In this document: piece after piece, positions 1-64,000 of the stretch
Layout: each line of letters begins with the position of its first letter
Position numbering within the stretch: position 1 is the stretch's first letter
Assembly (NCBI GenBank): GCA_051294375.1
Contig: CM119265.1
Span: forward strand, 15,414,963 to 15,478,962
Source of the DNA: Paraspadella gotoi
Lineage: Eukaryota; Animalia; Chaetognatha
Reading direction: 5' to 3'
DNA length: 64,000 bases
Notes under the pieces: model-generated
Database searches by the model: none
Told to the model about the DNA's origin: nothing
Seen by the model: the letters and a program-made list of their open reading frames with translations, nothing else
Made by a program: the position numbers and the translations under genes

Positions 1-39
1 AGAATATGTCAGAATATCGAATTATGATAAATTATTCAA

Positions 40-350
40 AAAAAAACGATGTCCGTCTGTCTGTCCGTCCGTCCGTCTGTCCCACCTTAGCAAAAAACAC
101 CAATTACTCTTGATTGGATGGATTGGAATGAAATTTTGTGTGTGGGTAGGGAAGTGTGTGATTGAGCTGGATATGAAGTTTCGATGGAATCGTCCAAGTG
201 AAAATGAGTTATTTCATTATTTGAACACCAATTACTCAGGAGTGGATGGGGCGATTGACTTGAATTTTTGTATTTGGGTAGAAAAGTTTGTGATTAAGCT
301 GGAAAGTTTTAAGTTTAAATGGGAAAAAATAAAAAATGTGTTTCATTAAT
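40..350. repeat. Fragment of interspersed repeat with (GTCY)n microsatellite, DINE/HINE-like non-autonomous element
   Basis: gtccgtctgtctgtccgtccgtccgtctgtccc at 51-83, followed by two degenerate internal copies of 'aacaccaattactc...ggatgg...gaa-tttt-gt-t-tgggtag-aaag...gtgatt-agctgga'. The family assignment rests on general resemblance only. Confidence 0.4.
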
Positions 351-583
351 TGATTATGCTTTTTTTTTCTTTCTATATTAAATGTAAATGCAAGATGTAC
401 TAAATAATCAAATAATTAATCAGTCAATTAATCAATCAAAACAAACATTTTCGGATCAAAATAATTGATTGTCTAATTAATTAACTTTAATTAATTATTA
501 ACTAATTACCGATAATGATCGTGGGCAGATCCGACATTGTTTGCTCAAACTTGTTTGTTTGTTATTCGATATTTCTCCTACAG

Positions 584-1341
584 TGGATGGAAGCAGCGCA
601 GCTTCAAGCCCCCAAAATAGTTATACGACCACAAACACTTCATTTACATCGGCCAGGTCCGACGTTACTCTCAAAGGTTCGTTGCACTGTGACTTTAACT
701 TACGCTTGAGAATTTTTTTATATCATTAAAAAATAAGTAAATATAAACTGTTATATTAAGTGTTCCATTTTACCCCAGAGTGGGGTAAAACGGAAAACTT
801 CAAGTTTTGAAAAAATGCGGCCACCTGTGGCCTCAGGATAAAAACGAATACATCAACCTGTAGCGGAGACACTTTTCTAGATATATCACCCGAATTTTTT
901 TTTTTTTAAATAAATTTACTAAGTGAAAATTTTGAATACTTCCAAAAGTGTTCCGAATTACCCCGCACTACCCTATAATAAATAAACATTAATTTCAGAT
1001 GACTCTTCCCTCGACGCAATGAAGGTGCTAGATTCTACGAAGTCCTCCGAAATCGTTTCTCCCGTCGCAGAAGCTACATCTGATGATCAGGTGCCAATCT
1101 TTTTAAGTTACATAGATTTTGGCTGTCATTTTAACTCCTATTGTATTGTATCGTTGGTTTCTGTTAGGTCCTCGCTGATGATGAAATTGCACAAGCGGCG
1201 ATCTGGGAAGCCTCCCGGGGATCGGTTGATCAAGAAAGTCAAGGAGAGTGTCAAGAAGATGCGAGCGAGGTTCCTACGAAGGAAAAAGTGAAGAAGTCCA
1301 AGAAAAAGAAAAAGAAGAATTCTTCACACTACAGTCACTAG
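584..1341 (+). CDS. Last exons of an unidentified gene (Ser/Thr-rich, acidic, ends in a Lys tract)
   Basis: Phase-compatible exons 584-676, 999-1090 and 1168-1341 with GT-AG boundaries. They read ..DGSSAASSPQNSYTTTNTSF..LK|DDSSLDAMKVLD..SDDQ|VLADDEIAQ..EKVKKSKKKKKKNSSHYSH*. No recognisable domain, and the start lies upstream of the window. Confidence 0.6.
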
Positions 1342-1669
1342 TCATTTGAATTTGCAATGTTGGTTTCTATTATGATATTGTCACATCAGTTTTTTGTTGG
1401 TCGCTTATGTTTCGACAACACTTTTATATACTTGGTTTTTCGCAATTATCTACATACATTTTATTTTTAGCTAATAACTCAAGTTTTTAATCCCGTCTAA
1501 AGAACTATGAACCGGTTGATTTTTTTTTAGTTGTGCCTCAACTCTTCACGGAGCAACTCTGTAAGTCACTTTTTAGTGCGTCTGTCCCACTGACGTTTTA
1601 GATCTTTATGATTTCAGTAATATTATATACTTAATATTTAAAAATATATTATAAAACGTAAATTATTTG

Positions 1670-2393
1670 CAGAAGGCTTCATATTATAAAATGTGGTACC
1701 CCTTTTTTGTGACCAGAATCTGTTCTCACCAAACTACCTGATCGAATTTAATGAAATTTAATATTTAGAGTGCTAATGACTATATAAATGGAACTATCGA
1801 GGCGAATTTTGATATTCAACCCCTGACAAGAAATACAGGGCCCTAGGGGTGGACCCCTGGGGGGCCAAAAAATGCTAAAAAAATTTTTTTTATTTTTTAA
1901 ATTTTTTTAGTAGTATCAGGTGCATTGACGTTTTAAACATAAGAAAAAAACATTTTAGAACTAAAATTGATAAATTTGCAATAATTAAGCATGGTTGAAG
2001 ATGCATGGTTCATCGTTTTACTTCCAATTTTCCGAAATTATTCCAAATCTGACTTTAACTGCTGATGTTCATGAAGCTAAAAATTAAGGTAAATGAATAT
2101 TTTTGAGGTAATAAATACGTTTTTGTGGAAGAGTAAACGTCTGTGCAACTGTTCAAAACAAAAATAATAAAAAAATTTGAAAAAAAAAATTTTGTCCATT
2201 TTTTGCCCCTATGGGTGACCCCCGGGGGGCCTATATCTCGGCTCAGCGGTCAAATATTTAAATTCTCCTCGATAGTTTTATTAGTATTCACATAGGGATC
2301 GTTCATTCCAAATTTCAATAATTCAATAGTTTTCTCGGAACGAGTTCTGGTCACAAAAAAGGGGTACCACATTTTATAATATGAAGCCTTCTG
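1670..2393. mobile_element. MITE (Tc1/mariner-type) with about 49-bp perfect terminal inverted repeats
   Basis: CAGAAGGCTTCATATTATAAAATGTGGTACCCCTTTTTTGTGACCAGAA at 1670, with its exact reverse complement ending at 2393. Flanked by TG on the left and TA on the right. Degenerate inverted similarity continues inward, and there is no ORF. Confidence 0.85.
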
Positions 2394-2510
2394 TATATAT
2401 TAAATTTATCTAAATGCAGTCACGTGATCAAAAAGGTAACCGTATTAATTTGTTTAATATTTGGCTATTTGAATTAATATTTTATAGTAAAACTTATGAG
2501 AAAGAAAAAA

Positions 2511-2682
2511 AGTTTATTTTTGTTTACAAACGTATTTTATTTTTGAACCGAACATGTTTCGACTATTTTTCGAGTCTTCAGGGCTGACGTGACTCGAAAA
2601 AGAGTCGAAACATGTCTGTTTCAAAAATAAAACTCGTTGTTTGTAAACAAAAATAAACTCAATACGCAATAAAACGAAAGGC
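2511..2682. mobile_element. Miniature fold-back element from the Penelope-like family with two degenerate hammerhead cores
   Basis: Inverted repeat 2511-2659 containing acatgtttcgact...gagtcttcag and ctgacgtgactcgaaaaagagtcgaaacatgtc. Same architecture as 20090-20340. Confidence 0.7.
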
Positions 2683-2952
2683 TTTTCGCTAAATAAATCT
2701 TTTTAAAATACGTACAATCGCATATATAAAACTTATTGTGGCGCAACATTTTGACTTTGCCAGTTCTTGTTTTTAAAGTTTTAAAAGTTTTTTGCCTTGA
2801 AGGATATCAGATAAAGGACTTGAAAAGTCAACTTTGAACTAATATTTAACCTTCTTCTAGATTTTTGAAGGGAGTTATGCCAAGATTATTATAAATAGAA
2901 AGGCACGAAATTTTATTTTTTTTCCATTTGAATTCCTCATTATCCCACAACT

Positions 2953-5900
2953 ATGTCGATGGCGATTATTTTTCTTACTGCTTTGCTAAGTCTTCAGGCA
3001 TCAGCTAGCTTTCATAATGATTTGGGTAATCATTCAGAACCTAAATTGAAATGTATTTTTCTGAAGAATTTTTAATTTTATTGGTATTCTTCTTTGTCGG
3101 AATTTTTAGAGAAGCGTGGCTCTTGCCCGTTGCATTACGTGACGGGACCTGGCGACCGCTGTTTTCGGTTTGCAGAGGACAAGCGCACCTTTTCTGAAGC
3201 CCGTCGACAATGTCAATTGGAAGGAGCAGGTTTGGCGAATACCCAATCTCCTGACGTATATCGGTTCGTTAAGCAGCACATTGAAGCTAACCCAAGAAAG
3301 GCCAAAATCGTATACGCTCTTTTCCACAAACTGAGTAAAGTCTTTACTCGATGGTCCAATGGATGGTGGATCGGAGCTGAACGTTCACGTTACGGCTTCA
3401 AGTGGCTTGATGGTGAGTAAAACTTTTACTACGTAGTCTCTCTGAAATTTTGCAATCGCTTAAAAGTCAAATTAAGTGAAATGTTGCAAGAAGCGATCTC
3501 GCCAAGTACAGTATGTTTCCCGTGGAGATATCTAAAAATACCCTTGACTTTGGTAGCCCGCCGTCTGGCATTTCTGAATATATAATTTTTATCTCGCCAG
3601 ATTGGCGAATGCCCGATTTGGGCGAGATGTTAATTCGTTTTTGCTTTTTTTGACCGGCGTCGTCGTCACGCTGTTTTAATATTAAAAATAGCTCGAGTAA
3701 GTAACCATAGCATAGAAAGCTAAAAATTTAGATATGGTTTTTCATCATTGAGGTCTTTTAAATTGTTGTTTCATATTCTTACACTCATTTGTTTGTTTTA
3801 TTTATAAAACAATTTTTATATATATAAATGAGTTCAGCTCTGCAGCGGTTGTACAAGAATAAAGTTGTAAACTCGCAATTATGTATAAGTGGTGGCGAGC
3901 GTCGCCGTAAAGAGACTGAAATGGGAATGAAAATATTTTGGTTCAAGTTTCCTAAATTTGAAATCGGGAATCGCGATGACAGATAATTGAAAAAGAGGGA
4001 GTGGAGGTGGTCGAGATAAAAATGGCGAACAAAATGAGATGAATCGATTTATTGAAATCAGAAAAGCGAATGGAATCGAATTGCTAATTGTACAAAGTGG
4101 CATTTCATTTTTATATGGCGAGAGAGAGAAAATTTGGTTTACATTTGTAAAGTAAACAATTCTAAAAATACTTCCAAATAAGGTAACGTTTTGCGACCGG
4201 CGTTTGAATAGGGGAGCAAAATATTTCTTAGCGGGCATTGGAATTTTTAAAGAATTCGGCCGGCGATTTTATTTACTTTCTTACTAATAATAATAATCAG
4301 GATCTCCACTCGGCACGCGACCAAAGAAAGCAAATAAATGAGTATCAAATTAAAGCAAATAAATTAAATTAAAAAACGGCCATTTATAAAATAAAAGTAC
4401 AAATCACAGTAACTTCTTTTTGGCCAGGTAAAGCTAAATAATGCAAAAATACCAAAATGAAATTTAATAATTTTAGCAAATAAACGGTAGCGTTGGTAAA
4501 TCACATGAAAATTCAAATTACGAAGTTCTGATTTATGAATCACGAAAGACATACAGTTTGTGATGAAGTTGATAGCACCCATGAATACAGTGAACAGCAC
4601 AAAATGATGAGCACACATTTAGACTTTGAAAAGAATGATGACGAAGCATCGTGACGCAGATCCTCTGTGGCGTAGGAGGCATAACCAGGGCTATTTCTCC
4701 AGTACAGTACAAGTGACTACTGGTCCATGTTGCCGCAAACGCAAATGATCCACTGGTCTCAAAATATCCTATCCCATCGCCGATCCACATGGTCTTTTTG
4801 GCGTCCAAAACTTGCCCATAGAACGTGACGCTGACGTGCCCCAGTGCCCATAGATGACGAACGTTCACCGCAAAAAATTGATGTCGTTTTCAAGTTGGCA
4901 GGGACTTTATCGAAGCAGGAGAAACGTTAGTCCAAATTTTGTATATCCTCTCCATGACACAAAAAAACCACCCATTTTAGGTCGTTTTGCGATGACGTTT
5001 TCTTGTTTCTTCAAAAAGTCCCAATGCCAAAAGATTCATCTTTTGCCATTCTCAGACGATCTTCTTTGTAGTTGTAATCCCACCAATTAGGTGGGACCCA
5101 CCGCTGCCATCAAGTGGAGGTGGTCGAGATAAAAATGGCGAACAAAATGAGATGAATCGATTTATTGAAATCAGAAAAGCGAATGGAATCGAATTGGCTA
5201 ATTGTACAAAGTGGCATTCATTTTTATATGGCGAGAGAGAGAAAATTTGGTTTACATTTGTAAAGTAAACAATTCTAAAAATACTTCCAAATAAGGTAAC
5301 GTTTTGCGACCGGCGTTTGAACAGAGGGAGCAAAATATTTCTTAGCGGGCCTTGGAATTTTTAAAGAATTCGGCCGGCGATTTTATTTACTTTCTTACTA
5401 ATAATAATAATCAGGATCTCCACTAGGGAAAAAGGGTTGGCCGAAGCAATCTGGGTTATTTTAAATAATATTTGATTTGTAATTTTTAAATTCTTCAGTT
5501 GTTTCAAAGATTACGACATCGAAATGGTTTTAAAACCATTTATTTACTTTTTAACCAAAATTTTAATGTCTATTTGGATTGTTTTTAAATAATTTGAAAA
5601 TGATTTTATGTCTTCGCTTGTTTTTAACTTTGATAAATAACAACTTTTGAAACCTCGATCGTCGCTATTTGTAAAATAAGTTTGAAAGCAGAGGCAGCGC
5701 AAATAAATTATGATAAATCATTATAAAAATTTTCTAATTATTTATTTTATTATTTTTTATCGTCGCAAACGCTTAACTTTTGCGCATAAGTGGCGTCGTC
5801 GGCGTTCCAAATTATAGATCGCCTTTTTTATGATTAAATTTGGGTTTATGAAGCTGAAAATTTATATACAGCTTCTCATCATCGATGTGCTTAAAATTGA

Positions 5901-8900
5901 GTTTGGACATGGACAGTTATTAAATGTTTTGTTTACGTTTTATCAAAACAAACAAATTTTCTCTTTTATTTTCATATTTCTCTCTCTCTCTCTTTTTTCT
6001 TTTAATTACATGTCTCTCTCCTCTCTCTTTTCCCTATTCACTGATTCATAATCATAGGGAAAAAAACGAGTCTGCAGCTGGCTCTGCAGGGGCTTTTTCG
6101 TTTTCTCTCTTTTCTCCTGCTGCTTCTGCGCTGCCTTTTGATTTCTTTCTTTGCAGCTGGCTCTGCAGGGGCTCTTTCTTTTCTCTCTCTTTTCTCCTGC
6201 TGCTTATGCTGCTGCCTTTTGATTTCTTTCTTTTTCTCTCTTTCTCTCTGCGTTTTTATTTTAAAAAAAATTGAAACAGGATTGAACTCGTAAAATTAGG
6301 CATCGCATTTGTGCATATTATCATTTTGCTATCGCAACATCGGATTTTTATTTCGTTTTGACAATAATTATTTTTTTAAATTTTTTAATTAATGTTTTAA
6401 TTTTTTAATTAATTTTTTTGTAATTTTTTTTTTTTTTTTTTAATTGACAATCGCAAAATAGAATTTTTCTTTCCTTTCTATTCTGTCTTTATATTTATTC
6501 TTTTCTTCTTTTTCTTTCTGTTTATAAATTATTTTTCTTTTCTCAAATTTGATTTTTTTTAGTATCAAAATTTGTCGTCAATCCAGATTTTTCTTATGCG
6601 ATTGCGACGATCCTATTGCTTTTAAGATTTTTATTTTCATATTTTATGAAGGATTTATTTTTTAATCTATATTTTTTAAATATATATGTATTGCTTTCTT
6701 AAAAATTTATTATTTATTATTATATCTAATAATTCATTTTGGGAAGGGGAAGTCGGTATTATATTTTAGAAATTGAGGGAGCATTTATACAACAAGGTTA
6801 GATTACAATCTGTCCTAATTTTTTAATAAATATCACACATCATTCCTGTTAAAAAATCATTAATAAAAAATTATAATATCTAATAGGCTGAACAGAAAGG
6901 GGTAGGAATGGATAATTTTTTCGGGGGGAACCAAAGTTATATATGTTTTTTTAATTAATAGGGATAATTTTTAATTAAACTATAAACAATTATTTATTAA
7001 TATAAAATATTAAACTTTTAGGGCAATAGAACAAAAATTTATTAAAGCTTAATCAGAATATGATAATATGCAAATGAGATTGAAATACTTAGTCTCATTT
7101 GAGATAATTCACAAATTAATCTGTTACACCGGTTGTCCAGTTTCTCTTTTTTTTTTTTATGTAGTTTTTTTTTTAACGCAGCTTCTTCTGATTCGTCTAA
7201 AAATGATTTTATTCTTTATTTTTTTTCTCGGATTTGTTTTATTTACGATGAATGATTATTATTTGTATCAATGAATGATTATCATTGAATTAATAAATTA
7301 TTATCATCGCATCCATTTTTTGGTTATCATCGCATTATTATTTGGTTATCATTGCATCAATTCTTTAGTTATCATTGCATCAATATTTGGTTATCATCGC
7401 ATCAATAATCAATTACTATTATATCAATCAATAAATTACAATTACATCAATAAATTTATTCATAATTACATTAATCAGTTACTATTACATTAATAATTCG
7501 TTATTTGTTATTTGAATATCTATATGCTTTGATTATTTTATTAAGGTACCCTTTTTAAGAATTTTTCAGAAATTCAAAGATTAAAAGATAAACTGTTTGA
7601 TATCTTCGTCGATCCATTCCGGCTGCTAATTCTTGCCTTTGAAGGGTTTCCCCAAACGACCGAAGTGACTCGCCGATAGAAGTTCTTCGAATCAAAGATT
7701 CTCGGGGGCGTTTTTTGGAGGGATGGACCGGCGGGTCCTAACAGATTAATCATTCATTTTTTTTTCAATTCTTTGTTAATTTTTTTTGATAGTAACGTCT
7801 GGCGAGATCACTATACTTTTAAGATTTTTTGTTTTTCTTTTGTAAGTTGAAAAAAGAGACTGAATTACATTTTGATTATCATTAAATTTTCTCTACTCCA
7901 TAAATTTGCTTGTATTTTTCAGTAAAAAGTAAAAAACAAGCAAAAATTTATGAAGTAGCTTGATAAAGTATATTTTTAAATATGAAAAATGATAAATGCA
8001 AAAATGTTTTTAGCTTGAATCAAGCCTTGATATAAACAGTATGAATGTCTACTTGTGAAAAGAAATCGTCTTTTTTCATTATCTTCAACTGCAAACAAAA
8101 AGCTTGACACACTGCTGTTTTTCATAATAAAATTTTGAAAAATTACATAGCTGGTCACATATTTGACAAAGCAAGACATCATTGTGTTAAATTGTATTGA
8201 TAATTTTTTTTAAATATAACAATCTTTAATTCTATTATTTATCATCCATTTTAATTTTTAAAAAAATTTTCACGGAATGGTTCATTGATTGACTTAATGA
8301 TCGAATTTTTTTGGTTTCCTCACCGCCCCCATTTCACTAAACATAAAAGGTCATGATTATCTTGTCAGTTTGTCCAGATTTTCTGTACTCTTTCTGCCAC
8401 ATGCATCTCCTTTCAAATGTATTAAATAACAAAAATTATTTGAGAGAACGATCGGCGTGGAGCATGCCATTAGTTACCCCATTTCCCGATCGAATTTTTA
8501 AAACGAAGTTTTTTCCATTTATACGAGACATTGAAGAGGCTGGTTTTACAGGGCGCCACACCCGCAGCGGTGTCACCTCGTGGCGACAGCGAGACAGCAT
8601 GTTCATGTAGTCCAGAGCTTTGGATCTGGCAGTAGGCCCATGTCTACAGGCGGGTTACCCGGTCCATCCCACTTTCTACATAACCTCAGGGCTCGAACCA
8701 GGGACGCACATTAGTCTACTGAGCCACTGAGGCGCTGTGAAAGAAACAGCTTTAATCCATCTGTGGTGATAGGACCACCAGAACATAACACTAACTATTG
8801 GTACTATTAATTTTTAATTTCTTACATAACATTTTCCGTAATCAGAGAAACATTTTGCGTGTCAAAAAATATGGGGAAAAAAACAGTAAAACGCACTGAC

Positions 8901-10351
8901 AAATTAAAAAATTTATGGAGGAATCTACTGTAAATTGAATCATCTAAACATTGAATTCCCTGAATTCCCTAGAAGCTTTTGAAGCGCCCATTTTTACATC
9001 ACGCATAGCAGCAATGTCCTTTTCCAAGAAATTTTCGTTTCTACCACCTCTACTAGTTTTTCTAATGTAGTATTTCGGCATTCTTTCTAGTTACAACAAA
9101 TATAAAAAATTATAGATTTGTTGATCCCCATCTTGCCCCAGAAAATTCTCCTTATTTTAATATTTTAATTAACCGTAATAATCGGTCGTTAAATAACGAA
9201 AACCCATTACAAATATGTTATGTACTACATCATAGAAATGCCAAACCAAGACCTTCAAAATTGACTATCATTGAACTCTTTAAATTTTATGGTTGCATAG
9301 ATATGCTGTCACGAAAAAAATCATACTGTACCTATATACTATTGCCTTTATTCCAGGTTCTGCGTCCTATGGCCACTGGATGCAAGGAATGCCTGACAAC
9401 GGTCGCTTGTTCCTAATTCACTGGATCAAAGAAAATTGCCTCATGCAGATGGAGAGCGACCATGGTTGGAACGACGCTGATTGCAACAAAAAACTTCGCT
9501 ATATTTGTCAAAAGGACGCCAATAATCCGTGCGCTGGTTTTCGCTGCGGCAAAGGTCGGTGCGTATTGAACGCCAAGGAAGAGCCATTCTGCGTTTGCCG
9601 TTCAGGCTGGACAGGACCAAGCTGCAAAAAGCCCGTCTCTCGCAACTACTGTCGTCCAAATCCTTGCGTAAACGGCGGCCAATGTTTCGCCAATTCGCAA
9701 GGTTTCCATTGCGTCTGCCAGGGAGAATTTACTGGTCGAAAGTGCGACAAAAAATGCCGTTATGTCGTGACCAAGGAGGGTCTTCCTGAGAATTTGGACT
9801 TTCTCATTCTTCTCGACGGCAGTACCAGCGTTAGTGAGATCAACTTTGACAAGTCGCTGAATTTTTTAACCAAGTTGATTAACAAGCTGGACCTTGGAGA
9901 AAACAAGGCTCGCGTGGGACTTATCCAGTTCAGTCACGAAGTAAAAGAAATAGTGAGTTTCGCCAAATCGGTCAATTTGGGCAAACAAAGTCTGATTCAT
10001 AGAATTGAGGACCTGAAGCAGCTGACGGGTGGGACGGCCACCGGTCGCGCCTTAGAAATTGCCCGTGCTGTCTTGAGGGGCGAAAGTCGAACCTATTCTA
10101 CAGACACGGCCAAGTACCTCCTTGTCCTGACCGATGGCCAGAGTCACCAGGAAAATATTATCCGCGACGTCGTACCCGACATCCGTAAGATGGGTGCAAC
10201 CATTTTTTCGGTTGGGATAGGCCCCGAAGTGGACGAGGCAGAATTGCTGCTCATCGCCGGCGGAGACAAATCGCACGTCTTTTCAGTGGACTCCTTCGAC
10301 AAGCTCAACCACGACTTCCTGCTCAAACTCATCGAAAAGATGTGCGATTGA
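2953..10351 (+). CDS. Secreted C-type lectin - EGF - EGF - von Willebrand A domain protein
   Basis: Exon 2953-3025 is signal peptide-like (MSMAIIFLTALLSLQASAS). Exon 3110-3412 carries CP..RCF..TFSEARRQC..LA..WWIG..WLD. Exon 9357-10351 carries GSASYGHW..MPD..ENC..WNDADC..YICQK, two 6-Cys EGF repeats and a vWA domain with MIDAS DGSTS, TGGTATG and LTDG. Both junctions are phase 1. Confidence 0.88.
4000..5424 (-). mobile_element. Small non-autonomous LTR retrotransposon (Gypsy-like, TRIM/SMART-sized)
   Basis: Near-identical direct repeats of about 311 bp at 4000-4310 and 5113-5424, with AGTGGAG...CTCCACT ends. 4-bp TSD AGGG at 3996-3999 and 5425-5428. On the minus strand the LTR is followed directly by TGATGGCAGCGGTGGG (5112-5097), a 15/16 match to a tRNA-Leu primer-binding site. 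Confidence 0.85.
7295..7412. repeat. Degenerate minisatellite of about 22 bp (TGGTTATCATYGCATCAATATT-like)
   Basis: About five tandem degenerate units are visible in the lectin intron. Confidence 0.6.
8560..8740 (-). mobile_element. tRNA-derived SINE-like element
   Basis: The minus strand reads GCGCCTCAGTGGCTCAGTAG...CCTGGTTCGAGCCCTGAGG (Pol III A and B box-like), followed by a GC-rich body. Confidence 0.5.
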
Positions 10352-11225
10352 TTCTTTCATATTAATATTTAGGTACATGCGTAATTGCATATCGTTTAAT
10401 ACGATAAAATTCATTTTACGTACAAATGAAAATGTTCAAAGGGTGGAACAACTTTCGCTTTGTGGTTTGACGTAGACCGTTTACGTCCGCTTCGTATGCA
10501 ATCATAAAACTTTTGTACGTTATTTTAATGATAATTAAAATAATTGATATACCAATTTGTCAAAAATGAAGTCTAGAAATAGAATAAACGCTTACAAGGA
10601 TTTGCTTTATAAATTAATTATTTGGGTATTGAGCCATATAAAAAATTTTTTGTCCATTGAAAATACATTTAAAAATGTATAAATTTTCGTTTGAGCATGT
10701 ACTCATTCTAAATTTTTGAGTGGGGCTGCCCAAAGTAAGTTAATTTAGATCCTACTATTTTTTACTTATTTATTATTTATACTAAGGTAAGGTAGAAGGA
10801 ATCGGAGCCAAGTGTGAATCTTTTGTTTATTTGTCGGCGTAGTCGGTGCAGAGGAGGCGAGAGGGCCGCTTCAACCTTTTCGTGCATCTCTCCTCTCGAT
10901 CTTAGCTTAACTTGAGGAATGAAAAGACGAGCTTTTTTTTTTGTGATGTTCAGTTTTTTAATCTAAGCCAAGATTTTCCTACACAAAACCATTCGAGACA
11001 AGAGGTGGATGTTCGCGTGTTATAGCTACGTAGCTTGAGTCATACGATTCTCCCTTGGATTTCTCGATGATTGGTTAAACTTAAAGCACCATTGCAGGGT
11101 TTTACTATTTACGCTATTCAATTTTAATCGACGTTTTTTATTTTTCTGCTACGCTCGAACAAGTCACTTCTTTGCCTCTCCCACTTTTAAAGTCCCAACC
11201 CCCTTTCAGCTTTTACCAGTAAAGG

Positions 11226-14200
11226 ATGCCGACTTCGTCCGACCCTTCGAATAGCTCGTCGACAGGTAAACCGCGTTGAACTGTGAACTGTACAGTTGTA
11301 CTATCGAATCGATCCTCCTGTTTCCTGAACCAGAAGGGGCGCCTGCCTGTTCCTCCGATGTTAGCGCTTACGTTTCTAAATCCGAGGATGTTGTGTCGAC
11401 GATCTCTGTCCATTCCTCGCCATTGCGTCGGGAAGATTGTCCCTCCATTTTCTCTTCCCACCCATCGAACGCATCCTCGTCCTCGCCGTCTTCGCCTTAC
11501 GCCACGTCGCAGATTTCCGTCGAGTTAAAGAGAACTACCTCTTCGGTTTCGGAGGCCGCGAGAGCGCAGGTAGAATTAATATATCAAAATCAATCAAATA
11601 TAGAAAATTAGCTAGGGAAATATAATCTCTCTTCAGTTATACTTTTTCGTTCTATGTATATGTACGTTTTACAAACTAGTAGGAATGAGTGTGGTATATC
11701 GTTGATAATTTGAATATTGTGCTGAAGTTACATATGTGGTCTTTTTATAGAGATTAGTAAAATTCTGCCATGTGGTGAATTATATTAATATTGTCGATTT
11801 AAAGATGAATTTACAGGGGTAGAACATATATCCGGACAAAAAAATGACAATGTTTTGAAATCATCCACAACGCCCTGTAGTAGCTTAAAGATTGAATTTG
11901 TTTTATTGCATATGAATGTTATAAGGTAGAAAAATCTTTTGGCACTCATTTCATAATTGTATCTCAAATCGTTAAGACAGTGCAGGACGTTAAGTTTTGT
12001 CCAAATATTTATTTATACGATTTTATTTGATCGTTTTTCAGATTCCGTCTTATCAAGAGGCAGTAGCGCGTCGTTGTGAAGATGGTTATCGGTCCCGACA
12101 ATCTACGGAAGTCTCCGTTTCTCGAAGCGCCTCCCTCCTTGACGCTGCACACGCCCACATCAGCGCATCCTGCAAAGACGCTGGAAAACCACCCGCGGCT
12201 CCGACAGGTTTTTTTCGAAAAATCTCGTTTAAATTTTGAATTTTTTATAAATCGTAATTTTAAAAACTTTTTCCGCTTTTTTATTCAGGATATTCCCCGT
12301 CCAAATACAGCCGTCCGTCTCCCTCCACGCCCCGCGCTATCTTTTATCAAAACGGCAACCGCCTCAGCAGTCAACCTCTTTCCTCGCGCGGATCTGCGGA
12401 TCCTCCAGTTTACCATCGCTGCTCCGCCGAACCGTCGCTGCACAACCGCTCTTCCCGGACTCCGCCTCCACAAGTGCCTCCCCCTCCAATTCCTCACCAC
12501 GGCGTTAACGGGTCAAGTGAAAGCAGCTCTGCACGAAAGGGACAGCCTCCAATGAAATTTCCGCCACCTCCGCCATATCCTCCGCCCCCGTTGAGGTAGT
12601 GGTTTTATTAAAATTAGATCTGAGTCAAATTATGGTACCTTTCGCATTATGATGTGCATTTTATGTGCGTATTAGCGAAAGCGATCGTTTTGTGTCCTCG
12701 TCCCACTCGACAACCCGCCGCCCATCCGATGCAAGCAGTGTCTACAGCGTTACTTCCGTCGGTAGTTTGGGGTCTCGGGCCGGAACGTCAGGTTCGTCGG
12801 CACTTAATCCCAGAGGACCTCCCGTTAATTTGGCTGCGTCTCTCCACAAAGCCGGCTTAATTCGGTGAGAAAATCGAATTCACCAAAGTCCATAATTATT
12901 TATGCTTCTGAATGTTTTATGTCTTATCTTTTCGGTACCTCAGGCCCGTCGCCTACAAACCCGTTATGACGCCAGCGAGTTTGGCCCCAGCACCTGCGCT
13001 GCCTAACGGACGTCCTCCATCCTGCCAATCGGCGCCACCTACAGATTATTTGTCGCCGGACGTCAAAAAAATGGACGAAATGATTCCAAATGCCTTCGTT
13101 CTCTTTAATGATGTGGAATATGAGGTAGTAACATGCATGTAATTAGTAGAGTTGAAATATTTTAAAGTGAACTAATAATATAACATAATTAATACGATTA
13201 ATGATTTTGTCTCAGGGACGCTTACACCGAAGTGCCAGTGAAGACCCTACCCCTAGATGTTCAAGTAGCCAGTCTCATCGGGGTAGCAAAACTAAAAACC
13301 GCAACGCCGACCTCGAAGAGAGGCTTAGGGAAAAGGACAAGGAAATTCAAAATTTAAGGGAAACAATGGAAAAGAACGAGAAAGTCATCATGCAAGTTTA
13401 CAATGAGAAGCAAAATTGGTGGGAGGAAGAAATGAATACCCTCGTTAAAGACCATCGAGTAAGGAGTGTGAATTTTTTAATTCAACTAATTTCTTTGATT
13501 TAAAAATGCTTTTCTATCCACTACCTAGGATAAAATTGGTATACAAAGATCTCGATCTGAAAAAATGGACGTAATGCTTACAAATCAAATTGGAGGCTTG
13601 AAGGTAAGCATTTTTAGAATATTTATTTCGGTTGCTGACTTTTTAAATGCGTTGTACCAATTTTATTAACAATCTCTATTTTTATTTTTTAATTAAGTAC
13701 AAAATAAATACAAGAAATTTTTACCTTCCTCTTTTTTCACTTAATCGTCTTAGGATGACATTAAAAAGTTACGCGACAACAAAGAACAGCTGGGTGACGA
13801 GATCGGCCTCGTAGAAGATAGACTTGCGGATCTGAAGCGTCAGTTGTCCGAAGTGAAAACGTCGGTATCAGAAACCACTTGGGAAGTGAAGCAGAAAAAC
13901 GGAGAAATATCACGCCTCAAAGTTCAATTAAAGGACGAGCTGAATGCCGGCAGGGAAGTTCAAAATCAGGTAAACCCTACCAGACATTTCAAACAACGAC
14001 TATATATGAAAATTTGCAAAATTATTTGTTTCACCATTTTCTATTTTTATGTTTCATAAAGGCTTTAATATTTATTATCTAATTTATTATTTAATATATA
14101 AAAAATTACTAGATTACTTGTTTTACTATATTATACTAAATGTTATTCTGAAATTTTAAATTTAATACATTTATTACTTTTTTAAATTTTTTTAAAACAT

Positions 14201-17200
14201 TTTTGATAATGTGATACGTAAAAGCTACTTATTATAATCTTAATTTTGAATGTTTTTTCTTATATAATTTGTCTTCATATGCTTTCAGTACTTATCATTT
14301 ATAGGTCATGGGACTGAGAGTACAGCTGAAAGACTGCAATCAGGACGTTGAGGATAAGGAAAATCAAATCAATGGAATCAAAGTTATGATGGATTCCACA
14401 GCCAAACGGATTGACATCTTAAAGGTTCGTCTACTATTCCTATATTTTTTTTTTCAAAATAGCTATTTGTGATATTTGAAATTTCCAGACTTTCGAAATT
14501 TCTTTTCCTTTTTCTGTGCGTTTTTTAAAAAAAATATAAGAATTTTTAGTCTGAAATAAAGTGGCGTGATTTTTTTGCACGTGTTGAATGTTGAATGTTG
14601 AATCAGTTCATGAAAATATACCACTTTATTGATAGAGAAACCTGGTACTCCGGAAGTTAATAATTAATACTTTAAGAGAGTTTTGTGTATTGTGTAAGCT
14701 TGCCAGGTCCAGCTATTATTGTTTTGTAGGAGGGATGGAGGCCTTAACCCACCTGAGCCTCGCCAAAGTAGGAGCCGTCCCACTTCTATGCCGCCTCCGG
14801 GAAAAAATACCCTCCGTCTCCCCTCCCCTTGCGAAAAGTCTCTTCAGTGAAATGTTGGCAGAAAGTTCGACAAATTGAGGCATGTCCATTGTTCAAGTGT
14901 TGCTGTTGTGGTTGTTTTCAGGATAAGGGCCCACCAATGAATAAATTAATTTTTATGAATTAATGAACTAAACCGTTCATATTTTAGCTAGACTTCGGAT
15001 TAGGTGGGTTAAACGGTTAAGCGGCAACTGGGCTGGAACCACGAATCTTTTGGTTGGGAGGCGAATAACTTAGTTTTTAAGTCGCCACTTTTTTAATGAA
15101 TTGCTTTTTTCATTCTAATCTTTAAATTTTACCGTTCACAGAACGAATGTCAAGAGTTGGACGAGAAAGAAAAAATGGAAGAACAGAAGGCAAGGAAAGT
15201 TGCCAGTGACACCGTTTCCATTAATGAAGAGATGAGAAAACTGAGAGAAATGTAAGCAACTTTTAGCCTGAAGGATTATTACTTTATTAATAAAATTTTT
15301 TTTATATTTTATAAAAGAATGTCACAAGTCGGTAGACCTGTCTTCGGCTAGTTTTTTTTTTTTTTTCTTTAAAAGTTCCAATTTCTGTTTTAATAAAGGT
15401 TTGACGCGAACGAGAGTATGATGGAGGATCAGAGAAAAGGATGGATTGAAGAGAAAGCTCGTCTCATAATATTTCAAAAGCAACTGCAGCTGAATTACAT
15501 TCAGGTGGTACCGAGTACAATGTTAATGTTAAATTTAATTTTTTTTTTCTCAAAGTGAATGTATTGCTCACTAGATGACACAAAGAACGAATTCTCTGGA
15601 CGCCGAAATGCATCAGCTTATGACCGCTTTACGCACATTAGGCCATGAGGTGAGTAATCTAAATAGCTTCGAATTATATTTGTAGTAAAGTTAATATGTA
15701 TATATATATGACTTTTTTTAAAAATAAAATATGAACTGTCAAAAAAAAAAGTTCATCATACTATAATTTAGCCAATGGCCTTCTTAGAATAGAAAGCGAC
15801 TAGAATTCAGCAGGGGTGTCTTATCTGAGACACTCAGATAAGATACCCCTGCTCAATTCTTGTCGCTTTCTCGTGGCTTTCTTTCGGCCGAAAACCTCGA
15901 TCAGAATCATTTTTAAAGAAAAGATCGGCCGTCTGGAACCGTAGTTTTTACGGATCCAACATTTATTCGATATTTAATTGATTTGCCATGGATTTATCTC
16001 TACGAAAATACAAATAATTCGCAATTTATTCTACATTTTTCGACATTTTCTTTACGCTTCGAGATTTAGTAAGATACTACGAAATCCTTGCTCCTTGTCT
16101 AAACCTGTTCATCCGACGGCCGACGCCTCGAACGCGCGACCCCGCAGGCATAGAAAATATTTAAAAAATTCTAGTTTTGGTCTATATCTTTCCCAACTAT
16201 CTTTGACGCAGTACTATTAAGTTGTTTACATATCTTTGCTTGCTTCTTGTTGTTCTAGCCTGTTGTTTGCTAAGTTTGCTTGCCACGTGCTTTTACACTC
16301 TCATCGGTTTTCTCCTCGACAAAACTTGCTTCGTCATCTTGATCGAGCCCCAAATTTGGATTCGGAAGAGGAAGAGGATCGAAATTTTCCTCCTTCAACC
16401 GGAAGCACTTCCGACTCAATTTGAATTTTGCTCCAACCGATTTGTTCTCTGCGCAAAACCCGACAGGCGGGATATGTGATTACTCTTTCCAAAGAATTTT
16501 TTCTTAAAATCACGCGACAAAAAAGTAAATAAACATTAGGACTTTCAAATTCGCTTCATCGAGTTTAGATCACGAATTTTTCCTTAAAAGTCCGAAAAGT
16601 TTTTCTATCCACGAGGTTAAAGTTGGACCTTGAATCAGCTTGCGTGTCTCCTGTCTACGCGGGAATATCATTTCAATCATGCCATACCATCTTCCTTGAT
16701 TCTTGATCATCGATGTGGACGTTTTGTGATTTAAAAACTGAAAAATTATGAAAAGACTATTTTAGTCGATATGGCAGAGTCTGATTTCGCGATCCCACCG
16801 GAAACTGAAGGTTCTTCCTTCGAACTTAACCTGCTTTTTGACGATGACTCAGGAATTAAAAACTTGTCCGATAATGATCAGTATCTTTACCTGGACAAAA
16901 TCGACACGGGTTGTTTCGCCATCGACGTCGATAAGGAAGCAGAAAAGCAAAATAACTACGTTCACAAACACATTAAAAAGCTGGAAAAGAGACAGCGTCG
17001 TTACTCCGATGAAACTTGCTTTCACCGATTACCCGTCGTGGGTCAGTGCTTGCGCGGATGGCAGATAAGTCGTGAACGCTGTGCTAAAATCAAAACGTTT
17101 AACACTGAAAAGGGTCAAAAGGTGCGCGTTTTCGAATATGAAGGTCAGTGCTTAACTTCGTCCCGTCAATTGCTGCGAAAAGTTTTCGTCGCCAACTTGC

Positions 17201-20200
17201 TCGAGAAAAACGGAGATCGAAGGGTCGCGGTTAAAAGAATCCCTTTCGCTGACAAACTTCATCTTACCTCGTTACTTACTGAAGTTCAAATCCTTCATCG
17301 TCTCTCTGAAAATCCACATCCAAACATCGCGCGGCTCTTGGATTATTTCGTCGATCAAAAACGATGCTTTTTGTACATTGTTATGCCTCTTTACGACTGC
17401 ACCCTAAGTGATGTATTCTTCGCGCGTTTTTTGTCTAAAAAGGAAATGGACAAGCCTATGACAATTGAGGATGATCTCAATCCCACCGGGTTCTCGACCA
17501 ATTTCGACGTTTATCGAAAGTGGAGCGCAAAAAAAGTTATCGAATTAATGAGCGGAAGGGAAATGATCTCCTCATTACTTGAAGCGCTCTCCTATTTACA
17601 TGAAACTTCTCAAGGACAAAAAGTCGTTCACCGCGATACTAAACCATCTAATGTGTTCTTCAAGATTGACCAAGAAAGAAAAACTTGTCGTCTATTGCTA
17701 GGTGATTTTGGTATTGCCAAGGCTATTAATGTTTCTCGGGACGTCACAACTACCGATCCAACTAAAGGAACCCCTCTCTACAGAGATCCTGAGATCGAAG
17801 CGGTAAACAAATTGCGACATACTGTTTCATATGAAACTCTTCTCCGAGGCGATGTTTGGTCGACTGGGGTTTTGATTTTTCAGATCTGGCATAATGGCAT
17901 GCATCCTTTTGCAGAAGATAATACTGAAAATGAAGATGTAACTTTTGCAAACATGGTTCACCACAAACCAGTCGCCCTTATCGGTTCTCATGACGAATTG
18001 AGAAAGAATCTTATTTGGTCAATGATTGTCAGAGAGGGTCGCCTACGACCTACGTTAGACATGGTCAAACAGCATCCCTACTTCAAATCCCCTGCAATAC
18101 TGATGGATTTTCTTCGCCAGTTCACTGAAGTCATGGGAAGTTGTCAGATTGAAGTACCTCTGGAATTAAAGCAAAAGTTTGAAGAGGGACGTCATTTTGT
18201 GTTTGCCGGGAATTCTTCAGACTACGACACCTATGGTCGAAATGAAACTGAACCAAACTTGAATTGGAAGAACAGGTTGTCCCCGAAGGCAAAAAGTTTG
18301 TACTTTGAGATCAATGAACACTCTCTTAAAGAACGTAGAAAGACACGCGAGCTGCTCTCAGATGGATCTCACATTGTGAATACATACAAAGTCGAAAAAA
18401 TGATAGGGTTAGCTCGATTCTTGCGAAACTTTGATCAGCACCACACTCATTACAAATCAATGTGCATCGCTATTTTTGGTCGTCCAGATCCTTCTAAGCA
18501 TGAAATGGTTAAGTTTATCAACTCTGAGTTTCCTTTATTTTTTATTCATACTATTAGCTTTGCCGCTTACCATCTCAAAGAATTCCTTTCTCTCTCTACC
18601 CAACTTCTTAGCATGATAACGTTTGACCTTCGCGTTTTTGCTTCAGCTTATTACAACTACCTCCATGTCTTATCAAAAGACGAAGGTCTTTATGAACGGT
18701 TGAAAACTAAGTTCAATTATCCGAATGAATGGAGATCCGACATGTCTTCAAGCAAAAAAATTAGTTGTGATACTAATAAAATACTGAACGTTACGCAACA
18801 AGAGGAGATAGAAATCAAAGATGAGCAATGGTATTTCGGGCACATCAAACTGGAACAAGCAGAGGAATTACTAATGATGAGAAGAAACCCTAATGGTGCT
18901 TTTCTTGTGCGACGAAGTCAAAAACGTGAAAATCAACTCTCACTTTCAGTCCGGGTTAATGGAGTCGGAGCAAACGATAGCGATATAGTCGTGCATTATG
19001 CATTATACAAAACTATGAAAGGATTTTACATTTACGAAGACTTTTATGCGGATTCTGTGATGTCATTAGTCAATTATTATCAGAAAACTCCGATTTACGA
19101 TAAACAATTACGAAACGTCATATTAAGTCAATCCTGTCTTCAATTTAGTCGAAAAGTTGGAACTGCTCATATTAGTAATGAAGACTAGACGTTTCATTTG
19201 TAATTCTTGTTTTCAATTTTTCTGATTTATTTGCCAAATTAAAATCAATTTTATTTTTTAATATTATGTTGTTTTTTTTCTTTCTATTTAATAGACATAA
19301 ATAATTATGAGTTGGTGACAGAACCGTTCAATATAAGCAGTCCCTGAGCTTCGGATCAGGCTGTAAAACTGTTTTACAGGTGGATTAAGCGCCCTTTCCC
19401 TCTTAATTGCTAGGCGGCCACCGGGCTAGAACCCCGGACCTTTGTGTTGGGAGGCGAATGACTTGCCTCCTGCACCAATGACCGCTAATGAACGGTTGGT
19501 GGTTTTTAGTTCACCATACTATGAGATTTTATCGATAGTTGTCGGTTTCAAAAAATATATTAATAGAATCATTATGTAACTAATGTATAAATTGTACACT
19601 TTTAAATATATTGAAAAGCGGGGTTAACTTAAATTATCTTGATAGGTGGAAATTGATTGGTCTCATGGAGTAAACGGCTCTGATAGGCAAGCTGATTCTA
19701 CCTCACCAACTATAACAAGTATGTATACTTAGAATAGGGGTAGCCGAACTCAGTGGTGTGAATCAAAAATTTAGAGAGTACATGTTCAAACGAAAATTTT
19801 AAGTATACTTTTAATGAACAAAAAATTTCTCATGGCTCTATACCCTAGTAATTATTTTTTTAATATTTATAGGATAGGCCTAAACTTTTTTTTAAATTTT
19901 AAAACCAGATTCAGATAGCTCATAAAAAGTTGTATACACAAAGTATAATTCTTTTTTAAATATTTTTATGATAAGTTAATCAAAAATAATAAAAACCGTA
20001 ATAAATTGTTATCATCTTTCGATAATTTTATCGGTTTTTTTAGATTTTTTACTGAGAAAACCTAAGAATTTTTAAAAGCTGTAATTATAGTAGAAAAAAA
20101 CAAAGTTTTAATGATGTTTACAACGAATTTGTTTTTATTAAAATGGACATGTTTCGGCTTGTGAATTCAAGCTTTCTTCAGGGTTTTTACAATTAATTAC

Positions 20201-20705
20201 AAAATTGTAAAAACGCTGAGGAAGGTTTGAATTCACAAGCCGAAACATGTCCGTTTTAATAAAAACAAATTTGTTGTAAACATCATTAAAACTTGTTTTC
20301 TATTATCAAACTAACAACAAAAAAGAAAGGATATTACATCAAAGCTGTAATTATATTTCTTGTTTAACTTTTTATTCTCTATCAGAATCCATCAAAAAAT
20401 TTTAAGATTTCAAAAAAAAATTTTCTTTGTATAGTAATATAATAATTTTAATTAGGAATGTACCCTCAGAAAAATTCATTTTTGACAAAAAATATTTTAA
20501 ATATTGTATACATTAGCATTTAAATTTCATCGGCGATGGCTACTTAGCAACTATATAATTTTTATTTGTTAATTTTCGTTAGAGAGAAAACAAAATTTTC
20601 GTCATTACAAGTGAATTTAAAAATAAATCGGACATGTTTCGACTCTTATGTTTTTGCGAGTCTTTATCAGCAAGTGAATCAATAACTGTTTAGTTTCACA
20701 AACAT

Positions 20706-20743
<38 letters not shown>

Positions 20744-21561
20744 GAGAGTTTTCCAACAAAGATTTGAGTAAGGGCAGGCTTATCAGGTCATAGGGATATT
20801 CAAGTGGCACTTGGCATCTTTCCAGGCGGATCACTACCTTGTCCCACTCCACCACAATATCCTCTCAGCCCATGACAGGCCCAGGGGGGGCAACTCATCT
20901 TGAGCTCTTTCTTATCTTATCATCTTATTTATCCCTTATTACTTATTTTCTATTTTTCTATTTCACTTTCTTTATTTCAAACTTATAAACTTTCATCAAT
21001 TTATTAATCTTTGTTAAATTTTTAGTTTTTCTTAATTTATCATTATTGTACATTGCCTGATGTATTGATTTTTGTCTCTCTCTCTCTCTCCTTTCACCAT
21101 TTTCATATTCATTTACTTTCTCATTCCCTGTCCTCACCTTCACCTGTCCTTACATCTGACCACTATCCCTTACTAAATTCTTTGTTGGAGAACTCTCTCT
21201 TTCTCTCTCTTTCTCTCTCTCTCCAAAACTAACGTTTGTGAAACTAAGCAGTAATTGATTCACTTTCTGATGAAGACTCGCAACATGTCGAAACATGTCC
21301 GAATTATTATTAAATTCACTTGTAATGACGAAAATTTCCTTTTCTCTCTAAACTTCTATATAAACAACAAAAAGAAAGTTCGAATACAATGTTAATTTTC
21401 TTTTATATTTTCCAGCATGTATTACTCCAAATACCGGAGTTCAACTGTTACCACTTCCATTGGATGAAGTTTGGGGATCTTCGCAGAATATGAACGAAGA
21501 TAGTGATCATATGAGTAATTCCATTTCCAACTCTGATTCACAGACAACCACTATATGCTGA
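11226..21561 (+). CDS. LZTS/N4BP3 (Fez1-domain) family coiled-coil protein, multi-exon
   Basis: Family motifs GLIRPVAYKPV, VSETTWEVKQKNGEISRLKVQLKD and WIEEKARLIIFQKQLQLNYIQM, plus a PPPPYPPP PY motif. Approximate exons: 11226-11265, 11334-11569, 12042-12207, 12289-12595, ~12675-12864, 12943-13124, 13216-13458, 13529-13602, 13754-13969, 14305-14424, 15142-15251, 15399-15505, 15575-15649, 19646-19718, 21416-21561. The protein ends ..SQTTTIC*. The N-terminal exons are less certain. Confidence 0.8.
15791..15871. other. Near-perfect 81-nt inverted repeat (39-bp stem, 3-nt loop)
   Basis: AGAAAGCGACTAGAATTCAGCAGGGGTGTCTTATCTGAG-aca-CTCAGATAAGATACCCCTGCTCAATTCTTGTCGCTTTCT. Three non-Watson-Crick positions, one of them a G-U wobble. 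Confidence 0.9.
16771..19188 (+). CDS. Intronless protein kinase - KEN (IRE1/RNase L-type ribonuclease) - SH2 protein, nested in an LZTS intron
   Basis: 805-aa ORF. Kinase motifs VAVK155, HRDTKPSN (287-294), DFG (312), GTPLYRDPE, DVWSTG and HPYF. KEN-like NWKNRLS...Y539KVEKMIGLARFLR552N553FDQH557...FINSEFP. SH2 W687YFGHI..AEELL..NPNGAFLVR714RS..LSLSVR..VVHY..LVNYYQ. Confidence 0.9.
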   Translation: MAESDFAIPPETEGSSFELNLLFDDDSGIKNLSDNDQYLYLDKIDTGCFAIDVDKEAEKQNNYVHKHIKKLEKRQRRYSDETCFHRLPVVGQCLRGWQISRERCAKIKTFNTEKGQKVRVFEYEGQCLTSSRQLLRKVFVANLLEKNGDRRVAVKRIPFADKLHLTSLLTEVQILHRLSENPHPNIARLLDYFVDQKRCFLYIVMPLYDCTLSDVFFARFLSKKEMDKPMTIEDDLNPTGFSTNFDVYRKWSAKKVIELMSGREMISSLLEALSYLHETSQGQKVVHRDTKPSNVFFKIDQERKTCRLLLGDFGIAKAINVSRDVTTTDPTKGTPLYRDPEIEAVNKLRHTVSYETLLRGDVWSTGVLIFQIWHNGMHPFAEDNTENEDVTFANMVHHKPVALIGSHDELRKNLIWSMIVREGRLRPTLDMVKQHPYFKSPAILMDFLRQFTEVMGSCQIEVPLELKQKFEEGRHFVFAGNSSDYDTYGRNETEPNLNWKNRLSPKAKSLYFEINEHSLKERRKTRELLSDGSHIVNTYKVEKMIGLARFLRNFDQHHTHYKSMCIAIFGRPDPSKHEMVKFINSEFPLFFIHTISFAAYHLKEFLSLSTQLLSMITFDLRVFASAYYNYLHVLSKDEGLYERLKTKFNYPNEWRSDMSSSKKISCDTNKILNVTQQEEIEIKDEQWYFGHIKLEQAEELLMMRRNPNGAFLVRRSQKRENQLSLSVRVNGVGANDSDIVVHYALYKTMKGFYIYEDFYADSVMSLVNYYQKTPIYDKQLRNVILSQSCLQFSRKVGTAHISNED
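19303..19480 (-). mobile_element. tRNA-derived SINE (same family as 30300-30478; degenerate copy at about 14960-15072)
   Basis: The reverse complement matches the copy at 30300: GTGCAGGAGGCAAGTCATTCGCCTCCCAAC..AAAGGTC.GGG.TTC.AGCCCGG, body ..TACAGCCTGAT.CGAAGCTCAGGG..TTGAACGGTT..AACTCATAA. Confidence 0.75.
20090..20340. mobile_element. Miniature Penelope-like fold-back (inverted pLTR pair) with hammerhead ribozyme motifs
   Basis: Inverted arms of about 100 bp, an AACAACAAAAAAGAAAG tail, and a 15-bp TSD AAAGCTGTAATTATA at 20075-20089 and 20341-20355. Confidence 0.85.
20210..20257 (+). ncRNA. Minimal type I hammerhead ribozyme motif
   Basis: Stem I AAAACG/CGTTTT, core CTGAGGA plus an extra A, stem II GGTTTG/CAAGCC, GAAA, palindromic stem III ACATGT, and predicted cleavage after GTC (20251). 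Confidence 0.75.
20578..21389 (+). mobile_element. Non-autonomous Penelope-like element: inverted pLTRs with hammerhead motifs around a non-coding core
   Basis: Inverted ends (AGAGAGAAAA..CGTCATTACAAGTGAATTTAA..GGACATGTTTCGAC). Hammerhead cores at ~20628-20672 (minus strand, CTGATAAA variant) and 21267-21299 (plus strand, CTGATGAA GAC..GTC GAAA CATGTC). TSD TGTTAATTTTC at 20567-20577 and 21390-21400. The core resembles the reverse complement of 48600-49030. Confidence 0.8.
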
Positions 21562-22223
21562 GGGGTAGTAAAAAGTGCAATTTTAACAATGTGCCTTATT
21601 CAGTATATTGATGCTTTTGCGGAACAGAATCACTCTTTAATCTTTATATTATAATTCGTGCCTTATTACCACTTTCGCAACGTACTTATGTAACCGATAG
21701 TTTTGTTTTCTCATTTATGTTTTAGCATTTTTATATTTGTATTATCTTTCAAAATAGTTAACGTTCACTCTATAAGTAGATTTTTTATGTCTCTTAAACT
21801 TGTGTGCCTTTTTTTACAGTACATAAACGAATAAATTTGAACAGTGGATAGAAATAACGCGGAAAACTAGGATCTTTCACATTATTAAGCTGCGACCAAG
21901 ATTGCGAGATTCCTTCGCAATAGTCAGTAGCTCTTCGCCAGCTCGCTTAAAGATAACCTGCACCATTGGTCAATCGCATATTTAGTAAATAATAAACTCG
22001 TTATCATGAACTTTTTCAAATTTTTTTGCCGTCACTTGAAGTTCAAGCTGGTTTTTATATTTCCATCTTTCACTTTATAACTACCAATTTGACAGAGACC
22101 ACGTTTCGTTAGGATTTTTTACCACCCAAAAACAGCGACAATTTTTAACAGGGTTCTACATATTTAATGATTTTAAACTTTGTTTTATTTACTAACAGCA
22201 TATCTAAAATAGAGGTTAAAAAA

Positions 22224-24605
<2,382 letters not shown>

Positions 24606-24755
24606 AAGACTCTAGTACCCCACTGCGTACATGAAAGAAAATTTTGCATATAAATTGATAAATGTATAATTTGTATAATGTATATATTTTATTTTGCAAA
24701 GTATTTATTGGCAAACATTGAACAATCAATCAGGTTAATTTTTTTCTTCATGAAG

Positions 24756-25913
24756 TTAGGAATCTAAAAGTTTCGTCAAATATGATATATAAGCAGAAGC
24801 GAGATGAAGAATTCTTATTTTGGGAACCTATAATTATAAATTAGTTATATTATATAGTTATTTCGTAAATTTATGGCTTTTTTATTGGTTACCTTTGTAT
24901 CTGGGGGTATGTCCGGAAGACACCGTCGAAGAGCGTCAAATGCCGCATTCATGTAAGCGGTCCGGCGTCTTTCTTTGTGGTTGCTCACTATTTCTATATC
25001 CGAAACTACTGATCCAAGATTTTTTGTCGTCATCCTTACAGAATTTTTTTCTGGCATAACCTTTCTCGTTAAGCTTTCCTCCATCTTTTTTTCTGTTGGT
25101 GAATTAAATTTAAGTTTTAGAAATCCATGATTGTTCACCGTTCTTTTTATAGAAGGAAAAAGAAATTCGAAATATTCCATTTCTGAAATAATAAAAACCT
25201 GAAAGGTTGTCAGGATAAAAACTTAGGTTAAGTGGGAAAATTTTTTCAAACTCAAGTTTTTTATTATTGCAGTTGAAGCTGGGAAGTTATTTTTTGATAA
25301 AAGTTGATAACTTTTATGCTAATTTTAAAAAATATAAATTTAATTCAAACATTTATATGTTTAACGATATCAGTAAACCAAGAATTTTTTTTACCAAAAT
25401 TATCAAATTGTATCAAAAATTAACCTCCCCAACTTCAACTGCAATTTCAAAAAAAAATTTTGTTACTTCGCTTAAGCTTTTGTCCTGACAGCACCTTTTC
25501 AGGTTTTTATCATTCCAAAAATGGTACATATATTTCGATTTTATTTTTCCTCCTATAAAAAGTACCGTGTGTTGTTTTCATGGTTTTAAGTTTTTATTTC
25601 ATAAAGTCTAAATTAATATTTAATCTGATTTACCTTCTTCCCGACGCTGATTCGCTTCGGCGACAAATCCTGAAGATATCCAGTAATGACTAGAATCTAA
25701 CGCGGGTGCAGCGGTAAAGTCGTCCACGGCGGCGGGAAACTCATCTGTCCTTTGGGTCGCCCACATGTCGAAAGTCTCGTCGTAGTCGAGAGGCAGTAGC
25801 GTGCCCTCGTTGGCCGGTTCCAAACGCAATTCCCTAGCTTCGTGTTCCCGAAGAAATTCAGATTGTTCTATTAGCGATTCCTCGCTAGTTTGACGGCGGA
25901 AAAGCGCGCACAT
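24756..25913 (-). CDS. HAND-like (Twist-superfamily) bHLH transcription factor, divergent
   Basis: Phase-compatible exons 25913(?)-25634, 25092-24893 and 24827-24756. The bHLH reads SNHKERRRTAYMNAAFDALRRCLPDIPPDTK|VPKIRILHLASAYISYLTKLL, versus HAND-type [41 protein letters not shown]. The start codon is uncertain. Confidence 0.75.
25136..25569. mobile_element. Degenerate fold-back MITE in the bHLH intron
   Basis: CACCGTTCTTTTTATAG..AAAAACCTGAAAGG.TGTCAGGA.AAAA is mirrored by TTTTGTCCTGACAGCACCTTTTCAGGTTTTT..CTATAAAAAGTACCGTG. Confidence 0.65.
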
Positions 25914-26783
25914 TGTGGTTTAATCGGAAGTCGTCTTCCCGAAGAATGGTATTGTCGTTTGAGCTTCTTCTTTACGTGTCTCCCTTTTAACTCCATCTCC
26001 TCGAACGTAAATGTCACGCATCGGCTGCGACGCGTTTTGCTTCCGTTCGTCGCGGGACGTTTAGTGCCGCGTCTGCTTCGTTTTTTTTCTTCTGCCAGAG
26101 TTTCGATCATAATTTTCAAGGTATTGATAATTGAGGCTATTAGTATTAGCGTCACTATTATGAAAGGGTTCGGTTATAATACGAATGATATCATCTCTTA
26201 TTTTTTTAGAGGTTGACTGTAAACCAAAATGGCTAAAAATAAAAAATACAGTAATGATCAGAACCGTTTGCTCTTTAGTACTGTTCAAAAATACCAATCT
26301 TAATAGCATTGCATAAAATTATGCAATATGCATACTATGCGTACGTTTTCAGTTATAAAGCTTTCATGAATCTTTCCGACGTTTTTATTGCAGCGCTTAA
26401 CCTGAGAATTTAATTTTTCAACTGCTCTTTGAAGCGACGTGAAGAGCCTTAACGTTCAATCATGCGAAAGAAATAAAATCCTAATTGAAACAGACACTCT
26501 TCGACTTCATTCCAAAGAGACTTCCTATCATTTTCAAAGTCTATGATAAAAGTACGATAAAAACTTTATGATATCCATGTGTATTTATTTTTGTTTCACA
26601 GAGCCCTTGATGGTAACATTCGGGTGGGACACTTTAATTGGCGAAGGACTCTCGATCAGAGTACTCGCTTTCTGAGTGGAGAGATTTGAGCACGTGACTC
26701 TTTTCTATCTGCCACATCACCCTGCTTTGGGCTGTTTTATTTCGTTAACTTTCTCAACTCGTACCGTATCCTTGGTCAAAAAT

Positions 26784-27086
26784 ATGGCGGACGATTTGGA
26801 AGAATATGACATGGAGCAGGAGAAGTATATGCCCGGAAAAGGTAAGTTCTATTTATTTTATTTATTTTCTATTTTCCTTGATTGAATTTAAATCGTTTTC
26901 TTTTATGACGCAGGAGGCAAGGGACGTTCAAAGTTAGAAACGTCGCAACACACAAACCATCACGACACCAGCGGTCAAACGCGGAAGATTGTGACAAAAA
27001 TGCAAAACACGGAAAAGAACCGGATCGCTTCTGGAGGCGAAAAGTGGCCCGAAAAAAGGAAGTCTCAGTCCGAGAGTGACGAGTAA
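26784..27086 (+). CDS. NUPR1: Nuclear protein 1 / p8 family stress-response protein
   Basis: Exons 26784-26841 and 26914-27086 give MADDLEEYDMEQEKYMPGKGGKGRSKLETSQHTNHHDTSGQTRKIVTKMQNTEKNR..*. This matches the p8 signature GKGRTKxE..xTN....GHxRKLVTKLQNSE. Confidence 0.85.
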
Positions 27087-27886
27087 ATCGGATGGAACAA
27101 TTAGCCTAACGCGCGGCTCATTCCCCTCCTACCATTTTGCTAATTTTGGCGGTTCACTAGAACTAGCAGACGATGCTAAGCCATGTGCTTAAGTCATATT
27201 TAAAATATATTGTTTAATGATTTCCTCTTTTTCTTAGTTTCAAAGAGTTATTTAAAACATCAACGTTGTTATTTGCTTGTTGTCAATAGGTCGTTTGGGA
27301 GAATGAGTTCATTTCCTGAGGCGCAACCTTGCGCAGGAGAAGCGAGGTAGTATACTTCATGGAACGTTTTACAGCGACTAGTTGTAAATAATTTAGTGAA
27401 CGTTTTTCATTTAGTTGTGTAGTTAGTTCCTCGGAATATCCGCCTGTTGCGAATACGAACGAGGCAGGAGACTATATTTGCGAAAGCGGTAAGGATCTTG
27501 GTTTAATGTTTGGAATGTTTTAAAAATTGTCTAGGGTGGTCATTCCGATTTCCTTCGCTTTTTATGATGAAAAGAAAAGAACGCGAATCTTGACGCGTCT
27601 AAAAGAGACAACAGGTGGCTTTAGAATCCACATTATCTGACCGAACCGAACATCTATCCTTGTTATTGGTTAATTTTAAGGGTTTTTTTAGTGACTCAGC
27701 TTTCGTTGAGAAAATAACGGATGATCGTACGTCTGAAATCGGAAATTTAGGAAGCAAATGCGGTACAAAAATGATTACAAGATCTTATGTAGTTCGTGTA
27801 ATTAAATTTTAAACGCCCTCTGAGGCTACCATTTTTCTTTCCATCCTTTTCTATGATATGGAATACAAAAAGATTATCAAGCAAGC

Positions 27887-28681
27887 TTGCTTGATGAAAA
27901 GGAATTAACCCAAGAAAAGTTAATCGGAGCCCTTACAGAATTTCTATCGCCTAGCGGTTACAAAGGCTTCGGCATAAAGGATTTCTTGGTACCTCGAAAG
28001 GATAAAATAAAGAGCCCTAACGGTGCGCCTCCCCCTTCCCCAAAAAACTCTGAATGCGTCAAGACTTCCGACGGAGTCCCTGACGACCATTCTTCGTTGT
28101 TTGCGGCCGTCGGCGACATTTGCCCCCAAATCCCTATTACGACATCAGATTCGAAAGAATCGTTTTCCGCTCCGAGTTTCACCGATTCTGACGAGAATAG
28201 CGGGGATTCCGAAGAAACCGAAACCGAGGATTACGAAGACGCGGACGAGAAGTCTTGGGAGTGGTGCTCGCCCGGGCATTGCTCGAGCGTGTACGAGGAT
28301 GATAATAGGGACAGCACTAGAGCCGAACAGGCCCGTGACTATTTGAAAGGAATTGAGGAAGAGTTTGATCAAATGACAAGATTGATTCCGCCAGAGATTG
28401 CGAACGATGTCAGCGAGGCTCAAACAGAAAAGCCGGTCAAGGAAGGTAATACCTGGCAGAGTCTGCGTACTGGATTAACTGGCGTGAAACAAACGTGGAG
28501 TCAGGCAATGAAGTCACCTCGCTTCAATATTCCTCGCGTTTTTAATAAAAGCGACCAACCTACACGTTTTTCTTCTTTGGTTGATTATCTGGAACCCATG
28601 TGCGATCCCAAGATTCTTTTCAAACATCATCGTGTTCCCCTCATTCCAGAGACGAAACAAAATAGCAGTGGGGAGGAATAG
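27887..28681 (+). CDS. Uncharacterised acidic/Ser-rich protein (probably the last exon; small upstream exons at ~27290-27762 unresolved)
   Basis: 264-codon open frame with coding-like GC content in an AT-rich context. The start is TTG rather than ATG, and candidate splice sites lie upstream. No recognisable domain. Confidence 0.55.
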   Translation: MLDEKELTQEKLIGALTEFLSPSGYKGFGIKDFLVPRKDKIKSPNGAPPPSPKNSECVKTSDGVPDDHSSLFAAVGDICPQIPITTSDSKESFSAPSFTDSDENSGDSEETETEDYEDADEKSWEWCSPGHCSSVYEDDNRDSTRAEQARDYLKGIEEEFDQMTRLIPPEIANDVSEAQTEKPVKEGNTWQSLRTGLTGVKQTWSQAMKSPRFNIPRVFNKSDQPTRFSSLVDYLEPMCDPKILFKHHRVPLIPETKQNSSGEE

Positions 28682-29035
28682 AACATGTAATGTTAATGAA
28701 CGGCCCCGATGAATCTGCAAATTACTAAGTCGCTATATTTTGAAATTTGACTGTAATTTTAGTAATGATATTCAATTTTTTTCATTTTTTGGGTTTTTTT
28801 TTAATTTTTTTTGTTTTGCGAAATATTGGCATTTCCAAGTGTTGCTCAATAACGGGTTGCGAATCCTTCGATCACGTGACGGTAAATTGTCCAATGAGAA
28901 CTTTAGAAACCTAATAAACACGACGTTCTGACTCGCATGGGGACTATCCTGATTGAGATTACTCAAATTCAATTTAATTGAGCCGAACATTTTCAGCCAT
29001 ATAAAATTAAACGAAATCTTCGAACGAAAATAGTC

Positions 29036-36348
<7,313 letters not shown>

Positions 36349-36380
36349 ATCGCCTTGCTTTTAAATAGTAAACCAATAGA

Positions 36381-38287
36381 ACACGGATTTCAAATGGGAG
36401 TGAAATGTAAAGATTTGTTATTATTCTTAACTGACTCAATATGATTGATATTTGATCATCTTATTAGTTGCAAAATTCCCTAACGTTTATGTTTTTATAA
36501 AGCAAATTGATAATACTTTACTTAATAATAACTGGTGCACTTGCCTTCCCGAAGCTTTTTTTCTCCCCTCTTAATTGACAATTCAATTTTAAACTCATTG
36601 TGAATAAAATTTAGCCAAATATTTTAATTTATTTTACATTCATTAGTTAGTTTCTATAAGTTTTAACTAGAAAAACTACAAATTGAAAAGGGCTGTCATT
36701 GTGGCCGTGAAAAATTTATTGACATTCTGATTGCTTAGACACATACACCAATGTCTATATCTGTAAGATGAACCAAAATTTTTCATCATTTCAGTTTTTT
36801 TCTTAAAAATATATCTTATAACAGGAAGACCATATGACACAATGAAAAATAACGTGGCGAAACGGACTCTTGCTGATTTTTTCTCTTTAAAGTTGTTTCT
36901 GAGCCAAATTAATTGGTTGTTATTTTCAGACCGAGACCAAGATGAATATTTTTTTCCCATCATTTCATAAATTTGTTTGAATTATTAGTTTGTAATTAGT
37001 CAATCAATCTAAAAAACAATATGACAAATTCGTTTTCAATTTTTTTTACGAATCGGAAGTTTTTTCTGTTTATTCCCTTTGTGTCCAATTATTTAATATT
37101 TTTATATTTTATTTAGTATTTTTAAAAACCTTATATAAATACTATTTTTTCAAACAAAAACATCATCATAAATACATTTTAAATTATTTGACTGATTTGA
37201 GAAAAAAATATTTTGAATCTTGAAGACAATGGATTTCGAGTTAGGAAAACAATTTTTTTAATTTAAAAAAAAAATCAGCCTTTATATAATCATAATTTAT
37301 TTATTTTTTTTTATTTTTTTTTTTTACATATTTTCATTTTTTATGCAAAACCATTTTCTACAATTAGAATGGGTAAGACAAACTTTTTAGTCAGATTTGC
37401 TTAAGCAGAACTGACTCTTTGTCTGTTCATTGATACCAACTTTAGTTTGGTCACTCAGTCACTTAAAACATCTTAAAATATTATATTATAAAAATATTTT
37501 TTAAAATTATCTGCCTATCAATCTTTCTTTTGTTATTCGTTATTGGATTGACGTATTATGTAAAAGTAATATAAATAATATTTTTTTATTTTTATTTTAT
37601 ATGGATTTTGTATAAAATCTAAAACTACTACAATCATACTGATCATAACTACCATAATAATAATAACAATAATCATACTAACAAAAATATTTCTTATAAT
37701 GGTAACAATAACAGTAATAAAAACAGCTTTTATTTACAATACCCGAAAAAATATATAAAATATGTTTATTAAAATTATGCAGTATTAAATAATTAAATAA
37801 ATGATATTAAAAAAATAATATGAAAAATACAAGTAAAGGCTCTGATACAATTTTTATTAATTTTACTATAATATATTGATAATTATAAATAAGTTTTTAT
37901 AAAAAAAATTTTAATTTACTTCATAATTATTCAATAGTCATATCTAAAAAAAGATTTTGCATTGATATTTTTAATATAACATATAAAAATATAATGTTTT
38001 AAAAAATCTAAACGAAATATCATAATATTAAACAGTGAATTTTTTTACGCTTGGACAGTTACGCTACGCTATTTTTGATTGTCATATTCAAATGCAAAAA
38101 TTTCCTTCTTTGAAATTCGACCATGCCATTGATAAGCACATAACTAATAAGCAAGATGGACTAATAGGAGTTGGAAAATAAAAGTCAGCGATTTTTTTAC
38201 CAGGGTGCAAAAATCTGAATTGCTATAACAAATAATTTGGCCACAGTGTTTTGATCTTTACATTTCATTCCCATTTGAAATTCATGT
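36381..38287. mobile_element. Non-autonomous DNA transposon with about 35-bp TIRs, 33 bp downstream of the ABCF1 stop; related fragment at ~31655-31969
   Basis: ACACGGATTTCAAATGGGAGTGAAATGTAAAGAT at 36381 versus ATCTTTACATTTCATTCCCATTTGAAATTCATGT ending at 38287. Internal blocks are shared with 31655-31969. Confidence 0.75.
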
Positions 38288-38931
38288 ATACCATTTCCAG
38301 TTTCGTTCCTCTAATTTTCATTAAGACTACACTTATATTACATTCGTTTTTGCTTGATCAAAGAGGAAAGAATGTTTTTGCGTTGTTTGCTTAAATTTTA
38401 GAATGATTACAACAATCACCTTGGCTTTCGGAATTTTTACACAGATCAATATTCAACCTATGCTGCGATATTATTTACAGGAGAATTAATAATCAAAGAA
38501 ACTTAATCTAGTAGATTGTTTAATGTATAGGTGTTGACTTGAATTTAGTAGAACTAATATAATGAAATATAAAAATCCTTTCATAAGGAACCATATTACT
38601 TCCTAACAGATAACGCGCCAAACCTTGCAAGCTTTCTCTAGGCTCTCAGTTCGTTATTAATTTAGCTTTCTAATGAAATACATATTGTTTTTGACTGCGG
38701 AGGGTTTTTTGTTCTTACTGATCTAAGGAAGCTGCGTGTAAATGTTTATCAAATATCAATTATGAATTCATATCATTTTGTACTTACTTCATCATTGGCG
38801 GGCGAGCAACACGATTGTATTATCTCAAGATAATAAAAAAGATAAAAGATAGATTTAGCATTGCTGTTATAAAAAGTTCATGATTTTAATTATTGTTTAT
38901 TCAAATTTCTATTCAAATTATTGATCGCTAA

Positions 38932-40787
38932 ATTTTACTTCGCGACCGCGGCTTTTGGCGGATTTTGGAAAGTCATTTAAGATATGTTAGTGTGTGTTAA
39001 AAAGAATTTAAAAAAAATATTACTTAATTACTCTGACTCCTAAACGCCTATTAAACCTAACAATAACCACCCCTAACCTTAAACCACCCTAACCCTTAAC
39101 CTTTAACCCGGTTGCGAAAAGTAAAAGTAACCCTATTATCTATTATTATGGGGTGGTAGTAGAGATGCGCTATACCAGTGAATATATGTATGTGATTGTA
39201 TAGGAGTGTTAGAAGAAGTGAGTAGTGGTGATATTTATATATATATCTATAAAACGTTCATAAGACATTGTTTTTTTGTTTTTATTGTGAGCTTTATGGT
39301 ATGACTGTGCCCTCTTTCAAATTTGTGTCCAATCTTTTCTTTCTCTGCAAGAATTAAGAGCCGAGTCAGAGGTTTCATTGCTCTCCTCTTCCTTACTCAT
39401 CTAAGTCGACTGCACCGCTCAAGCAGAGTCGATGACATAGCAGATTTTACCACAGTGATGAATGGACACTCAATCATTATTTCTTCTACGATTTCCTTGG
39501 GATTTTAAAAATTTGCGGTGAGTTATTTAATTTTTGTTATAAATTGCTTTAATAAGAAAAAAATAAGTATCATTTTTAATCCTGAATTTAAAATACATAT
39601 TTATTTGATTGGCTCAAAACAACGATTCCAAAACTGGCATATTTTTACTTTCGCCGACCGGGGTTGGGGGGTTTAGGGTTAAGGGCGGTTTAGGAGTGGT
39701 TTTGGTTAGGGTTAGTTCGGGTTAAGAGGATTTTGGGTTAAGTTAATTGGTAATAACTTATTTTTAAAAATTTTTAAAAAATATTTTTTGTGGTTTTTAA
39801 AAAGACACCCAACCCTGGTCGGCGAAAGAAAAATTTAACCCAAAAACTTTTATAACAATCAACTTTAACATTAAATATCAATCCTACTTTTAGTAAGTAA
39901 ATAGTTTTTAATTAAACTGTTTTTATGTCTTGAGGTCTTAAGTTTTCTATCATAGCACCCTTAATCCTAAACCCGGTCGGTAAAGTAAAATTAACCTGCT
40001 TATGCTAAGTAAAAAAATTGGGGGATCGCTTTTTGCCGCCTCAAGTTTTACGGTATCAGGCCACAACTTTATTACTTTTGTCTCTAAGAATATTTAATAC
40101 AAAGTAGACTGCTGTACTATTCAGTATTCACGGCTCTCTCGTGAAGGCTTTATTTTCTGGAGAATTGATAAATAAGCAATATATAGGACGTCTTAATCTT
40201 CAGCCCGCTATTTTTTACTTCCATTTATCTCCCTCTCTCCCAGTCCCTTTATCAGGGTCACGTGAGGGACGCATTAAAGGATTGTGACCATTTGGGGAAA
40301 GAATGTGTCCTCTGTATGTCCTGGTTCCTAGAACCAGTCCGAACGGTTTTTGCATAACGATTTCAGGTCTACTGTCCAATCCTAAGCTCCATAATACAAA
40401 ACAACTGACGGAACAATCTTCCGGACCCATCGGGAACACTCGGTGTGGGGCAAGTCACACTCTGAGAGGGGGCTTTCCTGGGTCATTTCCTAAAATATGT
40501 GCGTTCTCCTGGACATAACTATAATTTATATACCTCTGGAATCATGTGAACGATAGTCATTTAAAGTAAAAATTTTATTTTATTAATATTATTGTAACAT
40601 AATTTTACTTTCACCGACGGGGGTTAGGGTGGTCTAGGGGTAGTTTAGGTTTAGGCGTGATTAGGGTTAAAAGGATTTAGGTTAGGGTAGTTAAGTAATA
40701 ATTTTTCTGAATTTTTTAAAAATAAGTATTTTTAAATATTTTTAAAAGAACAAAACCAAAACCAAAACGCGAAAGTAAAATTTTACC
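38932..40787. repeat. Cluster of four short TIR elements with degenerate (TTAGGG)-like interiors
   Basis: Copies at ~38932-39132 (C-rich), 39642-39840, 39957-39996 (partial) and 40602-40787. Ends are TTTTACTTTCGCCGACC / GGTCGGCGAAAGTAAAA, with GGGTTAGGG-like interiors. Confidence 0.7.
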
Positions 40788-43700
40788 ATTATTATTATTA
40801 TTATGAAAATTGCAAAATAACTTGTTTTACTATTTTAAGCATTAGATTTTATAATATTTATTTAAAATATGTATTACAAATTCTAAATGTTATTATTATT
40901 TTTCAATTAATTTTGATTTTTGATAATTTAAATCTGAAAATATTATATTATTAATGGGAGAAGGTTGTTAGTGTTGTCTTTTGGAAATAGAGGGAGCATC
41001 TATACTACACAAGGTTATATTACTTCCTGTCCTAATTTTCTAAAAATTTTATTTTATAAAATCTTAAATCTAAAATATAAAAAAAATATAGAAAGAAAAA
41101 GTGGAATATTATTCTAATTTTTTTTTTCTTTCTTTTTCTCATTATTTTTCGTGTAAAACACTTTGCGAATCCACAGGCCGCCAGTCGCTTTATCCAAAGA
41201 TATTGAATTTTTTTTTCTTTTTCTCTTATTCTTTCTGTATTTGACCGGTTATATATTTTATATATATTATATATATATATTTATCTCTTTCATATAAACT
41301 ACATGATCATTGTTTACTTGATTGATAATATTTTCTGTAAAATTCACTCTTGTATATCGCTAATTTTGCCCCTGTTATCTTTCAAAATAAAACTCTTTTC
41401 AAACGCTTATTTTTTATGGTTAGTTTTTCATGAACCATAATGATAATTATAAATGATTGATTGATCAATAGTTTTTTCTATTATTTATTTATTTATTCAT
41501 TTTTTTAATAATTTTTGTTTATTAAGTTTTTTCTATTTTTTTATTAAAATTATTTATAACCATTAACGGCTAACGCAATTCTAATTTGGATGCTGATGTC
41601 ATTCTCTGCAACCAGGCTGCTGTCATCTTTTTTCCATCCATGACTTTTTGTAACTGATTGACAAATTTTTTATTAGTCTATATCATGGTTCAGCAGTTAA
41701 TTGATTAAACAATTGTTTTTAGTTGTTTAGGTATTTCATTGAATTCTTTCCTCAACAGTGAAAACTACTACCTGATAGCTTTTTCAAATTTTTATTTATC
41801 TTTTTCCATTTGGGGGGAAAAAAAAACTCACGGCCTTTATTATAGCTCAGAATCTTTAGGTATATATTAGAGGCTGGTGCGCCTAGCAAGAGAGAATTTT
41901 TTTTTCTCCCTCGAAGAAGCTCTCGCATCGAGGCTTGGCTCCTCCGCACGAAGAGGCAGCTGGGGCCCGTCTCGTAGGAAGAATCGCGAAATTTTCCTTT
42001 CTCATTGGCCCTTGGCGTGGCTGCCTCGTCGGGGTCGCCGAATCATTGGTCGCCTCTATTTATGATAACATTAAATGGGTGATCACATGCGCAGGACTCC
42101 TCAATTTTTTTTTTCCTGCTGTTCTTTACTGGTCTGGAGTTATAGCATCGAGAAACTAAGGACCGGATTTACGTGCTTGGGACCTTTCCTTGTCCGGTGT
42201 GGATTTTGCTTGTCTCGATTTTCTTGAACGAAATCAATTTGGAAAAGCGTTTTGTTTCCGCATTTTTTGAGCTTTTTTTTCTTCAAATATTTCGGTTCTC
42301 AATCATTAAACATTCCGATGTTATTATTATTGTTAATATTTTATTACTTTTATTATTATTATTATTATTATTATATGACTGAGTTAAAAAATTTAATTTG
42401 AGTTTTTGGACGATGTAGTTTTAAGAAAAAAAATCTTTAATTTTTTATTTTCCCAATATTTTTTTCTCATATGTACATATTTTTAAGTTATACACGATCC
42501 ATAGAAGTCCAAATTGATTTATTTTAGATCTAGTAGTCAATCAGGTGATGTAGGTGTAGAACGTAAACCAATTATGAAACTCGCAAGATATTTTTTATTG
42601 GTTATAGGAATTAACCTTTTGACCCAATTATACGTGACAATTTGATTCGTTTCATTTTCTCTCATTTTTTAAGAAACTACGAAGAACCATTTTTATTGCG
42701 ACCTATCTGTTAAACGAATTAAATGACGCTTCTCATCTGTTTTTAGAGCCGAATTACGCAAATGTCGTTGTTTCATCACATGCTCTTTTTGCGCTTTACT
42801 CCCCACTCTGACTGAAACTCTCTTTTTTTTAATCAGAGGCTTTGCTCTGATTCGTCTTCGTCGTGGCCGTGAATCGAGTTTTCGAAGTTGCTTCGAAGAT
42901 CGCAACCCGAAGCCTCTGGATTTTTCGAAGAGACGAAACGTTCAATCGACCCAACAGCTCCGTGAAACCGCTTGTGATATTTGTTCTGAGCTTTAATAAA
43001 TAAATATAAACTTATTGAACATCCGTCTTCGAATTGATACAGCCTTGCATTATTTTACTTTGTTATTTTAGTAAAATTAAATGAGTGAAATATCCTAAAA
43101 TGAAAAATGCTCTCCTCTGGCCTAGATTACACTTTTTTAATTTATCATTCTTCTTCCTTTCTGGCCGTCTCTTTTTCTTTGGTTTGAAGCTATCACTCTT
43201 GCCGTTCGGCTTCGAATTACGTTGCCAGCCGTTCAAATTCAGTCCACATTCAGCCACGCTCCCAGAACACTGGATTTTGATTGCTTTTTCTCAGTCTGTT
43301 TTTCTTCTACCTTTGTTTTTCCCGTTCTCTGACTCGAAAAATGGTCAATTAACCGCATTATTATTTTTACTTCAACTATTCCCTTTCAAACATTACTTTA
43401 TTGTGGGAGGTTTTTATAATCTAGTTAAGGAAAAATTTTTTTTAAAGAGAGACCTTCCACTGAGTCGATTTTCTTTAGCAAAATCTTTATATTTAATTTT
43501 AATCACGATGTTTTTTTTTTTTGTTTTTTTTCAGATCGCTTATTCGACGTGTTCCGTATTGAATGCTCCCCGTGCATCTATAACTCTTCGAGACTGTCTC
43601 CCCATCGCGAGACTCGCTAAATTCTCGACACCTCCTCACAGAAAACCGCTTCTTTCCTGGGGGGCTTAACGATTATTTTTTCTCTTCTGATTTAAGTTTT

Positions 43701-43847
43701 TCTATTGTGTATACATAACATATATTTGGATCGGGCAAAGCTGCGACACCTGCACAACGAAATTGTTGGAAATAAAAAGACAAATCAGCGCCACGACAGT
43801 CTACATTTGACTTCCCTATAAAAGTTTATTTGCATCTAAATCCTAAC

Positions 43848-46365
43848 ATGGAGAGAGACGCGCCCCAATCAACGCCCCCAGCCACCCTCTGCAAAGCGGG
43901 CTGCGGCTTTTACGGTTCCCCAAACTTCGACAGCATGTGCAGTAAATGCTTTAAGGAGGCGTTAAAGAAGAAGAATCAGAATCCCAGTCAAAACGGTGAG
44001 CCTTGCATTATGAAACTAAGAGTATTATTTTTTGTTAATCGGTGAAGAACTAGTCTCGTAAATTAATCTTACTTAATGAAATATATAAAAATATTTATCG
44101 GTTTTTTATTCTCGAACTCATTACAATTATTTTTACGATATAATATTGTAAAAATATGCAATTTTTACAAGTTAAGTTATATGTATATCTTAATACATTT
44201 TATTTATCCTAAAAAAATAACAATTTAAATAGTATTGAAACTTATAATTTGTCGCCATATTAATTAAATATTCGTATACGTTTGTGCCAATGGCTTATCG
44301 ATTTTTAGCGCTTAGCCAATTTAATTAGTTAATTTTCTAGTTTAATTTCTACATAAATTACTATTTTGTAAGTATAAGTGGTTTTTGTAACTTTGAATTC
44401 AGTATGTTTCCTTTTTCTTCGACGGGGAGGTTTTAACTTTAAGTGAAGGTTTTTGCCTTAATCATGCGGGCCTTCGGATATACGATCTCAACTTGCCTCT
44501 CGTCGACAGTTTTTTTCCCTTATTTAGAAATTCATATATCGTCTTCACAAACGATATACTTGGATTAGGTAACAAGTTGTTCAGGATAATAATTAGTATA
44601 AAGAGCCAAAGTAATTGAATTTTTATTTAATGGGGTGGGAGAAGACGGAACGACCGAAGCCAACGTCGTGCCGTCGACTCGTTCGGGTTCTGATCTCGCA
44701 GCAGCAGCTTCGGGGCTCCTCGCCGTCGCGGTTTCCGAGGATAAAAGTGTGCCAATGTTGTTGGAAGAAAGTCAGAAGCGAAAGGCTGAGGATGATATTG
44801 CTGATCCGGGTCTCGGCGCCACCTTGGAGTCAAGCTCCTCCAAAAAGAGGATCTCTGCCGCGGATTCTCCGAAAGGCACAACGACCGAATATTTCCTTTC
44901 AGTTTCTTTTTTTAATCGGAGAACCTAGAAATTGTCTATACATTTTTTTTTATTTTTTTCTCCCCCGAGTTTTTTTTTTAAATTGTTGCATGAAGGATGA
45001 AAGAAAACCGTGATACAAAAGAAAGCGCTGCTAACAAAGATGAAGGTTTTTTAACTAAATAAAAACTCGTACATTGATTCAAAATGTATAGTAATCAATT
45101 CGGGTCTCTTAAGATCACCGAATTCGTTTCTACTAACTATTATTATTTTCACTCAGCCTCCCCAAGCGGTACGCCCTCCCCTTCAACCGCGTCGTCAACG
45201 CTCCTCGCCACTGGAAACGCCACGACTGCGCCTCTGCAGGTGATTTTCTCGCGCAATGTTTGGTAAAATATTTGGTAAAATCTTAAAAGCTTTACTAATT
45301 TCAGTTTTCCTTTTCTCAGAGCCCCACCCCTCTTCAGTCGTCGGCGTCGGCCACCAATGGAGCCACGGCCACGGCCATTGTCTCCCTGCCCACATCTCTG
45401 GAAACAGGAACACCCACCATTCCCACCGTAACGGCGCCGGTGGGGCCCAGTAGTAAGTAGACTGTCGCATCCATTTGTTTTGCTCCTGTTTCATACCTGG
45501 GGGATCGCATCGATTTTTACTTCCTGGCATCTCTCAGTGACGTCTTGTGACATTTTTTTTTTTATTTTTTATTTCTTTCTATTTTTCTTTCCACGTTCTT
45601 ATTTACTGCTTACTGTCTCTACCGTCATCCAGTAGTCATTTGCTCCTCCGCTTCCTCCTCTTTATCATCATCCTGTTCCTCTACGGGAGCTAATGCAGCA
45701 ACCGTTCAACAACCGTCCCCGTTGTTCGGGCCTGCTGTTAGTGCCTCCCATTCGGGAGTTGAGGGTGGCGGGAGTGGTGGCCGTCAAACTGGCGATACTC
45801 CCGGCACACCTTCGAAGCTAACCTCTTTATCGGATGGTAAGCTTGATTTGTACGGCTTTCCTTCAGGCTTTTTTGTTCTTTATCAATATCAATATATATT
45901 ATGTTATTGATTAGTCGACTTTGGTAATCATATTAACATTTATAACGCGTTTTGTGATTTCAGCAGATGCCGGAACGGAGGCGTCGTGTGACTCCGCGAC
46001 GCCAGCCGATGGAGTCTCCGGCGACGAAAGCGACAAAGAGGGGAAGAAAACAAAGAAGAATAGATGCCAAGAGTGCCGAAAGAAAGTTGGCCTCACAGGT
46101 AATCTAATAGAACTTTTATAGTATGTGCATTAGATAGTCTTATTACTATTTCAAATCTTATTGTGGAACTTTGCATTATTTAAATTTTAACCTTTTTCAC
46201 CCTTTGTTCCATTCAGGATTTGAGTGCCGTTGCGGCGGTCTTTACTGCAGCCTTCACCGCTATTCGGACAAACATAGCTGTTCCTTCGACTATCAAGCTC
46301 ATGGCGCCGAACAGATCCGCAAGGCCAATCCAGTCGTCGTCAGCGAGAAAGTTCAAAAGATTTAA
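43848..46365 (+). CDS. A20/AN1-type zinc finger protein (ZFAND5/ZFAND6 homolog)
   Basis: A20 finger [24 protein letters not shown] (exon 43848-43995). Ser/Pro-rich linker exons at ~45158-45239, 45320-45452 and 45633-45836. AN1 finger [15 protein letters not shown]|[41 protein letters not shown] (45964-46098 and 46217-46365). Confidence 0.92.
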
Positions 46366-48499
46366 GGGGCGTGGGGTCTGTCGCCGCCGTAGGCGAATGG
46401 CGGCGTCCGTCACCGCGCCGTTCCCTCGATTATTTGCCCGTGTGTGATCGGAGACTAGGAAATACGTCGCGCGACAACCAAATCCCTTCTACCGAAAGAA
46501 AGATCGACGCGATTCGACGATGAACTCGACTACAACGGCGAGAGAGTCTCGGATCGACTTTTTTTTTAATTTGCGTCAATTCGCCATCTACTAACGAATA
46601 TCTCACGTTAGCCATGTATAGCTACTGCCGCTTCTGTTTCGGTTTTTTTTCCCTTATCTTCACGGATTACTAGATTTTTATTTTTTTTATTTTATTTTAT
46701 TTTTTTTTTTTTTTTGAAACGTTTGGTTCCACAATCAAGACACTGTTTCTCGATCATCGCTTCTGAGACGACATCGTCCTAAGAGAATTTTCCTTTCGTT
46801 TGGATAATTCTCTCTCTTGTTATCGTCTACACCAAGGTTCAATAGATCAAACAATCTTGACTGCCGCTGGTAGCGCAATAACCACGTACTCATGTTATCG
46901 GAGCCCGGTGGATTGGGCGCACCAGAAGAAATTTCGTTTAGTCATCACATTGAGTCATGTTTTGTTCGTAAAAAGTAATATAACGCCTTTTTTTAAATAT
47001 TTGGTTTTTTTTCGGAGGGGATTTGGTTTCGTTGATCGTTTGCGGATGCAATCCTTTGTTTGTCAAATCTTCATTCGAGTCATGGAAAATGTTAAGCGAG
47101 AAGTCTCTCCTGCGTTGTACATCTTGTAAATGAGTTCGTGCCATCACCGACAACTTCCTTTTAATCAACATCAGAAGATTTGTCCGAAAATCCCGTATTA
47201 ACTTGGTTGCCTATTTCTAGAGGGAGATTATTAAATCATTTGCTTTCGGCATGCTTTTGTCGAGCCAATTGATTTTTAACACACCCCTAACCATCCCCGT
47301 GTTTTCAATTGCTAATCCGTGTATAAATTTCTTTGGATCAAAATTTTAAACTAAGCTCAGAAAGGATGTTCATTTTTAGTAAAGATTAGTCGGTTGAAGT
47401 TTTTCGAAAGACCGTCCTTTTTGATTATACATCAGATGTCATGTATTATCTTTTGTAAAAGTTACGTTTTGCTTTATGTAAGAATGCCTTTTCATTAGCT
47501 ACCTATGCTTAAGCTTTGTAAAGTGTAATCTGATTTAGTAGTTAACTGTTTACAATTCTGTAAACCGTGCTGAGAACGATACGCGGGCTCATCTAGCTAA
47601 ATAAAAGTCACTTTATTATGGGATTTTAACATTTAGATTTTATGAAAAATAAGTTAAATTCCTCCTATCTTCACTTTATATTTCGCAGGTTTTTTTCATT
47701 TTAATAAATCAAACATTTCCTTGCAGTAAAAGATTTATAAATCATTAAAGTTTATTCAAAATGTACGATGTAGTTTTTTGTTTGTTTTTTTTTTCGAATC
47801 ACTTTGCTATTGAACATTTTTGCTCCAACATCCTTGGATGAGTTGTCAGGGATATTTCCTAGAGAACCGTCTAGATGTAGTCCCTCGTTGTATATGCACT
47901 TGGGTTTGGCTGTTAGAATTCGTCACATAATCTGTTTTTCAATTATTTTGGTTTTTTTATTATTTAAACAGTTAGATTCAATGGGATAGCAGCAATTTGA
48001 TTAATAACAAGCCTATTCCACAAGTTGGGATGGTTAAAATTTTAAACGTCGTTTTACTACTGTCAATTTTGGCAGTAAAGGAAAGGTATGTCCATATATT
48101 CTCTGTATAACTTGTTATCTTCAGATTTAGATTTAAATTAAAACTCATTTATGAACTTGATTCACTCATCACTTTTGTCCTGTTAATTCGAGACTAGTCG
48201 GCAGTTAATTTATTATATTGCTTTTAGTTTGGGAAATGTTAACGGCAATTTCGTGCTAATAATCTTATTGGGATGAAATGTCCTATAAATAATTAAATTG
48301 TAGGCTTAAAAAATATAAAATTCGTAAGTATCACGTAAGCTATATACAGAACAAGAACCGGCAAGTTATCACTTATCTTTAAAGTATAAATTAAAATAAT
48401 ATATAAAACGAAATATTTAAACCGCATTGTATTAACTGAAATGATTCGGGATTAAATGAATTGTGCCCCAATTACTTTTTGATCATGTGATCATATTGG

Positions 48500-50188
48500 T
48501 AATAACCTTTCTTTTCGTTGTTCTATGTATTGAGGCAAAATGGTTTTTGTTTTACAACGAATTTTTTTATTTTTTTTATTTTTGGACAGTTTTTTTGGTG
48601 TGAAGAAGGAGAGAGAGAGAGACAGGGCAAAGTTTCCAACACAGAGTTGAGAAAGAGATAGTGGTCAAGTGGTGAGGACAGGTTAAGAATGAGGACAAAT
48701 AGAGATTTTAGTTGTGAATATGAAATGAAATGGTCAGAGTGAGAGAGATTGAGAGAGAGAGAGAGAGAGAGGGAGACAGGGAGAGAGAAAAATAATACAT
48801 TTCAAATGTACAACAAATAAAGTTTTAAACTAAATAAACAGTTATTAACAATTAAATAAATAAATAATTTTGAGTGGAGTTGAAAATGAAATGTGAAAGT
48901 GAGAAAATACATTTAGTGTTAATAAAGTTAGAAATTAAGAGTTAAGATAGAGCTCAAAGTGAGCTGGCCCCCTTGGTTTGGACAAATGAGAGGCTCGGGC
49001 GATGGGGCTGGGTCATTGGCGTGTCATTGGTTGAGAGGACAATTGAACCGAACATGTTATTGTCGGGCTAGGGAGGCTTGTGGAAAGATTCCAAGCGCTA
49101 CTCGAATGTCTCTTTGGCCTGATACGCCTGCCAGCTGCCCTCTTCTCGCCTGCTGACGAGGTGGGCGGTTGTCAGTTCTTGCCGCTTTTGCGACAGGAGT
49201 GCTGGACTCCTCCCCCTCCTCCTGGAGCCGTCGTTTTGGTCGACGCTCGCTCCCCAGAGAGAGGGATTGAGTTGCTACAGTTGAGGGAGAGGCATCGCCT
49301 GCCCATTGCCTGCGTAAGGGTCTCCGCCTGTCGCGTTGAGTAGCAACAGGGGAATCATTGTGCGGACGTGGTGGAGGCGGGGCTTCCACCACGCTTTTTA
49401 TAAGCGAATCATAGCTTGGAGGTCGAATCGTCCTCCATCACGGTTCAAAGAGGTTCAAGAGCTTTGATATAATTGCCTCCCTAATACCTCTTGAGAACCA
49501 GTTCGGGTCATGGGACAGCACTAGACAGTCTGACTCTCTAAATGAGTGGCCAGTGTTTGCTGTGTGCTCAGCAACAGCGGACAGGAAGTGCCGCGCGAGC
49601 GTCACGGAAGGGTTTTGTATGTTGCTGGAACCGATCCGTCAGAGACTTTCCTGTCTCGCCCACGTATGCTGCTGTGCAGGGTTGGTTGCCCGCTCCTGCA
49701 CAGGCCGCCAATAGACGGCTCCTGATGTTTTCGGTCTGGGGATTTTATCTTTCGGTTTCACCAATTGCTCACGGAGAGAACCGCGGGTCGTCACTGAGCT
49801 GGAGATCCCCTGCTTTGCTAGCACCCGCACCAATGACTCAGTGATCCCCTCGGTGGTGGGGAGGGACAAGTGACCCACGTTCTTAGGTCGCTTCTGCTTA
49901 TGATCAAGGTGCGCTGTGGTGGGCGCGGTCGGCTCTTCAGCAGCAAGCTCCCTTCCGACCTCCTGGGGGGTAGAGGTGGAGTCAGCGTTCGCGGTTACTT
50001 GGGCAGCCCCTGGTTGGCCACTGCCCTCAGCCAGGCACGGCCGGTACCTAGCCTTTCACACAAAAAACTGTCCAAAATTCACAAATTGTTTAGCGCTGAA
50101 GAAGGCTTGCAACTAAAGCCGAAACATGTCCGTTTTTTCTATGAAAATTTTTAAAAAATTCGTTGTAAAACAAAAACCATTTTGCCTC
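48500..50188 (-). mobile_element. 5'-truncated Penelope-like retroelement (GIY-YIG endonuclease remnant, inverted pLTR)
   Basis: Frameshifted minus-strand LPT.EGITESLVRVLAKQGI..LVKPKD..SGAVY, YVGETGKSLTDRFQQH, SAVAEHTANTGH..WFSRGIREA..LNRDGG. Inverted ends GAGGCAAAATGGTTTTTGTTTTACAACGAA (48532) and its complement ending at 50188. Degenerate TSD GATCATRTGATCRTA at 48481 and 50189. Confidence 0.88.
50092..50134 (+). ncRNA. Minimal type I hammerhead ribozyme in the inverted pLTR
   Basis: Stem I AGCG/CGTT, CTGAAGA plus an extra A, stem II GGCTT/AAGCC, GAAA, ACATGT palindromic stem III, and a GTC cleavage triplet ending at 50130. Confidence 0.8.
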
Positions 50189-50565
50189 GATCATATGATC
50201 GTACATGGGCAGAAGATGATTACGTATCCGAAACTTCTTAACCCTTCTACATGTTATAGTTAAGACTATGGCAACAGCCGGGTTGCCTGTGATGCCCATT
50301 GGGATGGGGCATCTCACTGTTGGCTTTGGGGGCTTCCAACCCTCAGTGACGCCTCCAGTCACTGGCGCGGTTACCCTAGGACGGTCTCGCTTTGCCAACG
50401 CAGAGGGAAGTTGTTAGGACTGTGGATGGAACACTACACTTGGGATGGTGTGTTCCCCCTCTGAGCCAATGGATTTGGCTGAAGGATGGTGGTGTGAATA
50501 TACCGCCACAAGACCGTTTTTATCTTTCTAACTAAGTTTCAGTTAGAAAATATAATTTGGTTAAT

Positions 50566-51936
50566 ACACGATGCAAGTTAAGTTGGCGAAGCTTAACATG
50601 CAATTTTTTATCATATTTTTTAAAATTTGTGAGCCAAATTTAAAGCTTTATATTAATAATACCGTACGCGTTTGGTTCTACCAGACTTCCTTTGCTTCTT
50701 ATTGCCGTTTTACTAATTTTCCTTTTTTGTAGATAAGCAAGGGTTATGGTAAAAGTAGATTCGTGGTTGTAAAAATTTTTAATAAAATTTTGTATTTTTT
50801 GATTTTTCAATTAAACCATATGGTTAAAAATATTTAAAATGATTATAATTATATACCTGTGGATAAGGCGCTAAGTGGGCTGAAGATGACTATCCGTAAC
50901 TTCTATAGCCCCCTTTAGTAGCTATGGAACGGATCCTGGGCTTGGAACCAGGCTTGAGGGGTTGCCACGCCCCCAAGGCGGCTTACGGCCGTCCTCACAC
51001 TTCCCGCAGGGTAGGTACCAGGTTGGGATTGAACCCGGTACCTAGTGGTCATGAGCTGATGGCTTTACTCAATGAGCCACCGGGTCAGGACTGAAGGTGT
51101 CATGCTTATAGGCGGGGTGAACCTAGGCAATGCCCGACTACATACCAAATGATAGCTGAAACATAATTTGAAATTAAATTTTAGATCAATTTAAAAATTA
51201 AAATGATAATTTTTTTTTATTCATAAAAGTATAAATATTAATTTAAATAAAAAAATATTAAGTTTTTTTTTAAATAAAAAAAATAAACTGACTTATGCTC
51301 ATTGAGAATTTTATTTTTACTTTAAATTAAAAAATATTAAAAAAAAAAAATCAGATTGTAGCAAAATCAAATAGCTAGAAGCTGATGTTTATTATACAAA
51401 AGTTGTAGTTCAAACTGTTTCAAAATATACATATATGATTGTAATAACATGACTTAACTCAAAATGTTTTTCTTATTCTTTGCTTCAATACAGGAGGAAT
51501 ATAATAAAAAAAATCAAATCTTAAAAAATTAGGAATAAAATTTGTCATTTTAGTTTTTAAATTGATTGATCTAAAACTTATATTTTTTAAATTCAAAATT
51601 ATGAAATAATAGATCAGAGAGTAAGACCTTTTTTTCAGCTATCATTTGATGTATAATTATAATCAATTTTAATATTTTTTGGTTATATAGATTAACTGAC
51701 AAATCAAAGAGTACAAAATTTTGTCATAGATTTTCACCAAAATGAGTGCTTCTTACTGCCTTTTTACTAATTTTCCTTTTTTGTAAATAAGTGAGGGTTA
51801 TGGTAAAAGTAAAGGAACTCTGGTATAACCAAGCGCATGCAGTATTATTAATATAAAGCTTAAAATTTGGTTCAGATTAAAAAATATGATAACAATTTGC
51901 ATGGGTAAGCTTCGCCACGTTAACTTGAATCATGTC
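50566..51936. mobile_element. Fold-back DNA element with long degenerate inverted arms and a SINE inserted at ~50860-51090 (minus)
   Basis: CAAGTTAAGTTGGCGAAGCTTAACATGCAA..AAAGCTTTATATTAATAATAC is mirrored at 51842-51936. Internal minus-strand GGTGGCTCATTGAG..CGGGTTCAATCCC gives A/B boxes. Confidence 0.65.
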
Positions 51937-54825
51937 ATATATTTTGAAACCGTTCGGACTTTAACTTCTGTACCATAAACTTTTTTTTTTAAAAGGAAAA
52001 AAGCATTTTGGAAAAAATATTTTAAGCATTGAGAATTTTAAATCAGGAAATCGGGTACAAATTTTATATTAAAAAAAAAATAGTTTGATTTTTTTAAATT
52101 TTTTATATCTTTTATTTAATAAAGTAGAAATAAAATTCTTAGTGAGCATAGGTCAGTTCATTTTTTTCCCTGATTTTTAAAAAAAATATTTAATATTTTT
52201 TATTTAAGTTAATGTTTATACTTTTATGAATAAAACAAAGCTCATATGAATGTATGAAGATAAAGGAAATGAATTAGAATAGTAAAAGTATAAAAAATAA
52301 GGAGCTTGAAAAAAAGGAAAGTAAAAGAAAAAAATAGATTGAAAGAGTTGTTATTATGTTTATAATTATTATTATTGTAATTATATATTTTTATTTTTTA
52401 AAATAAAAATAAATAGTTAAAATTATTGTTTAAATAATTTTTACCAGAATGATATTGTCCTAACTTGAGTTTAAGCTCAATCAACCTCTTTTCTAGTTAC
52501 ACACAAAATTTCAGATCATTCCATCAATTCATTCAAATGTAATGATAGGTTACAGATAGATGGATAAACAAATAAATATATGGAGAGAGGGAAGGATTCA
52601 ATTTTTTTGGATAATTTTTTATAAATCAGACTTCGAAGATGAACCAAATAATTTACCAACAAAATATGAAGGGTGGACAGATAAACAGATGAAATCGTTT
52701 ATAGAGTTAGATATTATAAAAAAATTAATTTATATATTAATTTTTTTTAAATTATTTTATATTTACTCATATCCTAACTACCAAATATTGTTTTGCATTG
52801 ATTTTTTTTATACATGAAGAAAACCATGTTTTATATAACCTATTCAGAGATAACAATTTCAATCACCAATTTTTTTTTTATGGCTGCATCCACTACGCCA
52901 CGCTAACTTTCATCGTGTCTTTAATTTTATTTTGATCGTCAAATTATTTTTACGAATGGTACGGATATTTGTTTTCACATAATGATTATTGATAAAATCC
53001 AAGTCTAACTTCGCATATGTAATTCTATAATTAATTGGGGCTCAAAAGTGAAGTGACCGAGAGGGTCGCTGTCCCATTGAGTGTGGATGGCCCCCACACT
53101 GAGTGTGCCTAATGGGTCTGGGAGATTTTTCATTCAATTGCCGAGCTTTCCGGAACTTCCGTTCTACCAGTGATTTAACCGGTCCGTCACTATTTTGGAA
53201 TGACCGTTCCGACCAGGACTAATACCCAGGACCATTGGGTTCAAAGATGAAGCATTAGCCCAGCCCTCTATTAGGGCGCTGATGGAAGGAAAGCCGTATC
53301 CAATGGGTAGTGATGTTACGTCACCACAAAGTGAATATTAGGAACTGGATGGCGAATTCGATCTGAAGTTAAATCCAACGGATAGAAAACTGTTCATAAT
53401 CCACTATTTGAATTTTGCATTTGACTTTTAAATTTTTACTAAGACTTTCAACATAGATGAAAATTCCTTAGTTTTATAATGTTTAAATTAAAATTTATAA
53501 ACGGCTTTTGAGATTAAGTCAATTTACGAGCAAAGAAACAGCCTATTAATAATAATAATAATAATTATTAATCTAGCTTGCTTCGTCTATTTTTATTTAA
53601 ACCTTCTCAAAAGAATTTTCGCACAAATAAACAATTTCGAATTTATTTAATAAAAAACTAGCGGCAAATAACATGAAAAACCTAGGTCATGCAAATTTGA
53701 GTTATACAAGGAAGTGAATATAGCGAAAGGATCTGCATGCAATTATGGAATGGTAGTTTCGAGGAAATATAATTTAAAACTATTACAGCACTTGACTAGT
53801 TGGTTGAAATTGTTGACACTCACGTACTATTCAAAAAATATTAGCGATCTTATACTGGTTGGACTTTAAAAATCATTTTCTAAATGAAAAAATATTACCA
53901 AAACGACACCGTTAAAGCATTACAATTAGCAGTGATGTATTATAAATCATAGAAAAGTTTAAAGTGTTCGCACTATTACAGAAATTCTTCGAAATATTTT
54001 TAATGGTAGTACTAGTAATTACCAAAATTATGAAGATCGTCTTAATTTTCGTTCGTTTTTGTTGCACCGTGAATACTCGCGAAGCAACTCTATAAGACCG
54101 TTCGGTCGGTATGTCTCTCTGCTCGTTTTTTACTTGATTTAAAAATATTTGATTCTGTTAATACTGCGTCAATTTAGTTCTTATTTGGTAAGATGGTAGG
54201 GTACTATAAGACCTTTAATGTACATATGTATTATACTTGTGCAATCAGTGATCTTTATAAAAATATTTATATAAATTTAAATTTGATGTATCATATCTTA
54301 TAAATTACCTAATTATTTAGTAAATAAAGGTATCAGTGATTGATTCTTGTATATATATTATATACTCTTATGATCACGCATAACTACATTTATATGATCA
54401 TAAAATAAATGCAGCGTATTTGGAGTAATATTTGTTTTATCAATGATCATTTATCTGCAAAATTTTAACGAGAATGTTACACATTCACGTTTACTCATTA
54501 TATATTCACGTTATTACACGAAAACATTCTTATGACAGCGTCACAACACATTGGAATTACCTTTCCTGTTTCGATAATAATACAGTATGCTATACGTTAA
54601 TCTTCAAAGCTGTAAAAAGAATCATAACAATACAACATGGTATTTACTGCTATACAATAAGAATTCAGTAGGTATATATAATAGAAAACGTGGTTTTATC
54701 CCGATAACATAATACATATTTAAAATTTAATTTATTGATTTTCTACATGAAAGATTGAAATTAATTACTGCCTGCCTATACCGAGATATTGATATTGTTT
54801 GAGAAATTCAATGACTCCTAGTCAT

Positions 54826-57800
54826 TTAAACCGGGTTTATCCCGCCCTGCCTATATACAGCATGATAAGCGTTCCGAAGAAGGACATATGGAAAGCAGGA
54901 CTCGAGTAAATCCATCGTAAGAAAGGGAGATTCTTGAACGATTGTGTCGAGCAAAATGTAAATTGACTCTCGATGACGAACAGCCTCTTTATCGATGGTC
55001 TCGAGTCCTAGTTTAAGAAGAGATGAAGAAGCGAGAGCAAGAAATTCTTTAAGCCTCTCCTCGGTATCTCCGTTGCCGCAAACTGTAAACAAAGCTGCGG
55101 CGAGAGCGTTGATGGCCTTTGCCAAGCAATGGGCGTTATTGGCATGGGCTTCCAGAGAAGGTTTGTACTGAGAATTTTCCATTCTTGCTAAACGTGGGAT
55201 GGAAACTGCGATAAAAACCATTAGTAGGCAAGCAGTCATATATTCGTCTTCGGGGTTTGAATCCTTAGCTTGATTTCTCATCGCGGAACAAAGTGCAGGA
55301 TCTACGTCGCATGAAAGACCCGCCGCAGACGCCATTTCGTTGACGATATCGATGCCTACTTGCGATCGAATGTTGGCGATCGCAGCATCCTGAGTTTTAG
55401 GCATATGCTGCTGGAAATCTTTGATTGAAGTCATTAAAAATGGAATGCGTTTGTCAAGCACGTCTTGCAGCGCTTCTTGTGCCAGAGAGCGAAAGCAGAG
55501 TATAACACCGATAATCGTCGTACGTTGCAGAACGGAATCTACATTCTGTAAATGTCTAATAAGTTCTTTCATCACTTCGGGTTTATCAAAACTTTCTCGA
55601 ATTTCTGTGAGAGTTGTCCTGTTTTGTTCCACCAACTTTTTCAATTCTCCAACTTGGGAGGAAATATGCCACATTAAGTTTTCACTCAAGTACTTCATTC
55701 CGTAAGGTCCAATGAGCTCGGCCAAGGCCCTTAACTCATTGAGATCTGAGAATTCTTCCGCGCTGAAGGGTAACTGACCTTCAGTACTTAAAGATACAAA
55801 AGCCTTGTGGAAGGGGGAAAAGACAATATGTCCGGCGGAGACACGTCGAAGCAAAACTTCTAAGTACCAGTTGGCGTAGAGAAACGTTATAGTCTTCTCC
55901 CCATGAGAATCCAGTGGTTGTGTTTGTTGTAGAAGAACGTTGTTGAAAACTCTAGTTATGTCAATATGAACATAGTTTTCCAAAGATTGAAGAACGTTCA
56001 TGTAAGCTCGAACCGATTGCAACAGCTCCGTCGGTTTACCGATTTCGTTGGTTTCCGGATTGTACATCACCATAGTTACCAATGATTTGGCAAATCTAGA
56101 TTCCAAATGTTGAGAAAGATATTCTCTTGGAGCAAAAGTATGCTCCCAGATGGAAATAGTGGAGCAATAATTAATTGCGTAACAAAGTTCTGTCAGCGCC
56201 ATATGAAGTTTATCCATTTTAGTGAATTCTTCTCGGGTTTTTCTTTTGCTCTCTACGCCTGGTTTTTCCTCCTCAGAAAGCGGCTTCATGTTTCCTCTGC
56301 CGGGTCTATTCTCCCTTCTTCGCTTGTTTACTTGTTGCGCGATCTCTGCGGCGCAGTTTTTGGGGCGCAGTTGGTGGCTAAGGTCGCACTGTTCAACGCA
56401 TATGTTGGTAATAATCTGTTTTGCTTCTTTCGCCATCTCATCTAAGAAGTTATTGACGCAAGAAAGACTCCTGTCTCCGATGTGGTGTCTCTCTTCGGGG
56501 CATAGTTCGTGGGTGCAATTCATGAAATGGGAACAGATTAGTGGAAAGGCTACAGCATATCGGGTTTGAGCCGGAAATTCCAAACACATCTGAAATTGGT
56601 GCTCGAACTGCTTGTAGTAGAAGCAGAAGAAGCTCATGTCCGAAGTTTCGTTGAGCATCTCGTCGAGAAAATCAACCATCTTGGAATGGAAAGCAATCGT
56701 GTTCATGAGATGCGCGAGCTCCTTGTGATCCGTCAGTTGCAGAGGCGATCTTTGCACAGATGTGTAGGCTTGTAATCTGAACCAGTCCAGTCGTAAACCA
56801 CGGAAATCGAAAAGTTCGTTGTCCTCAACTTGCTTGACAGAGAGACCAGTCATTGTGGAATAAAAAGACGATAGAAGAATAGATTCGTCCTCCGGTAAAA
56901 CAGACATATTCTGCGTCAAATGATTTAATCTGGAAGCGTCATATCCACTTAGATATTGTACGTAGTAACGTTGAAGGACTTGGTTGTATTTGCGGACCAA
57001 CGCCCTCAGCTCCTCAACATGAAACAAAAGTTCCGGCAAAAGTCTGTCCTCTAGATCTGGCTTGGGTCGCTTGTCCTTTAAAGAGGCAAGACTATCTTGG
57101 TGCCTCACGAGCCAATGAACCTCGTCTCGCGCGAAAGCCATCCCCATGAATACGTACAAACTTTTCGGGCCTAAAAGTCCGGGTTGATCCGTAAATACCA
57201 GAGCCAATTCTTTTAACGCGGTCCGTAAAAATTTTCGGCGCTCACGATGCAAAAGATGAGCGTGCTGCAACGCGTGATTATAACATTCTTTGATTTCATC
57301 AACCTTTTTTCGGTAGCCCCTTATGCCTTCAAAAAATGACGTGACGAAGGAATGAATCTTTATCACCTCGTCTCTGTAAAGCATTAAAACCCATGACGAC
57401 TGGCAGACCATCTTAAACAGATCCATGGCAACTTGCTGATTGAGATGTTGATGGCATAGAAGAAATCCAAGTATAATCCACCGTTCCATAATATCCAGGG
57501 AGAGATACTCGCAGGGTATGGTGGGCGATTGCGCAGGGTTGAGAAGTGTCGCCGACGTCGTCACGAGGGACAGCAGTTGAGCTTTACGCCATTCTTCTGC
57601 GTGAAGATTACGGCGAGGATAAACGTACTGTAGTGAAAGGAGAGCTTGGACGACAAGTTTGGCGTGAGGAACGAATTCTTCGCACATTCTCTTTAGAGGC
57701 GGATCGTATTCCACGATCATCTGACCCAAACGAGGAAAGGCCGGGTCGCCAGTCCCGTGCATCATTTCGTGGGCATGGTTGAAAAGGCCCAAAACTGCTT

Positions 57801-58263
57801 TTCGGTCGTCGACTTTCGACAATAAAATCATGAGTGACGCGTAGGTTGCCACGAGATCAAGGTAATTCTTGGTAAGGTCGTAGTTAACGGTTATGTCAAA
57901 TTTGCTCTGACAAGCGTCGATGGTAGTCAGCAACTCGACAACATGATCCTTAAAGTCCAGGAGGTCGACGAAAGTGTAATAGTAAAGCGAGAGGGCTTTG
58001 ATCACTTCTCCCTTAATGTTGTTAACTGGGTGAAGTTCCTTTGAATGCGATTTGATTTCCATAATGGGAAATTTTTTAACGATCAGCTTTATCGCACCTT
58101 CGAGCGACTTGTCGCTAAGAAAGCTAGGTTTCGATTTAGCGTCGCCACAGGCTTTCTTAATGTTGTAGACCCTCGTTAGCATTCCGATCCCCCGATCGTT
58201 GAGAATTGTCAGCCGCTCGGACAGCTTTTGCTGACTTGGGTTCAAAGCACGTGCCATCGACAT
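54826..58263 (-). CDS. NCKAP1: Nck-associated protein 1 (Nap1/Hem/Kette; WAVE regulatory complex), single coding exon
   Basis: Uninterrupted ORF of about 1145 aa: [29 protein letters not shown].., [25 protein letters not shown], ..[27 protein letters not shown]. The likely start is ATG 58263 or 58257. Confidence 0.97.
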
Positions 58264-59379
58264 TTTCCAGGTTGTATGCAAAAAATTTATTCCGTTATTC
58301 TATTTTTAAAGTAGTTTTTGCATGATTTTTTTCTCTGAAAAGTTAATTCATAATGTCATAAAGCAAACAATCGATTTTCAAAAACATGAGAAATTAATAG
58401 AACTAATAGAAACGAATGTTAAGAATAAATAACTATGGCCGCTGATGAACGGTTGGTGGATTTTAGTCCACCATATAACAATATTTTGCGCGGATACTTA
58501 TGATTATGGTTTTATGTGGATTTAAAATTTTATTAGTCGTTAAAATGTTAGATCCATATCATTTTTTATCTTGCAGTTTTCCTTATTACATTAATTCTAA
58601 TGCGTGCAAAAAATGTTTAATTAAGTCTCAATATTTTTTGTCCGTAACGTAATTGGCTTTGCCGAACGATTTCTCTCCGTGCGATTTGAATCGAATCAAC
58701 GGAACATGTTTAACTTAAACAACGTCGAATTAACTTACAAGTTGTCTATAGTATATTTATTTTTAATTGAGGAAAGAGAGAAACCGAAATGGTCTTGAGT
58801 CCAGATAATTTTTCGAGTTCCTCCATTTTATTCCTTAACTTCCTTCACTTGTTTACTAAATTTTTTTCTCACCCTCCTGCCATCAAGCGGCGACTTACTT
58901 AATCTTATTCCAATTCAGAAATCAAATTTACCAGGCAGTGACATTGTATTTAATATATTTATAAGTTTGCTGGTGTTAGTTAAATACAGGGGCATATTTC
59001 AATTATGTTTCTGTTAATTGACGACAAATTTGATGGGCTAATATATATTAACCGATTAATATAATAAAGATCTGAATTTAATATTTTTATTTTTGGAGGA
59101 ATTTTCAGACAGAATTATCATCAAAATATTCCTTCTAAAATTTGAAAATTGAATATTGAATATTGAAAATTGATCGTCAATTGCCCAACATAACCTAAAA
59201 AATATTAAGAAAATTTTTTGTAAGATTTTCAGTTTCAATAGTTAAGAAGAAATCGTTTAAAATTACGATTAAATCATTAACGAGAATCGAGGAACCACCA
59301 GCGATGCTTTGTAGAAGTAGAACTTTGTAGAGCAGGACATATATAGTTTACATCATATAATAACCAACTTGTAATACAA

Positions 59380-59660
59380 GTAACCTGGAATCTTTCGTTT
59401 CCGTTTGCGAGGAGCGAACCTTGGCGCTGCAGCATCCGCCGTGTCAGCCCGTGGCGGCAGCTGCAGCGTCGGCTGCGCTTCGGCCATCTTGTTGGAGCTC
59501 AAACCGAAGCCGCGGTCGGCGGTGCGATGGAGGCCAGGCGTTATGCATTGCGCGGCAACCAGGTCTTTAAGCTTTTTCTTTACAGGCACGGCCTATACAA
59601 AATAATAAACGGGTTACGCTCACGAACTCGACCGTAGATTGATAAATAAGATTGATTAAC
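59380..59660. promoter_or_regulatory. Probable bidirectional promoter/first-exon island between NCKAP1 and TIMELESS
   Basis: GC-rich island between head-to-head genes. YY1-like CAAGATGGC on the minus strand (~59484-59492) and a minus-strand CAG|GTTACT donor at ~59384. Confidence 0.45.
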
Positions 59661-62600
59661 ATGGATTCTAAATTTTTACTGGCTGAAGTCCAAGCTTGTT
59701 GCAGTTCTCTTGGATATCAAGACAATGGAGTTTATCACAGGGGAGAAGATCATCTTAATGCTATCAAGGTTTGGTGTGACGCAATTTTACTTTGCTACTT
59801 TTATTGCAACAGTCAAACTGAGCACCTGGGCTATTGCTAAGGGTTGTACAAAAGTTTTATCTTAATTTATTCGTTGCAGGATTTGATTCGCTACCTTCGG
59901 CGTGACGGAGAGATTTGCCAAATTCGTCGCGTTCTCGGCGAAGCGCGCGTGTTGCAAAACGATTTAGTCCCGATGCTGAAAAACTACAAGGACGATGCTA
60001 CCCTTTTCGACCTGATCGTTAGGCTCTTAGTCAATCTCACTCAGGTTCGATACCTTATAAATTTGGGCTGATCCGAATTGAAAAATTTTGTATCGTCGTT
60101 TTGCCCCTGAAGCCAGCGGAGTTGTGCTTTAACAACAAACCGCCAGAAGATAAAGAACTGCGCGTGTTCTACCTTCAAATAACGACTCATCTGCAGTCTT
60201 ACAAACAATTTTTCGCCCACGAGTCCTCCTTCTTCAACGTTATCACCAAGAAGCTCGTCGACTCCTTTAGTCGCGGATGGGAGGATCGCGAAGAGGAGGA
60301 TCGGCTACTCGTGGAGAGACTCCTCGTACTGATTAGAAACGTCGTCTCCATCCCTTCCGATCCCGAAGCAGAAAAGCGGACGGAAAATGACGTCAGCGTG
60401 CACGATTTGTTGTATTGGGCTATGCAGGTGACGTCTTGAGAAAGATTGTATTGGGCTATGCAGGTGACGTCTTGAGAAAGATTCACATTTAGTACGCCAT
60501 ACGAATTTCGAATCTTGCTTTCTCATTTTTCGAATCGCAGTCGTCTGGCCTCGAAAGCGTTTTTCTCTACATCTCCAGCACTTCAACCGAAGCTCAGTTC
60601 TGCCTCCACACCTTAGAAATAATAAACCAAGTATTGCGGGAACAGTCGCCTGCTCAATTAGCTTCCGCTGGTCAGCTTAGGACCGAAAAAGAGTTGGAGG
60701 AGGAAAGGTGAGAAGAAAATTAATGCTTATTATCACGTAGTTAACTTATTGTGAAAAACGGTTTTTCTTTACGCTTCAGCCAGGAACTCGAGGCCATTCG
60801 CCTTCGCGAGGCGGCCGTCAAACGCGCAAACGCGATGAAATATTCGGGTCGTCACTCTCGTTTCGGCGGCACCTTTACGATCGCCAACCTCAAGGGGATC
60901 GCTGACGCCGACGCCATCGTTCACAAATCCCTTAGCAAAATCCAAGGTAACGAATATTGACGGTAGAAAGGATTTCTTCACATGTTGTGACGTTCTCCCT
61001 TCTTTCTTTGCTACTAGGAAATCTGTGCTTCGACGAAGAGAAAAAACGACGCCGACGACCGAAGAATAAACTTCCGGTAGCTGATCGGGACGCCACCAGA
61101 AAATCTACGCAGGCAATTCGCGTTCTTCACCGCGACTTCTGCTCCAAGTTCCTCGATCACTGCTATAATCCCATGATGCGAACAGTGAGGTTGGAACGAC
61201 GAAAGATTTTAATTGCGTCGCGAGTACTCGCGGAGCAACTCTATAAGTCACTTTTCGGTCGGTCTGTCGGTCGGTATGTCTGTCCGTCGGTCTGTCCCAC
61301 TTACGTTAGAAATGCATATAGTTGGTTGCTCATTTGTTAAGACAGAAAAAACCTCAAATCTTAGGGACTGCTAGCGCTGCCTTCAGGAATTCCTAAAACT
61401 ATAAAGAATAAAAGATGGAATTTTGATTCCGTGCATGTCATAAATACATAGGCAAAACAATTTTTTAGTCATGTCATATCATCGAAAGGAAATACAGGTG
61501 AAAATAAAGTCACTGCGGCACAACATATTGGAATTACCGTTTTTGTTGCTTATTTATCAAATCGACATTATTGTATCGCTTTTGTCATCTCTTTCTGTTT
61601 TCGTTCCAGGGACGCCATACGTCACAAGAAGGGCGAGGAGAATGACGAGTCTTTTTACTTGTGGACGATGCGATTTTTCATGGAATTCAATCGTCTCTAC
61701 AATTTTGATGTGGGTCTTGTCTCGGAGACGCTGTCCATGCAAACTTTTCACCTCATTCAAGTGCATTTAACCGACTGCTACGAACGAATGATCACCGAAA
61801 AGCGGCAGGTTCAGGAGTCATTAGCATGGGGTCGGAGATTGCATCTTGCTTTAAAAGCCTATCAGGAATTGCTGCTCACAGTACACACCATGGGCAAATC
61901 CAAAGATCCTGTTTTGGTTAATAATAGGTGAGACGGCATATTTTACAGAAAACTTTATCAGTTAAAAGCAACTTTAAAGAATTAACGATCCTTCCTCTAT
62001 CCGTTTCGCAGCACGATTCTCAAAAACAACCTCTTTTACGTAATGGAATATCGCGATCTATTCGTCATGCTACTCAAAAAGTTCGATGATTCGCGCCTAT
62101 CCAAGTCGTTCCTTCGCGATCTCTTTGAAACAGCCCATGCCTTTGTAAAAATGTTAGAAGAACACTGTAAAGGCAACACACACACGATGGTACAAAAGAC
62201 TCAAGTCGTCGGGAGGAAAAAGAAACCCACGCCGAAAAGCGTTCATAGGTATGGTTAATTGGCATAACATGTTCTGTTAGAAGCATTCTTTGCTACTACC
62301 TTGATATTTAACTTTAATAGCACTTTGACCGAAGAGGAACTGGAACTGAAATGGTCCTCTATGCAATCGGAAATCGGCGAAGTTTTGAGCGGAACTCGGC
62401 CAATGGCAGACGACATTATTCCGTTCGACGCTGCTTCATCCGTCAGTGTAGAAGATCAAAAGACTCAAGTAAGCGAAGATGGAAAGAATAATCTTTACCT
62501 ATAACCTGAAACCTGCTTTCTAACCTTCATAGGCTATGAACCGAATTCAAGCGGCGCTCCGCGACAGACAGGTGGGCGAGGCGGTAGCGTTGTTTCGCGC

Positions 62601-64000
62601 TGCCCGCGGTGTTTGGCCAGAGGGTGACGCCTTTGGCTGCGTGGGATTAACGCCGGAAGAGGAGCTCCAGTCGCTGAAGCAGATTATGTTGGCCGACTTG
62701 TCTGACTTCGAAGACCAGACGTGTGATCAGCAGGAGGATGACGAAGACGAAGAAGAAGAAATCGCCCAGATGGTTCCTGTTGAGATCGAATTTAAATTCG
62801 AAGAATATCTCACGAAATTCGCCCGAGGAGAAGTAGTTAAGAATTGCTGCTTAGTTCTTAAGGACTACGCAACCAATTCGGCGTCCGTCAATCATGCTGT
62901 CGTCAAGTTGCTTCATCGTTTAAGTGTCGACATGAAACTTGCCGGGTTGCTTTATCATGTCAGCGCCTTAAAGATTTTTAAAACTATTCTTCACGATCCT
63001 GGAGCCCGGTCAAAACATTTACGAGAACTCTCTACGTTCTCCAAATTCCTAGTGCAAAAATTTTTTCAAGATTTGGAGAGGAATCCGTTGCTAGTGGTGG
63101 AAACGCTTTTTTGGAAGGATCTCAAGGAGGCCGTTGATGTCACCGAAGGCTACGGCTCTTATAGGGAGAGATCGAAGACGAAGAAGACCCTATGGACTGA
63201 AGAACAAGAAAACGAAATCCGCCTCTTATGGGAAGAGCACCGCAACAAGCTCGAGGAAGGGGCGGATGTTGCCGACCTCGTTCTCGAAAGTCTCAGCAAT
63301 CCCGGGGAAAAGACTCGCACCCAACTTGTTCGGCAAATGGTGCGAATGGGACTCTTGGGTTCCGCGAAAGACCTGAAGACGCGCGCGAAACCACGAAAAG
63401 CAAAAACGCCCAAACACGTGTGGCCAGAAACACTGAGCGAGGAATTAAAGATGTTGTACGAAAAGCATCGGGAAAACGAAGAGAATGATGAGTCGGGACT
63501 GGATGTCATAGACAAGATAATGCGAGATCTCACCGATGCCTCCCGGTCTCGCAAGGAGATTTTAATGCAACTGGCGGCAATGGACTTAATACAGGATCCA
63601 AATGCGTACCGTAAAAAGGGCGTCCGTCATATCGCATATTGGCGCCCTGAGCAAATCGATGAACTTCGCGAGTTGTGGGCTCGCTATGAGAATGCCATGA
63701 ATCCCTTAGATCGAATCAAAGAAGCTCTCGTCGCCAAAAGAAGTAAAAATATGCTTGCTTCCAAGTTATTAGAGCTGGGACTTATCGCCGACAAGAAGGC
63801 GCTTATGAATAAGGGGAAGGAAGAAAAGAAGAGGAAGAAAACTGATCCGTGGGAAAACGCCACGGATGAAGAGGACGTCGTAACCCCGCCAACCACGGAC
63901 GACGAAACCGTCCAAACTACCACCGTTGAACGGAAGAAGGTCAGTATGACAAGCCGGCAGCGAGATAGCGCTCGCGAAAAGCGTCGGTATGCCGTGTCCG
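59661..64000 (+). CDS. TIMELESS: TIMELESS / timeout (TIM2) replication fork protection protein, 3' end beyond window
   Basis: LAEVQACCSSLGY..K|DLIRYLRRD..RRVLGEARVLQNDL.., VRLLVNLTQP, RHSRFGGTF, YNPMMRTVR, WGRRLHLALKAYQELL, PFDAAS and LVVETLFWK. Multi-exon, with a long open last exon from ~62533. Confidence 0.93.

What the first reader, a model, noticed from the sequence alone, without database searches (positions are those of the whole stretch)
16771..19188. Cytosolic kinase-KEN ribonuclease fused to an SH2 domain: a candidate phosphotyrosine-gated RNase
Seen in sequence: one 805-aa ORF with a kinase keeping VAVK, the alphaC Glu, HRD and DFG, although the Gly-rich loop is degenerate. It is followed by HPYF..DFL..NW..Y-x12-RN-xxx-H..FP and then a Src-type SH2 with the FLVR arginine. 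There is no signal peptide, transmembrane segment or ankyrin repeat. Established knowledge: the Y-x12-R-N-x3-H spacing is that of the catalytic Tyr/Arg/Asn/His in the KEN RNase domain of IRE1 (YKGGSVRDLLRAMRNKKH). RNase L has the similar Y..LLKFIRNLGEH. Both enzymes become active on dimerisation driven by an N-terminal sensor, the ER-lumenal domain in IRE1 and the 2-5A-binding ankyrins in RNase L. Inference: here the sensor is replaced by a C-terminal SH2 domain, so clustering on tyrosine-phosphorylated receptors or scaffolds could dimerise and switch on the RNase. That would couple pTyr signalling directly to RNA cleavage, for example in innate immunity or stress. I do not know of this architecture among characterised animal proteins, but novelty cannot be confirmed without a search.
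Basis: partly seen in the sequence, partly recalled or inferred. Interest (0 to 1): 0.9.

Follow-up and report, generated by a model that had tools for sequence, protein, structure and literature searches.

The report
Soluble IRE1-like RNase fused to SH2
An invertebrate animal carries an intact, intron-free gene that joins an IRE1/RNase L-type kinase and RNA-cutting domain to an SH2 domain, with no membrane anchor; it is likely an active RNase, and the SH2 domain would let tyrosine-phosphorylation signals switch on RNA cleavage, which is predicted and untested.

Summary
Confirmed. 16771-19188 (+) is one 805-aa frame: kinase, KEN RNase domain, SH2, no membrane segment. Pfam's KEN hit is below cut-off (19.3 vs 23.3 bits). 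An independent KEN profile (34 bits; best of 1000 shuffles 9.9), HHalign to IRE1 (96%) and a pLDDT-79 model matching IRE1 support it. IRE1's catalytic Tyr/Arg/Asn/His are in register (Y539, R552, N553, H557). New: (1) the gene is intronless and nested in a 4-kb intron of a Fez1/LZTS-like gene; (2) nine unnamed relatives exist: two fragments keep the RNase motif, three full-length ones keep the SH2 but lost kinase and RNase active sites; (3) this SH2 keeps the FLVR Arg but lacks both auxiliary basic residues, and one RNase-intact relative lacks the FLVR Arg, so pTyr gating is plausible but unproven; (4) a conserved unknown N-terminal module is a rival dimeriser. RNA cover is low and could be host pre-mRNA. 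No paper search found kinase-KEN-SH2. The scan noted other kinase-KEN fusions on other DNA, none with SH2. New variant of a known kind.

The parts
16771..19188 (+). Intronless ORF, 805 aa (P0001): N-module, kinase, KEN, helical extension, SH2
   Evidence: contigs of other samples without gaps
16822..17085 (+). Family-specific N-terminal module (aa 18-105) with a predicted long helix 53-77; no known family; candidate dimerisation or partner-binding element
   Evidence: 41-45 of 85 residues identical in P0002, P0004, P0009; no Pfam hit under E 0.06; no Atlas hit above 0.80; aa 11-51 pLDDT <50
17086..18084 (+). IRE1-type Ser/Thr kinase domain (aa ~106-438); K155, E171, HRD, DFG kept; Gly-rich loop without Gly
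   Evidence: family profile's best PDB hits are all IRE1, E 1.9e-26
18085..18588 (+). KEN (HEPN-type) RNase domain (aa 439-606) with about 40 extra residues, including a basic helix (505-525), ahead of the catalytic Tyr
18385..18441 (+). Predicted RNase active site Y539, R552, N553, H557 (yeast Ire1 Y1043, R1056, N1057, H1061)
   Evidence: alignment to human IRE1; residue roles from PMC3149027 passages
18589..18726 (+). Family-specific helical extension after KEN (aa 607-652)
   Evidence: 26-28 of 46 identical in P0004 and P0002; weak in P0011; helices at pLDDT 68-87; no Pfam hit
18820..19125 (+). SH2 domain (aa 684-785): betaB5 R714, S716, H742 kept; alphaA2 = L694, betaD6 = A744
15650..19645 (+). 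GT..AG intron of a Fez1/LZTS-like host gene that contains the whole ORF
   Evidence: spliced 5097-nt contig of run X7 leaves at ~15650 and continues with letters found at 19649; Pfam Fez1 E 7e-8 on exon 15400-15504
16130..16770 (+). Unique sequence upstream of the ATG, covered by low-depth RNA contigs; likely 5' UTR or promoter region
   Evidence: table 8; inference

Best explanation
This is an intact gene for a soluble IRE1-type kinase-KEN protein with a C-terminal SH2 domain; it is likely an active, latent endoribonuclease, and the SH2 is predicted to recruit it to tyrosine-phosphorylated receptors or scaffolds, where crowding would form the back-to-back dimer that switches the RNase on. Shown: the domains, the catalytic residues, no membrane anchor, an IRE1-like fold, and a small family with the same layout. 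Inferred from IRE1/RNase L: metal-independent cleavage that needs a dimer or oligomer, and a kinase that acts mainly as a nucleotide-sensitive dimer scaffold, since its Gly-rich loop is degenerate. Predicted: pTyr binding, with the N-terminal module helping the dimer. The likelier output is RIDD-like or RNase L-like local RNA decay, not XBP1-type splicing, because the protein is off the ER and the loop before the catalytic Tyr is rebuilt. Enzyme-dead relatives would be adaptors or tuning partners.
For: KEN homology by three routes: independent HMM with shuffle control; HHalign of the 3 RNase-intact family members against 15 IRE1-like proteins, probability 96.2%, E 2.5e-9, 125 columns; AlphaFold model, mean pLDDT 78.9, 90+ around the active-site helices, whose listed Foldseek hits are all IRE1, TM 0.69-0.79 over the 370-420-residue kinase-RNase chains. 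Relative P0005 passes the Pfam KEN cut-off (26.3 bits). The motif Y..RNFxQH and a basic insert are kept in 3 of 3 RNase-intact members although their KEN regions are only 53% and 34% identical to P0001, which points to selection on catalysis. KEN and SH2 are also joined in P0011, and the whole layout is kept in P0002, P0003 and P0004. One unspliced contig of RNA run X7 spans 17764-19328, from kinase through SH2. Ire1 needs a composite dimer site, and a catalytically dead partner stimulates wild type about tenfold (PMC3149027 passages).
Against: No biochemical evidence. The SH2 lacks basic residues at alphaA2 and betaD6, the positions that define the Src-like and SAP-like classes (PMC7530234 passages). 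SHP2's C-SH2 also lacks both in the alignment and binds pTyr (recalled), so this is not fatal. P0011 has an intact RNase motif but Leu at betaB5, so pTyr binding is not needed in every RNase-type member. All 3 full-length relatives (2 clusters) have lost HRD, DFG and the RNase motif, so the layout can persist without either enzyme. The Pfam KEN score is below cut-off, the KEN region alone finds no IRE1 in PDB by phmmer, and the 3-sequence family profile finds it only at E 0.4. The good model used an alignment that contains IRE1-like rows, so it is not independent; with 2 rows it failed. RNA cover is only 3-7x against 225x for the host mRNA and stops near the same repeat edges as the DNA contig, so it may be pre-mRNA.
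Confidence: 0.5

Rival explanations
1. The RNase is active, but its switch is the conserved N-terminal module, or an intramolecular clamp. The SH2 only localises the protein, or holds it shut, and does not drive dimerisation.
For: The N-module (about 50% identity) and the post-KEN helices (about 60%) are more conserved than the kinase (37%) or SH2 (41%). The N-module sits where IRE1 and RNase L carry their sensors. The SH2 pocket is eroded in P0001 and lacks the FLVR Arg in P0011.
Against: R714, S716 and H742 are kept. P0033, the SH2 fragment closest to P0001 (43 of 101 identical), has a canonical pocket. Aa 11-51 have no confident fold.
Confidence: 0.27
2. The protein is a signalling kinase or adaptor. 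Its KEN domain is a structural or RNA-binding remnant on the way to the dead state seen in P0002-P0004.
For: 3 of 3 full-length relatives lack the RNase motif. The KEN is very diverged, has about 40 extra residues, and Phe554 replaces IRE1's Lys after the RN.
Against: All four catalytic residues are kept in three divergent members.
Confidence: 0.15
3. The ORF is not an independent gene. It is an alternative last exon of the Fez1/LZTS-like host, or a silent retrocopy seen only as intron RNA.
For: It lies on the same strand inside a host intron. RNA depth is 2-3% of the host mRNA. One short X7 piece of depth 7 also lies in another host intron (14555-14709).
Against: An 805-codon frame is intact in several samples. 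Relatives P0002, P0004 and P0009 start at the same motif. An unspliced X7 contig crosses the ATG (16573-16855). Host intron bases in 4 of 5 neighbouring bins, including 15653-15759 of the same intron, have no X7 cover, while 2258 of 2418 ORF bases do.
Confidence: 0.08

Closest known systems
IRE1 (yeast Ire1p; human IRE1alpha/ERN1; PDB 2rio, 3fbv, 6w3c, 4pl3)
   Same: Kinase type (best PDB kinase hits), kinase-KEN junction HPxF, KEN fold, catalytic Tyr/Arg/Asn/His spacing.
   Different: No lumenal sensor, no TM; Gly-rich loop without Gly; about 40-residue insert in KEN; extra N-module, post-KEN helices and SH2. It falls outside the IRE1-like group in a quick tree (96 SH-aLRT), though one clade with IRE1 is not rejected (p-AU 0.17).
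RNase L (jawed vertebrates)
   Same: Cytosolic kinase-KEN with an added sensor domain. RNase L arose by adding ankyrin repeats to a PK-RNase protein (PMC10400998 section 6).
   Different: No ankyrin repeats; HRD and DFG are kept, whereas RNase L is a pseudokinase (recalled). The added domain is C-terminal and of the pTyr-binding type. RNase L was not among the listed hits.
Other shuffled kinase-KEN proteins (UBI, BRCT, CCCH fusions; solo KEN expansions in Oikopleura and monocots)
   Same: KEN repeatedly recruited to new partners (PMC3710099 passages).
   Different: None has an SH2. Of 50 KEN-positive proteins among 159 scanned, only P0001 and its relative P0011 carry a credible SH2.
SH2 enzymes (SHP2/PTPN11, Src family)
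   Same: SH2 fold and FLVR Arg.
   Different: The catalytic output would be RNA cleavage. There is a single SH2, C-terminal to the enzymes, and the kinase is not a tyrosine kinase.

Membership tests
KEN/HEPN RNase domain (PF06479) | Sequence or profile homology over the domain | tested here: met
   Pfam 19.3 bits is below the cut-off, but independent HMM 34 bits vs 9.9 best shuffle, HHalign 96.2%, relative P0005 above cut-off
KEN/HEPN RNase domain (PF06479) | Rx4-6H motif with polar residue after R, and the catalytic Tyr | tested here: met
   Y539, R552, N553, H557; definition from PMC3710099 and PMC3149027 passages
KEN/HEPN RNase domain (PF06479) | All-helical KEN fold packed on the kinase C-lobe | tested here: met
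   Model and Foldseek TM up to 0.79 to IRE1 kinase-RNase chains; the alignment used held IRE1-like rows
KEN/HEPN RNase domain (PF06479) | Metal-independent RNA cleavage | not testable with these tools
   needs an assay
IRE1 (UPR sensor) | Signal peptide, lumenal sensor and single TM helix | tested here: not met
   max hydropathy 1.42, inside the kinase; no lumenal-domain Pfam hit, which full-length IRE1-like hits do show
IRE1 (UPR sensor) | Kinase-KEN falls within the IRE1 clade | tested here: inconclusive
   separate in quick trees; AU test does not reject one clade (p 0.17)
IRE1 (UPR sensor) | Back-to-back dimer forming a composite RNase site | not tested
RNase L | N-terminal ankyrin repeats that bind 2-5A | tested here: not met
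   no ankyrin hit
RNase L | Pseudokinase; jawed-vertebrate distribution | tested here: not met
   HRD and DFG intact; the host's Nckap1 lies outside the sampled deuterostomes
SH2 domain (PF00017) | Profile match and betaB5 FLVR Arg | tested here: met
   59.4 bits; R714
SH2 domain (PF00017) | Basic residue at alphaA2 (Src-like) or betaD6 (SAP-like) | tested here: not met
   L694 and A744; classes from PMC7530234. It is an SH2, but of neither class by this rule.
SH2 domain (PF00017) | Binds phosphotyrosine | not testable with these tools
   needs a binding assay
Active protein kinase | VAIK Lys, alphaC Glu, HRD, DFG, Gly-rich loop | tested here: inconclusive
   four kept, Gly-rich loop lost

The most novel reading that the evidence does not exclude
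A lineage of invertebrates has built a third way to switch on a kinase-KEN RNase: tyrosine phosphorylation of a receptor or scaffold clusters the enzyme through its SH2 and triggers RNA decay directly. Enzyme-dead paralogs with canonical SH2 pockets act as pTyr-docking partners that co-assemble with the active enzyme and tune it, as a dead Ire1 mutant does in vitro. This would be a direct pTyr-to-RNase switch; the paper searches run here found none.
Probability: 0.35. Interest if true: 0.88.

Novelty: new variant of a known kind. Interest (0 to 1): 0.7.

Why it matters
IRE1 and RNase L are the two characterised animal kinase-KEN RNases; each is switched on by its own N-terminal sensor. A soluble version wired to an SH2 would link receptor tyrosine signalling to RNA destruction without transcription. 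It would give a non-vertebrate animal a candidate RNase L-like effector. It would also give a natural, modular test of whether clustering alone activates KEN. The active and dead members make a testable enzyme/pseudoenzyme pair. Standard annotation would miss it: the KEN hit is below Pfam's cut-off and the gene is hidden in another gene's intron.

Tried and rejected
No whole genome is held for this window, so paralogs, a canonical IRE1 and OAS genes in this animal could not be sought. No second copy lies in the window. AlphaFold with a 2-row alignment failed (pLDDT 29.8) and was not used. A profile search of the large protein set at E 1e-20 returned none of 7995 candidates; kinases probably filled the candidate list, so this blank is not informative. 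The JGI metagenome scan gave 1 locus from 245 pattern matches; L001 is an unrelated bacterial Ser/Thr kinase and was dropped. The ESM Atlas gave only a sub-threshold lead to Ribonuc_2-5A (0.75) and nothing for the N-module. Weak SH2-profile hits on P0012, P0019 and P0025 were rejected because Pfam shows no SH2. P0007 is a repetitive plant-like kinase artefact. No RNA holder is on record as RNA. X7 was shown to be spliced; X8 has identical contigs and counts once. X10 and X11 (other organisms) show no cover, which proves nothing. Bacterial or viral origin was rejected: spliced animal neighbours (Nckap1, Timeless, Fez1, vWA). Mis-assembly was rejected: single contigs span the junctions in other samples.
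Full report
Observation. The + strand at 16771-19188 reads as one 805-aa protein, P0001. The frame is closed by a stop before 16735 and has no earlier Met. Pfam finds Pkinase (103 bits), SH2 (59.4 bits, aa 687-770) and, below its cut-off, Ribonuc_2-5A (19.3 vs 23.3 bits, aa 536-602). The highest 19-residue hydropathy is 1.42 and lies in the kinase. Single contigs of other samples run across the domain junctions without gaps, so the fusion is not an assembly error.

Is the KEN domain real? Weak tests fail: phmmer of the region against PDB finds no IRE1, and a 3-sequence family profile finds IRE1 only at E 0.4, though with the motifs in register. Sensitive tests pass. A profile of 8 non-family KEN domains covers aa 446-601 and scores 34.0 bits against at most 9.9 in 1000 shuffles. 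HHalign against 15 IRE1-like proteins gives 96.2%, E 2.5e-9. The kinase's best PDB matches are IRE1, and that alignment runs into the first KEN helices. A model from a 59-row alignment has mean pLDDT 78.9; all 30 listed Foldseek hits are IRE1, TM 0.69-0.79 by target length. That alignment contains IRE1-like rows, so the model is support, not independent proof. Y539, R552, N553 and H557 match Ire1's Y1043, R1056, N1057 and H1061, shown to be catalytic in PMC3149027 (passages). About 40 extra residues, with a basic helix, precede the Tyr.

Family. A search with aa 400-805 found 1 relative among 4390 candidates. A full scan of 1.84 billion representatives gave 3 hits under E 1e-30 and 153 under 1e-10, of which 150 were listed. 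Nine sequences in eight clusters belong to the family: P0002, P0003, P0004, P0005, P0006, P0009, P0011, P0013, P0033. All are unnamed, ENA-only, on contigs of 610-3305 bases, so their taxa are unknown. P0002, P0003 and P0004 are full length with the same layout, but HRD, DFG, the basic insert and the RNase motif are gone while the SH2 is canonical. Fragments P0005 and P0011 keep Y..RNFxQH; P0005 passes Pfam's KEN cut-off and P0011 joins KEN to an SH2 that lacks the FLVR Arg. Of 159 proteins scanned, 50 match the KEN profile and only P0001 and P0011 also have a credible SH2. The most conserved parts are two unknown modules, aa 18-105 and 607-652. In quick trees of 52 and 42 rows (11 rows left out of the second, 7 from the first, for length, redundancy or long branches) the four family rows form one group (95-97). 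In the second tree this group joins another soluble kinase-KEN family and stands apart from IRE1; a joint clade with IRE1 is not rejected (p-AU 0.17).

SH2 pocket. R714, S716 and H742 are kept. The alphaA2 and betaD6 positions are Leu694 and Ala744, so it fits neither the Src-like nor the SAP-like class of PMC7530234 (passages). Its best PDB match, SHP2's C-SH2, also has Gly and Met there and does bind pTyr (recalled).

Context and expression. Run X7 is spliced RNA: a 5097-nt contig skips two GT..AG introns at 15252-15398 and about 15505-15574, then jumps from about 15650 to 19646. The ORF is thus an intronless gene inside a 4-kb intron of a same-strand Fez1/LZTS-like gene, which fits retroposition (inference). 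X7 contigs cover 2258 of 2418 ORF bases at depth 3-7; one runs unspliced from 17764 to 19328 and another crosses the ATG. Neighbouring intron bases have no cover in 4 of 5 bins, a modest sign of a transcript of its own. Host pre-mRNA is not excluded: depth is 2-3% of the host's, the cover stops near repeat edges, and one short piece lies in another intron. X8 repeats X7. The window's Nckap1 is at most 69% identical to any named protein among the 120 listed of 1200 hits. In a quick tree of 38 rows it lies outside arthropods, annelid plus brachiopod, and deuterostomes; molluscs and several small phyla were not sampled. Arrow worms are one candidate (my guess, untested).

Mechanism. Most likely (0.5) a latent cytosolic RNase that the SH2 concentrates on pTyr platforms, where dimers form and cleave nearby RNA. 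Domains and residues are shown; activity, dimer and ligand are inferred. Rivals: the N-module is the switch (0.27); a non-catalytic adaptor (0.15); not an independent gene (0.08). A dead Ire1 mutant stimulates wild type about tenfold in trans, which suggests a role for the dead relatives, but whether both types share a genome could not be tested.

What is known. It works like IRE1 and RNase L but is neither. PMC3710099 (passages; its only readable supplement is 4,325 characters) lists KEN fusions to kinase, ankyrin, CCCH, UBI and BRCT, with 0 occurrences of SH2. PMC10400998 (part 1 of 6, section 6, passages) surveys RNase homologs in ten clades, with 0 occurrences of SH2 in the text; its figures and supplement could not be seen and may list the architecture. 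Searches combining KEN or Ribonuc_2-5A with SH2 returned 0 papers, as did. (3, 2 and 15 of 29 listed; listings only, apart from the papers named) showed nothing on it. A chaetognath genome paper, PMC12460157 (term search only), has 0 occurrences of IRE1, RNase L or SH2. The library lacks most subscription journals. Earlier notes of this scan report kinase-KEN fused to RIG-I, SAM, ankyrin or membrane domains on other DNA, none with SH2, and no look-alike of this sequence; I did not test them.

Verdict. Observation confirmed; interpretation partly supported. New variant of a known kind; interest 0.7. Kinase-KEN shuffling recurs, which tempers the surprise, but a pTyr-gated RNase would be a new signalling link and is easy to test.

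Noticed in passing
window ~11225-19720 and beyond (+): Multi-exon Fez1/LZTS-like coiled-coil gene, spliced in run X7 (5097-nt contig), that hosts the finding in one intron.
   Followed up: partly
window 54826-58260 (-): Nckap1/Hem encoded in a single open frame of over 1140 codons, with no intron; a second intronless gene in this window.
   Followed up: partly
window 60023-64000 (+): Timeless-family gene, in exons.
   Followed up: no
window 9284-10351 (+): C-type lectin end, two EGF repeats and a vWA domain in one frame; covered by a 2065-nt X7 contig with 9 differences, possibly a paralog's.
   Followed up: no
window ~19340-19490, ~14700-14800, ~14990-15090: Short, very high-copy repeats that look like SINEs; one begins about 150 bases after the ORF's stop.
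   Followed up: no
proteins P0008, P0028, P0038, P0059, P0060, P0108, P0142, P0148: A separate unnamed family of soluble kinase-KEN proteins with DFD in place of DFG and an RN..H motif; sister to this family in one quick tree.
   Followed up: partly
proteins P0014, P0017, P0026, P0045, P0073: Other kinase-KEN architectures: kinase-FN3-kinase-KEN (Styela clava XP_077973364.1), TPR-kinase-KEN-kinase, tandem kinase-KEN, ankyrin with two kinase-KEN units, dsRBD-kinase-KEN.
   Followed up: no
window 27857-28681 (+): 274-aa acidic, Ser-rich open frame with no credible Pfam match.
   Followed up: no
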